Below are positions 1 through 64,000 of a stretch of DNA of 64,000 nt, in pieces. Origin of the DNA: Mobula hypostoma. Lineage: Eukaryota. Position 1 is the stretch's first letter. Each line of letters starts with the position of its first letter. The stretch covers positions 16,120,001 through 16,184,000 of the forward strand of contig NC_086114.1 in assembly GCF_963921235.1 (NCBI RefSeq), written 5' to 3'. Under the pieces are notes generated by a model. It had not been told where the DNA came from. It did not search any database and was given only the letters and a program-made list of their open reading frames with translations. Made by a program: the position numbers and the translations under genes.

Positions 1-609
1 CTTGTTCCGGGGTCTGACCAAGCTGGCCGTTCACAGGTCGTATCAGCAATAGGTCGTACCCCACTTCCAGAGTTACGTCTGTGCCCAGGTGTCCCTGGAG
101 AGGAAGCACACAGTCTCTATGGGCACAATGGGGTTTGAATGCACTGTAGGTAATAATAATTGTATTTTAATTTGAAACTTATATAGTTATCATGCTCTGA
201 TTATTGTGTAATCAGATTATTGTTCATGAATAAACTCCTGTTAAAAAAAAATGCACAAAATGGTAAGGTCTCAAGAGGCAAGTTCAAGTTTGAGTTCAAT
301 TATCACTCAACCATACATGAATAAAGCCAAATGAAACAGCATTCCCCCAGGGCCAAGGTGCGTAACACATTACCAATAGCACACAGCACCTCGCACACAG
401 CATAAATAGCACATATGGCTACAATAACAGATAAACTTACAGTTACAAAGAAAAAAATAACATAGTGGCATGGCCTATAGATTCATGTATTTCTCCTTGC
501 AATTGTATTGTAGCTGAAGGACAAGAATGTAAGAACAAAGAATTATATTCATATAGCAATTTCTGCAAACGTTCAAGCCAATAACATAATTTGGAAGGAA
601 ACATGAAGT

Positions 610-820
610 GCTGAAGGAATTCAGCTGGTCAGGCAGCATCTGAGGTGGGAAACGGACAACTGACATTTCAGGTCAAGACGCTTCATCTGGTCCCTCCAGA
701 TGACAGGTCTCAACCCAAAACATCAACTGTCCATTTTCCTCCACAGATGCTGCCTGGCCAGCTGAGTTCTTCCAGCTCTTTATGTGTGGCTGCAGATTAC
801 AGCATCTGCAGTCTCTCGTG
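610..820. mobile_element. Head-to-head inverted Penelope-like tail (81-bp arms, 5-nt loop)
   Basis: 610-690 is the imperfect reverse complement of 696-776. Both arms carry decayed hammerhead and GATGCTGCCTG..GCTGAGTTC motifs. Confidence 0.75.
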
Positions 821-2084
821 CCTCCAATGTAACTTCAGAAATTTGTTCATTTTCACAGGAGAAGCAACAGCCAATCAAGTGGGCAAGGACTGCAGAGAGC
901 AGCAGGATGGACAGACCATTAACACTTCGATACTGTGGTATATTGTTCTCTCTTTGCACCCTCCTCACTGGGAGCTTTCTCATCCACTGAGATAAAGGGT
1001 GAAGGATTCAAACCGTTGCTCCGTTCGATGAGTGGAGGCAGCAGTACCAAGTTCAGCTTGCTGGACACACACGCCCCACTTTACTCTTAACAAACTTCTG
1101 CAGCTGCCCAGCTGAAAATATCTGTGATGGGCGGCATCACTTCCAACACACTGGAATGCAAGACACTGCAGAATAGTGGACAGAGAGAGTGGTGCGGACA
1201 GCCCAGCGCATCTGCAGTTGCGAACTTCCCATGATTCAGGACACTTACAAAGACAGGTGTGAGAAAAAAAAGGGCCCAAAGGATCATTGGGGACCTAAGT
1301 TACCCCAACCACAATCTATTCCAGCTGCTACCATCTGGGAAATGGTACCGCAGCATAAAAGCCAGAACCAACTGTCTCCAGGACAGTTTTTTCCACCAGG
1401 CCATCAGACTGATTAACTCACGCTGATTTGCTTGTATTTCTATGTTACATTGACTGTTCTATTTATTATAAATTATTATACATTACTACGATTGCACATT
1501 GCACGTTTAGACGGAGATGTAACGTAAAGATTTTTACTCCTCATGTATATGGAGGATGTAAGAAATAAAGCCAATTCAATTCAATTCATTGCCTGGTCCA
1601 TCGTGGGGACAACCCTCCCCACCACCGGCAACATCTACCGAAGGCAGCATCAACCACCACGTATCTCCACCATCCAGGTCACGCCGCCCTCTTGCTGCTA
1701 CTTTCAGAGAGGAGATACAGAATCCTAAAGTCCCACAGCATCTGGTGCATGAACAGTTAGCTTCCTACAAGCATCAGGAACGAACATGCACCACACTAAC
1801 CCTACCTCAGCAATGGAAAAGAACTATTTAAAATGTACACTGCTTATTCTGACTCCTGCACCAAAATGGATGATCCCACATTTCTACATTATATTCTACC
1901 CACCATGGACTTGTCTTTGTTTGTGACTTTTATTGCAGAAATGTCTTGTACTCTCTTCGCGCTCTTGTATAATTAATGTATAATTCTCCCTCTGTGCGTT
2001 GCCTCTAGCCCTGTGCCTGCGATGCTGCTACGAGGAAGGTTTTTCATTGCACCTGCCCCTCACATTACATGAGAACACGAATGT

Positions 2085-2410
2085 GGGGTGGCACGATAGC
2101 ACAGCGGTTAGCACATCACTTTACAGTGCCAGCAATTACCAATCAGGGGTTCAATTCCCGCCACTGCATGTAAGGGAGTTGTATGTTGTCCTACCATTGA
2201 CAGCATAGGTTCCCCCTGGCTCTTCCGTTTTCCTGCCACATTCCAAAAAGACATACAGTTAGGGTTAATACGTTGTGTGTATGCAACGTTGGTGGAAGAA
2301 CCGTAGCAACACTCGTGGGTCACCTAGCACAATCCTTGTTGATTGGATTTGACACAAATAGTGCAATTCATTGTATGTTTTGATGTATATGTAACAACCT
2401 AATTTTTCTC
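2085..2410 (+). mobile_element. tRNA-derived V-SINE (HE1-like)
   Basis: A box (TAGCACAGCGGTTAGC), B box (GGTTCAATTCC), V-domain-like core (..TTTCCTGCCACATTCCAAAAAGAC). Confidence 0.7.
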
Positions 2411-2919
2411 TTTTTACATGACGGTAAACTTGACCTGTTGGGTTCTGGGATTCCAAAGGCTCTGTGCAGTTGGCTGATAAATCTGCCTGTGATGTACCCT
2501 CCTAACATACAAACTACATCAAACACTACGTACACAGGTAGGACTCTGGAGTGTATGGCCTTGACTTAAGCCAATGATACAAACACTGGTGGCATTGTTG
2601 CTCTGGGCACAAATTAGAATTTTAAAACTCTTTGAAACTGAATTTAATCTTGATAGATGTGAGATCATACAAAAAGGTTTTTTCCCCCAAACAGGAGAAA
2701 CAATCCCTTCAGCCCTATTCATCCACACTGACCAAGGTACCCATTTGAGTTTGTCCCATTTGCCTGCATTTGGCCCATATTCTTCTGAACCTTTCCTGTC
2801 AATACACTTTTCGAAGTGTCTTTGAAATTATATTTCTATGGCAGTTCAGAATCCCAAACATATATTTAGACCCCCAATCTAGAGATCCAAATAAACTAGC
2901 AGTCAATGAGTAATAATGT

Positions 2920-3560
2920 ACTAGAACACAGAAACTGGCAGTTCAGCCCATCTAGTCTGTGCCAAACTGGTCCTTGCCTAATCCTATCTAGCTGCACCCT
3001 GACCATAGTCCTCCAACCTCCCTAGTCATGTACCTATACAAACTTCTCTAAAGTGAACCCGTGTCTACCACTTCCTCTGGCATCTCGTTCCACACTCACA
3101 CCACTCACCACCTCTGAGTGAAGAAGTTCCTCTTCAGGTTCAACTTAAATATTTCACTTTTCACCCTCAAGCTGTGACCTAGTCGCTAGTCTCATCCTGA
3201 GGACAAAAAGCCTGCTTGCATTCACCCGATCTATACCCCTCATAAATTTGCATACCTCTATCAAATCTCCCCTCAATCTTCTACATTCCAGGGAATAAAG
3301 TCCAAACCTGCGTAACCTTTCCCTATAACTCACGTCCTCAAGTCTTGCAACACTCTTGTCAAATTTTTCTGCACTCTTTCAAGCTTATTGATATTTTTCC
3401 TGCAGACTGGTGACCAGACCTGCACATAATACTCTGAATTTGGTCTCATCAAGGTCTTGTACAACTTCCACATAATATCTGAACTTCTGTACTCAGTGCC
3501 CTGATTAATGGAAGCAAATGTGCCAAAATTGCTCTTTACACCCATATCTACCTGCGATGC
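2920..3560 (-). mobile_element. CR1 LINE 3' fragment
   Basis: KLYKTLMRPNSEYYVQVWSP..KLERVQKNLTR plus CR1 3' UTR. Confidence 0.85.
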
Positions 3561-3577
3561 AGCATAAGGGCTATTCG

Positions 3578-4000
3578 ACATAGGAGCAGAAATAGGTCAT
3601 TTGACCCACCGAGTCCGCTCCACCATTCCACCATGGCTGATTTATTATCCCTCTCAACCCCATTCTCCTGCCTTCTCCCCATAACCTTTGACACACTTAC
3701 TAATCAAGAACCTATCAACCTCTGTTTTAAATATACCCAATGATTTGGTCTCCACAGCCATCTTTGGCAATGTGTTTCAAAGACTCACCACCCTCAGGCT
3801 GAAAAGGAAAGTCCTTGTATTATGAGCCTGTGCCCTCCGGTCCTAGACTCCCTAAACAGGAAACATTCTCTCCATGTCCACTCTATTTAGGCCTTTCAAT
3901 ATTCAATAGGTTTCAGTGAGATCCCCCCTCATCCTTCTAAATTCAGTGAGAACAGACCTTGAGCCAAACATTCCCCGTATGTTAACTCCTTAATTCCCCA
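3578..4000 (-). mobile_element. CR1 LINE 3' tail (second subfamily)
   Basis: CATAGGAGCAGAAATAGGTCATTT..CCATGGCTGATTTATTATCCCTCTCAACCCCATTCTCC tail shared with 46155 and 60790. Confidence 0.75.
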
Positions 4001-5934
4001 AAGTCCACTCAGCTGAAGAGTTAGTGATGGTGTCCAATGCTCCACAGAAGCCTTTCTTCAATCCACTTTGACACTGTAGCCTTCTGGCTCCCACCCCTCA
4101 TTTATCCAGCTATACCTTGTGAAAGCTCAACATTTCACCCCAAGTACTTTAGAAATGTTTCCACATGGTTCATATGTACTTCTACATGGGAAAAACAACT
4201 TTCATTTATGTGTAAAGCAAGATCCAACCATCAGCAATAAGGAATGAGGTCAAACACTGCATTTGGGTGCCGTTGATTGAGGGAGAAATGTTGGCCAAAG
4301 TGAAGGCATGTTCACCACTGATCCATGTGGTCCAGCAAAGGAGGAATGAAACACCTCACTGCCAAAGTGATAACTATTGCCAAGATGCACTTCCCAACCC
4401 AGTTTCTGAGCCCAGCAAGCTCTGAGAGAATCCAGGACATTCTGAAATGAGGCCAAGCATTCCAACTATTGATTGTCAAACCTCAACAGAGGTATGGGCA
4501 ATCTAGTGAGCAATTCAAAGTTTCCTCAAGGAAAACTTCCCAGTGAATTTGTTTCCACACCGCACTTTCCACAACCACTCGATGGCACGATGCACTTCCT
4601 AACGACAATGAAATTTACAATGAGTGTCATCACTGTTGAAAGCCAATTTGTGCATAGCTAGTTCCCACAAGTAGCAATGTGATAATCTGCACCGGGTGTT
4701 GGCAGGGGTCAGGACACTATGATAAAGTGCAAAGGAAAAAGACATAAATTGAGACTTATTGATCGTTAAAAGTAAAATAGTCTCACTCTCAAGGATTCTA
4801 CAACTCACGTTCTTCATTTTTTTTTATCTGCACAATTTGTCTTCTTTTGTACATTGATTGTCGGTCTTTGTTTATGTATAGCTTATTATCAGCAGTTTAA
4901 AATTTATGTATAAATTCTCAGAAATTATATATTTTTATTTGCACAATTTGTCTTCTTTTGCACATTAGTTGTTTGCCAGTCTTTGTTAATGTATAGCTTT
5001 TATCATAAATTCTATTGTATTTCTTTATTTTTCAATAAAAGAAAACTAATCTCAAAGTGGTGTACAGTAACCCACACATACCTTGATAATAAATTTACTT
5101 TGATTTTGACCTTGCCTCTCTTTGTAAGAATTGAATGCAAGATGCTTCCAATCAACTGTGCCCCCAATATTTCTTAAGCTCTATGGGGGCCAGGAGGCAA
5201 TTACCATATTTGAAAGGTAGAATCCCTGAGAATGCTGCGTCCTTAGTGCTGCTCTCGCGTGTCCTTTATCTGCTAACGGGAGTAAAACCTAAAGCCTTCT
5301 GAATCATAGGTGAGACCATATTTCAAACCTATACCCATCTCTGTAGTTAGAGGTCCTCCCCATTTACGAACACCTGTCAGCCCAAGCCTATGGAAGGCCA
5401 GTGGAAGGGAACCCTTCTGTCAACTGAACATGGCTTGTATTTGACAGGTTAAACATTCTAAGGTTTCTTCACTAGAGCATCACCCAAAAGAAACCCGACA
5501 CAGAAAATCACTCACACCTGGATTTGCTTCTCCATTTTACGACTGGATGCTTTAAATAAGTCTAAAATCCAACAGCAAGATGGGGAAAAAAAAGCAAGTT
5601 TTACTAGGCTTGAGAGGGGAAACGACATAAATCAATAAGCTACTTTGAACAACAAGATCAAAGTGAGTCTGGGGCAATTCCTCACATACCCAACAGCAGG
5701 ATAGAGAATGCGTGAAAAGGGGCTGGGTGGAAAAATCAGCATCATCTTAATATTTAAAGACACCATCATACTGCCAGATGTTTGAATGCGCTACAACAAT
5801 TGAGTGTAAAATTGGTAAATTGTTTATTATTTTCCCATGTATTGAGGTACAGTGAAAGACTTGTCCAGCATACCATTCATACAAATTCATTACAACAGTG
5901 CATTGAGGTGGTAAAAAAAATAACATATTACACA

Positions 5935-6436
5935 CACCTTATATTCCATCTGGGTAGCCTCCAACCTGATGGCATGAACATCGACTTCTCCAACTTCCGC
6001 TAATGCCCCACCTCCCCCTCGTACCCCATCCGTTATTTATTTTTATACACACGTTCTTTCTCTCACTCTCCTTTTTCTCCCTCTGTCCCTCTGACTGTAC
6101 CCCTTGCCCATCCTCTGGGTTTCCCCCCCCTTGTCTTTCTCCCCAGACCTCCTGTCCCATGATCCTCTCGTATCCCCTTTGCCAATCAGCTGTCCAGCTC
6201 TTGGCTCCATCCCTCCCCCTCCTGTCTTCTCCTATCATTTCGGATCTCCCCCTCCCCCCTCCCACTTTCAAATCTCTTACTAACTCTTCCTTCAGTTAGT
6301 CCTGACAAAGGGTCTCAGCCTGAAACGTCGACTGTACCTCTTCCTAGAGATGCTGCCTGGCCTGCTGTGTTCACCAGCAACTTTGATGTGTGTTGCTTGA
6401 ATTTCCAGCATCTGCAGAATTCCTGTTGTTTGTGTG
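5935..6436 (+). mobile_element. Penelope-like terminal-repeat monomer (hammerhead mutated to CTGACAA) with 13-bp TSD
   Basis: Starts with the GIY-YIG tail HLIFHLGSLQPDGMNIDFSNFR*, then CT-rich UTR, hammerhead 6298-6333 and 3' stem-loop. Flanked by AACATATTACACA at 5922-5934 and 6437-6449. Confidence 0.85.
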
Positions 6437-7812
6437 AACATATTACACAAACACAGAAAGGGCAGTGCAGGTAGACAATAAGGTACAAAGTACTGACATT
6501 TATCATGGAGGAGGCTACTATCAACTATTGCCAGCTTCAACTTGCCTCACATTTACAGAGTGGGTAAAGACAAAACCTGAGTGGTGTGTCTTTTTGAATA
6601 GATGATGAAACGTAAAACCTTGCTTGTTTTTGCCAGCTCTGAATGTATGAAGCTTTCTACTTCCTTTGTCACAGAAAATATTGTAAGACATTCACTCAGC
6701 AAACCCATCCAAAATAGTAAGTGTTTATTATAACCCTTGCACGTACACAATGAAGATGAGCTTTGTCACAAGCATATCGAAACATACAGTGAAATGTGTC
6801 ATTCTGTGTTAAATCTCATCAGCTTGAATTGCGCAGGGGGCTACTTGCCCCTTACTGCTTACTCCTCCTTCTGTTTTCTGTGTCTCTAATCGAGAAAGCT
6901 CAAGACCACAGGGTGAGTTAACAGTTGCATACAAACAGCTGTGAACTGTCAGCAGGTTTCCTGCCCCGAAAACGTTACCGAATCAGATGACATTTTATAC
7001 GTTTCCAGCTGCATGGCTTCCACCTCCGATACATGTTTATTTAATTTAATTTTAATTTGATTTTTATTTGGAGACTTGGTGCAGCGTAGTCCTTCCAGCC
7101 CAGCAACCCCTGACAACCCCGATTTAACCCTAGCCTAATCACAGGACATTTTACAATAACCAATTAAACTACCCAATACATCTTTGAACTGTGGGAGGAA
7201 ATCAGACCACCCAGGGAAATCACACGCCTTCCATGGGGAGGATGTACAGAGACTCCTTACGGAGCACGCCGGAATAAACTCTGAACTCCAACGCCCTGTG
7301 CTGTATTAGCGTCACGTTAACTGCTATGCTACCGTGGAGTACACGGTAATTAACTGATCTAAAATCCGCAGCTGCATTGGTGGGATTTGAACCGGATCAT
7401 TAAACCAGACCTCTGGCTAATGGGCCCACTAACAACCAATGTGCTATGCTGCCTCCAAACACAAATTCACAACTTTCCAACTCCGAATTGAGATTACAAC
7501 ACAGCAAGCTACGTTGTATTCCTCTGTCCCACTGTGAATTCCTGCTCTCTCTCTCCCCTTTTTTTCCCCTCTGTCCCTCTCACTATACCCCTTGCCCATC
7601 CTCTGGGCTTTTCTCCCTCTCCCCCTTTCTCCCTCTCCCCCTTTCTTCCTCTCCCCCTTTCTTTCTCCCTAGGCCTCCTGTCCCATGATCCTCTCATATC
7701 CCTTTTGCCAATCACCTGTCCAGCTCTTGGCTCCATCCCTCCCCCTCCTGTCTTCTCCTATCATTTTGGATCTCCCCCTCTCCCTCCCACTTTCAAATCT
7801 CTTCCTTCAGTT

Positions 7813-7848
7813 AGTCCTGACGAAGGGTCTCGGCCCGAAACGTTGACT
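7813..7848 (+). ncRNA. Minimal type I hammerhead ribozyme (intact core) in a Penelope-like terminal repeat
   Basis: AGTC-CTGACGA-A-GGG(TCTCGG)CCC-GAAAC-GTT-GACT: stem I AGTC/GACT, CUGANGA core, stem II, GAAA, palindromic ACGU helix III. Predicted cleavage after GUU (7844). Confidence 0.85.
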
Positions 7849-8206
7849 GTACCTCTTCCTAGAGATGCTGCCTGGCCTGCTGCGTTCACCAGCAACTTTG
7901 ATGTATGTTACCTTATATTCCCTCTGGGTAGCCTGATAGCATGAACATTGACTTCTCAAACTTATACACACATTCTTTCTCTCTCCCTCCTTTTTCTCCC
8001 CCTGTCCCTCTGACTATACCCCTTGCCCATCCTCTGGGTTCCCCCCGCCCCCGGTCTTTCTCCTTGGGCCTCCTGTCCCATGATCCTCTCACATCCCTTT
8101 TGCCTATCACCTGTCCAGCTCTTGGCTCTATCCCTCCCCCTCCTGTCTTCTCCTATCATTTTGGATCTCCCCTCTCCCTCCCACTTTCAAATCTCTTCCT
8201 TCAGTT

Positions 8207-8242
8207 AGTCCTGACGAAGGGTCTCGGCCCGAAACGTCGACT
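8207..8242 (+). ncRNA. Minimal type I hammerhead ribozyme (intact core)
   Basis: AGTC-CTGACGA-A-GGG(TCTCGG)CCC-GAAAC-GTC-GACT. Predicted cleavage after GUC (8238). Confidence 0.88.
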
Positions 8243-8447
8243 GTACCTCTTCCTAGAGATGCTGCCTGGCCTGCTGTGGTCACCAGCAACTTTGATGTGT
8301 GTTGCTTGAATTTCCAGCATCTGCAGGATTCCTCGTGTTTGCGGAAGCAAATGAATCTCAAGGTATTATATGGTGACGTATATGCTTTAATAATAAATTA
8401 ACTATGAACCTTGAAGTATCTTTGCGCTTGTTTTGTATAATCTCATA

Positions 8448-8920
8448 CATTCAGTAGCCACTTTAATAGGTACACCTGTACATTATTGCAAATATCTAAT
8501 CAACCAATCATGTGGCAGTAACTCGATGCATAAAAGCATGCAGACATGCTCAAGGTGGTCAGTTGTTGTTCAGACCAAAATCTCAAAATGAGGAAGAATG
8601 ACTTTGACTGTGGAATGATTGCTGGTACCAGATGGGATGGTCTGAGTATTTCAGAAACTGCTGATCTCCTGGGATTTTCATGCATGACAGTCTCTAGAGT
8701 TTGCAGGGAATGATGCCAGAAACAAAAAAAAATCCAGTGAACAGCAGTTCTGTGAATGAAAACATCTTGTGAATGAGAGAAATCAGAGTAGAATGTCCAG
8801 ACTGGTTCAAGCTGACAGGAAGGCAACAGCAACACAAATGTGTTACAACCATGGTCTGCAGAAGAGCATCTCTTAATGTCCAACCTTGAAGTGGATGGCT
8901 ACAGCAGAAGACCACAAACT
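8448..8920 (+). mobile_element. Tc1/mariner 5' fragment (same family as 12287)
   Basis: CATTCAGTAGCCACTTTAATAGGTACACCTG TIR plus transposase HTH remnant (ISETADLLGFS). Confidence 0.8.
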
Positions 8921-9879
8921 TACTATTCCAGAATTCTACATAGATCAGAGATAAAACACTAAATTCAGCTTCTGCTCAGGCTGATGTGAACAATAAATTT
9001 AAAAGGAATCCCTCATCTGAGAGGCAGCACAAAGTCAAATACTTAATTCTCTTTGGAAAGTCTGTAAGAGCTTTTTGTCACAACACTATGAGCAATCTTT
9101 GGAGAAGGGTAGCTTCTAAAACCAAATAAATCAGGAGGTGCAGCATTTGAGAGTAGCAGGCAGCAGCTGTGTTTATTCAGAAGGCTATCTTTAATCCTCT
9201 GGCTTCTTGTCATTATCTCAGGCTAGAGGCCATTATCTCCAACTGGTCTCCATCTTCTTGTAGGTGACATGTTAAATGTAATTCAACACCAGAATTTTTA
9301 TACTAATCAGAAGCCCTTTGTCAGGCTTTATCTAACTACAATTACCACATGACCTATTAATAATCCCTTCCAAATGGAAGTCCAAATTGACTCCTAGCAA
9401 TGGCTACCAGATATAAGATTTCCAGGACAACTAGATAATTAGTTCAGTAACCCTTTCCTTGCCTTTGAATCTGTCATTCCGCAGTCCTCTAAGGAGGAAG
9501 GAGCTAAGAACTCTTTCTGAACCTCTTGACAAAGGCTGAGGCATGGCAGGTTCACAGGTTAGGTTACAGGGATAGCTATTCATGGACCTAAACCATGAAT
9601 AGATGTCTTGTGTTTGAAACCCAACATGGCAGCTATTGAACTGGATCAATCTAAATATTAGACTCCTATCAGTGATGGTGACAGTGTAAATGACCCTGTT
9701 TTCAATAGATTTGTCACAGAAGGAAATCTGCCCTCCTTTCTTGGTCTGCCCTCCGTATTTTAAAGCTAATGAACTTCTGCTGGTACTACTAATGTCCAAA
9801 TATCAATCAGTAATTATTTAAAATAGAGCAGGAAAGGGTGGAGTGGGCGTTGGGTTGGCCAACGCAGGAGCAGAGATCA

Positions 9880-10440
9880 GGATCAGAATCAGGTTTAGTA
9901 TCACTGACATATGTCAGGAAATTTGACATTTTGTGGTAGCAGGACTGTGTAAGGCATAACAATTACTTTAATTAACTTACAATAAAAGCAAATAAAACTG
10001 CTGAAGAGGAATAGCGAGGTGGTGTTCATGGACTGTTCTGAAATCTGATGGCAGAGGGGAAGAAGCTGCCTCTAAGATGTTGCATGTGAGGGTTCAGGCT
10101 CCTGTACCTCCCCCCTGATGGCAGCAATGAGACAAGTGCACGTCATGGATGTGAGGGTCTTTAATGATGGAGGTCGCCTTTTTCAGACACTGCCTTTTGA
10201 AGATGTCCTCGAAGGTGGAGAGGCTTGTGCCCCTGATGGAGCTGGCTGAGTCTACAACGCTCTGCAGTTTTTTCCGATCCTGTACGTTGGCACCTCCATA
10301 CCAGACGGTGATGTAGCCAGTCAGAATGCTGTTAGTAGTACAAATTTACTAGTCACTGGTGACATACCAATTCTCCTCAAATGTCTAATGAAGTTTATCC
10401 ACTGGTGTGCTTTCTTCATGTTTGCATCAATATTTCATTG
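9880..10440 (-). mobile_element. Rex1/Babar LINE 3' fragment
   Basis: Reverse complement of the same C-terminal region (TCCATACCAGACGGTGATG..GTCAGAATGCT) with a (GAATCA)n tail. Confidence 0.7.
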
Positions 10441-11205
10441 AGGTCCATGCCCAATAGCTTTGAAGTTGGACCCACGTCTCAGGTCAAGAAGTCCTAAATC
10501 TCAGCTTTTGCTCACAATGGTTTTATTGGTGAGAATCAGCATGTGGATAACTGGATACAAATGGCAGAGGGGGCACTGGAATTGGCATATGCACCCATCA
10601 AACCAGGCACTTCCACTCCCAGTTTCTGCCCTTTATATCCCCCTGTCATATGGTGCTGATGCTCTGCAAAGCAATGATTAGTCTTTCATGGACTGCTAGA
10701 CAATCACTGCCAGGCTGTCGCCCGAAGTGAAAACTGATGGGTGAGATACAGGAAGCTAAGGAATGCTGCTTAGGTGAAGTCAATGAGTGGGCCATAAGGG
10801 GAGACAGAGGCAGGTAGGGTAGTAGAGATAGCCCTCAGCATAGACGGTCGGTGCCTCATCCAGCTGTCCAACAGTGCAGTAATCCGAAACACAAAATGAT
10901 GCCCCTCAGTACCCCAGAAATTAGGAAACACACGTACACAGAGTGGCACACACAAAATATTGGAGGAGCTCAGCTGGTCAAAAGGTCAGAAGGGCTTATT
11001 TCGTGTTGCACCCCTAAATAAAAATAAGCAAATAAAAATAAATTTAAAAATAAAATATCCCATAAATGACATCAACTTAAAAACACAGTCGGTACATTGC
11101 TGAGGGAGATGCTAAATGCATGTCCACTGAACTTATGTAATTCAGTTCTATTATGGTCATTCCATGCAAGGTACAAATCAAGGGACAAACTTCTACCTCC
11201 TACTT

Positions 11206-11286
11206 CAGGGGTTCCCAACCTGGGGCTCACAGACCCATCAGTTAATGGTAAGGCTCCAAGGCATAAAAAAAGGTTGGGAACCTCTG
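11206..11286. mobile_element. 81-bp hAT-Charlie-type MITE
   Basis: TIRs CAGGGGTTCCCAACC / GGTTGGGAACCTCTG; degenerate 8-bp TSD TCCTACTT / TTCTATTT. Confidence 0.75.
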
Positions 11287-11449
11287 TTCTATTTAATAAT
11301 AGATGATTATTTCTCTAAATTTATTATCCTCGTCATTTAAATGGCAATGTATATCAACACCATTGTTTGAGATGGAGTCAGGTATCCAACCTGGATCCAA
11401 AAAGGCCAGTTTATATGGGTCAGCCATGAAAGAAATTATAAATCTTTGG

Positions 11450-11570
11450 GATTGGTTGCACAGAGCTCAGCCTGGTGTGTGATTGGTTGCTGGGAGCTCA
11501 GCCTGGTGTGTGATTGGTTGCTGGGAGCTCAGTCCTGTGTGTGGTTGGCCACCCAGGGCTCAGGTTGGTA
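11450..11570. repeat. 31-bp tandem repeat (~4 copies)
   Basis: GATTGGTTGCTGGGAGCTCAGCCTGGTGTGT; starts at 11450, 11481, 11512, 11543. Confidence 0.9.
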
Positions 11571-12286
11571 CACAAATGCTTGTCATTGGCTTCACTGTCC
11601 TCAGCTCTACGGTCAACGGGTCATCTACAGCTCAGTTCTGAATTTCAAAAAGACACTTGAGCAAGTTAAATTCAAGCAGTTATAAATGAGTTTTGAATTA
11701 AAAACAACACAATTGGTATCAGTGAACAGCGATGATGAAAATGCCTTTTTTGTCATAAAATCCCATCTGGTTCACTGACATCCTTGAAGAAAGCATTTTG
11801 AGCTGGCCTTACATTTTACCCGAGATTCACAAAAAAATTCCCAAATGTCCCAGCAAGGCATCCCTAATTGCCGACCTTATCAGCAATGTCTACTTTCCAC
11901 TAACAATTAAAATAATTCTGTTTAGAAATAATAGAGGGAAATTAAAACTTAATGAATCATTCACTAGAAATGAAAATTGCTGGCATTTCTGGACAGAAAA
12001 AAGTCAACCTCATTACTGCGGGCCAGACTGGGTGAAGAAGGCAATTTCCTTCCCTGTAGCGAACCAGACAGGAATTTTACCGTGCACAATATCACTGAAG
12101 CTAGCTTTTTGCTCCAGATTTATTTAAATGCTTCAGCTGTTGTGGTGGGATTTGACATTGCATCATCTGTGATAACCTCTGGATCCAGAAATTTAAACAC
12201 CCTGCGACTGTGTGAATCCCCTACGTTAGTGAGTGAAGGGTGAAAGCAATGAGAAATAAACTTGCACAACAAAACATTACCCCATA

Positions 12287-12858
12287 CACTCAGTGGCCAT
12301 TTATTAGGTACACCTGCACACCTGCTCATTAATGCAAATATCTAATCAGCCAATCATGTGGCAGAAACTCAATGCATAAAAGCATGTAGACATAGTTAGG
12401 AGGTTCAGTTCTTGTTCAGACCAAACATCAGAATGGGGAAGAAATGTGAATTAAGTTACTTTGACTATGGGATGTTTGCTGGTGCCAGTCAGGGTGATCT
12501 GAGTATCTCAGCAACTGATCTGAGATTTTCATGCACAACAGTCTCTACAGTTTATAGAGAATGGTGTGAAAAACAAGAAAAAAAAATACAGTGAGCGGCA
12601 GTTCTGTGGGTGAAAAAGCCTTGTTAACGAGGGCAGTCAGGGGAGAATGGCCAGATTGGTTCAGACTAACAGGAAGATGACAGCAACTCAAACAACCACT
12701 CTACTGCACAACAGTGCTGTGTAGCAGAGCATCTCCGAATGCACAACATGTCGAACCCTGAAGTGGATGGGCTACAGCAGCAGATGTCTACACTAGGTTC
12801 CACTCCTATGGCCACTTTATTGGGTACTCTCCTGTACCTAATAAAGCAGCCACCGAGT
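12287..12858 (+). mobile_element. Internally deleted Tc1/mariner DNA transposon with both TIRs
   Basis: TA-CACTCAGTGGCCATTTATTAGGTACA...TGTACCTAATAAAGCAGCCACCGAGT; transposase N-terminus MGKKCELSYFDYGMFAGA..LSISATD..FSCTTVSTVYREW. Confidence 0.85.
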
Positions 12859-13544
12859 ATCAGCTGGCTTGCCCATTATTTTAGTGAGGGACTTACTAAT
12901 TAAAAAAGCACCAGAATTAACTCCTCTACCAAATTGGGAATGGAATATTTCAAGACATATGCACTAATCACTTCCACTTTACTAAAATTAAAATGGTGAT
13001 ATTCTCCAAAATTTCTTTCTGGATGCATTTCAGGCACTCAAAACACAAGACTGTGGAAATATTCATCTTTTCTTAATGGCACCACATGCAATTTTAACTT
13101 GAAGGGTTACAGAACTCATGTCAAGGCTACATCCACCATGGGGTGCCTGAGAATCACACACGATGTTACCATGGAGATAACACCTCTTTAATGTTTAATG
13201 ATATTCAACGGCATGTAAGATAATAAAAGCAACACTAGAAATAGATGCTTTCCATCTTAGGTCAATCAGCTTAATTATTTGTGCTTTCTATAAATATCAG
13301 TGGAGGAAAGATTGGGTTTACAATCTCTGCACCGAGATGCATCACATGACTGTTACTAATGAAAGGCAGCTTTGGCTTCTGTTGAAGGTTAACCTGTGCT
13401 CAGAATCGCTAGAGAAAGAATGCAGCAAGATGTGATTGAACTAGACATACAACGGACACCCTGCCTTGCGAGTGAGCTCCGCAGCACCATCCGTATGTGG
13501 TCCACTCGCAAGGAAGGACAATAGCTTCCTCCGAGGTGACAGGA

Positions 13545-14230
13545 GAGAGATCAGAAGTGTAGAGAGTGAACAATTTCAAGTTCCTGAGTGTCAATATTTC
13601 GGAGGATCTAGTCTAGTCCCAAGTATAGATGCAGCTATAAAGAACGCAAGAGAGTGGCTATATTTTTTTTAAATCCGGAGTTTGAGGAGATTTGGTTTGT
13701 CACTTAAAACACTCTACAGATGTACAATGGTGAGCATTCTGACTGGCTGCATCACTGTCTGGTATGGGGGACAGGGGCTACTGCACAGGATCAAAGTAAG
13801 CTGCAGAGAGTTGTAAAATTAGTCAGCTCCATCATGGGTACTAGCCTCCGTACTATCTAAGACATCTTCAAGGAGCGGTGCCCCAGAAAAGCGGCTTCCA
13901 TCATCAAGGAGCCCCACCACTCAGGACATGCCCTCTTCTCACATTACCATCAGGAAGGAGCTACAGATGTCTGAAGGCACACATTCACTGATTCAGGGAC
14001 CCCTTCTTCCCTTCTGCCATCTATTTTCTAAACGGGCATTGAACCCATGAACACTACCTCACTTCTTTTAATTTTACTTACCTTAGTTTACCTATTTAAT
14101 ATACACATATATACTTACTGTAATTCAGTTTTTTTCTCTCTTTATCATGTATTACATTGCATTGCTGCCGCAAAGTTAAAAAATTTCACGACATATGCCG
14201 GTGATATGAAACCTGATTTTGATTCTAACA
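13545..14230 (+). mobile_element. Rex1/Babar-clade LINE 3' fragment
   Basis: FKFL.V.I....W, ILTGCITVWYG..AQDQSKLQRVV, ..LPSGRSYRCLKAH.., AT-rich tail. Confidence 0.75.
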
Positions 14231-14909
14231 TCACAGTAGCATAGTGGTTGTGCAATGCTATTACGGCTCAAGGTGTCAGAGTTCAATTCCAGTGCTGTCT
14301 GGAATGACTTTGTATGTCCTCCCCATGAACACTTGGGTTTCCCGCGGGTGCTCTGGTTTCCACCCACATTCCACAGACATACTGGTCAGTAAGTTAACTG
14401 GTCATTGTAAATTGTCCCGTGATTAAGCTCCAGTGAAAAAGGTGGGTTACTGGGTGGTGCAGCTCGGTGGACCAGAAGGGCCTGTTCCACGCCAAATTAA
14501 TCTGTCAAAGATAGAGGTGAATCTCTTTCTCAACCCAAATTACTTTCACATCAATGAACATTGTTGATGGTTTATACAGGAGAGCACCTGGTAAAACCAA
14601 GTGGCAATCCCTCATCCAGGTTCTCAGGAAGTGAAGATCCAATCACAGTTTACTGAGGGATTTGTCCCAAACCAGTATCAAAGTGAGTGACATAACTATG
14701 GTACAAAGTAAAACTCTAAGAACATAAAGTCTGCACTCAACACACATCAAGGTTGCTGGTGAACGCAGCAGGCCGGGCAGCATCTCTAGGAAGAGGTACA
14801 GTCAAAGTTTTGGGCCCAGACCCTTTGCCAGGACTAATTGAAGGAAGAGCTAGTAAGAGATAAAGTCTGCACTGTCAGTTTTATTGCCCTCCTCATAACT
14901 CTTGGAATA

Positions 14910-15300
14910 TTTACCAAGATGCTGCCTGGATTAGACAACATGTTACGAGGATAAACTGAGTGAGTCAGGGCTTTTCTCTTTGGAACAAAGGAGAATGAGA
15001 AGCAACTTGATAGAGGTGTATAAAACGAAAAGAGGCATAGATTGAGTGGACAGCCAACACCTTTGTCCCAAAGCTGCAATAGCTAATGCCAGAGGACATC
15101 CCTTTAAAGGCAATTGAAGGAAAATTCAGAGGATATGTATGTCAGAGACAGCTTCTTCACACGCAGAGTGGCGAATGCCTGGAATGCACTGCCAAGGGTG
15201 GTGGTGGACGCTGATACATTAGGGAGATTTAAGAGACTCTACGATAGGCACAATGTTGAAAGAAAAATGGACAGTTATGGGCTCGATTGATCTCAGAGGA
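14910..15300 (+). mobile_element. CR1 3' fragment
   Basis: TTTACCAAGATGCTGCCTGGATTAGA..TTCACACGCAGAGTGGCGAATGCCTGGAATGCACTGCC (FF.QRV...WNALP). Confidence 0.75.
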
Positions 15301-16019
15301 GGCTAAATCTATTACGTCATTCAGTGCACTGTACAATAAAGACTTTAAACCACTTTGTATACTGCTGTTTATATTATAAATACATGTTGGTATTTATGTA
15401 CATTTTATTCCATATCCGTACTTTAACCTCGAACAATATCTTTATATAATTCTATATAATTATTGAATGTAGCTGTCTTTTGTTGCATATTGTGCCCTGA
15501 CCAACACACCAAATTCCTAATACATGTAAATGTACAGTATATGGCAAATAAAGTTGATCCGTGATCCTTGAAAAGGTTGGCACAACATTTTGAGTGGAAG
15601 GGCCCATACTGTGCTGTACTGGTCTCGGTTCTATTTTGCACATGCCAAACAAACCTTAATCACAGAAATACTGAACTTGGTGGCACACCAGGAATTGAGG
15701 CCCAATTGGTTATTTTGGACTGTTGCAATGGTGATGACAGCCAGACACAGGGTATGGAGGAGGAAGGAATAGAAGGTCTGTTTCCTCCCTCAGATCAGAC
15801 CAAAGGATTGACGTCTAACATCACAACTGCAAGCCCAATGCAACATTACAGCTGGAGAGAGAGCACCACTAACAATGGGACCAGAGAGGTGGTGCTGACA
15901 CAAGACAAATATTCACATTTGTACCTTCAGTACAGATGGGACTCCAGTATTAAGTAAAAAGGTTTGCAACCATCAATTTTGAAATACATGAATAAATAAA
16001 TAGATGACTGTAGTTAATT

Positions 16020-16510
16020 GCAAGAGGCCACTGCACAGGATCGAAACAAGCTGCAGAGAGTTGTAAACTTTATCAGCTCTATCATGGGCCCTAGACTCCG
16101 TCAGATCCAGGACAGCTTCAAGGAGCAATGCCTCAAAAGGGCAGCGTCCATCACTGAGGACCCCATCACCCAGGACAAGCCCTGTTCCCATTGCTACCAT
16201 CAGGAAGGAGGTACAGAAGCCTAAAGGCACACACTCAACAATTCAGAAGCAGCTTCCTCCTCTCCTCTGCCATCTGCCTTCTGAATGGACATTGAACCTA
16301 TGACCACTACCTCATTACTTTTTTATTTCTATTTTTGCACTACTTATTCAGTTTAACTATTATATTTATATACATATGCATATCCACACAGATATACATG
16401 CACTGTGATTCATGGATTGTTTTTAACAGTTAGTTATTGTGTTGTACTGCTGCTGCCAAGTCAACAAATTTCATAATATATGCCATTGATATTAAACGTG
16501 ATTCTGATCG
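16020..16510 (+). mobile_element. Rex1/Babar LINE 3' fragment
   Basis: TAQDRNKLQRVVNFISSIMG..QCLKRAASITEDP..PSGRRYRSLKAHTQ. Confidence 0.75.
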
Positions 16511-16599
16511 ATTCCAAAAGGCAGTATGGATAATGTTCACAATGCTCCGTACAGCTACTAAATTCCTGTAACCTCAATGGCTATTTGTTATTCATCCCG

Positions 16600-16770
16600 G
16601 CAACATACACAAAATGCTGGAGGAACTCAGCGAGCCAGGCATCATCTATAGAAAAAATAGGCGATGTTACTTTTTTTCCCCCATAGATGCTGCCTGGCCT
16701 GCTGGGTTTCTCCAGCATTGTGTGTGTGTGTTGCTTGGATTTCCAGCATCTGCAGATTTTCTCTTGTTTT
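16600..16770. mobile_element. Inverted (hairpin) Penelope-like tail fragment
   Basis: GCAACATACACAAAATGCTGGAGGAACTCAGC...CATCTAT mirrored by ATAGATGCTGCC...CAGCATTGTGTGTGTGTGTTGC. Confidence 0.7.
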
Positions 16771-16929
16771 GTTGTTCATCTGATCCCTTTGACTGTTCCT
16801 TAGATTCAGTGAAAATTTAGTATCTCAGATACCTGGATTAAAGCAAACCTTCTGAGCCACCATGACAGCCTTCCAAACTTCACATAAGTGGGCAGTACCA
16901 GCCCGGCTGAGGGTCACATTCCTTGTCTA

Positions 16930-17545
16930 TCAGGGATCAGAATCAGATTTATTGTCACTGGCAGTGGTCATGAAATTTGTTGTTTTGTGGCAATGGTACA
17001 GTGAAAAGGAATAGCGAGACAGTTTTCACGGGGTCATGGACTGTTCAGAAATCTGATGGCAGAGGGGAACAAAGCTGTTCCTAAAAACGTTGAGTGTGCA
17101 GCTTCAGGCTCCTGTACCTCCTCCCCAATGGCAGTAATGAGAAGAGCGCATGTACCGGATGGTGAGAATCCTTTACGATGGGAGTCAGCTTTTTGAGGCA
17201 TCACGTTTTAAAGATGTTCTTGATGACGGGGAAGGGTTGCGCCCATGATGGGCTGGCAGACCCTACAAGCTTCTGAAGCATCTCATGATACTGCGCATTT
17301 GCTTTTCCATACCAGACGGTGATGCAACCAGTCAGAATGCTCTTCACGGTAGAGCTGCAGAAATTTGTTGGGAGTCTGGTGACATCTCCTCAAACTCCTA
17401 ATCAGGTACATCCCTTGGCATACCGTCTTTGAATGCATCAATGTGTTGGGGCCAGGTTAAATCCTCTGAGATGTTGATGCCCAAGAACTTGAAGCTGCTC
17501 AGCCTTTCCACTGCTGACCCCTCAATGAGGACGGGTGAGTGTTCA
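16930..17545 (-). mobile_element. Rex1/Babar LINE 3' fragment
   Basis: PVLIEGSAVERLSSFKFLGINISEDLTWPQHIDA. Confidence 0.8.
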
Positions 17546-18364
17546 CAGTACCTCGGTACAAATGAAATTAATATACCAATCCCAATTCCAACTGCTGAGC
17601 GCATCGTAAAATATGCATTACAAGGCAGTATGAAGACTATGGAGTGTACACCACACCACCCAATATTGAATCTGCCTGCGTCAACACACCCATGTTTTCA
17701 TATTACACATCAATTTGTTATTGTTTCAACATGCTCCCTCCTGGCTGATCAACCCTCCCATTTCTGCATGTGGCTTAAAACCGAGCAATCATCAGCAGAT
17801 GGATTCTAAAGGGGCACTGAGCAGAAGCATTACTGGTTGAACTGGTTGCCAAGTAGACAAAGGTAACCTGGCTGCTTAGATCATGAGTGCCCCAGACTTA
17901 CAGGTGGAACTTGGCATGGCTCGCTCAGCGTTGTGAAGGTCAAACTGGTGCAAACCAAGTAGGTAGGGAGCCATAATGACCTGTCCGGTGTGAGGCTCAA
18001 GATCGGAAGTTGAGGCTCAACTTGAAGGCCCGAGGCAAATGAGTGACCAAGCCAAAAAAGCAACTAGTGGAGTAGGATGGAAAGGGCAGAATATGTCATC
18101 AGCCTCTGACTCTTCCTCCACCAGTACTGATTCCTCCTCTAGTCTACTGTAACTCCACTCTTGTGAATGATCTAGAGAAGCAAAAGGCAAGGAGAAGTGT
18201 TGTCTTTATTCATCATCCAAAAACTCCTTACTGCAGAATTAGTCCATGGTGCATGTATGAAAGCATTTGACAATTGTTGATGTGGAAAATGTTAGAGGCA
18301 GGTCACTCAGCCTAACTCGTCCAACTAGCACCTATGCTCTACTGATCCTTTTTCAAACACCAGC

Positions 18365-18755
18365 TGGTGGGCCACTTTAACTGGAATATCATGGAGGCTC
18401 TGGCACAGGCAGGCATGAAGCAGGCATGAAAATTTTTAGAAGCATGGTTCTCTTCTGATAACTCTGTAAACTAGCATATCCAAATAGACACCATCTATGA
18501 ATCCTTAAGAGCCAAAGAAAAGTGAGCCAATAGATTTCAAAGTTCAACTGAAGGGGTAGCCAATCAGGACTGATGAGGCAAGCAAATGGGGGCCTATATA
18601 AATGTGAGAACGCCCAGAGAGAAACACCAACAACTGCACACTGAAGATGTCACCTCGACCAGTGATGAAACCTCAGCAAGATAATTGCCAAACAAAGCGA
18701 ACAGCATAGTATCAAATGCCTCAACCCGAGCCACCAATATTCACCACCATCCTAA
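18365..18755 (+). mobile_element. 3' end of a second Penelope-like element (Poseidon-like GIY-YIG tail plus UTR)
   Basis: HFNWNIMEALAQAGMKQA*KFLEAWFSSDNSVN*HIQIDTIYESLRAK resembles the GIY-YIG C-terminus H.FDW...REFLEAW.S...N.HI.ID.IY. Followed by CCAAT/TATAAA motifs and a hammerhead. Confidence 0.7.
18635..18680 (+). ncRNA. Degenerate hammerhead of a second Penelope-like family
   Basis: CTGAAGA-TGTCAC(CTCGACCA)GTGAT-GAAAC-CTC, downstream of a GIY-YIG ORF tail; stem II differs from the main family. Confidence 0.5.
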
Positions 18756-20719
18756 ATTTTTGCTCCTTTAACCCTGTTACTTCGACATTTTTTAAAGGTG
18801 ACAACAGCCAGATCCACACCCTGGTTGTGAAACTTCCTTCTAAACTCAACTCCTGTTAATCTGCTCTCATTGATGGCCTCTGTTTCCCATCTAACCCATA
18901 AAGAAATGAGAGAAACTCTCCCGTGGACGGGATGGTGCACAGATGGAAAGGTGACACACAGACAGAAGGAAGTCGCGTTTTTTTTAAACCGCCTTATCAC
19001 AGCTCTGAAAAATGCCTGAAATACCTCCCATACAATAAATTATTTCTAAAGCCTGTCACTATAACATAAAAAAACAAACTACTTCAGGCATTTTTTTTCC
19101 AAAGGGTCCATTGCTGAAAAAGTTAAAATTGCACTGTATGTTGTGTTTGAAATATTACCATCTTTCCTTACAACATTGATAGGGGCCATACCACCCACCG
19201 AGTTGACGGCAGCTCAAAACGCAGTCCCCTTCCCCCTCCAATTTTTCCTGTAGACTATTCTTGTCAGATGCCCACTGCTTTCCCAGGGTGCTTTTAACGA
19301 TTTCTTTCAGTTTTTGGATAGGGTCAGCGAACCAGAATGTGGGGGAGAGGGAGAGATGGCATCACTGGATCCAAGGATCAATCACCTGTGTGAATTCCAC
19401 TAGCACTGGGACCCTGCAGTAACATCCCATTAGGCACGTTACTAGGACCTCAATGGGAATTACTTTGTTGTTGAGCGTGGCTTCACGTCAAAGCTTCCCT
19501 TGTTTACTATGGCATTATCGCACTAAAACGTGAAGACCAAACATCTGTTAGATCCAATAAAGTATATCGCTTCAGCAGTGTGGTGAGGGTTGAGAGCACT
19601 CCACCAGCTGGTTTTTAATGTAATCCTTATGCCATCAGCATTAAAACAGTGACCCTTAGAAAGCCTCCAGATTGTCAGGGATAAACACCACATTGTGCTG
19701 GGTCATTATGAAATGACAGCAAGAAGCTGTTATTTTTCTTAACAAATTAAAAAAGGCCTGACCCACATTATGACTCCTCCCCAGAATCCTTCTATCTCCT
19801 ACCCTGGCCATTCCCTTCTACTTTATAGAAGTTGTAGCTCAAAAGCCCGTACGACCAGACTCAAGAATATCACAGAGATGTGAATACAGGCCAGCCCTAC
19901 TGCAAGTCTCCCCTCTGTGGAGTCTTTTCTACACGTCCCACACCTTGGGGAAAGTGGTGCATTTCAGGGACCCCTTCCCATCCCCGCCATTCTCTCTGCT
20001 CTTCCCCTCCGTCAGGCAGAAGATACAAAAGTTTGAAAGCGCACACCGCCATGCTCAATGACAGCTTCTGTCCCACTGTTTTAAGAATCTAGAATGGGCT
20101 TCCTGTACAATATAGATGAAATCTTGATCCCTCAATCTACCTCGTCTAGTGACATCTTATCTGCACTGCACTTTCTCTGTAGCTATAACACTTTATTCTG
20201 CTTTCTGTTATCGCTTTCCCTTGTACTGCCTCAATGTACTGTACTTGCTTAGAATGATCTGTCTGGATTTCATGAAAAAAATGCTTTACACTGAATCTTA
20301 GTACATATGACAATAATATACCAACCACCCACTATTGTCAGATATCTGAACCAACTGCCTCTTTCACATCACCCTCCGGGGGGGGGTTGCTGCCTCATCT
20401 CAAACCCTGAATTCCACCTCTTTGCTATTGTCACTTCATCATTTCTTTTGGGATGACCTCCATCTGCACTACTGGACTTTGCACTCATTACTGTGTTTAA
20501 CTGTATTAACACCATGTATACTGTTTACTCTGGAGCAAGAAATTCCGTTACACCCTGGTGTCTATGACAATAAACAAAACTGAAGCTGAATTTCCAGGTA
20601 CCTACAATCCCAGTTCAATCAGCCATCCACCCTCTCTCATCAACGCGACTCCAAAAGCCAAGCCTCACCACCTGAACAGGTTAAGCAACTGATCTAGTTT
20701 AGCAAACAACTCATCATTG

Positions 20720-21270
20720 AATTTCAATTTAAATCTTACACTCATTCCACAACGCGAGGGAGTAAAAATCTTTGTGTTATGACTCTGTTGCAATGTACAG
20801 ACATGTGAATTTAAAAGACTAATGGCTTGTAGAAAGAAGCTGTCCTGTAGCCTGTTGGTCCTGGCTTTTATGCTGCAGTACCATTGCCAGACGGAAGGAG
20901 CTAAAACAGTTTATAGTTGGGGTGACTGGTGTCCCTGATGATCTTCCAGGCCTTCTTTATGCACCTGCTGCTATAAATGTCCTCAATGGAGGGAAGTTCA
21001 CATCCACAGATGCGCTGGGCTGTCTGTATCACCCTCTGCAGTGCCCAGCGATCAAGGTTGGTGTAGTTCCCGTATCAGGCAGTGATACAGCTAGTCAGGA
21101 TGCTCTCAATGGTGCCCCTACAGAAAGTCTAGAGGATTTTGGGTCTCATGCCAAATTTCTTCAGTCGCCTGAGATGGAAGAGATGATGTTGTGCTTTTTT
21201 TTGCCAAACAGACAGTGTGGACAATCCAGGTGAGATCTTCAGTGATGCGTATACCGAGGAACTTGAAACA
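20720..21270 (-). mobile_element. Rex1/Babar LINE 3' fragment
   Basis: KKAQHHLFHLRRLKKFGMRPKIL plus 3' UTR. Confidence 0.75.
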
Positions 21271-21609
21271 AAGTAAATTGCCACTAAACAAAAGACTTTC
21301 TGATCAATTACTGCCTGCATCAGGGGGGAAGCATCCCCCCCCCCCGCCTTTCCACCTACTACCCCAGGAATAGTTACGGCTTTCTAGTCGGGATTGACTC
21401 AGCCGTGCTTTGATTACACCAAAGTTAAAAGAGTCGAGTCTCACTGCAGATGTAGAGCACCAAAATCTCTAGGCTGACGCTCCAGACGTGTATTGTACTA
21501 ACTTTTAGATGAGGTATTAAGCCAGTGCTCCCAATCCCCTTTCGGGCAGACAAGAACACAAACTACCATGAGATCACTCCGAGAAGAACCCACAACGTTC
21601 AAGCCATTA

Positions 21610-23015
21610 TTTATCGCTCATCCATTCCAGTAGCACGTTGAGCGGTGATGCTGGTTCACACTTCAGTGACCAAGGTTCAACCCTACACGCTACTGCTGTC
21701 TTTGCAGAGGTTGCACGTTTTCGCTGTGACGATGTTGGCTCTCTGCCTACTCTGGATCTTTTCATCTCTAATTGCTGGCGTGACACCTTCCCTGGTAACA
21801 CTCCCCAACTCTTCCTGCACTACACTGCTGACTACATCTGAGCTGCTTCATGCACCCATGCTGAGCTCATCAATTTCATCAAATCTGACACCTCTCTTCC
21901 CTTTCTCTATCTTTCTGTCTCCAGCTCTGGAGACAAACTGTCTACCAACATGTTTTATAAATCCAACAATTCCCAAAGCTATCTCTTCTTATTCTGTCTC
22001 CTATAAAAATACTATTCCATTTTCTCAGTTCCTCTGTCTCCACCACATCTGTTCCCAGGATGTGGGTTTCCTTTTCAGGACATCAGAGTTATATTTCTTC
22101 TTCAAAGGATGGGGTTTCCCTTCCTCCACCACTGACGCTGCCCTCTCTTGCTTCTCCTCCAGTTCCTGGACATGCGCGCTCACCCCATCTCCCCGCCAAA
22201 TTAACAGAGGCAGAGCTCCTCTTGTCCTCACCTACCACCCCATGAGGTTCCTCATCCAATCCACCATTCTCTACTTCTGCCATCTTCAATGAGATCCTAC
22301 CACCAAACACACCTTTACTACCCACCTCCCCCACACTCTGCTTTCCACAGGGATCACACCCTCCATGATGCCCTGTCCATTCGTCACCCCCCACTATCTC
22401 ACTCATAGCACATATCGGTGCAAGCAACAGAAATGTTGCACCTGCCCTTTCACCCCCCCCCACCCGCCTTACCTCCATTCTGGGCCTCAAACATCCTTCC
22501 AGGTGAGGCAACACTTCACTTGCCTTGTCACTCCATCTGTCAAAAGCACAATTTCCCAGTGGCCAAACATTTTAATTCCAATCCCCACACCCATTCCAAC
22601 ATGTCGGTCTATGGTCTCCTCTTTTGTCAGAACGCCACTCTCAGGATGGAGGAGCAACACCTCATATTTCGTCTGGGTAGCCTCCAACCTGATGGCATGA
22701 ACATTGATTTCCCCTTCCAGTATTTTTCCCCCTCCCCCTTCCCCACTCTGGCCTCTCACCCTCTTCTCCTCACCTATCACCCCTCCCTGGTGCCCCTCCT
22801 TCTTCCCTTTCCTCTCCTAACAGATTCCTTCTTCTCCAGCCCTTTACCTTTGCCACCCACCTGGTTTCACCTATCACCTTCTAGATAGTCCTCCTACCCC
22901 TCCCCCCACCTTTTTATTCCGGCATCTTCCCCCTTCCTTTCCAGTCCTGAAGAACAGTCTCACCCCAAACCATCAACAGTTTTATTCATTTCCATAGATG
23001 CTGCCTAACCTGTTA
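21610..23015 (+). mobile_element. Internally deleted, decayed Penelope-like retroelement (RT + GIY-YIG, Neptune-like) with terminal repeat
   Basis: Frameshifted pieces: FLHYTADYI (YIDD region), KNTIPFSQFLCLHHICS (PLE RT IP.SQFLRLRRICS), PLVLTYHP, Cys linker TYRCKQQKCCTCPF, FQVRQHFTC, PVAKHFNSNPH, EEQHLIFRLGSLQPDGMNIDF. Followed by a pyrimidine-rich UTR and a decayed hammerhead near 22945. Confidence 0.85.
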
Positions 23016-23469
23016 TTCCATCTCATCTAAATTAACATCTCCCTTAACCCCATTCTCCTGCCTTCTCGCTATAAATATACATAATGATTTGGCCTCCCCA
23101 GCTGTCGGTGGCAATGAATTCCACAGATTCACCCCCTCTGGCTAAAGAAAACCCTCCTCATCCTCCAGGGTCCCCTCTGACAGAAAAAGTTGCAAATACT
23201 TCAGCTTCATCTTCAACATGTGCTCCTAGATATTCCTGGAGACTCATTTTCACACCACCTTTACCCATACTTTTAATGATTAGAACCTTGGAGCTTTGCT
23301 TCAGGTCCTGGTTTCTGCCCTGATTCGCAATGCTGTCTGTTTGGTGTTTGCACATTCTTCCTGCAACTGCATGTATTTCCACCAGGTGTCCTCTCATAAC
23401 CCAAAGACCAACAGTAGGGTTGATTAATTGGACCCCATCCCACCCCCAGTGTAGGTGCTGAGTCACAAG

Positions 23470-23870
23470 AGATTTTACAGATGCTGAAAGTCCTCAGCAG
23501 CACAAACAGAAGCTTGCTGCACAAACACTGCAAGTCAGGCAGCAGTCAACATTTTGGACTGAGACCCTCCATCAGGACCGGAAAGTAAGAGAGCAGGAGC
23601 CAGAATAAGGCTGCCGGGGGGGGGGGGGGGGGCGGAGGGTAAGGAGTACAAGCTGGCAGGTACGAAGTGAGACCAGTTGAGGGGGAAGGAGAGTGGGTGA
23701 AGGTGGATGAAGTAAGAAGCTGGGAGTGGATAGTTGGAAGACATAAAGGACTGAAGAAGGAATGTCCTAGGAGAGTGGACCATGGAAGTAAGGGAAGAAG
23801 GAGGGGAACCAAAGGGAGGTAATGACACAGCAAGAAATAAAGGAGTGAGAGGGTACCCAGTGCCAAAATT
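23470..23870 (-). mobile_element. Penelope-like terminal repeat, decayed
   Basis: Reverse complement of the CT-rich UTR, decayed hammerhead (23545-23578) and 3' stem. Confidence 0.65.
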
Positions 23871-26800
23871 TCATCTGTCAGCACCTGGAGGGAACGTGGG
23901 GAATGAACAATATCATTAACAATGAAGTCCAATGTTCAAAAAAGGACGTAACAGTACTGACGGCAACACACAAACCACTGGGTGGACAATCAACAATTCG
24001 GGTTGAGACCCTTCATCTGGCATGCAAGCAAAAGCCATGTTCTAGAAAGCAAGATCCCATAAAGTTCAATGAAAATGGGCCGCGTCGTGGCGCAGCAGTT
24101 AGTACTGCTCCCTCACCATTCTAACGACCCCGAGATTGATCCTCGTCTCCAGTGGTGTCTGTGTGGAGATTATACATTCTTGCTGCGACCACGTGGGTTC
24201 CTCACACATTGCAAAGAGAAGTAGGGGTTAGGATTGTTGAGGGTGCACGGAGCTAGCACAGATTCAACTGGCTGAACGGCTTCCTCTTACATCTTGAGAA
24301 GCAACTGAGGATATGTGACAGTGACCTGCAGTTAATGAGGAAGAAATTAGAGGAGCGACATTCTTTGAAGTGTCCCACGGAATCATCTAGTTACCATGGA
24401 AGAGTCAGGCAAGACCTTAATTAAACATTATGTCCAGAAGGCAACATGTCTTGTGGCCACATCAGTCACAACAGCCCCCTTTAAAGCCTCAGGACATCCC
24501 AAAAATATTCTATGCTCAATAAAGTCCCATTGAAGTGCAGTTAATTCAGGATACGCTACATTCAATTCATTTACCACAAACTCTCACACGTGTTAGTGTG
24601 CAGATATCTGTTTTAGTGATGTTGGTTGCAGGGTGGGTGGAGGGGGTTAGGGAGGGGGAGGGGGAGAAATCCCCACATGTCTGACAGGATCCGAATGTGT
24701 GTGTCAGGTTGGGTATCAAAAGAAACGTAAATCGTAGTGCTGGCACCGGATGGATTGCATTAGCTACGGGTGGATCAGATGTCAACTATTTTCAAGAATG
24801 GACCTCTCGTTACATGTGGCGTTTGGGAAATGTTGCACATTTCCTTACAAGCCAATGAGGTCACTTGACCCATTGAGTCCAAGCTAGCTCACAGAAAATT
24901 TTCATTCACCATGTTAGAGTGAGTTTTTTGGTAGATGATTCATTTACACTTAAATGACTTGGCCACCAGTCTCCTGTTTGACAAAGTACTGTGGATCGAG
25001 TTCGTTTGTAACAGTGCAATTCCTAAAAGCTGTGAATACCAGATGCTGTTGACGCCTCTGGGATGAAGTTTACAGGTAGTTTCAAAGACAGCATTTTCTA
25101 TACTTCATAGATATGGATTGTCTTCTATGTTAACACGTAAAATGCCAAATAAACGTATTGTGGATTTAACTTGCATTCCTAAAGGCTGTGGATACCAACC
25201 CAGACATGTTGGCATTGGAAGGAAAGGATGAAGTCAGAAGGTGTGATGTTTTGTATGTAGCTTCAAAAGGAAGCATTGTCTATAACTTTTTAAATAGCAA
25301 TTGCCCTTTGTGTTTAGCATATAAACAGGGCCCACATTGGGCTAGTAGACCTTTCCACTGAAAGAGTCTCCATCCGTATGATGCCTGCTGTACCTTGTTG
25401 TGTCAAATAAAGAAGCTCCTTTGTATCTACCCAGTAACTCTGTCTCTCCGGTGATTTCATCCACGCCACAACACACCATGCATTTTCCTTGTAACCTATT
25501 CCCTCTCCCACCAACTCACCCCCACATTCTACCACTCACTCACACACTGGGGGCAATCTACACCTGCCAATTAAAGGTTAAAAGGTTCAACTAATAGCAG
25601 AATATTTATACAGAATACAACCTGAAATTCGCACTCTTCAGAGACATCCATGAAACAAGAAACACCTTACAATGAATGATAGAAACATCAAAGTCCGAAA
25701 GCCCTTCCTTAAGCAGCAGCAAAAGCATTTACCTCCCCCACCCACAACAGAAGGACCAACACCCCCTCCCTCACCACGCAAGCAACAGAAGCCCCAGAAT
25801 CTTTGATTCAAGAGTCCATCGAAACTACAGTCGACAAACCAGCACCCGGTATTTCAGACAGGCTCCCTCTCCCAGCGAGAGAGATGGTAATTGGTTTATT
25901 ATTGGCAGATTATTGAGATATGGTTTTGTTGTTTCCAATGGCAGAGTTTTTTTCCTCTTCACACTTCTAATTTTTTCTTTTGTCAAGCCATTCCTCCTGC
26001 TCGTGGCCGCATCGATGGACAGCGGCAAAGCCATCTTGGATCTTAATAAGAGGGCATGTTTGGACCAGGTGGAAGACATCCCAAGTTGGGGTACATGTTG
26101 AAAAGTTAGCCTGGTTCATGATGAAGAGTGGCCTGGGAAAGGGCAGGCGAGAGTCTGTCCGACCGATATACAGTGAAAATCTTTCGTTTGCATGCCATCC
26201 AGACAAATCACTTCATATATAATTACATCGAGATAGTAAAAAGAAAAAAAATACAGAATGTAGTGTTAAGAATTACAAAGAAAGTGTAGTGCAGTTAGTC
26301 AAACAAAGTATGAGGGTTATGATGAGGTAGATTGAGAGATTAAGAGCTCATCTCTTTTGGAGGTACAAGATGTCTATAAAAAGCAGTTTGGACACAGTCC
26401 TTTAGCCTGGTGGCCTGCTGGCATCTGTTCTCTTTTGTATTTTCCACTCAGTGCAACTGAGGGGAATAAAAATTATGGTGGTGGTGGGGAGGTGGGGGGA
26501 ATGGGTGACTTTCTATGAGACAGCTTCACCAAGGTAGTGAGAAGTGCAGGAAGAGTCAACGGAGGGTAGTTTATTTTTCTTTCGGATGTGGGAGGAAAGT
26601 GGAGCACTCAGAGGATACCAGCTGGTCACAGGGACAAGGTGCAGGACTCACCTAGCACCAGAGGTCAGGATCTCTGGAGGTCGGACCTGGATCTCTGGAG
26701 TTGCAAAGCATCAGCTCGACCAGCTACCCCGGATTAGTTTTATTCGTCACGTGTACATCGAAACAGTGAAATACGCCATTTGCATCAAATTAAATCAGCG

Positions 26801-29024
26801 AGGACTGTGCTTGGAGCAGCCCACAAGTGTTGCCACACTTCCGGGGCCAAGCTGGCATGCGCACAACTCAATAATCCAAATCCTAAATGTACACCTTTGG
26901 AATATGGGAGGAAACCAGAGCACGTGGAGGAAACCTGCACAGTCATGGGGAGAATGTACAAACTCATTACAGACTGAGGCAGGAATCGGACACTGATCAG
27001 TGATTGCTGTCCCCGTAAAGCGACTGCGCTAATCGCTACACTACGGTGCTGCCCACTGTGCCACTTCTTCCCCCATCTCAGCATCCAGAAGGTTCCAGCC
27101 CTTCTCCACACAATCCATTATGCGTAGCAAGCGGGCGAGCGCTGTTTAACATCTTGTACAAAAGGCAGCTCCTCTGACAGTGCAGCACGCCCTCGAAAAC
27201 AGAGCAGGCCGTGAGGATTAGGTGCTCAAGACTCTGTGGGATTTAAAACCAATGACCTCCTGACTCAGGGAGAGGTACCTCTTGAGCTACAGTCACACAA
27301 ACACGTTATGCTTCTCTCTACATTAAACAAACCACACTAAACAGCAATGGGAAATGGACAAAGACAGTTTATATTTCATTCTGCCTTGATGGCTGTGTAC
27401 ACTACATTGCATAGTTGCCTCTCCTCAGCTGAAAGATGGAATTAATCGCAAACCAGTTGTTACCTCAATAAATTTAGAACCTTCCAAACAGATGTTCAAC
27501 TACGATGACCTGCTCTGTATCCAATCCCCCCTCCCCACAATTTGATTGCAAACACTCGCTTCCTTCATACAGTAGTTTATTATTGATGTGGGCACACTCC
27601 TCCCCCACTCTCAGGGAGATTCAATTCTGTATTCTTTTTCTAGCTAAATGGAGGGACAGGAGGTTGGTGGGGGTACGGTCGGGGGAAGGGGAATTAACAG
27701 GATGTATACTTTAATCAAGTTCCTTTCTGTAAGTCTGGTCAATCAACTTCACACTAGATTTTTATCTAACAAGCCGATTCCGTTTTATCTTTTACTTCTC
27801 GTGAGGCAGCTGGGCTTCGGTTAAGAGACACCTAAGGGTACTTCAGAAACCATGAATAATTTAGCTGCAAGCACAAGACCATGAGGTCCCTGGAATTACT
27901 TTCATGTTCAACGGGAGAAAGTGTACTTTATCTCTAGAGCTACATAATAACTAAACATTGTCCATATTAGGAACTACAGCTCTGATGTTTAAAAACACAA
28001 GACTTTTTTTTAAAAACCTCAAATAAATGTTTTTTTTAGAAAATAAAGGCACACATGGACTCTTCCTCCTGCTTGGGCTTTTTTTTCCCCCGATCATTAA
28101 GAAACACTGTTTTTACAGCTTCAGTAGCTGTTTACCAGACTCCCCAACTGCTAATTAAAGGCTCTGCAAGACAGCTTAATAAAATGCCAAGCATCTCTCT
28201 CACGAGTTGTACTCGTGGTATTTCTGTGTTTAAGTGAGGTGGGGGGGGGGGGGAAGGAAAATTGTTTCTTCAGAACCCACCCCACCCTTGGAGACTTATA
28301 ACCAGAGAGCAGAGTTCCCATATGAAAACAGAAGGTCCAATTAAATCACTTCCTTTGGTTATGTCTTGCTAATGATTTGTAAGAAGCCTCCTTGCCTTCC
28401 GCTTATTTGTTATTCTGCTATTGATTTTTATCATAACCTTAATACAAAGCAACAGTGAGACACTTCCGAGGTGGTTAGGGCTTCAGGGCTTACACCCATT
28501 ACTTCAGCATTGTACTATGAAAGTGCTAAGTACGGTAGCATAGTGGTTAGCATAACGCGATTTCAGCGCCAACGACCCAGGTTCAATTCCCGTCGCTGTC
28601 TGGAAGGAGTCTGTACACTCTCCCTGTGACCATGTGGCTTCCTCCTACATTACAAAGACTTTGTAGGTTAATTGGTGTCATGGGTGTAACTTGGTGGCAC
28701 AGGTACACTGGGCTGGAAAGGTCTTGTACCATTAATATCTAAATAAAAAAAATAAACCCAGCAGAATAGAATGGTCAGGAATGTCACAATTTGGATTTTG
28801 ATGATTACAGATCTCATGACACAGGCTTGATGGTGGTGGTGCTGCCCCATGCTCCAGTGACCATGGATCGATCCTGTCTATGTGGAGTTTGCACGCTCTC
28901 TCTGTGTGACCGGTTGGGTTAGCTCTGGTTTTCCTCCCGCATCCCATGGCACGCAGGCCAACGGGTTAGTTGGACTTTGTAAGTTTCCCCTCGTGTAATC
29001 AGTTCCTTAAGGTTGTTATTGCCG

Positions 29025-29575
29025 GGGGTGGTAATGAGGAAAAGCTCCCACTACCTATTAAATGCTACCAATGGCAATAGCCTCTGACAACCAAGTCCAG
29101 CTCCTGGCCTTCATGTGTGGTTTACCTACTAAGCCCAGCAGAACAGTTTCTACTGGCAGGAGAAGGGGCAAAGGCAGGTTATTGGTGCCTTAAAACCAGT
29201 CGTTTCACGCAGATGGGGCTCGTCTGTCATGGTTAGTAGCTCATCTAGGAGAAGGAAAACTCCGATCTCAAACCTCCACTGCCTTGCTCTTGGGGAAGGC
29301 TTCTGGTGCAGACACCAAGGGGAAAAATCTGGAGCTGGAGACGCGAGGGCAGTCCTACGTTGAGTTCATTGCTGCTGGTACCAAACTGTATCGGTCTCTG
29401 CCGTTCCTTTGGGTTCATCAGATGCGTGGAGAGGGGGAACTTGCTACATGGGCAACAGCTTGCTCTCCTTATTGTACTGCCCAGGCTTGTATATCTAGAC
29501 AGCCTGGATGCAACATCCCTGGTTGACCCTGACTGACAGAGGCCTCACTCACTCAGTCGGGAGGGAGTTGATGGG
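29025..29575 (+). mobile_element. Unclassified non-LTR-like repeat (RTE-like non-autonomous element, tentative)
   Basis: GC-richer block with a (CTCA)n microsatellite tail and no ORF; family call is by impression only. Confidence 0.3.
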
Positions 29576-30359
29576 CACTGAGAAAGAAAATAGGTCATTG
29601 GGAAGTACATAGAGGAATGAACATTCAAATTCAACATTGTGTAATGTCATTTCCAGTACACAAGTGGAGAGCAAAATGAAATAATTGTTACTCCAGCACA
29701 AAAAAAACACAAAAGATAAAGAACAAAATAATATTAAAAAACACAATAAATACAAATACATAAGATAGCTTATATACATAGATTGATTATACGTCCATAA
29801 AGTGATATTAGGCTATACCTAAGTGACCGACAGGAAATACTAAAGTAGTGGTAGGGTGGGTTAGTGGGTGGATGTATTTATCAGCCTTACTGCTTAGGGT
29901 GTGGATGCTACACAGCCTCTTCCCTGATGGGAGCAGGACAAACACTTGATTCCTCCAAATTCTCCAAAAAAAAACCTGCCTCAGCTTTGAATAACATTTG
30001 CTTCATAGCAGAAAATTGCAAGGAATCATTACTCTGAAGAGAAGACTTTCCACCTCCTGTAGACACAACGGGAACTGCTTCTGCATGGTTTTAATCTGAA
30101 ACATTGACAATTCCTCTCCCAGTTCCACCAGCAGGTTGTTGCTGCAGATTCCACCGCATCTCAGTCTGAAACAAAACACCCATCTCTTGGGACAACCCCA
30201 CTTCAAGTTCTAGATTCCCCAAACCACCAGAAGCATCCCAACCTGTCGCTGTCAAATGAAGTCCCTTTCTTCTCAGCTTTCTACACCAAATTAAATGGCC
30301 CTATCACCTGCCAAAAGGTACAGGTTGGGAGTTTGAAACCTGCCTATGGAATTTGTTAC

Positions 30360-31390
30360 ACAAACACACAAAATGCTGGAGGAACTCAATGGGCCAGACA
30401 GCATCGACAGAAAAGAGTAAACAGTCGACGTTTCAGGCCGAGACCCGTCATCAGGATTGGAAAGGAACGGGAGAAGTCAGAGTAAGAGGTGAGGGGAGTG
30501 GACGAAGTAGTACAAGGTGACCGGGCGGGGGGGGGGGGGGTGAAGTAAAGAGCAAGGAACTTGATTGGTGAAAGAGATAAAGGGCTGGAGGAAGGGGGAT
30601 CTGATAGCTGAGGATGGAAGACCATGGAAGAAAGAAGGGAGAGAAGCACCAAATGGAGGTGATGGGCAGGTAGGGAGATAGGGTGATCGGGGAAAACAGG
30701 AATGGGGCATGGTGAAGGTGGGGGGAGCAATTACCAGAAGTTTGAGAAATCTATGTTGATGCCATCAGGTTGGAGGCTAGCAATCAACCAATCAACTTCC
30801 CAGCTTACCTGCCCATCACCTCCCTCTGGTGCTCCTCCCCCTTCCCTCTCTTCCATGGCCTGCTGAGTTCCTCCAGTATTTTGTGTGTGTTGCTTTGGAT
30901 TTCCAGCATCTGCAGATTTTCTTGTGTTAGGGAGGTTATCACCTTACTTTGGTTCTCTTCTTCCTTCTATGGATTCCTCCAATAGATTACATTTTCTTCA
31001 GTCTTTTACCTCTTCCACCTATCACCTCCCAGCTTCTTACTTCATTCCCCCTCTCCCACCCAACTTCCCATCTCACCTAATCTCACCTATTACCTGCCAG
31101 CTTGTACTCCTTCCCTCCCCTACCTTCTTATTCTGTCTTCTGCCCCTTCATTTCCAGTTCTGATGAAGGGTTTCAGCCCAAAACTTCAACTTATTCCTCT
31201 CCATTGTCTGACTTGCTGAGTTTCTTCAGCATTTTGTGTGCATTGCTGGAGCATTTAAGCGTAACTACGTAAATAAAGTTTGTAAATTCCCGATGAAGGG
31301 TCTCAGCCTGAAACATTGATTGTTTTTTCCCTTCTATAGAGGCTGCCTGAATTGTTGAGTTCCTCCAGTATTTTGTGTGTGTTACGCCAC
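30360..31390. mobile_element. Cluster of Penelope-like repeats (minus monomer 30360-30785 followed by plus-strand fragments)
   Basis: Hammerhead at 30423-30458 (-), GIY-YIG tail near 30735-30780 (-), decayed plus-strand hammerheads at 31160 and 31290. Confidence 0.75.
30423..30458 (-). ncRNA. Minimal hammerhead ribozyme, near intact
   Basis: Minus strand AATC-CTGATGA-C-GGG(TCTCGG)CCT-GAAAC-GTC-GACT; one stem I mismatch and a G-U pair in stem II. Confidence 0.65.
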
Positions 31391-31579
31391 AACTAGCTTC
31401 TAAGAAGAGACTACCTGGCCAATATATTTTGCAGTTTTCTGCGTTTGAATGCTACGTCAAAACAACACCTCATTGGCTGACAAAAAGAGAGCAACCCCAC
31501 ATTGATATGAAAGGCATACACATAGCTCAGATTTCCAATGGATTGTAGTCAGGACACTTGTCCAACAGCATAACATCCA

Positions 31580-32200
31580 TACCTTGCAGCTTTATAAATT
31601 TATGAAGGGTGTATATAAGGTGGGTGGTCACAGTCTTTTTCCCAGGATAAGGGAGTCTAAAACCATACGACGTAAGCTTAAGGTGAGAGCAGAAAGATTT
31701 AAAGGGAATCCGAAGGGCAACATTTTCCACACAGAGGGCAGTGGGTATATGAAAGATGCTGCCAGAGGAAGCTCTAGTGGTGGGTAGGACTACAATGCTT
31801 AAACAACATTTAGATGGATACACAGAAAAGGTAGAGGCACATGGGCCAAATGTAGGTAAATGGAACTAGCTTGGTTAGAGTCATAGAAAAGTACAGCACA
31901 GAAACAAGCCCTTCGGCCCACCTAGTCAATGCCAAACCATTTAAACTGCTTACTTCCCCTCCCATCGACCTGCACCGGGACCATAGCCCTCATACCCCTA
32001 TTATCCATGTACCTATCCAAACTTCTCTTAAATGTTGAAATTGACCACTTGCACTGGCGGCTCATTCCGCACGCCACAACCCTCTGAATGAAGAAGTTTC
32101 CCTTCATGCTCCCCTTAAACTTTTCACTTTGCACCCTTAACCCATGACCTCTGGTTGTAGTTCCACCCAACCTCAGTGGGAAAAGCCTGCTTGCATACTG
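31580..32200. mobile_element. Two tail-to-tail CR1 3' ends
   Basis: Plus strand LYKFMKGV.KVGGHSLFPR (31584-31870); minus strand TTTRGHGLRV..FFIQRVV (31880-32200). Confidence 0.75.
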
Positions 32201-33158
32201 GTTGGCATAGCTAATTTAGGCCAAAGCATCTGTTCCGTGCTGTATAGCTCTACGGCAACCTAGCAGCCACTGAAATCATTTTTGGGGGTGTGGACGCAGG
32301 GGATCAGTAGGATGTATACTTGTATAAACATGTCTGGATATTGTTGGCTAAATACTGTAATTAGTCTCCAAAATTCAGACACAGGGCGTTAATTTGGTTT
32401 CGTTCTCCACAGACGCTGCTCAGCCTGTTGAGAGTTTTTATTTGGTATCTGCAGCATCCGTACTTCAGAGTTCCAAGCAATGACTATATTCATCACCACA
32501 AATTGGCTCTGATTGTTTGTAGGTTTTAATGATAGCCTGGTAATGTCGAGATCATTACTACTGATGTCATTCTATCTTTCCAGAAACATATAATTAACTA
32601 AATTTTAATTCTCTGCTGCAGTGGCCCCTCCTGACTACCGATCCAGGCTATAGGATTATGAATTCAACAATACAGGCTTCAGGCTTCTGCTCACTGAGAG
32701 AAGCACGTCACACTTGGCTTACGCTTCCTTAGACTCTGCTTCAGGCTCACGCAGCAGTGAGTCCTGAATGGTATGGCATGCTATTTTTAAAGATTAGCTT
32801 TATTTATCACACGTACATCAAAACACAAAATGAAATGCATCATTTGCATTAAATCAAATCAGCAAGGACTGGGTAGGTAGTCTACCAGTGTGACCACACT
32901 TCTGGCACCAACCTGAAATGCCCCCCAACTCATTAACGCTAACCATATGTCTTTTAGAATGTAGGAGGAAACCAGAGCACCCAGAGGAAACCCATGCAGT
33001 CACAGGGAGAATGTGCAAACCCCTTGCAGTCAATGGTAGGAATCGAACCCCGATCTTACAGCTGCTACTGCAAAGCACTGCACCAACTGCTACAATACCA
33101 TTTTGTTATTTTGTGTGGCTGGTTATGTTTTTGGTCTCTCCTGTTGGAAGGCCATGGG

Positions 33159-33495
33159 CAAATACTGGGGAGGGGCGGGGTCCTTTCAGTAGGGAACGTG
33201 GGAACGCACTCTCACATGGACATGATGTGCAAATACAGGGGAGGGACAGGGTCCTTTCAGTGGGGAACGTGGGAACACACTCTCACATGGACATGATGTG
33301 CAAATACTGGGGAGGGGCAGTGTCCTATCAGTGGGGAACAGACTCTCACATGGATGATGTGCAAATACAGGGGAGGGACAGGGTCCTTTCAGTGGGGAAC
33401 ATGGGAACGCACTCTCACATGGACATGAAGTGCAAATACAGGGGAGGGACAGGGTCCTATCAGTGGGGAACGCACTCTCACATGGACATGATGTG
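33159..33495. repeat. Minisatellite, 5 copies of a 71-bp unit (two shortened to ~61-63 bp)
   Basis: Unit CAAATACAGGGGAGGGACAGGGTCCTTTCAGTGGGGAACGTGGGAACACACTCTCACATGGACATGATGTG; starts at 33159, 33230, 33301, 33362, 33433. Confidence 0.95.
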
Positions 33496-34299
33496 GTTCT
33501 AGATGCTGAGCAGACACAGTAGGACATTATGGTTGGCCCCTTCAGCAGATCTGGTGGATGGGTGAAGAATCCGCCCTTGCCTTAAAATACCATCAAATTA
33601 AATGGGACAGAACCAGCACCTTTGGTCCATTGAGTCTATGCTGACCAACAGGCACTCCTAGGCCAATCCTACACTCCCCACTTTTGCATCAACTCTCCAC
33701 AGATTCTACCCGTCACCTACACACTTGGGACAATTAATCCAACAGTCCGTAAACCTACAGGGTACAGGAGGACACTCGAGCGCCAGGAGGAAACCCACAC
33801 TGTCAAAGGGTGAAAGGACAAAACTCCTTACAGGCAGCAGTGGGAAGTGAAACCTGATCACTGGTACCTGCTGATGCTGTACAGTGACGTGTTGATCACT
33901 AAACTATGAGCTGCCACTGTGATACTCCTCCCTGACCCAAACCCTACAAGTCTAGAGAAATGACTGCTTGAAGCAAGGTGGTCTAGTGGTCGGGGATGGG
34001 AGGGGGGTCCATTCACTAGTATTATGGAACAGTCAGGCCTTTTATTTAACAAAAAAAGCTCAGGGAAGGGTGGACAATATGTGAAGAGTTCTAGTTAGGG
34101 TTATTAAGTTGTGAGAACGCTATGCTGGTGCTGGAAGCATGGCAACTGCACAATCTTCATTGATTTGATGCAAACAATGCATTTTCACTGTATGTTGTGA
34201 CGTTTCGATGTATATATGACCAATAAAGCTAATCCTTTAACAGATTAACTGTTGTTCTAATTGGGTTCTGCAGGTTAAAGAGGAGAATTAAATTGCTCA

Positions 34300-34600
34300 G
34301 CGTCTTGTGCTCAGTTCTAGTCACCCCATCAGAGGAAGGATGTGGAGGATTTGGAGAGGGTGCAGAAGAGGTTCACCAGGATGCTGCCTGCACTAGAGAG
34401 CACGAGCTATCAGGAGAGGTTGGACTTTGACAGTCATCTCTGGAGCATCAGAGGCTGATGGGAGACCTGATAAAAGTTTTTAAAAATGATCAGAGGCACA
34501 GATAGAATAGACAGTGAGAGTCTCTTTCCTAGGGTAGCAATGTCAAATACTAGGTGGCATAGCTCTAAGTTGAGAGGGTAAATGTTTAAAAATGTGTGGG
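34300..34600 (+). mobile_element. CR1 3' fragment (interrupted by a Penelope tail at 34630-34760, resumes to ~34945)
   Basis: AGGAAGGATGTGGAGGATTTGGAGAGGGTGCAGAAGAGGTTCACCAGGATGCTGCC = RKDVEDLERVQKRFTRMLP. Confidence 0.8.
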
Positions 34601-35139
34601 GTAATTTGATTTATTTGAATGCACAGAGTGGTCCTGACAAAGGGTCTTGGCCTGAAACATTGACTCTTTATTCCTAGGTGCTGCCTGACCTGTGTGAGTT
34701 CTTCCAGCATTTTGTGTGTGTTACTCTGGATTTCCAGCATCTGCAGAATGTCGTGTGTTTTTGAAGTGCCTGGAAATGGCTTCCAGGGGTGGTGAGAGTA
34801 GAAGCAGACAGGCATTTAGACAGATACATGAAGGGATTGGAGGGATATGGATCCTGTGCAGGCAAATGGGATTCATTTCATTGGGCATCATGGTTGGCGT
34901 GGGTATTGTGGGCTGAAGGGCCTGTTCCTGTACTATACTGTTCCACATAACCACAGTGCTTATCTGCTGATGAATTGATATTCAGAATCAACTAAATTTA
35001 ACCTTTTTACTAACACTATGGATCAGCATTTGTCACTTCTGCTCAGCTGTGAAAAACTGAGCTTGCTGGGGGACATGGTAGCACACGATTGACGTTGATT
35101 AGCAAGTGGGTTGTAGCTCTCGTGATGACAGTGGCTTAA

Positions 35140-35600
35140 TGCAGAGCCACTCTCAGAAAGGAGGAGCGACAACTCATAGTCCAGCTGGGTAGCCACCTAC
35201 CTGTTGGCATGAACATCGATTTCTCTAACCCGGTAATTTTTCTCCTCCCCCTTTCCCTCTTCTTCCATCCCCCACTCTGGCTCCCATCTCACATCTCCTT
35301 TTCTCCTTGCCTGCCTATCACCACCCACGGTACCCCTCTTCCTTCCCTTTCCTTCATTGTCCTCTTTCCTATCAGGCTCTTCCTTCTTCAGCCCTTTACC
35401 TTTTCTAACTAGCATTTCCCCACCTCTTACTCTCTCCCCCACCTACCTGGCTTCACCTATCACCTTCTAGATTGTACTCCTTCCCCTCTCACTACCTTCT
35501 AATGCTGGCTTCTTCCTCCTCCTTTTCCAGTCCTGATTAAGTGCCTCAACCCTAAATGTCGACTCTTTCTTCCTTTCTATTGATGATCTGCTGAGTTACA
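35140..35600 (+). mobile_element. Penelope-like terminal repeat monomer, decayed
   Basis: GAGGAGCGACAACTCATAGTCCAGCTGGGTAGCC...GGCATGAACATCGATTTCTC tail, CT-rich UTR, decayed hammerhead near 35530. Confidence 0.7.
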
Positions 35601-36355
35601 TAGAACATAGACTAGTACGGCACAGTACAGGCCCTTTGGCCCAGATTGCTGTGCCGACCCTCAGACCCTGCCTCCCATATAACGTTAAATTCCTCCATAT
35701 ACCTGTCTAGTAGTCTCTTAAACTTAACTAGTGTATCTGCCTCCACCGACTCAGGCAGTGTTTCCACGCACCAACCACTCTCTGAGTAAAAAACCTTCCT
35801 GTAATATCCCCCTTGAACTTCCCACCTCTTACCTTAAAGCCATGTCCCCTTGTATTGAGCAGTGGTGCCCTGGGGAAGAGGCACTGGCTATCCACTCTTA
35901 TCTATTCTTCTTAATATTTTGTATACCTCTATCATGTCTCCTCTCATCCTCCTCCTCTCCAAACAGTAAAGCCCTAGCTCCCTTAATCTCTGATCATAAT
36001 CCTTACTCTCTAAACTAGGCAGCATCCTGGTAAATCTCCTCTGTACCCTTTCCAATGCTTCCACATCCTTCCTATAGTGAGGCGACCAGAACTGGACACA
36101 GTACTCCAAGTGTGGCCTAACCAGAGTTTTATAGAGCTTCATCATTACCTGGTGACTCTTAAACTCTATCCCTCGACTTATGAAAGCTAACACCCCATAA
36201 GCTTTCCTAACTACCCTACCTACCTGTGAGGCAACTTTCAGGGATCTGTGGACATGTACCCCCAGATCTCTCTGCTCCTCCACACTACCACTTATCCTGC
36301 CATTTACTTTGTACTCTGCCTTGGAGTTTGTCCTTCCAAAGTGTACCACCTCACT
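35600..36355 (-). mobile_element. CR1 LINE 3' fragment
   Basis: EQRDLGVHVHRSLK...KLYKTLVRPHLEYCVQFWSPHYRKDVEALERVQRRFTRMLP...RGDMIEVYKIL. Confidence 0.92.
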
Positions 36356-36489
36356 TCTCCTGCATTTTGTGTGTGTTGCTCTGAATTTCCAGCACCTGCA
36401 GAATCTCATGTTTATTAACGTAGAGCTTACCTTTACTTTAGATTCAGTTTCTGGAATTAGAGGATTGTGGTTCAAGTCCTACTTGATGA

Positions 36490-36855
36490 TGCTGAGATAC
36501 ATCCTAGGATGCGCTGGGACACATCATTGACGCAACCTGGGGTCATCAGGCGTTTTGGGCCTTTCAACATCAGACACCCTCGCCCAGGTGACCAGCCAGG
36601 GTTGATGAGACCCTGGCTCGGTCCGGGCAACATTGGTCCACGGGTCACACTTCTTGATCCGGCGCCATCTGGAGGCTCGTTCAGCAGCCTGTGTCGGTCC
36701 TGCTGGCTTTTTTCTTGGCATTACGGGGGCTGCAAAGGAGAGAGTAGGCTCTGCACAAAGAGCCGCCAGCAAAACCGCTAGACCCCACGTCTATAGGCTC
36801 ATTTTGTGCCGTCCCCCCGCTGTCTCTGGTACTGCTCCACCAGCTCCCGGCATGT
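36490..36855 (-). mobile_element. HERO-like (R2 group, REL endonuclease) non-LTR retrotransposon 3' end
   Basis: Frameshifted ELVEQYQRQ..EPIDVGSSGFAGGSLCRAYSLL..AAERASRW..IKK.DPW resembles the EPIEVGCRGF..EAAERASRWLWIKR..W C-terminus; 3' UTR follows. Confidence 0.7.
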
Positions 36856-38581
36856 GGTTTTCATACATTCAGCTGCCTCCCCAATCTGGTCTTCCCAAGG
36901 AGGAAACCAGAACACCTGGAGAAAACCAAAGTGGTCAAGGGGAGAATGTACAAACTCTGGACAGGCTGCGGCAGGAATTGAACCCTGATCTACCATTTGC
37001 CAGCTTCCAACCGTAGCAGTTAATCGCTAGCACTAACAGCTACACTACCCTGCTGCACCTCTAAACTAGAAGCTCAAGAGTCACCCCTACAGACTGAGCC
37101 ACTCACTTCAGTGACAGTACCCTCTGCATTCTAGGAAACAACACAACCACACCGGGGAGGAAGGAGTTACAACAGGAAGACTCTCTGCTTCAGACACTGC
37201 AGGCAGAAGCACAATTTTCAGTGCGTCTGGGCATTGGTCCAAGAGAAAGTCTGCGTCTGTTTCTATGAGAAGTTCTGCTGGTTTCCAAAGTAAATGCTCT
37301 CAGACTTGCAGGCTTCCTGGGAACCCGCTAAAGGAAGATTTTATTTTTAACTTCTATTTGACCAGAACTAGCCCTGTGCAGAGTCATTGACCCCAACCCT
37401 AGCTGTAAACTCATTGGACTGAGATCAGGAAACATAACCAGTGCATAGCTGGACCGAGACTTAAGGGTGGAGATGACGGGAGAAAATAACTACAACATAC
37501 CAGGCAAACAAAATCCCAAGACTTCTCAGCAGCTCATTTGGAAACAGTTACTGATTATTTTTTCTCACTAATCATAATCACTGAGCACGGAAACAGCCCT
37601 TCAGCTGATCACGTCCACTAAGTACTCATCTACACTAATTCCATCACCCATTTTATCCCTATGCTCCCAAAACCCCCCTCCAAATTCTACCACTCAGTTA
37701 CAAACTAAGAGCAATTCACGGCAGCCAACGAACACAGAACATAGAACCATATAGCATAGTAAATGTCCTTCGGCCAATTATATTGTGCCAACCTTTGAAC
37801 CCCCTCTAAAATCAACCTAACCCTTCCCTCCCACCTAGCCCTCCATTTTTCTTTCATCCATGTGTCTACCAACCTGCATACCTTTGGGCTGTTGGAAGAA
37901 GCTGGGGCACCTGGGTGAAACCCATGTGGTCACGGGGAGAGCGTGCAATCTCCATGCAGACAGCGCCAGAGGCCAGCATTGAATCTGCTCCACCAGAACT
38001 AGTACGGCACAATTCAGCGAGTACCGAGTTGCCAACAAACATAAGGTCAATTAAGCATGGGCACAGAGGTGACGGTTAAGTGGAAAATTTGCAATGGCTC
38101 GTTGAATTAAATTTAATTTGAAAAGCCCAGAAGCCTGTCCATGTGTGTGGGCGGGAGGTAGAGTGGGAGAAGGGAAAGGGGCTTGTTGTGTTCTGCTGAA
38201 CGTAGTGGGCAGGCTCTGTTGACCCCAGAATGTGCACCACACTTACCAACTCCCCCCAGCACATCCTTGGGTGTGCTGGTTATTAACGCAAATGATGCAA
38301 GAACCTCAGCGCGGGAATCACGAGAAATCTACTGTGGAATGAAGGAAGGGTGACTGATTATATAGATGGTAAATCTATTAATACATTGATTTTATAAACA
38401 GGAAATGTGCACATTTGCTGCAACTATAGAATTTACCAAATTGGACCATCTTCAGATAAAACTCAAGTGCTTGCAGCAACTTCAAGCTGGTGTGAATCTG
38501 GTGAGGGTTGACACTACATCACGTTTGCACATCTCCCCTTAACATTAATACAAACGTTTGTACTTGTATGGAACCATATAG

Positions 38582-38762
38582 TAAACACAAGAGATGCTGC
38601 TGATGCTATAGATTCAGAGTAACACACACAAGACGCTGGAGGAACTCAGAAGGTCAGGCAGCATCTATGGAGAGGAATAAACAGTCTACATTTCGGGCTG
38701 GGACCCTTCTTCAGGACTGCCCAGCCTGCTGGGTTCCTTCAGCAGTTTGTGTGAGTCACACA
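38582..38762 (-). mobile_element. Short Penelope-like insertion with inverted end and probable 12-bp TSD
   Basis: Contains hammerhead 38682-38719. Flanks GGAACCATATAG (38570-38581) and GGAACCAAGTAG (38763-38774). Confidence 0.7.
38682..38719 (-). ncRNA. Minimal hammerhead ribozyme, core intact, sense to the ARID3 pre-mRNA
   Basis: Minus strand CAGTC-CTGAAGA-A-GGG(TCCCAG)CCC-GAAAT-GTA-GACTG; 5-bp stem I, GUA triplet. Confidence 0.7.
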
Positions 38763-40088
38763 GGAACCAAGTAGGACCTCCAACCCCAGTGACCAGAAGT
38801 AATCACTCACATTTGATATTGTCTTATGGCATTAAAAAAAAAGGCCAATCAGCCAATTAAGGTGACGCATGTCCAAAAGTCCCATCCCCTCATCATCTTC
38901 GCTGGAAACCTTTCCCTCCCACAAGTCCACAGACACTATATCAGGATTGAACTGGGATCACAGGAGCTGTGCTACCTGTTCCGCAGCATACCACCCACTG
39001 CATATGGAATAGAAACCAACACACCTTCTCCCCATTCTGTCATCGGGCCAATTGCTTTACCCCAACCACTGATCCAATTCCAGCATAGCAGCCGCAAGCT
39101 AGAACCAAATGCATATAAGCTGCAATGTTTTTTTTAAATATAGTCGCTATAAGAATACAGCTGCTTCACTCAAATTCCATTGAGATCCAGATCCAACTGC
39201 TCCCGCAATTCCCGACACCCCGAAATCTTCCTCCTAGGTAGCCTCAGAAATTCAATCGCTTTTGGAAAGGTATATGCTCTTAATGTGTCTGCTGATTATT
39301 GACAGGGAGCTCATTCCCATTTTATCCTGATTATACTGTATCACTGACAAACAAAGACACACCTCAATGGTGCGTGCTTAGCTCTTTGCTCTGTTCTCTC
39401 TACACTCAAACGTGGCTAAGGCACAACTCAAACACCAACAATAAATTCGCTGTTGACACCACTGCCATTGGCAGAATCTCAGCTGGCGATGAGGTGGTGT
39501 ACAACAGGAGTGAGATAGATCAGCTGGCTTTGTGGTGTTGCAACAACAACCCGGCACTCAGTGTCAGTAAGACCAAGGAATTGATTGTGGACTTTAGGAA
39601 GAGGATATCGGGAGAACACTGAATACCAGTGCTCATCAAGGGGTCTGTAGTGGAAATGGTGAGCAGTTATCAAGATCTCTGAAATCTGTCCTGGTCCCAA
39701 CATATTGATGCAATCGTGACAAATGCACACTGTTGGCTGCACTTCATTAGAAGTCTGAAGAGATTTGGTAGACCAAAGACTAGCAAATTTCTACAGATGT
39801 ACCATGGAGAGCATTCTGACTGGTACTGGGGGCGGGGGGGGCGGTCAATGCACAGGAGTGGAAAAAGCTGCAGAGGGTTGTAAACTCAGCCAGCTCCACC
39901 ATGGGCAATGGCCTCCCCAGCATTGAGAACATCTTCTGTGGTTGATGCTATAGGAAGTGGCATCCATCATTAAAGACTCCTACCATCCAGGCCATACCCT
40001 ATTTCCATTACCACCATCAGGGAGGAAGTGCAGGAGCCCAGAGACACACACTTAATGTTTAAATAACAGCTTATTCCCCTACGACCTC

Positions 40089-40845
40089 CAAGAGCACCAT
40101 AACCTTGTCATTGGGTTTAGAGGTTTGCATGCCTCAATGACCCTGAGAGCTCTGCTGACTGGAGTCAGGGCTTCCAAAGTATAAGCAGAAAATAATCTGC
40201 AGATGCTGTGATCAAAGCAACACTTTCAGTACGCTGGATGAACTCAGCAGGTTGGGCAGCATCAGTTAGAAAAGATGAGTCGACGTTTCCGCCTCCTCCT
40301 TCTACTACCCATTGTTTTCAAGGGCTATGACGTCAATGCTTCCCCTCCCTGCCCCTTTGTCTTTCAGATTACTGGTCTTTCAACTCAAGCTACAAGCATT
40401 CTTCAAATCCTTCCCCATCTTTCATTCTTCAGTCCTGACAAAGGGTTCCAGCCCGAAACGTCAACTCATCGTTTCTAACTGATGCTGCCCAACCTGCTGA
40501 GTTCATCCAGCGTACTGAAAGTGTTCCAAAGTATAAGGTAGGGTCACCTATGCCAAATAGGTCAAAGGGTAAAGATCAGACTAAGAATAGTCCATCAGTC
40601 CTCCAGGTTCGGGGGTTCAGCTCAGGGTCAACAACCCTGACTGGTAAAACAAAACTGCTACAGAAACAGCAATGAAGAATCCTTTTACATCTGAGTGCGA
40701 CAGTATTCCTGAGCTTTCACCCAGTACTTGCATGACTGACAGTAATCCAAGGGGAAGCTACCGACATGAAGAAAGCCCTGAACACTGCCAAAGATGGAGG
40801 ACCTTCATTGTTGCCTTAAACATCAGTGCAGTAATGGAAAGTAAG
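40089..40845 (+). mobile_element. Non-autonomous RTE-like retroposon (5' UTR fused to ORF end) with ~17-bp TSD
   Basis: Ends in ..QRWRTFIVAL.. and a GTAAGTA tail. Flanks TATTCCCCTACGACCTC (40072-40088) and TATTCCCCTAAGACATC (40846-40862) match at 15 of 17. Confidence 0.6.
40186..40523. mobile_element. Penelope-like insertion with 71-bp inverted arms and perfect 14-bp TSD
   Basis: TTCCAAAGTATAAG at 40172-40185 and 40524-40537. Arms 40219-40289 and 40455-40525 differ at 2 of 71 positions. Hammerhead 40431-40466 has CTGACAA. Confidence 0.85.
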
Positions 40846-42089
40846 TATTCCCCTAAGACATCAGATTTCTGAGAGGACCATGAACCCATGAACACTTCTT
40901 GTTCTCTTTCCGCACTACTTTAAAAAAAATTATTTCTGTAACTTATAATTTTATGTATTGCACTAACTGCTTCTGCAAAATAAGAGATGTCATGAAATAT
41001 GTCAGTGATAATAAACCTGATTCTGAGGAGCAATAAAGCCATCCTACCAATGATCAATAAAATCAGCATTCAATAGCGTGGACTGGGTGCCAAATGTGGT
41101 GACTTCCTACAACAGCACTGGTTTACCAATCATCCACACAGAGACAGGGCCGTTGCCAATTGCACACCATTTTCTCACCACAGCACCTTGGTGCAAGATT
41201 TATAACGGGCGGCGCGAGTCGAAATGTGCACACTCGCACGGTAGCGGCAGGGAGAGGGCAGGGTGGCGTAACTGGATGTAGTAAGTCACTCAATCAACGT
41301 CTGCACCGTGAAGCTTCCCTTTCTTTCCAAGAAGGGGGAAATTTAATATCGTTGTTTGGCAGGCGGATTAAACAGCCGTGGCTAACCTCAGTGCATGTGG
41401 GGAAACTCAATAGCCCAATTAGATGTTTAAACGGGAGCAAAGAGGAAAATAAACTGAAGGCGGACTTCAAAGGAGGAGGAACTGTAGTAGCTGGTAAATT
41501 TGTTTTATCAGTGAAAGAAGAGTTTGGCATCAAAGTATCACAGTTCCAATCCCCCTCGCCCATCAGGAACCCTCTAATTACTGGTGTCAGGACAGCAAAA
41601 ACAAGAATGAAATGAAAGTAATGGAAAAAAATTAATAAAAATAAAGAAAAAAGGAATGAAATGAACAAGAATGAAAAAAACAGGGTGGTAATAACTAATA
41701 CGATAGGTCACATTTTTACGAAAATTTAAGGTGTGGGGTGGGGATGTCTGAGTTAAGTCTTTTATGCAGAGAGTGGTAGATGTATGGAACACACTGCCAG
41801 GCCATTTAAGAGATTCTTAGATAAGCAGATGGATGAAATACATTGGAGGGATATCGGCCATGTGAGAAGGAAGGATTAGATGGAGTAGTTTAAAGGGGTA
41901 CAACATCGTGGGCTGAAAGCTGGTGCTGTCCTGCGCTCTTCTAGTTCTATGTCTGAACAGAAACAAGTGAGTTTCACCTTAATGCCCACTCTAGGTCAGG
42001 TTATCGGCACAGTTACAATGGACTGGCCAGCTATGGTACGATAGCAGAAATGGCTGAAACCTTCCCAATGGCACCACACTGCAAGTCAA

Positions 42090-43010
42090 GTGAAGTTTAA
42101 CTACATACATGTATATAACGTATATAAACACTTAATATATAGAGACAGCATTTCTTCGAACCAGGGTGTAAAGCACAGTAGTATACATAACACACAATAA
42201 CTTATGAAGGTAAGGATAAAACCTACAGATGAATCACACATAAATAACAAATTAACGTGCATAAATTAAATATTGTAAGGTATGGAACAGATTAACCAGT
42301 GACGCTTCGAATACGATGTGGTTGGGAGTTTAGAAGCTTAATGGCCAGGGGGAAGAAACTGTTTCTCATCCTGACCAGTCTTGCTTTTATGCATCATAGT
42401 CTCCTGCCTGATGGTAGAAAGTCAAAAAGAATACTGGATGGATGGGTGGGATCCTTCATAATACTAAAGGCCCTGTGTACACAGCACACCTGATAAATGT
42501 CCCTGATGGATGGTAGGAAACCTCCTATGATCCTCTCAGCCGTTCTCACAGTCCTTTGTAGGGACTTCTGGCCTGATGCTTGACTGCTCCCATACCAGAT
42601 GGAGATGCAACTTGTCAGGACATTCTCAATAGTGCTCCTGTAAAACGCAGTTAAGATTGTGGGGGCAGGGGGAGCCTTGCTTGCCTCAAACTTCTTAGGA
42701 TGTGGAGAAACTGCTGTGCCTTCTTGTTCAGGGAGGTGATACAAAGGATTCAGGTGAGGTCATCCGTGATATGAACTCCCAGGAACTTGGGGCACTTAAT
42801 TCACTCTACGGAGGAGCTATGTGATCACAGAGGGGGGATGGTTCGTCTGCATCTTCCTGAAATCCACAATGATTTCCTTTGCCTTCTCCTATGTTCAGGC
42901 ATAGGTTGTTCTTCTCACACCAATCCACCAGCCACTCTACTTCCTCTCCATCTCGTCATCATTCTTGATAAGGCCAACCACTGTTGTGACATCAACAAAC
43001 TTGATGCAAG
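42090..43010 (-). mobile_element. Rex1/Babar-clade LINE 3' fragment
   Basis: ILTAFYRSTIENVLTSCISIWYGSS..KSLQRTVRTAERIIG..LPSIRDIY..IMKDPTHPSSILFDFLPSGRR. Confidence 0.8.
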
Positions 43011-43334
43011 AATATTGGGGGAGGGGTGTATTTATCAAGGGTTAAAGTAAAGATTTTTTTAAAATGTTCACTCCAAAAATGCAATACCTAGAGAGATGAC
43101 CTGATTTGACCTGGAGGTCTTAGGTCAACAGGAGTCATCAATCATTTTTACAGTCCATGGACAGTTAGTTTACATGAAGCGTTACTGCCAGTTTGAAACT
43201 AAACTGCGCCCAACATGGTGGACCGAGGGGGGCAACTTAAGTGAAGGAAGAAGTACCTTGCGTGTACAGTGGCAGGCTAATGATAACGGGGAGTGATCAC
43301 CTGTTGTTCCACCTTTGACACTCTTATCTCCTAT

Positions 43335-43990
43335 CAGAAGTTCTGGGTTCGAGTCTCACTCTGGAGAGAGGAGTAAAAGGCCTGGCCCAGCATTGCTGCT
43401 ACAGCGCCATGGGAGTTAGTTCTGGAAAGACAGCAGCACCATCTCACGGAGTCACAGAACACAGAAAGAGGTCTTTTGACCAACACATCGCTGCTGGCCA
43501 TCAAATGTCCATCCACATAGCTTGTGGTCTGTAGCTTTCCATACTTTGGTCATTCAAGAATTCGTCAAAATGACTAAATGTTGTGAGAGTCTCTACCTTC
43601 ACCACACATTCGGGCAGTGAGTTCCAGTTTCTAACATCCTGGGTGAAAATGTTCGTCCTTGTATTCCCTATAACCTTCAAATCCATAAAACATGCCTTCT
43701 AATTATAAATAACCTCTCCCACAGGGAAAAGTTTCCTATTTTCAGATGAGATATTAAATGTGACCCCATCTGCTCTCCCAGATATAAAGAAAATCCCACG
43801 GAGAACAGCAGTGGAGTTTTCCCTGGCATTGGGCCAACATTTAATCCCTCAGACGGCACCAAAAATGAAACTAGCGGTCTAACCTCACCACAGCCCGTGG
43901 GATCTTGCTGCACAAATGCTGGTCGCCACCCTTCCGATCTCTCTCTAATCCAAGAGATGCTGCGGCGAGGTGCGTTGGGCGAGAGCCAGG
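43335..43990 (+). mobile_element. Ancient DeuSINE (SacSINE1/AmnSINE1-like), interrupted by a CR1 tail (~43455-43735)
   Basis: GGGTTCGAGTCTCAC head; Deu-domain TTTCAGATGAGATATTAAA..GAGTTTTCCCTGGCATTGGGCCAACATTTAATCCCTCA..GTGGGATCTTGCTG. Other decayed copies at about 4230-4330(-), 5190-5320(-), 21430-21600, 24470-24640(-), 27130-27290(-), 56780-56880(-), 59050-59200. Confidence 0.6.
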
Positions 43991-44749
43991 CCTGGGAGAG
44001 AGGCGAGCCTGCCTTCCTTCAACCTGAAGCGTGGCGCTCTTCGACAGGGAACCTGTTGCCTCGGAAAAGCCCTCGCTGACAGATGCCGGCTAATTAAATT
44101 ACGAGCTCAGCAACACTAAAGCACCTTCGTATTTGCACAGTTCAGTCAAAGACGCTCGCTTTTGACAGGCCAAGTACTGCTGGCACGATGCAGCTATTAG
44201 TCTTTTGATACTCATCCAAAACATAGCAGTTGTGCCAGAGGCTCTCCTCGGCTCGCTGTTCTTTGAAAGCACCATTTGGCTTCTTGCCAACCATCACAGT
44301 TTCAATTTCCATGCTAACAGATGGCAGCGATTACTAGCTCTGGTTTGTGGTACAGTTACACTAATAGCCTCTCCACTCTGTCAAGAAAAATACTTGTTCC
44401 TATCTCTCAACACTCGCTTCGCCTTCCCCCTCCCACTCACCTCTCCCACCCACCCTGTCAAAGATGCTTAACCCATTTAGCACTGTAAAAACTCTTCGCA
44501 ATTATCCCTCAGCGTAGCTAATCCTCTGGCAACTGAAACTGGAAATTCTCAGAGTTCTCGACCTTCTCCAAGTTCACACAATGACTTAGGGATGGGATGA
44601 TGCCATTTCAGCACCGCCATCTTACAGCCTCAAGGTTCAATCCTGACCTTGGGTGCTGCCTGTGTCCAGTCTGAAAATTCGCACCTTGGATTCCACCCCA
44701 CTCTGGTTTCTTCCCCCCTTCTCAGTGACAGGTTAACAAACGACAGTAA

Positions 44750-45235
44750 ATCACAAACACGAGAAGGGCTGCAGGTGCAGGAAATCCAACACACACAAAA
44801 CGCTGGAGGAACTCAGCGGGTCGGGCAGCATCTATGGAAAAGAGTAAACAGTCGATGTTTCGGGCCGAGACCCTTCATCAGCACTGAGAAAGAAGGAGGA
44901 AGATGCCAGAATAAAAAAAGTTAGGGGCGGGGAAGGGGGCTAGCTGGAAGCCAGGTGGGTGGGTAAAGTCAAAGGATCTGATAGGAGAGGAGAGGAGACC
45001 AGCAAGAATCTGCTAGGAGAGGAGGGTGGACAATAGGAGAAAGGGAGGGAGGAAGGGACCCAGGGGAAAGTGATAGGCAGGTGAGAAGGAGCGATAGGTT
45101 AGAGTGAGGAATAGACGAAGGGGGTGGGGGAGGAGGAAGAGAGAAAAGAGAGTTATTTACCAGAAAGAGAAATCGATATCGATGCCCTCAGGTTGAAGGC
45201 TACCCAGATGAAATAGAAGGTGTTGCTCTCACTCC
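44750..45235 (-). mobile_element. Penelope-like terminal repeat monomer
   Basis: GIY-YIG tail near 45170-45230, purine-rich UTR on the plus strand, hammerhead 44849-44886, 3' stem; sits within or beside a V-SINE. Confidence 0.8.
44849..44886 (-). ncRNA. Hammerhead ribozyme motif, partly degenerate
   Basis: Minus strand CAGTG-CTGATGA-AGGGTCTCGGCCC-GAAAC-ATC-GACTG; core intact, but the closing pair of stem I and the helix III palindrome are mutated. Confidence 0.55.
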
Positions 45236-45269
45236 TTATTGAAAGAAAGTGGCAAAAAGAATTAACCTA

Positions 45270-45740
45270 GAACATAGACCAGTGGGGCACAGGAGCATGC
45301 CCTTCGGCCTATGATGTGAATTAAACTGATTATTTTCTTTCTCTCCATATTTATGTGTCTAACAGCCTCTTAAATGCCACTATTGAGTCTGTTTCTACCA
45401 CCGCCATCCTGGACAGCCTGTTCTAGGCAGTGATCAGTCTTTGTGCAAAAATAAATATCCCCACACATCACCTCCTCTAACCTTAAATGCATATCCTCTC
45501 CTCCTTAACATTTCTACACTGGGAAAAAGATTTTGACTACATAACTCTATTTATGCCTCTCATAATTTTACAGACTTCTGTCAGGTTTCCCCCTCAGCCT
45601 CTGAAGCTCTGAAGAAAACAGCCTAAGTTTGTCCAGCTCATGCCCTCTTCTCCAGGAAACATCCTGGTAAACCTCTCCTGCACCCTCACCAAAGCCTCCA
45701 CGTCCTTCCTGTAATGGGGCAACAAGAATTGCACAAAGAT
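45270..45740 (-). mobile_element. CR1 3' fragment
   Basis: LLPHYRKDVEALVRVQERFTRMFPG. Confidence 0.8.
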
Positions 45741-46149
45741 CAAAGGGGAACTAATGGTCAAAAATGTAAGAGAGAAAAGGTTGCGGGGTTCAAGGAAATA
45801 AGGAAGAGGAACAGGGCTAATAGAGTTCCCCTCCTGGGAGTTGGCACAGATGCAAGTGGTGTCCATTTGTGATATAACAAGCATTTAAAATATCCCACAT
45901 CCTCTCTCAAGGTCAAGCTAACATGACAGCATAAGAGAGGAATTATAGGTGGAAAAACATGTTGTGATTCTGCAACAGGATATAGACTGACTGAGTGATT
46001 TGTCTAAAGCCTGGCAAATGTGGTTTAATAAATGTAAACACTGAAAACGAATGAACATATGGAATAGGCCCTTCAGCCCAGTGCTGTGCTGACCTTTTCA
46101 TCTACTCTAAGCCCAACTTAACTCTTCCCTCCTACGTACCCCTCCATTT

Positions 46150-49040
46150 TTAGACCATAAGACACAGGAGCAGAATTAGGCCACTCAGCCAATCAAGTCT
46201 GCTCTGCCATTTCATCATGGCTGATTCATTATCCCTCTCAACCCCATTCTCCTGCCTTCTCCCCTTTAACCTGTGATCCTTGACTAACCTCTACTTTCTC
46301 AATGACTTGGCCTCCACAGCCATCCGTGGCAGTGAATTCCACAGATTCATCACCCTCTGGCTAAAGAAATTCCTTCTCAACTCTCTTCTCAATGGATATC
46401 CCTTGATTTTGAGGCTTTGCCCTCTGGTCCTAGACTCACCCATTACAGGAAACATCGTTTCCATATCCACTGCCTAGGCCTTTCAACATTTGATTGGTGT
46501 CAATAAGCTTCCTTCTCCCTCCCCCCAACCTCAATGAGTACAGGCCCAGAGCCATCAAATGCTCCTCAAACCCTTTCATTCACAAAAATATTCTCCTGAA
46601 TCTCCTTTGGACCCTCTCCAATGCCAGCACATCTTTTCTTCGATAAGGGGCCCAAACTGCTCACAAAACTCCGTGCAGTCTGACCAATGCTTTATGAAGG
46701 CTCAGCATCACATCCTTGCTCTTATATTCTCGATATGAATGCTAACATTGCATTTGCCTTCCTTACCACTAACTCAACCTGCAAGTTAACCTGTAGGAAA
46801 TCCTGTACAAGGACTCCCAAGTCCCTTTGCACTCTGATTTTTGAATTTTCTCCTCAATTAGAAAATAGTCTATGCCCTTATTCCTTCAAACATAGTGCAT
46901 GACCATACCCTTCCCTACACTATATTCCTTCTGCCTATTCTTTGCCCATTCTCCAAATCTGTCCAAATCCTTCTGCAGACTCCCTGCTTCCTCAATACTA
47001 CCTGTCCCTCTACCTATCTTTGTAACATCTGCAAACGTGGCCACAAAGCAACCTACTCTGGCATCCAAATCCCTGACATATAACGTGAAAAAAAGCAGTT
47101 CTAATACCGTCCCTTGCGGAACACCACCTGTCACCAGCAGCCAACCAGAATAGGCCCCCTTAACTCAGACCCTTTGCCTCCTGCTAATCAGCCAATCATC
47201 TATCCAAGCTGGCATCTTTCCTGTAACACCACGAGCTCTCATCTTGTACAGCAGCCTCATGTGCAGCACCATGTCAAATTCTTCCGAAAATCTAAGTAAA
47301 CAAAATCTACTGACTATGCTTTGTCTATCCTGCCTGTTATTTCCTCAAAGTATTCCAACAGATTTGTCAGGCAAAATTTCCTCTTAAGGAAACCATGCTG
47401 ACTCTGGCCTTCTTTATCGTGTGCCTTGAAGTACTCCAAAACCTCATCCTTAATAATGGACCCCAACATCGTCCCAACCACTGCAGTCAGGATAACTGGC
47501 CTTTCTTGCCACTCTTAAAGAGTGGAATTTTCCTGACTTCCTGAACTATTCAAAAATATAGTGATTCTGGAAAGATTATTACTAATACCTCCACAATCTC
47601 CTCAGCTACCTCTTTCAGAACCCTGGAATGTGGTCCATGTGACTTATCTAATTCCAGATTTTTCAGCTTTAAAGCAAGCACCTTCCCCTTAGTAATAGCA
47701 AACTGCACTTGCTTCTGCCCCAACACTCATGAATTTCTGGCATACTGCATACTTCCACAGTGAAGACTGACATAAAATACTTCAGTTCATCTGCCATTTC
47801 CCTGTCCCTGATTACTAACTCTCCAACAACTTTCCAGCAATCTAACATGCACTCTTGCCTCTTTTACATTTTATGTATCTGAGGAAAGCTTCTAGTGCCC
47901 CCTTTGATATTTTTAGCTAGCATACTTTCATATTTAATCTTTTTTCTCCATATTGTTCTTTTAGTTGCCTTATGTTGATTTTTAAAAAGCTTCCAAATCC
48001 CTAACTTCCCACTAATTTTTAATATATGCCCTCCCTTTTGCTTTTATGCTGTCTTTGACTTCCTTTCCCACCCAGGGTTCCCTCACCCTCCCTTTAGAAT
48101 GCTACTTCACCTTTGGGATGTATCTATCCTGCATCTTCTGAATTGCCACCAGAAACTCTAGCCTTCACTGTTCTGTCGACATCCCCGCTAGCATTCCCTT
48201 CCAATTAACTTTGGTCTTTGTAATTCTCTTTACTCTATTGTAATATTGATACATTTGACTTTAGCTTCTCCCTCTCAAACTTCAGGGTGAATTCTATCAT
48301 ATTATGATCACTGCCTCTCAAGGGGTCCTTTAACTGAAACTCCCTAATCAAATCTAGTTCATTATACAACACCTAATCCAAAACTGTCTTTCTCCAATTC
48401 GCTAAACCACAAGCTGCTCTAGTAGGCATTCTACATACCACCTCTTTTGGGATCCAGCAGCAACATAATTTTCCAAATCTATGTGCATACTGAAATCCCC
48501 CATGACTATCGTAACATTGCCCTTATTCTATTTCTCATTGAAATTTATATCACACATCCTGGTTATTGTTTGGGGGTCTATATATAACTCCCACCAGGGT
48601 CTCTTTACCCCAGCAGTTTCTTAACTCTACCCACAAGGATTCCACATCTTCTGATCCTCTGTCACATTTTCCTAAGTATTTGATTTCATTTTGTATTAAC
48701 AGAGCCACATCACCCCTCTGCCTACCTGCCTGTCCTTTTGATACAACGTGCATCTTTAGATATCAAGGTCCCAAATATGATCTTTTCTCAGGCATGTCTC
48801 AGTGATGCATACCTGCCAATCTCTACCCAAACTACAAGATCACCGACCTTACACTGTAAAAGGTGTGCATTTAAGTACCTTCAGTCCTGTATTCATCATC
48901 CTTTTTGGTTTTTCCCCTATGTTATCTTTCACCTCATCCCACTGACTGTAATTTTGTCCAATCATTTGTCATTTTACACATTACATCGACTCGAATACCA
49001 ACTGCTCCATCCTCAACCTTATCACTCTGGTTCCCATCCC
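46150..49040 (-). mobile_element. CR1-clade LINE ORF2 (APE endonuclease + RT), decayed and internally deleted
   Basis: Minus-strand ITET.L and GDVALLIQNEI..VESLWVELRN..LVGVIYRPPN (endonuclease); GVPQGTVLELLFFTLYVRDLD..FADVTKIG (RT); CR1 3' tail near 46155. Confidence 0.9.
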
Positions 49041-49264
49041 CCTGCCAAACTAGTTTTCTATCATCTTACCTGAGAGTTTCTTAAATTCCTCTAAACACCC
49101 TGGCAGGGTGCTACTCATAACACCCTGTAAAAACATACCTCTGACAACCCCCCTATACTTTCCTCCAATCACCTTAAAAATATAACCCCTGCTAAAAGAC
49201 ATTTCCACCCTGGGAAAAGGACTCTGGCTATCCACTCGATCTTTGCCTCATCACTTTTTACACC

Positions 49265-49755
49265 TCTGCCTCTCTCACTATACTCCTTGCCCATCCTCTG
49301 GGCTTCCCCCCTCCCCCTTTCTTTCTCCCTAGGCCTCCTGTCCTATGACCTTCTCATATCCCTTTTGCCAATCAATTGTCCAGCTCTTGGCTCCATCCCT
49401 CCCCCTCCTGTCTTCTCCTATCATTTTGGATATCCCCCTCCCCCTTTCAAATCTTTCTACCTCTTCTTTCAGTTAGTCCTGATGAAGGGTCTCAGCCCAA
49501 AACGTCGACTGTACCTCTTCCTAGAGATGCTGCCTGGCCTGCTGTGTTCACCAGCAACTCTGATGTGTGTTGCTTCACCTATCACCTTCTAGTTTGTACT
49601 CCTTCCCCTCTTCCCACCTTCTTATTCTGGCTTCTTCCCTCTTCCTCTCCAGTCCTGATGGAAGAGTCTCGACCTAACACGTCGCCTTTTTATTCCTTTC
49701 TATAAATGCTGTCTGACCTGCTGGGCATCTTCAGAATTTTGTGTTTGTTATTCCA
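49265..49755 (+). mobile_element. Penelope-like repeats with two decayed hammerheads
   Basis: AGTCCTGATGAAGGGTCTCAGCCCAAAACGTCGACT at 49475-49510 (G12 lost) and a more decayed copy at 49651. Confidence 0.75.
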
Positions 49756-50279
49756 AATGTGGATTCTTCTTTTAAACAAGCAACACACTGATTTTCAATA
49801 ACAAAGGGCCCTGAAGAAATGGAAGGAGGAGATGTTTCTAACTTGTACTTGCCTGAAGGATTCTTGATGCAAGATTAAAGTTGGACTACAAATTCTAGCA
49901 TGCACTGGAGCATGAACTAAAAGGGAAATGAATGTCGACAGCAGCAATGGTTTCAGTCCCACTACCCCCATCCCATCCAGAAATACCAACTGAGGCAAAA
50001 TGGAAAAGAGTAAACAGGATTGAAACTTGTTCGAAACGTCAACAGGTTACTCTTTTCCATTGATGCTGCCTGGCCGGCTGATTTCCTCCAGAACTTTGTG
50101 AGCAATGCTTTGGATATCCAGCATCAGCAGATTTTCTCGTGTTTGAACTGAGGCAAAATCCCAGGGAACAAGCAAGTGTGGAATCCAGGAGCTGGGGAGA
50201 CAGAGAAAGTTTGGAATTTGTACAGTGGACCTTGGGGAGAATGGGGTGTGAGAATGATTGAAGCCAAAGATCAGGGAAG

Positions 50280-50755
50280 AGATAGAGCATAAAGCATAGC
50301 ACAGCAGAGTACAGGCCCTTCGGCCCATGATGTTGTGCCGATCTTTTAACCCAAGTCTTCCCTGCTACATGGCTCTCCATTTTGCTTTCATCCATGTACC
50401 CAAGAGTCTCATAAACATCCCTAATGCATCTGCCTCTACCAGCACCCCGGCAGGACTTTCCACACACTCTGTGACTAGCCCTGCGCATCTCCTTTGAACT
50501 TACCTCCTCTCACCTCTAGTATTAAAAATTTTGACATTAGGGAAAAAAGGTAGCAGTTGTATTCACTATCCACGCCTCCTACTTCTGTGAGATCTCCCCT
50601 CACCCTCCAGCGCTCCAGAGAAAACTCAGTACTGTTCAACGTCTCTTTATAGCACATACCCTCCAAACCAGACAGCATCCTGCTAAACCTCTCCTGCTCC
50701 CTCTCCAAAGATCCCCATCCTTGCTGTACTGAGGCAACCAGAACTGAGTGCAATG
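50280..50755 (-). mobile_element. CR1 3' fragment
   Basis: LEREQERFSRMLSGLEGMCYKETL..RVRGDLTEV. Confidence 0.8.
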
Positions 50756-53700
50756 AGATGGGTTTCTTTACGCGCTTTGTGGAATCAAGTGATTGTTAAA
50801 AGGATTGCCATGAGATGAAGGCTGGACACTGTGCACCCAAAGACTCCTCAATAACAATGCCACAAGTGGCTTTGATTGAGGGATAAAAATCAGATTACTT
50901 TCCCTTTAAAACCACCTACCACACTCATAATAGAGCAAATCAGGCTTTAGTTTAGGATCCCATCCTCTGGATAACCTTTCCAACAAGGCCGCACTCACTT
51001 GGAAGTGTGGTCCAGGTGAAGGCAACAAACACCAAGACTTTCCAACATGCTTTGAAAGGATCCCATATTCCAGGTCTCCCATTCTTTTCCTGGGTACGAA
51101 TGGGCTCGTTGTAGAGGAGAGAGTATTTATATCTAATCCCTGATTGCTGAGTTGCTTCTGATGGCCATTTTGAATCAAATCCCACTGCTTGGGAAGTGGA
51201 GTTACACAGCAGTATCAGTGGTGCAGCCTCCGGCGCTGTCTGTGTGGAGTTTGCATGTTCCTTCTACGCTCTGGTTCCAAAGACGTGCTGGTCGTTTAAC
51301 GTCCTGGGCAGCAGGAGAATTGGGTGGGGGAACTGATGGGCATGTGGGAGGAATGGGTCAGGAAAATAAGATTGATGAATTTGCCCAGCTGGGAGCCAGC
51401 ATAAACAATGGGTTGAATAGCCTCCCACTGTGCTGTAATACTATGACAGAAGCACAAAAGAAGAACTCAGCTGGACTGAGGTTGTCAAGTTTATTTTCCC
51501 CTGTAAGAAAGATGTCAATGAACTCAATATTTTAATGACCACCACCCTTTTAATTTGAAGTCACCTTTCAAACTCATAGTCACTACATAATTGTAGGAGA
51601 TTTGCTGAGAGTGCTAAAATGCTTACGACAAAAGTCAAACTTCAAGCTAATACGCTTAATGTGTCTCCTGGAAGGATTGCAGGTATCTTAGAGATACGAA
51701 CTTGGGTCTTTGACAAACAAGTGGTACATGGCATCAGTAACCAGAGCAGACAGTCAAAATTAATTCCTTCTTGCACCCCTCCCCATTTTAAGAATAAAGG
51801 GTGAAGATGAAAAGAAATATTGTCTTTCTGAACAAGTTAATCAGATCAGGTGAGGGATACAAGTGGAAGAGCAGGCCCAATATTCAAAATAAAAATCAGA
51901 TGTATTCATGGAAAAAGCCGAAAAATCTGCAAGGCTACAGAACAGTGTCCAGTAGAGAATTCAATTGTGGGGCTCTTCCAGTGGGCTAGCATAACCTGAT
52001 GTGATAAATGGCCTCCCATCCTGCAGAGGGTGATGCACCTCTGGATCTTCTCACAGGGAGTGATGAACTTCTGGAATTTATCTACCTCCAGTTGGTCATA
52101 GGGTCAGAGTTGTACATATTTGGCCCACATCCTTCTCGACCTTTCTTACGCACGTACCTGTCCAACTGTCTTTTAAGCTGTTCTTATCTGTTGTGGAAGC
52201 AGGATCAGTGAAAGTGATTAAAGAGGAGGTAGATAAACTACTGAAAGACTGGGCAACTGAGGGTCCTGGGGAACAGGGAGAGGGAGAGTTGAAGCCTCAG
52301 ACAGATCAACTGTGATTGTATGGAATGCCAAGGTGGAGTTGAAGGAACTGGTGCTTTATTATCTCCCTACTGTGTTCCCGTTTCTAATCCAATGAATCAG
52401 AAGAATCAGATTACTGGAGGAAGTCAGCAAGTCAGGCAGCATCTATGCAGGATACCTGTGGTATCTAACAGTCAACATTTTACTCTGACACCCCTCATTA
52501 AGACCCTGGGGTGGCACACTAGAGTGATGGTTAGCCCCAGCTACAAGATTGTGGCGCAATTCCCGCTGCTGTCTGTAAGGAGTTTGTACGTTCTTCCTGT
52601 GACTGCATGGGTTTTCCCCAACTGCTCCAGTTCCCTCCCACATTCCAAAGATGCAAGGGCTAGGATTAGTAAGCTGTGGGCATTCTCTGTCGGTGCCAAA
52701 AGCATAGCGACACTTGCAGCCCCCAGCACATATTGGTACTTCATTCGTCTTTGACCCAAAATAAGGAATCTCTATGTTTTGATGTGACAAATAAAACTAA
52801 ACTAATCCGTGTTTATTCCCCTCCACAGATGGGGCCTAACACGTTGAGTTCCTCCAGCATTTGATGTATGTTACTCTGGATTTCAGCATCTGCAGAACCA
52901 GAATCAAGTTTATTCTCACTCACAAGCAGTGAAATCTGTTGTTTTGTGATAGCAGTACAGTTCAAGACATGAAAATCACTATAAGTTGCAACAAATATAG
53001 AGCAAATTTGTAACTTTCAGATTCCCATCTTTGCTAGCTTGCTTATCCAAATCTAATTAGAAGCTCGTACAGCAGAGGTGAGGGTGCTGTAGCCTTGCCT
53101 CAGTATCACCCTTTCTCTAAAACCCACCAACGAAGAGGAGTAGTCTACCATCTGGGCAACATGGGAGCAAGTAACTAGTACAGGGGTTAACAGGATAGCT
53201 CACACACACAGCAACATCCACATTCTCATACATCATTGGAAGATTTTGTTTCCTTGAGGCAAGGTTCTGCCAACTAATTTCAACCTCCAATGCTGAATGA
53301 TTTTCCCAGTTTTACAAATGAAAAAAAAATCAATTGCCCCGAAGTTTTCAGAGAGTCAAAATAGAAGTCATTCAGAAAGACCAACTTGACACTTGATACT
53401 ATTTTTACTTCAGCGTTTACAATTTTCACAGATCACGCTTAATGTCGTTGTCGTCAATCCAACAGACCAAAAAAGTGTTTTTATTCAATAGTATCTACAG
53501 TCTTTTATCAGTCTGATCACTATACCACTCCAGACTGCAGCACTATAACTATCCTCTGAAATGGAGAAGTGAGATACTCGGTTATTTCATAACTAGCTTC
53601 CCCAACACCAGAAGACTGGGGTTCAAGAAGGTTCCTCACACCACCTCACAAATGACAACCAATGGTGTCCTTGTCAGTGACATCCACATCGGCAGAAGAG

Positions 53701-54144
53701 TAAACATATTAAAAATTGCATAAACAGCTGTGGAAGTGATGCATCAGTACACTGATACAATAAAATGATACGGCAGAAATGGGGTTATAAAGCCAATACT
53801 GTTGCACAGCATACCATATGTTCTGCTTTCTACATACATTCCCCAGACAGCCTTCTGAATCCCAGAAAAGAATGCGTCAATGTTAAATTAAACCGCAAAC
53901 CATCACAGATCTGATGTCCAAATGTGGCTGAGGAATGAGACTAAACACCATTTATCCTAGTACAGATTGGGAACATGTTCTGTGCCTTGCATGCCAGCTG
54001 AGCGAGCTGACTCCAATAGAGATTTCCCCAACCCCTTCCAGTTCACGTTGCAGGGATTCAACAAAGATTACCGCATCGTAATTCAGGCGTGTGAGCATTT
54101 AATTTTGGTGGCTTTATGGTCAAGTTATAAGGGAAGTGAATTAC

Positions 54145-54696
54145 CTGTTTGAACTGTTCTTCGTAACCCCACTCATGGTGGCCAGGGGGCGACTTTGAAT
54201 GTGCTTGACTTGGCGAAATTGACTGAGTGCTTCCTGGTTGCTGGGATTGTCCACTAACAGACGGGCGGTGGGCAGGGGGTAGCCTTTGAGGCGGCACAGC
54301 TGAGGCTGCCTGTTTCCTGAGATATTCCTCCTCCTCCTCGTCCTCCTCCTCCTCTTCTTCATCATCCTCATCTTCATGGCCTCCTCGTGCCATCCCCTCA
54401 TCCTCCAGATCACTGCCCGGGTCCTCGCCCTCAAAGGCGTCGTCTTCGGGATCAGAATCCATGCTGTTCTTATCGGTCACCCGCGGGAGGCTGGGCCCGG
54501 CGGCCAAGGTTCTGCTGCCCAGGGTTGCCGGGGACGACCGGGAGGAAGGGGCCAGCACGGCCTGCTGGGCAGCAAACTGCTGAGTGTAGAAAATGTGGGC
54601 TTCCCGGAGCCCTCGGTCCTTCCTCTCCCTTCCCTCCATCTCCAGCCGAGCCTGTTGCTGTCTCTGCAAATGCTCCATCACAGCCTCCAGCTTCAT
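54145..54696 (-). CDS. ARID3B: ARID3-family (Bright/Dead ringer) transcription factor, first coding exon (N-terminal region before the ARID domain); most similar to ARID3B
   Basis: Translation MKLEAVMEHLQRQQQARLEMEGRERKDRGLREAHIFYTQQFAAQQ...SMDSDPEDD...acidic tract...HHEWGYEEQFKQ. The MKL(E/Q)AVME..LQRQQ start and W.YEEQFKQ end are ARID3 hallmarks. REAHIFYTQ and MDSDPEDD resemble ARID3B (REAQFLYAQ, MNSEPEEE). Acceptor ttgttttgacAG precedes 54765; phase-0 donor CAG|GTAATT follows 54145; ATG context gGGAATGA. Paralog call (B vs A/C) is from recalled sequence, not a search. Confidence 0.85.
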
Positions 54697-55639
54697 TCCC
54701 TGATGGTGGAGCTGAGAGTTTCCAGCCAGAACCAGATTTAATCCTTCTCCCGTCAACAAGCCGGGCTGTCAAAACAAGGCAGCAAAAATTAAACACAATT
54801 CAGTACCAGGCGAAAGAAGTGGGGTGGGTGGGGGGGGCCACGGGGGAGAAGCACGGTCGCATATTGGATAGCGTATAGCGTAAGGAGGGTTACAGTGTCT
54901 GCAACCTGGGTTCAGTCGCCACTGTCTGTAGGGAGTTTGTACATTCTCCCTGTGATAGAGTGGCTTTTCCCACATTCCTAAGACATAGGGGTTAGTAGGT
55001 TAATTGGTCACATGGGTGTAATTGGGCGGCATGAGCTCATTGGCTGGAAGGGCCTGTTACCATGCTGTATCTCGAAATAAAATAAAATAAATTACAATTG
55101 ATATCAATGCGACCTTATAATCGGAGATATGGGCCAAACACGGGCAAATCTGGCTACCTTAGATTGGCATCTTGGTTGGCATGGAAAAGTTGGGCCAAAG
55201 GGCCTGCACCCACGCTGTGTTACTCTACGCTGGGACTGTGCCACCTTCCCCCTAAAGTGTGACAGCATATACTGTTACCAAAGCTTGGAAGGCCACTTCC
55301 TCAATTTGGCCCCAAAATTCTCTTGGTTCCCAACGGTGGCAATGCCTTCACTTGCCAAGGCCTTACGCTTCGGAACACCCAAACACACCCTCAAACCTCT
55401 CTAATTGTCTTTTCTCATATTTAAAATTCTCCATAAAACCTCTCCCTTCAGTCAAGTGTTCTCCCATTTGCCCAATATCTGTTTACGGAGCTCAGCAATC
55501 TTGTTGTTTGAAGCATTTGGGGTTGCTTCTACACATCAGAAAGGTGTTAAAATGAATTGGAAGAGACTGTTGTATTACTACCAAGTGTTGCAACCCAATA
55601 TTTAGCAACAAAGCAACAGATGTAAACCACCCAGCCACA

Positions 55640-55890
55640 AGAGCATAGCGGTTAGCATGATGCTTTACAGTACAGGCGACCCAGGTTCAATTCCCACCTC
55701 TGCCTGTAAGGAGTTTGTACATTCTCCCTGTGTCTGCATGGGTTTCCTCTGGGTGCTCCAGTTTCCTCCCACAGTCCAAAGACTGGTTAATTGGTAAATT
55801 GTCCCGTGATTAGGCACAGATTAAGACAAGGGTTGCTGGGCATCACAGCTCAAAGGGTCAGAAGGGCCTATTCCACGAATAAATAAACCA
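55640..55890 (+). mobile_element. tRNA-derived V-SINE
   Basis: TAGCGGTTAGC..GGTTCAATTCC..GGAGTTTGTACATTCTCCCTGTGTCTGCATGGGTTTCCTCTGGGTGCTCCAGTTTCCTCCCACAGTCCAAAGAC. Further copies at about 7075-7340(-), 14235-14490, 24078-24290, 26735-27050(-), 28530-29000, 32790-33100(-), 33610-33920(-), 36860-37060(-), 51200-51440, 52508-52800, 54845-55090, 57760-57930(-), 60170-60410(-). Confidence 0.8.
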
Positions 55891-56886
55891 ACATCTGCAT
55901 CTCAACTCCACAAACCCAAATCTCATTCTCAAGCAACACACACAAAATGCTGAAGAAACTCAACAGGTTAAGCAGCATTTATGGAGAGAAATGAACCGTC
56001 GATGTTTCAGGCCGAGACCCCTCCGCAGGGGTATCCAAAACCCGCAGAATCTCCTGTGTTTACCAATTTCATTCCATTTTGCAATTTGCACTTCCAACCC
56101 CAGCAGGAGTCAGGGAGAGTGTCCAGATTTCTACTGACGTCAAGTCTGAATAACCTGCCTCTGGGTTAGAGAAATGGTTCCCCTGTCTTAACTCCACCCA
56201 GGCCTCCACCTTACCTTTCAGTCAGGGTTTCTCACCAACTGCCTACCAAATCCTTTAATCACCATAAACACCTCAAATCTGATCACCTGTTAATTTTCTG
56301 TAAATTCTTGTTGGAAAGACTGAAGATAATTTATCACACAATTGGATCCCACCCAGATTTGGTCATCAAGCACAAAATCCAGTCACTAGGCAACCAAAAT
56401 ATTTGCAATGAATCAATTGTCTTAATTATAAGGTTACAACATAGACCTACGGTGAACTAACATAGGAGATATTACTTTGGATTATAACAAGCTTGTACCT
56501 CACTTGCATCTGACTAATACAGCTTCCAAGCTGCAGAAACCAATAGCCACCTGATGTCTACTCCATTTCGAGGCTCTGCCACTGAAATTAATTTTATTGA
56601 AAGAGCTACTATTTATAATTGTAACAGAATTCAGTTGCAATAAATAAATTCCCAATCAACATTGTGTTTTCACAGAGGAGCAACTTGCAGGTCTGCTTGA
56701 GGAACTCAGGCAACATCTATCAAGAGGCTTAAACAGTCGATGCTTCAGGCCAAGACCTGTCACCAGTCCAGATTCGGCAAGATTTGTCTTCAGCAGCAGT
56801 GTGATACTCCCTCAGTACTGGAGTGGGGAGACTGGACTGAAAGCATTGCTGAAGCCTCAGTGACTGGGTTTGAACTGAGGATAATA

Positions 56887-57048
56887 TACTCAGTGGTCAC
56901 TTTATTAAGTACACCTGTACACCTGCTCGTTAATGCAAATATCTAATCAGACCATCATGGGGCAGCAACTCAACGTATAAAAGCATGCAGACACGGTCAG
57001 GGAGGTTGAGTTCAATCATCAGAATGGGGGGGAAAGAAATGTGATGTC
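56887..57048 (+). mobile_element. Tc1/mariner left-end fragment
   Basis: TACTCAGTGGTCACTTTATTAAGTACACCTG..GCAAATATCTAATCAG. Confidence 0.75.
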
Positions 57049-57065
57049 ACGTACACACCAGTAGC

Positions 57066-57756
57066 CAGGGGTCCCCAACCGTTTTGCACCACGGACCGGT
57101 TTAATATTAACAATATTCTTGCCGACCGGGGGTGGTGTTCAAGTAGGGTTAAACTCACCATGTCTTTTACAGTTAGGGTTGCCAACTTTCTCACTCCCAA
57201 ATAAGGAACAAAAGTAGCAGTCAAATATGGGACAGTGTTTACCCCGAGAAAGGCTACCATGACCATGTGTGTGCACGCGCGTACATGCCAATTTTTTTTC
57301 CACAAATCGGTTTTGACTTAATCTTCCCGACTACACTGTACATACATTTCCACTTTATATAGGCTGTGTATTTATCATATCATTCCTGCTTTTACTATAT
57401 GTTAGTGTTATTTTAGGTTTTATGTGTTATTCGGTATGATTTGGTAGGTTATTTTTTGGTTCTGGGAACGCTCAAAAATTTTTCCCATATAAATTAATGG
57501 TAATTGCTTCTTTGCTTTACGCCATTTCGGCACGAAAGGTTTCATAGGAATGCTCTACCTTAGCGGGGGAAATATGGAACAAGGGCGGTCTCGTATGGGA
57601 CAAACCAATTTAACCCAATATACGGGATGTACCGGCAATACAGGACAGTTGGCAACCCTATGTTCAAGTTCAACAGTGCGTGACAGGGAATGAGGAAAGG
57701 TGCGGCTGACTCATATCGTTTCCTTGCAGCCCGGTACCAGTGGTTGGGGACCGCTG
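57066..57756. mobile_element. hAT (Charlie-like) non-autonomous element containing a nested hAT element
   Basis: TIRs CAGGGGTCCCCAACC / GGTTGGGGACCGCTG; no clear TSD. Confidence 0.7.
57144..57660. mobile_element. Nested hAT (Blackjack-like) MITE with 8-bp TSD
   Basis: TGTTCAAG at 57136-57143 and 57661-57668; TIR TAGGGTTGCCAAC (57174) / GTTGGCAACCCTA (ends 57660). Confidence 0.8.
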
Positions 57757-57989
57757 AGTTAACCTACCAACCCCCATGTCTTCAGGGACCGGGAGGGAAC
57801 TGGAGCACATGGCGGAAACCTGCACAGCCACAGGGAGAACATGCAAACACCACAGAGAAAGCACAAAGGTCAGGATCGAAACTGGGTCACTGGAACTGCG
57901 AGACAGTGGCTCTACTAGATGTGCCGGTGTCTTGTGTCACACTTTGCCAGTGTCACTTAACAAAATACCGTGAGTATTTAGTTATATTA

Positions 57990-58510
57990 GCGGCAGCTTC
58001 TCCTGTGACTGCAGGAAGCTGCAGAGAGTTGTGGACACAGCTCAGCACATCACAAAAACCAGGCTCCCCTCTGTGGACTCTGTCCACACCTCTCGCTGCC
58101 TCAATAAAGCAGCCAGCAGAATCAGAGACCCCGCCCAGCCCAGACATTCGCTCTTCTCCCCTCACACTTCTCGCTGTCTCGGTAAAGCAGCCAGCATAAT
58201 CAAAGACCCCACCCAGCCAGGACATTCCCTCTCCTCCCCTTTCCCATTGGGCAGAGGGTACAAAAGAATGAAAGCACACACCACCAGGCGCAAAGACAGT
58301 TTTTATCCCGCTGTTATCTTACTCTTGTACAATAAGATGGACTGCACTTTCTCTGTAGCTTTTACACTTCATTCTGCATGGTTATTGTTTTTAACTTATT
58401 CTACCTCAATGCACTTTGTAATGATTTGATATATAAACAGTATGCAAGATGAACTTCTCACTGTATCTTGGTACATGTGACAAATAGAAATCAAAACCAA
58501 ACCAATATTG
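57990..58510 (+). mobile_element. Rex1/Babar 3' fragment with an internal 78-bp tandem duplication
   Basis: HTSRCLNKAASRIRDPAQPRHSLFSP repeated as HTSRCLGKAASIIKDPTQPGHSLSSP, then LGRGYKRMKAHTTRRKDSFYPAVI. Confidence 0.75.
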
Positions 58511-59269
58511 ATATAACCAAGTGCAAAGTTTCTAATTAATAAATATTTTCCACAGTTACATACATTTCCTGCAGGGGGGGGGTGTAAGTGCAAGTATAAC
58601 CACAATCAATGGTTTAATTGAAGCAGGGTGCATTTTAAAAATAATAGGTCCTGTGTTAGAAAGCAGGAAGGTATAAAGGGTTCAAGTTAAAATAAAATGC
58701 ATTTAGGTTAGGTCTTCTAAATGCCTCGACATGCTTCACATAGAATGACTGATTGCCTTCGGTTCCTTATCAGTGGAAATCACATTATTGGCTTTCAACA
58801 AACTACAAAATATGTGCCACCATTATTGGGGGTAACTGACCTCAGACTACACACTACACCCCAGATCAAACCTTATAAATCTCCTCATACATCCCACCTA
58901 TCAGAAGGTTGCACTAAAGCCTTAAAACCCTGCTTTCAAATAAAATGCAAAGACACGAAGACTAAATGTTTCATTCAGTTGACAGATCTTTCTGCGCCTT
59001 TGTATCTTCTTTTGATTTCCTCCACTCCTTCAAGCATCTAGTTCCTACACCTGGGAAATTCCTTGCATTTATCCCCAAGACAACATTTCTAAACACATTA
59101 ATTGCTCGTTATGTCACTGTGGGCTGTGGGAGCTTGTTTCATTGCAAATTAGCTGCTGTATGTCCCATCTTCTCCTGTTTGCTCACCGCAATTCTGTGAA
59201 GAAGTTTAAGGCATTGTATTGCACTAAGTAGAAATTATTAGCAGAACTCTGTGTGTGTGATAGAGACCA

Positions 59270-59580
59270 GAGCAGAAAGATATGGGGGGGGGGAAGACAG
59301 CAAGCCTGAGAGACCGGGGAAAGCGGGGGAGCCTGAGAGACTGGGGGAGAGAGAGGGTGGTGAGAGAGACTGGGGGAGAGATGGGGAGCCTGAGAGAGAC
59401 TGGTGGAGGGGAAAAAAAACAGGGGAAAGGAGGGTGGCTCCTGAGAGAAGGTGAGTGAGAGGGAGAGAGGGAGTGTGAGAGAGACAGGGAGGGGGAGAAA
59501 AAGAGGGACAGTGAGAGACTGAGAGAGGAGTTTACTTCTGTGGATAACCGGTGAAGGGGGAAGGGAAATGGCAGGGGTAA
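59270..59580. repeat. GA-rich low-complexity tract
   Basis: Repeated GGGGAGCCTGAGAGA(GA)CTGG motifs and (GA)n. Confidence 0.7.
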
Positions 59581-59862
59581 ATGACACCACAACTTATGGT
59601 TTGACAATAGTGATTTTCCTTGCTAAAAAATCATGCTAAATCAATTATACTGATTAAGAATGCAATTGGCAAGCGTACTTTAGTACCGATCATGCTGAAA
59701 TGTATACGACACTCATGAGACTGCACCTGGAATATTATGCACTTGTCTCATCTCTCCAGGATGTGTTTGTCAAATGCGGGTTAGGTTCTCCTGATTGATT
59801 CCTGGGATGTGGTGTTTGTCTCATGGGAAGAGAACAAGGAAAGTCAGCCACAGAAATTATTG

Positions 59863-60016
59863 CAACACACACAAAATGCTGGAGATTCTTGGCCTAAAAC
59901 GTCGACTGTTTACTCTTTTCCATAGATGCTGCCTGGCCTGCTGAGTTCCTCCAGCATTTTGCGTGTGTTGCTTGGATTTTGAGCATCTGCAGATTTTCTC
60001 CTGTTTGTGATTGGAG
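59863..60016 (+). mobile_element. Short Penelope-like tail with 5' inversion and perfect 14-bp TSD
   Basis: CACAGAAATTATTG at 59849-59862 and 60017-60030. The 5' CAACACACACAAAATGCTGGAG is an inverted copy of the internal tail. Confidence 0.8.
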
Positions 60017-61494
60017 CACAGAAATTATTGTTGAGATTGAGCACGTAGTGTAAAGATGTTTCTCTTGACATCTTAAAACAATGGGTCGGTTATTCAAAAA
60101 AAATAAGAAGTTTCTTCGTATAGAGAGTGGTGACTCTTTAGAAAGCCAAGGACGAGGGAGGGACTTGAGTGTCATACAGCACAGAAACAGGCCCTTCTGG
60201 CCCAATGAACCCCGCCACCCAATATAACACCTGTATGATCAATCAACGGGCTAACCTGTAGACTTTGGAACGTGGGAGGAAACAAGAGCCCCAGAAGGAA
60301 ACCCACATAGTCATGGGGGAAAGAACGTACCAACTCCACGCAGACAGCAGCGGGATTGAACCCAGGTTGTCGGTGCTGTGATAGCATTACGTGGACCGCT
60401 ACGGTACCACGACGCACTTCGTTCTCATCCGACCCCCGTCAGAATCCACCGCTCACAAATCACCACAGGCAACCGACACACTGACTCGCGCACCTTTGAG
60501 ATGTGGGAGGAAGCCCGTGCGGTTGCAGGGGAAACATGCAAGCACCAGAGAGAGACAGCGCCACAGATTGGGGCGCGAGGCGCCAGCGCCACCCGCCACG
60601 CCAGTTACCCAATTCCGTTCAAAAAGAAACAGAATGACTGTTAAACACAAGATGCACCGAGGCCTACGTGCTCAGAGCAGGAAGTGACACAGAGGTAAAA
60701 GTTCAGCCACCATCCTGTTACAGGGCAGAACAGGATTGAGGGACCAAATGAGCAACTCCTGCCCTTTTGCACTCTGATTGACCAGAGGTCAGAGGAGAAC
60801 TAGGCCAGTCTGCTCTGCTGTTCCATCATAGCTGATGTATTTTCCCTCTCAGCCCCATTCTCTTGCCTTCTTCCTGTAACCTTTGATACCCTTTCTAATC
60901 GAGAACCTATCAACCTCTGCTTATAGACATTGATTTGGCCTCCACAGCCATCTATGGCAATGAAATCCACAGATTAGCCACCCTACAGCGAAAGAAACTC
61001 CTCATCTCTATTGTAAAAGAATCTTTGTATTCTGAGGCTGTACACTCGATCCCAGACTCTTCCACTGTTGGGAACATCCTCTCTTCTTGGGCCTTTCAAT
61101 AGATTTCTATGAGATCTGTCCACCTCCATTTGCAGCTCAACATGACTAGTATCCACAAAAATGACTGTAAGAACATCCACAATTCCGACTGTACTTCACC
61201 CAATCAACCTGGTTGGCACCCCCGCAGTTCATTTGATAGCTGTCATGTACTTTCTGTTCCTGTAACACAATATTCTGCAGGCTTTTATATTTACTCCCTC
61301 AAACAGAAAGATCTATCTTCATTGGATAAACAAAAAAAAGCTTTCCACTGTATCTGGGTGCATAATAACCAATTACCTAGTTTGACTAAGGCAAATTTGA
61401 AGATTAGCAAAACTATTTCAGACTGAATTCCTACCTTTAACTAAAAAGGTAAAAGTATGATTCAAATTCTGTGCTGCTGTTAGTGATGAAGCCT

Positions 61495-63580
61495 GAAGAG
61501 GGGGGTGGGAGGGGGCCGCAGGGGGAGGGGATGAGTGGTCCATGGGGGGTGGGAAGGAGGCTGCAAGGTCGTTCAGGAGTGGGAGTGGGGCAAGTGGTCT
61601 TTGGAGGGGGGGGAGGGGGAGAGGGAGATGGGGCATGAGGTCGCGGGGAGAGAGGGTGCGCCTGAGGGGGGCACAGGGAGAGGGGAGAGGGGGCATGGGG
61701 AAGAGGGGCCGAGGGGACGCGGGCGAAGATGGGCCGAGGGGGAAGAGGGGAGGGGAGCAAAGGCTTGGTGTGAGGTAGAGGGGGAGGAGAGAGTGGGTAT
61801 GGGGGAGAGGGGGAGGAGAGAGTGGATTTGGGGAGAGGGTGGGAGGAGGAAGGGGGGTTGGGTGGTGAGGAGGGTGAGAGGGTTGAGGAGGGGTGGGGGT
61901 TGTAAGGCAAGTGGGTAAGTAGAGAGGAGAGAGGGAGTGGATACAGAGGGGAGAGAGGAGGAGAGAAGGGGAGTGGGGAAGGTGAGGTTTGGAGGAGGAG
62001 GAGGGGTTCAAGAAGTCAGGAGAGAGATGAAAGAGTGGGTTGGGGAGACAGGGTAGGAGATGAAGGTGAGGAAGAGGAGGAGGATTGGGTGAAAGAGGGA
62101 GANNNNNNNNNNNNNNNNNNNNNNNNNNNNNNNNNNNNNNNNNNNNNNNNNNNNNNNNNNNNNNNNNNNNNNNNNNNNNNNNNNNNNNNNNNNNNNNNNN
62201 NNNNNNNNNNNNNNNNNNNNNNNNNNNNNNNNNNNNNNNNNNNNNNNNNNNNNNNNNNNNNNNNNNNNNNNNNNNNNNNNNNNNNNNNNNNNNNNNNNNN
62301 NNNNNNNNNNNNNNNNNNNNNNNNNNNNNNNNNNNNNNNNNNNNNNNNNNNNNNNNNNNNNNNNNNNNNNNNNNNNNNNNNNNNNNNNNNNNNNNNNNNN
62401 NNNNNNNNNNNNNNNNNNNNNNNGGGAGAGAGTGGGGGTGAGAGAGGGAGAGAGGAAGGGAGGGAGGGAGGGGGGGTGAGAGAGGGAGGGAGGGAGGGAG
62501 GGAGTGGGGGTGAGAGAGAGGGAGGGAGGGAGGGAGTGGGGGTGAGAGAGGGAGGGAGGGAGGGAGTGGGGGTGAGAGAGGGACGGAGGGGGGGTGAGAG
62601 AGGNNNNNNNNNNNNNNNNNNNNNNNNNNNNNNNNNNNNNNNNNNNNNNNNNNNNNNNNNNNNNNNNNNNNNNNNNNNNNNNNNNNNNNNNNNNNNNNNN
62701 NNNNNNNNNNNNNNNNNNNNNNNNNNNNNNNNNNNNNNNNNNNNNNNNNNNNNNNNNNNNNNNNNNNNNNNNNNNNNNNNNNNNNNNNNNNNNNNNNNNN
62801 NNNNNNNNNGGGGTGAGAGAGGGAGGGGTGAGAGAGGGAGGGGTGAGAGAGGGAGGGGTGAGAGAGGGAGGGAGGGGTGAGAGAGGGAGGGAGGGGTGAG
62901 AGAGGGAGGGAGGGAGGGAGGGAGAGAGTGGGGGTGAGAGAGGGAGGGAGTGGGGGTGAGAGAGGGACGGAGGGAGGGAGGGAGTGGGGGTGAGAGAGGG
63001 ACGGAGGGAGGGAGGTGAGAGAGGGACGGAGGGAGGGTGAGAGTGGGGGTGAGAGAGGGACGGAGGGAGGGTGAGAGTGGGGGCGTGAGAGGGAGAGGGG
63101 GGCGTGAGGGAGGGAGAGGGGGAGAGGGGGGCGTGAGGGAGGGAGGGAGAGAGTGGGGGTGAGAGAGGGAGGGAGAGAGAGTGGGGTGAGAGAGGGAGGG
63201 AGAGGGGGAGAGTGAGGGAGGGAGGGAGAGAGTGGGGGTGAGAGAGGGAGGGAGAGAGTGGGGGTGAGAGAGGGAGGGAGGGAGAGAGTGGGGGTGAGAG
63301 AGGGAGGGAGGGAGAGAGTGGGGGTGAGAGAGGGAGGGAGGGAGAGAGTGGGGGTAAGAGAGGGAGGGAGAGGGGGAGAGTGAGGGAGGGAGGGAGAGAG
63401 TGGGGGTGAGAGAGGGAGGGAGGGAGAGAGTGGGGGTGAGAGAGGGAGGGAGAGGGGAGAGGGGGGGCGTGAGGGAGGGAGGGAGAGAGTGGGGGTGAGA
63501 GAGTGAGGGAGGGAGAGAGCGGGGGTGAGAGAGGGAGGGGGGGAGAGGGGGAGAGGGGGCGTGAGGGAGGGGGGAAGTGC
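61495..63580. repeat. Polypurine G/A-rich low-complexity and simple tandem repeat with two assembly gaps
   Basis: Units such as GGGGGTGAGAGAGGGAGGGAGGGAGAGAGT; N runs at 62103-62423 and 62604-62809. Confidence 0.95.
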
Positions 63581-64000
63581 GGAGTGAAAGCATGAACGTG
63601 AAAGCAGATTGAGGGAAAGCGGAGGGGATTTGTGAGAGGGAAGGATATGAGTCAAGATCCGTGTGGGGAAGAATTCGAGAAGGGAAGACAGTGCGAGTTA
63701 AAGATAGACGGAAAGAAGTGGGAATGCAGCTTTGTGAAACCCAACTCTCTTCTGCCAGAGGCAATTAGCGATTCGCTCTCAGATCCAACATCACCAACAC
63801 AAACCTGTTCGGTCGAACCCTGTTAATTTTCACGAGAAGTTTTCCTGCAAGCGAAACATGTTATTTTTAAACACGTTTCACAGTATATGCAACATCGCTG
63901 TACTCCTACCCTGGTCTGAAGATTAGACAAGGAACCGGCTGCAAACAACGGGAGGAAGAATCACCAACTCAACACATTTTGATCACACTTTTGTTTGGAA

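What the first reader, a model, noticed from the sequence alone, without database searches (positions are those of the whole stretch)
7813..8242. Tandem pair of intact hammerhead ribozymes 394 nt apart: candidate elasmobranch retrozyme or circular RNA
Seen: two intact minimal type I hammerheads in direct repeat, with predicted cleavage after 7844 (GUU) and 8238 (GUC). Helix III is only the palindrome ACGU. Known: Penelope-like elements carry minimal hammerheads with palindromic helix III that cleave as dimers, and metazoan retrozymes are tandem hammerhead repeats that release monomers which circularise. Inference: a plus-strand transcript (antisense to ARID3B) could form the dimeric ribozyme and excise a 394-nt non-coding monomer (7845-8238) able to circularise and be retrotransposed by the parent PLE. 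I am not aware of a characterised shark or ray example but cannot check the literature.
Basis: partly seen in the sequence, partly recalled or inferred. Interest (0 to 1): 0.85.

Follow-up and report, generated by a model that had tools for sequence, protein, structure and literature searches.

The report
Tandem Penelope-element tails with hammerhead ribozymes
The two hammerhead ribozyme motifs are real, but they are the standard minimal ribozymes carried in the 3' end of a hugely abundant Penelope-like retrotransposon, here inserted as an ordinary head-to-tail partial tandem, so this is a known kind of element rather than a newly discovered shark circular RNA.

Summary
Observation confirmed. 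Two identical 27-nt hammerhead cores lie at 7817-7843 and 8211-8237 (+), 394 nt apart. Each has a complete catalytic core, a 5-bp helix I, a 4-bp helix II and only ACGU as helix III. Predicted cleavage is after 7844 and 8238.

Interpretation partly supported.
- The motif is the min-HHR of Penelope-like elements (PLEs): 20 copies, mostly CpG-decayed, lie in this 64-kb window.
- Each lies about 300 nt downstream of the end of a PLE ORF. Homologues of a longer copy in the window carry RVT_1 plus a C-terminal GIY-YIG domain.
- The pair is a 5'-truncated partial tandem. Unit 1 (7546-7909) ends at the inner reverse-transcription start and lacks the ~40-nt PLE "tail". Unit 2 (7910-8341) keeps the tail.
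- That tail lies outside the ribozyme-to-ribozyme monomer, so the locus was not copied from a 394-nt circle.
- The monomer folds no better than shuffled sequence. No RNA evidence was obtainable.
- The same junction occurs in roughly 30 genomic copies, so a small retrozyme-like mini-PLE lineage is not excluded.

PLE min-HHRs (2014) and vertebrate retrozymes, including one chondrichthyan (2026 preprint), are already described. First readers of this scan noted similar tandem pairs elsewhere in this genome. Verdict: a new member of a known kind, of low interest.

The parts
7546..7909 (+). Unit 1: a 5'-truncated copy of the PLE 3' UTR (matches positions 125-460 of reference copy A). It ends at ...GATGTATGTT and lacks the terminal ~40-nt tail.
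   Evidence: blastn against copy A; alignment A1
7610..7662 (+). 16-nt microsatellite (3.3 copies) expanded inside unit 1; absent from the other copies.
   Evidence: TRF; alignment A1
7812..7849 (+). Hammerhead 1 (min-HHR, type I): helix I 7812-7816/7845-7849, core 7817-7823, extra A 7824, helix II 7825-7836, GAA 7837-7839, ACGU 7840-7843, U17 7844. Predicted cleavage 7844|7845.
7910..8341 (+). Unit 2: a PLE 3'-end copy starting 22 codons before the PLE stop (the same start as copy A). It has 7-nt and ~46-nt internal deletions and a complete tail.
7910..7963 (+). Frameshifted remnant of the last codons of the PLE GIY-YIG endonuclease ORF (...SMNIDFSN).
8206..8243 (+). Hammerhead 2, identical to hammerhead 1 except C17 (8238). 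Predicted cleavage 8238|8239.
8304..8341 (+). PLE 'tail' (~38 nt, GCTTGAATTTCC...GTGTTTG), present only at the 3' end of the whole insertion. It lies outside the ribozyme-to-ribozyme monomer.
   Evidence: the tail concept comes from PMC8557442 and PMC11167929
7845..8238 (+). Hypothetical 394-nt monomer between the two cleavage sites.
   Evidence: Derived from the two cleavage sites. Fold MFE -62.8 kcal/mol, z +0.54 against shuffles.
5935..6436 (+). Reference solo copy A of the same subfamily (502 bp). It holds the last 22 PLE codons, a stop, the 3' UTR, a decayed HHR and the tail, and is flanked by the 13-bp TSD AACATATTACACA (5922-5934 / 6437-6449).
21640..23010 (+). Longer decayed PLE copy (RT-EN linker, EN end, 3' UTR, decayed HHR), used to establish the PLE identity of the family.
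49229..49575 (+). Copy D of the same subfamily. It also ends tail-less and directly abuts a 5'-truncated tail of another PLE subfamily that has its own decayed HHR (about 49640-49680).

Best explanation
The locus is a partial head-to-tail tandem (pseudo-LTR-type arrangement) of two 5'-truncated 3' ends of a canonical endonuclease-positive Penelope-like element. Each end carries the element's own minimal type I hammerhead in its 3' UTR.

How the locus was made (inferred from anatomy plus published PLE biochemistry):
- The PLE RT/GIY-YIG protein nicked the target and reverse-transcribed linear PLE RNA from one of two start sites about 40 nt apart near the RNA 3' end.
- Unit 2 was copied from the outer start site and keeps the tail. 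Unit 1 ends at the inner start site and has no tail.
- The two units became joined in one of two ways. Either the RT reached a preferred 5' end 22 codons before the ORF stop and switched to the inner start site of a second RNA, or one copy inserted into the tail of an earlier copy, which the PLE endonuclease recognises.

What the ribozymes could do (inferred, not shown):
- In a + strand transcript covering both units, the ACGU tetranucleotides of the two motifs could pair into a 4-bp intermolecular-type helix III.
- That would give a double hammerhead cutting after U7844 and C8238 and releasing a 394-nt RNA with 5'-OH and 2',3'-cyclic phosphate ends that a cellular ligase could circularise.
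- Published work on PLE min-HHRs indicates this cleavage is weak, protein-assisted and not needed for insertion.

The most likely present status of this copy is a relatively young, neutrally evolving insertion relic rather than a dedicated circular-RNA gene.
For: - Motif and spacing exact.
- All traits listed for PLE min-HHRs are present: a nucleotide between 9 and 10.1, G10.1-C11.1, a 4-5 bp helix I, and palindromic 15.2-16.2 without loop 3 (against PMC4209133).
- The family has 20 copies in 64 kb. Only 5 keep an intact core, and the changes are mostly CG>TG/CA.
- PLE identity: window 22005-22289 hits 170 proteins. The long hits have RVT_1 followed by a C-terminal GIY-YIG. The C-terminus of P0002 aligns with window 22418-22720 (69% identity, E 2e-21) and with the first 22 codons of copy A (E 5e-8).
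- Alignment A1 and blastn: unit 1 covers q125-460, unit 2 covers q1-498, and the tail is present only at the far 3' end. Copy D also ends tail-less and abuts another PLE tail.
- This matches the published PLE hallmarks: 5' truncation, partial tandems, a 30-40-bp tail at one end, an HHR in the pLTR (PMC8557442), and two RT start sites that bracket the tail (PMC11167929).
- The units are 96% identical over 247 nt.
- Read laying: about 156,000 DNA contigs of one run hit the stretch and depth rises towards the 3' end. At 7909 most copies continue into the tail instead of the junction.
Against: - No target-site duplication was found around the tandem as a whole.
- The junction 7909|7910 is not unique. 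At least 8 distinct DNA contigs bridge it, amounting to roughly 30 copy-equivalents. Copy A starts at the same nucleotide. This could mean a defined ~460-500-nt non-autonomous unit that multiplies as a tandem, which is what a retrozyme lineage would look like.
- Both ribozymes are the least decayed in the window. That is expected for a young insertion but is also compatible with selection.
- Transcription, cleavage and circularisation could not be tested. All available runs are contigs, and their RNA status is a guess.
Confidence: 0.75

Rival explanations
1. It is a genuine metazoan-type non-LTR retrozyme dimer. On this view a defined ~400-460-nt non-coding derivative of the PLE pseudo-LTR is transcribed, self-cleaves as a double hammerhead, circularises, and is copied back into the genome by PLE reverse transcriptase. 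This locus would be an active or recently active member.
For: - Two complete HHRs lie in direct repeat at a retrozyme-typical spacing.
- It meets the operational criterion of the 2026 preprint: at least 2 consecutive units with complete canonical or minimal HHRs.
- The same preprint reports chondrichthyan retrozymes with a mean consensus of 363 bp and derives retrozymes from PLE pLTRs.
- The junction recurs in about 30 copies and in a second organism.
- Copy A and unit 2 share the same 5' end.
- First readers noted other same-strand HHR pairs 332 and 404 nt apart elsewhere in this genome (unchecked).
Against: - The HHR is the minimal PLE type, not the canonical type I with loop-loop contacts that defines the retrozymes of PMC7229834.
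- The 3' tail of the locus is outside the monomer, so the locus cannot be a rolling-circle cDNA.
- There are only 1.9 units, and TRF does not call a repeat.
- The junction-bearing copies are about 0.04% of the 3' segment copies.
- Spacings differ between loci (332, 394, 404), as expected from variable truncation.
- The monomer is unstructured (z +0.54).
- No junction contig appears in the putative RNA runs.
- The predicted inactive fold pairing GACG of the core with CGUC at the cleavage site is more stable than the hammerhead-like monomer fold (-14.1 against -9.5 kcal/mol).
Confidence: 0.17
2. It is a post-insertion tandem duplication. A single 5'-truncated PLE copy was partly duplicated later by unequal crossing-over or replication slippage, unrelated to retrotransposition.
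For: The units are 96% identical. Satellite birth from PLE termini by unequal crossover is discussed in the 2026 preprint.
Against: - The ORF-end 'head' lies in the middle, not at the left end, so an extra deletion would have to be assumed.
- The junction falls exactly at the known inner RT start and tail boundary. The same boundary is used in copy D, which abuts a different subfamily.
- The identical junction recurs at many loci, which a one-off local duplication does not predict.
Confidence: 0.06
3. It is a chance match to a loose hammerhead descriptor with no ribozyme ancestry.
For: The bare descriptor CUGANGA-N6-30-GAAA also hits about 5 unrelated places in the window. Rfam finds nothing.
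Against: None is expected in shuffles for the 27-mer. The motif is conserved across diverged PLE subfamilies at a fixed distance from the ORF stop, with all min-HHR accessory traits (PMC4209133).
Confidence: 0.02

Closest known systems
Minimal hammerhead ribozymes (min-HHRs) in the pseudo-LTRs of metazoan Penelope-like elements (Cervera & de la Pena 2014, PMC4209133)
   Same: It has the same core and the same extra nucleotide between A9 and G10.1. It also shares G10.1-C11.1, a short open helix I, and no loop 3, with palindromic 15.2-16.2 implying dimer action. It lies in the PLE terminal non-coding region. It is massively abundant, mostly as solitary motifs in truncated copies.
   Different: Helix II is 4 bp with a tetraloop rather than the 6-8 bp often seen in Schistosoma or Drosophila PLEs. 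The host is an elasmobranch, which that paper did not list. N7 is C in this subfamily, which allows an alternative GACG:CGUC pairing.
Canonical EN+ PLE insertion architecture (Neptune/Poseidon/Penelope clades; Craig et al. 2021 PMC8557442; Frangieh et al. 2024 PMC11167929)
   Same: It shows 5' truncation, a partial head-to-tail tandem forming a pseudo-LTR, a 30-40-bp tail at one end only that corresponds to two RT start sites, and an RT plus C-terminal GIY-YIG ORF in family members.
   Different: Both units here are severely truncated. No RT/EN ORF lies between the repeats, so the repeat spacing is 394 nt instead of about 3 kb.
Metazoan non-LTR retrozymes (Cervera & de la Pena 2020 PMC7229834; Li, Clavereau & Pollet 2026 preprint 10.64898/2026.07.22.740005)
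   Same: It has short tandem units of a few hundred nt, each with a type I hammerhead that needs a second copy to cleave, and a proposed dependence on PLE machinery. The preprint derives retrozymes from PLE pLTRs and reports them in one chondrichthyan.
   Different: It has only about 1.9 units, a minimal rather than canonical HHR, and a remnant of the PLE ORF end inside the unit. The canonical PLE 3' tail is present. The RNA is GC-rich (~0.5), pyrimidine-skewed and unstructured, not a low-GC self-paired repeat. No RNA evidence exists.

Membership tests
Hammerhead ribozyme, minimal type I PLE variant (min-HHR) | Conserved core C3 U4 G5 A6 N7 G8 A9 / G12 A13 A14 / A15.1-U16.1 / H17 | tested here: met
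   Both copies have CUGACGA...GAA-ACGU-U/C.
Hammerhead ribozyme, minimal type I PLE variant (min-HHR) | [quoted passage not shown] | tested here: met
   A7824 and A8218 are unpaired. Helix II is GGGU/GCCC with a CUCG loop. The trait is listed in PMC4209133.
Hammerhead ribozyme, minimal type I PLE variant (min-HHR) | Short open helix I (4-5 bp), and no helix III hairpin but a palindromic 15.2-16.2 | tested here: met
   Helix I is UAGUC/GACUG, 5 bp including one U-G pair. Helix III is ACGU only. The double-hammerhead pairing is nested and evaluates to -17.6 kcal/mol.
Hammerhead ribozyme, minimal type I PLE variant (min-HHR) | Match to the Rfam hammerhead covariance models | tested here: not met
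   No hit at gathering score or at E<=10. This is expected, because those models require helix III and loop features that min-HHRs lack.
Hammerhead ribozyme, minimal type I PLE variant (min-HHR) | Site-specific self-cleavage | not testable with these tools
   It needs in vitro transcription of monomer and dimer constructs. Only contig-level run data were available.
Penelope-like element (canonical EN+) | Single ORF with a reverse transcriptase followed by a C-terminal GIY-YIG endonuclease | tested here: met
   Met for the family, not for this locus. The longer copy at 21640-23010 matches proteins with RVT_1 then GIY-YIG. The locus itself keeps only a frameshifted remnant of the last codons.
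Penelope-like element (canonical EN+) | 5'-truncated copies in partial tandem (pseudo-LTR) with a 30-40-bp tail at one end only | tested here: met
   Unit 1 covers q125-460 without the tail. Unit 2 covers q1-498 with a ~38-nt tail. The feature is described in PMC8557442 and PMC11167929.
Penelope-like element (canonical EN+) | Target-site duplication | tested here: inconclusive
   Solo copy A has a 13-bp TSD. None was found around the tandem.
Metazoan non-LTR retrozyme | Tandem repeat of 150-450-bp units, at least 2 units, each with a complete HHR | tested here: met
   Two complete HHRs lie 394 nt apart. There are only about 1.9 units, and TRF does not call a repeat.
Metazoan non-LTR retrozyme | Canonical type I HHR with loop 1-loop 2 tertiary contacts (PMC7229834) | tested here: not met
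   Helix I is open with no loop 1, and the motif is of the minimal PLE type. The 2026 preprint's looser criterion also accepts minimal HHRs.
Metazoan non-LTR retrozyme | Units propagate as such: arrays of whole units, copied from unit-length (circular) RNA | tested here: not met
   The tail at 8304-8341 lies outside the monomer. The family consists mostly of solitary 5'-truncated copies with rising 3' depth. The junction is present in only about 0.04% of 3' segment copies, though it recurs about 30 times.
Metazoan non-LTR retrozyme | Expression as unit-length linear and circular RNA | not testable with these tools
   No raw RNA reads were available. No junction-bearing contig appears in the putative RNA runs X10 and X17. 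That is weak negative evidence only.

The most novel reading that the evidence does not exclude
The ~460-nt segment from 22 codons before the PLE stop to the inner RT start site may be a defined non-autonomous 'mini-Penelope'. On this reading it concatenates head-to-tail, giving roughly 30 junction-bearing copies in at least two elasmobranch genomes. It would be an early-stage retrozyme lineage built on a minimal hammerhead rather than a canonical one. Dimers such as this locus would then release ~400-nt linear or circular RNAs in vivo with the help of PLE protein.
Probability: 0.15. Interest if true: 0.45.

Novelty: new member of a known kind. Interest (0 to 1): 0.22.

Why it matters
If the ordinary reading holds, the value is mainly in annotation. 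It documents that elasmobranch genomes carry tens of thousands of PLE-derived min-HHRs, and that close same-strand pairs of them arise routinely from the PLE insertion mechanism. Such pairs should therefore not be scored individually as candidate circular-RNA genes.

The one point of wider interest is the recurrent, nucleotide-exact junction between the tail-less 3' end and a fixed 5' end. That is the kind of intermediate predicted by the recent proposal that animal retrozymes are born from PLE pseudo-LTRs. A slowly evolving shark genome with many such copies would be a good place to test the proposal.

Tried and rejected
- Rfam cmscan of the whole window at gathering score, and of 7400-8600 at E<=10, found nothing.
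- TRF found only the internal microsatellite, not the 394-nt repeat.
- Pfam on six long mechanical ORFs, and on the decayed EN and linker pieces, gave no meaningful hits. One sub-threshold UL16 match was disregarded.
- The ESM Atlas look-up of the EN piece gave no usable hit.
- The word-indexed protein search with the 215-aa ORF gave no hit, because half of that ORF is out of frame and the search has a length filter. The exhaustive search with the clean 95-aa piece then succeeded.
- The idea that the flank upstream of unit 1 is a third tail fragment was rejected. The local alignment score of 18 is within the shuffle range of 14.1 +/- 2.3, maximum 25.
- The TSD search around the tandem found nothing convincing.
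- A search for ARID or REKLES peptide motifs, to confirm the ARID3B context, found none in the window.
- The search for raw RNA-seq reads found only contig-level runs whose RNA status is a guess, so molecule ends, strand and back-junctions could not be examined.
- The supplements of the 2026 preprint that are held do not name the chondrichthyan species.
- Thermodynamic folding does not recover the catalytic fold. The MFE structures are an inactive monomer fold and an extended duplex dimer. This is usual for hammerheads and was not taken as evidence against the motif.

Full report
**Observation**

The + strand carries the identical 27-mer CTGACGAAGGGTCTCGGCCCGAAACGT at 7817-7843 and 8211-8237, 394 nt apart. 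None is expected in 100 dinucleotide-preserving shuffles.

Read against hammerhead numbering, each copy has:
- a 5-bp helix I, UAGUC/GACUG;
- the C3-A9 box, CUGACGA;
- one unpaired A;
- a 4-bp helix II, GGGU/GCCC, closed by CUCG;
- G12A13A14;
- A15.1-C-G-U16.1 with no loop 3;
- H17, which is U7844 in copy 1 and C8238 in copy 2.

Rfam finds nothing at gathering score over the window, nor at E<=10 over 7400-8600. This fits a motif that lacks the helix III hairpin and the loops the Rfam models expect.

**The motif belongs to a very abundant repeat**

A fuzzy scan finds 20 copies of the 33-nt core in the 64-kb window, on both strands.
- Only five keep an intact catalytic core.
- Only three keep the core, both helices and the palindrome: the two copies of the finding and one at 30454 on the minus strand.
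- The changes are dominated by CG>TG/CA, meaning copies decay neutrally after insertion.
- The two copies of the finding are the least decayed, with 2 and 1 differences from the family consensus.

Laying contigs of public runs on 7400-8500 gave about 156,000 matching contigs in one DNA run and thousands in runs guessed to be RNA. Depth rises towards the 3' end, and the flanks are single-copy at depth about 15. Parts of the stretch are held by runs from many coded organisms.

**The repeat is the 3' end of a Penelope-like element (PLE)**

Each copy lies about 300 nt downstream of the end of an ORF, for example ...HLIFHLGSLQPDGMNIDFSNFR* at 5935-6003.

A longer, frameshifted copy at 21640-23010 extends further into the ORF.
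- A clean 95-aa piece of it (22005-22289) hits 170 proteins in the exhaustive representative search.
- The long hits (P0053, P0082, P0096, P0115, P0069) carry Pfam RVT_1 followed by a C-terminal GIY-YIG domain. That is the defining architecture of canonical EN+ PLEs (PMC8557442).
- The C-terminus of hit P0002 aligns with the ORF end of the window copies: 69% identity and E 2e-21 for 22418-22720, and E 5e-8 for the first 22 codons of copy A.

Cervera & de la Pena (PMC4209133) describe exactly this ribozyme type in PLE pseudo-LTRs. They list a nucleotide between 9 and 10.1, G10.1-C11.1, a helix I of 4-5 bp, and palindromic 15.2-16.2 without loop 3. They predict action as a dimer and report low activity in vitro. 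All the sequence traits are met here.

**Anatomy of the pair**

Copy A (5935-6436) is a 502-bp solo copy flanked by a 13-bp target-site duplication. Using it as the yardstick:
- Unit 1 (7546-7909) corresponds to positions 125-460. It ends at ...GATGTATGTT and lacks the last ~40 nt.
- Unit 2 (7910-8341) starts at position 1-2, the same nucleotide as copy A and 22 codons before the PLE stop. It runs to position 498 including the terminal ~38-nt tail, and has 7-nt and ~46-nt internal deletions.
- Unit 1 also carries an expanded 16-nt microsatellite.

The units are 96% identical over 247 aligned nt.

This is the published PLE insertion signature. It combines heavy 5' truncation, partial tandems forming pseudo-LTRs, and a 30-40-bp tail at only one end of the insertion unit (PMC8557442). 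The tail corresponds to the stretch between two adjacent reverse-transcription start sites (PMC11167929).

The same tail-less end is seen in copy D (49229-49575). That copy directly abuts a 5'-truncated tail of a different PLE subfamily with its own decayed hammerhead. Head-to-tail stacking at this boundary is therefore a property of the element, not of a particular 394-nt unit.

Other close arrangements in the window:
- same-strand pairs on the minus strand at 23575/24019 and 56028/56766, and on the plus strand at 31160/31290;
- an inverted pair at 689/697.

**Product or source of circles?**

The tail 8304-8341 lies downstream of the second cleavage site and is not part of the 7845-8238 monomer. 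A cDNA made by rolling-circle copying of a 394-nt circle could not contain it. The locus was therefore made from linear PLE RNA with a canonical 3' end.

Whether the locus is now a source of circles could not be tested. All retrievable runs are contig-level and their RNA status is a guess.

Indirect evidence is unfavourable:
- The monomer is strongly pyrimidine-skewed, with GC skew -0.45 to -0.75 through its body.
- It folds no better than shuffles: -62.8 kcal/mol, z +0.54.
- No contig of the putative RNA runs crosses the unit junction, although the 3' segment is abundantly represented.
- In this subfamily N7 is C, which allows an inactive pairing of GACG in the core with CGUC/CGUU at the cleavage site. 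That fold is predicted to be more stable (-12.5 and -14.1 kcal/mol for copies 1 and 2) than the helix I plus helix II fold (-9.5 kcal/mol).
- The double-hammerhead pairing is sterically consistent and evaluates to -17.6 kcal/mol.

Published work points the same way. PLE min-HHRs cleave weakly and only as dimers (PMC4209133). An Anolis PLE hammerhead is protein-assisted and dispensable for insertion in vitro, and it left no reads ending at the cleavage site in RNA-seq (PMC11167929).

**An unresolved point that keeps a more interesting reading alive**

The junction 7909|7910 is not unique.
- In DNA run X1, at least eight distinct contigs bridge it with 0-4 differences. The exact match has single-copy-like depth.
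- The summed depth across the junction is about 460 against about 15 for the unique flank, which suggests roughly 30 copies.
- A second organism also has bridging contigs.
- This is only about 0.04% of the ~1.1 million summed depth of the adjacent 3' segment.

Still, a nucleotide-exact recurrent junction, together with copy A starting at the same nucleotide, implies a preferred 5' end 22 codons before the stop. Two explanations remain open:
- the RT repeatedly switches from that 5' end to the inner RT start of a second RNA;
- a small lineage descends from one tandem master.

The second is what the 2026 preprint by Li, Clavereau and Pollet proposes for the birth of animal retrozymes from PLE pseudo-LTRs. 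By that preprint's operational rule, this locus would count as an 'active retrozyme' if its tandem-repeat finder detected it. TRF, as run here, did not. By the narrower definition of PMC7229834, which requires canonical type I hammerheads and distinguishes them from the minimal PLE variants, it does not qualify.

**Comparison with what is known, and novelty**

- PLE min-HHRs have been known since 2014 in fishes, coelacanth, amphibians and reptiles.
- The partial-tandem and tail architecture of PLEs is well described.
- Vertebrate non-LTR retrozymes, including in one chondrichthyan genome (mean consensus 363 bp), are reported in a 2026 preprint.
- First-stage readers of this scan noted similar items on other pieces of the same genome. 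These include same-strand hammerhead pairs 404 and 332 nt apart, ~500-bp and ~100-bp hammerhead-bearing Penelope derivatives, and copy A in this window. I verified only copy A and, in part, the short and ~500-bp forms within this window.

The finding is thus a correct observation of a known kind of element in a new host lineage.

**Verdict**

- Real hammerhead motifs, as an ordinary PLE partial tandem: confidence 0.75.
- Genuine retrozyme-like activity is possible but unsupported: about 0.15-0.17.
- Novelty: new member of a known kind. Interest: 0.22.

Noticed in passing
window 5922-6449: Solo 502-bp copy of the same PLE subfamily, holding the last 22 ORF codons, the 3' UTR, a CpG-decayed hammerhead and the tail. 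It is flanked by a perfect 13-bp target-site duplication, AACATATTACACA. It starts at the same nucleotide as unit 2 of the tandem.
   Followed up: yes
window 21640-23010 (+): Longer, frameshifted PLE fragment holding the RT motif C region, the RT-EN linker, the Cys-rich linker, the EN end, the 3' UTR and a decayed hammerhead near 22940. Its 95-aa clean piece retrieves RT + GIY-YIG proteins.
   Followed up: yes
window 49229-49740 (+): Compound insertion: a tail-less copy of the finding's subfamily directly abuts a 5'-truncated 3' UTR of a second PLE subfamily. This places two decayed hammerheads about 175 nt apart.
   Followed up: partly
window 31160-31383 (+), 34631-34763 (+), 689-729 (both strands): Very short copies of about 100-135 nt consist of little more than the hammerhead plus the PLE terminus. 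Two lie 130 nt apart in tandem, one is nested in another repeat, and one pair is inverted back-to-back at 689/697. This matches the inverted 5'-truncated arrangement described for PLEs.
   Followed up: partly
window 7909|7910, via public runs X1 and X3: The exact tail-less-end to ORF-end junction recurs in at least 8 distinct DNA contigs, about 30 copy-equivalents, and in a second organism. This implies a preferred 5' end 22 codons before the PLE stop.
   Followed up: partly
window 7060-7400: Immediately upstream of the tandem lies another interspersed repeat that looks like a SINE (it contains ...CTGTGGGAGGAAATCAGA...). It was not analysed.
   Followed up: no
window 62103-62423 and 62604-62809: Two runs of N. 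The 745-aa and 582-aa mechanical ORFs on the minus strand at 61418-63764 span them, and the one scanned (745 aa) has no Pfam match, so they are most likely artefacts of the N runs.
   Followed up: partly
   Followed up: partly
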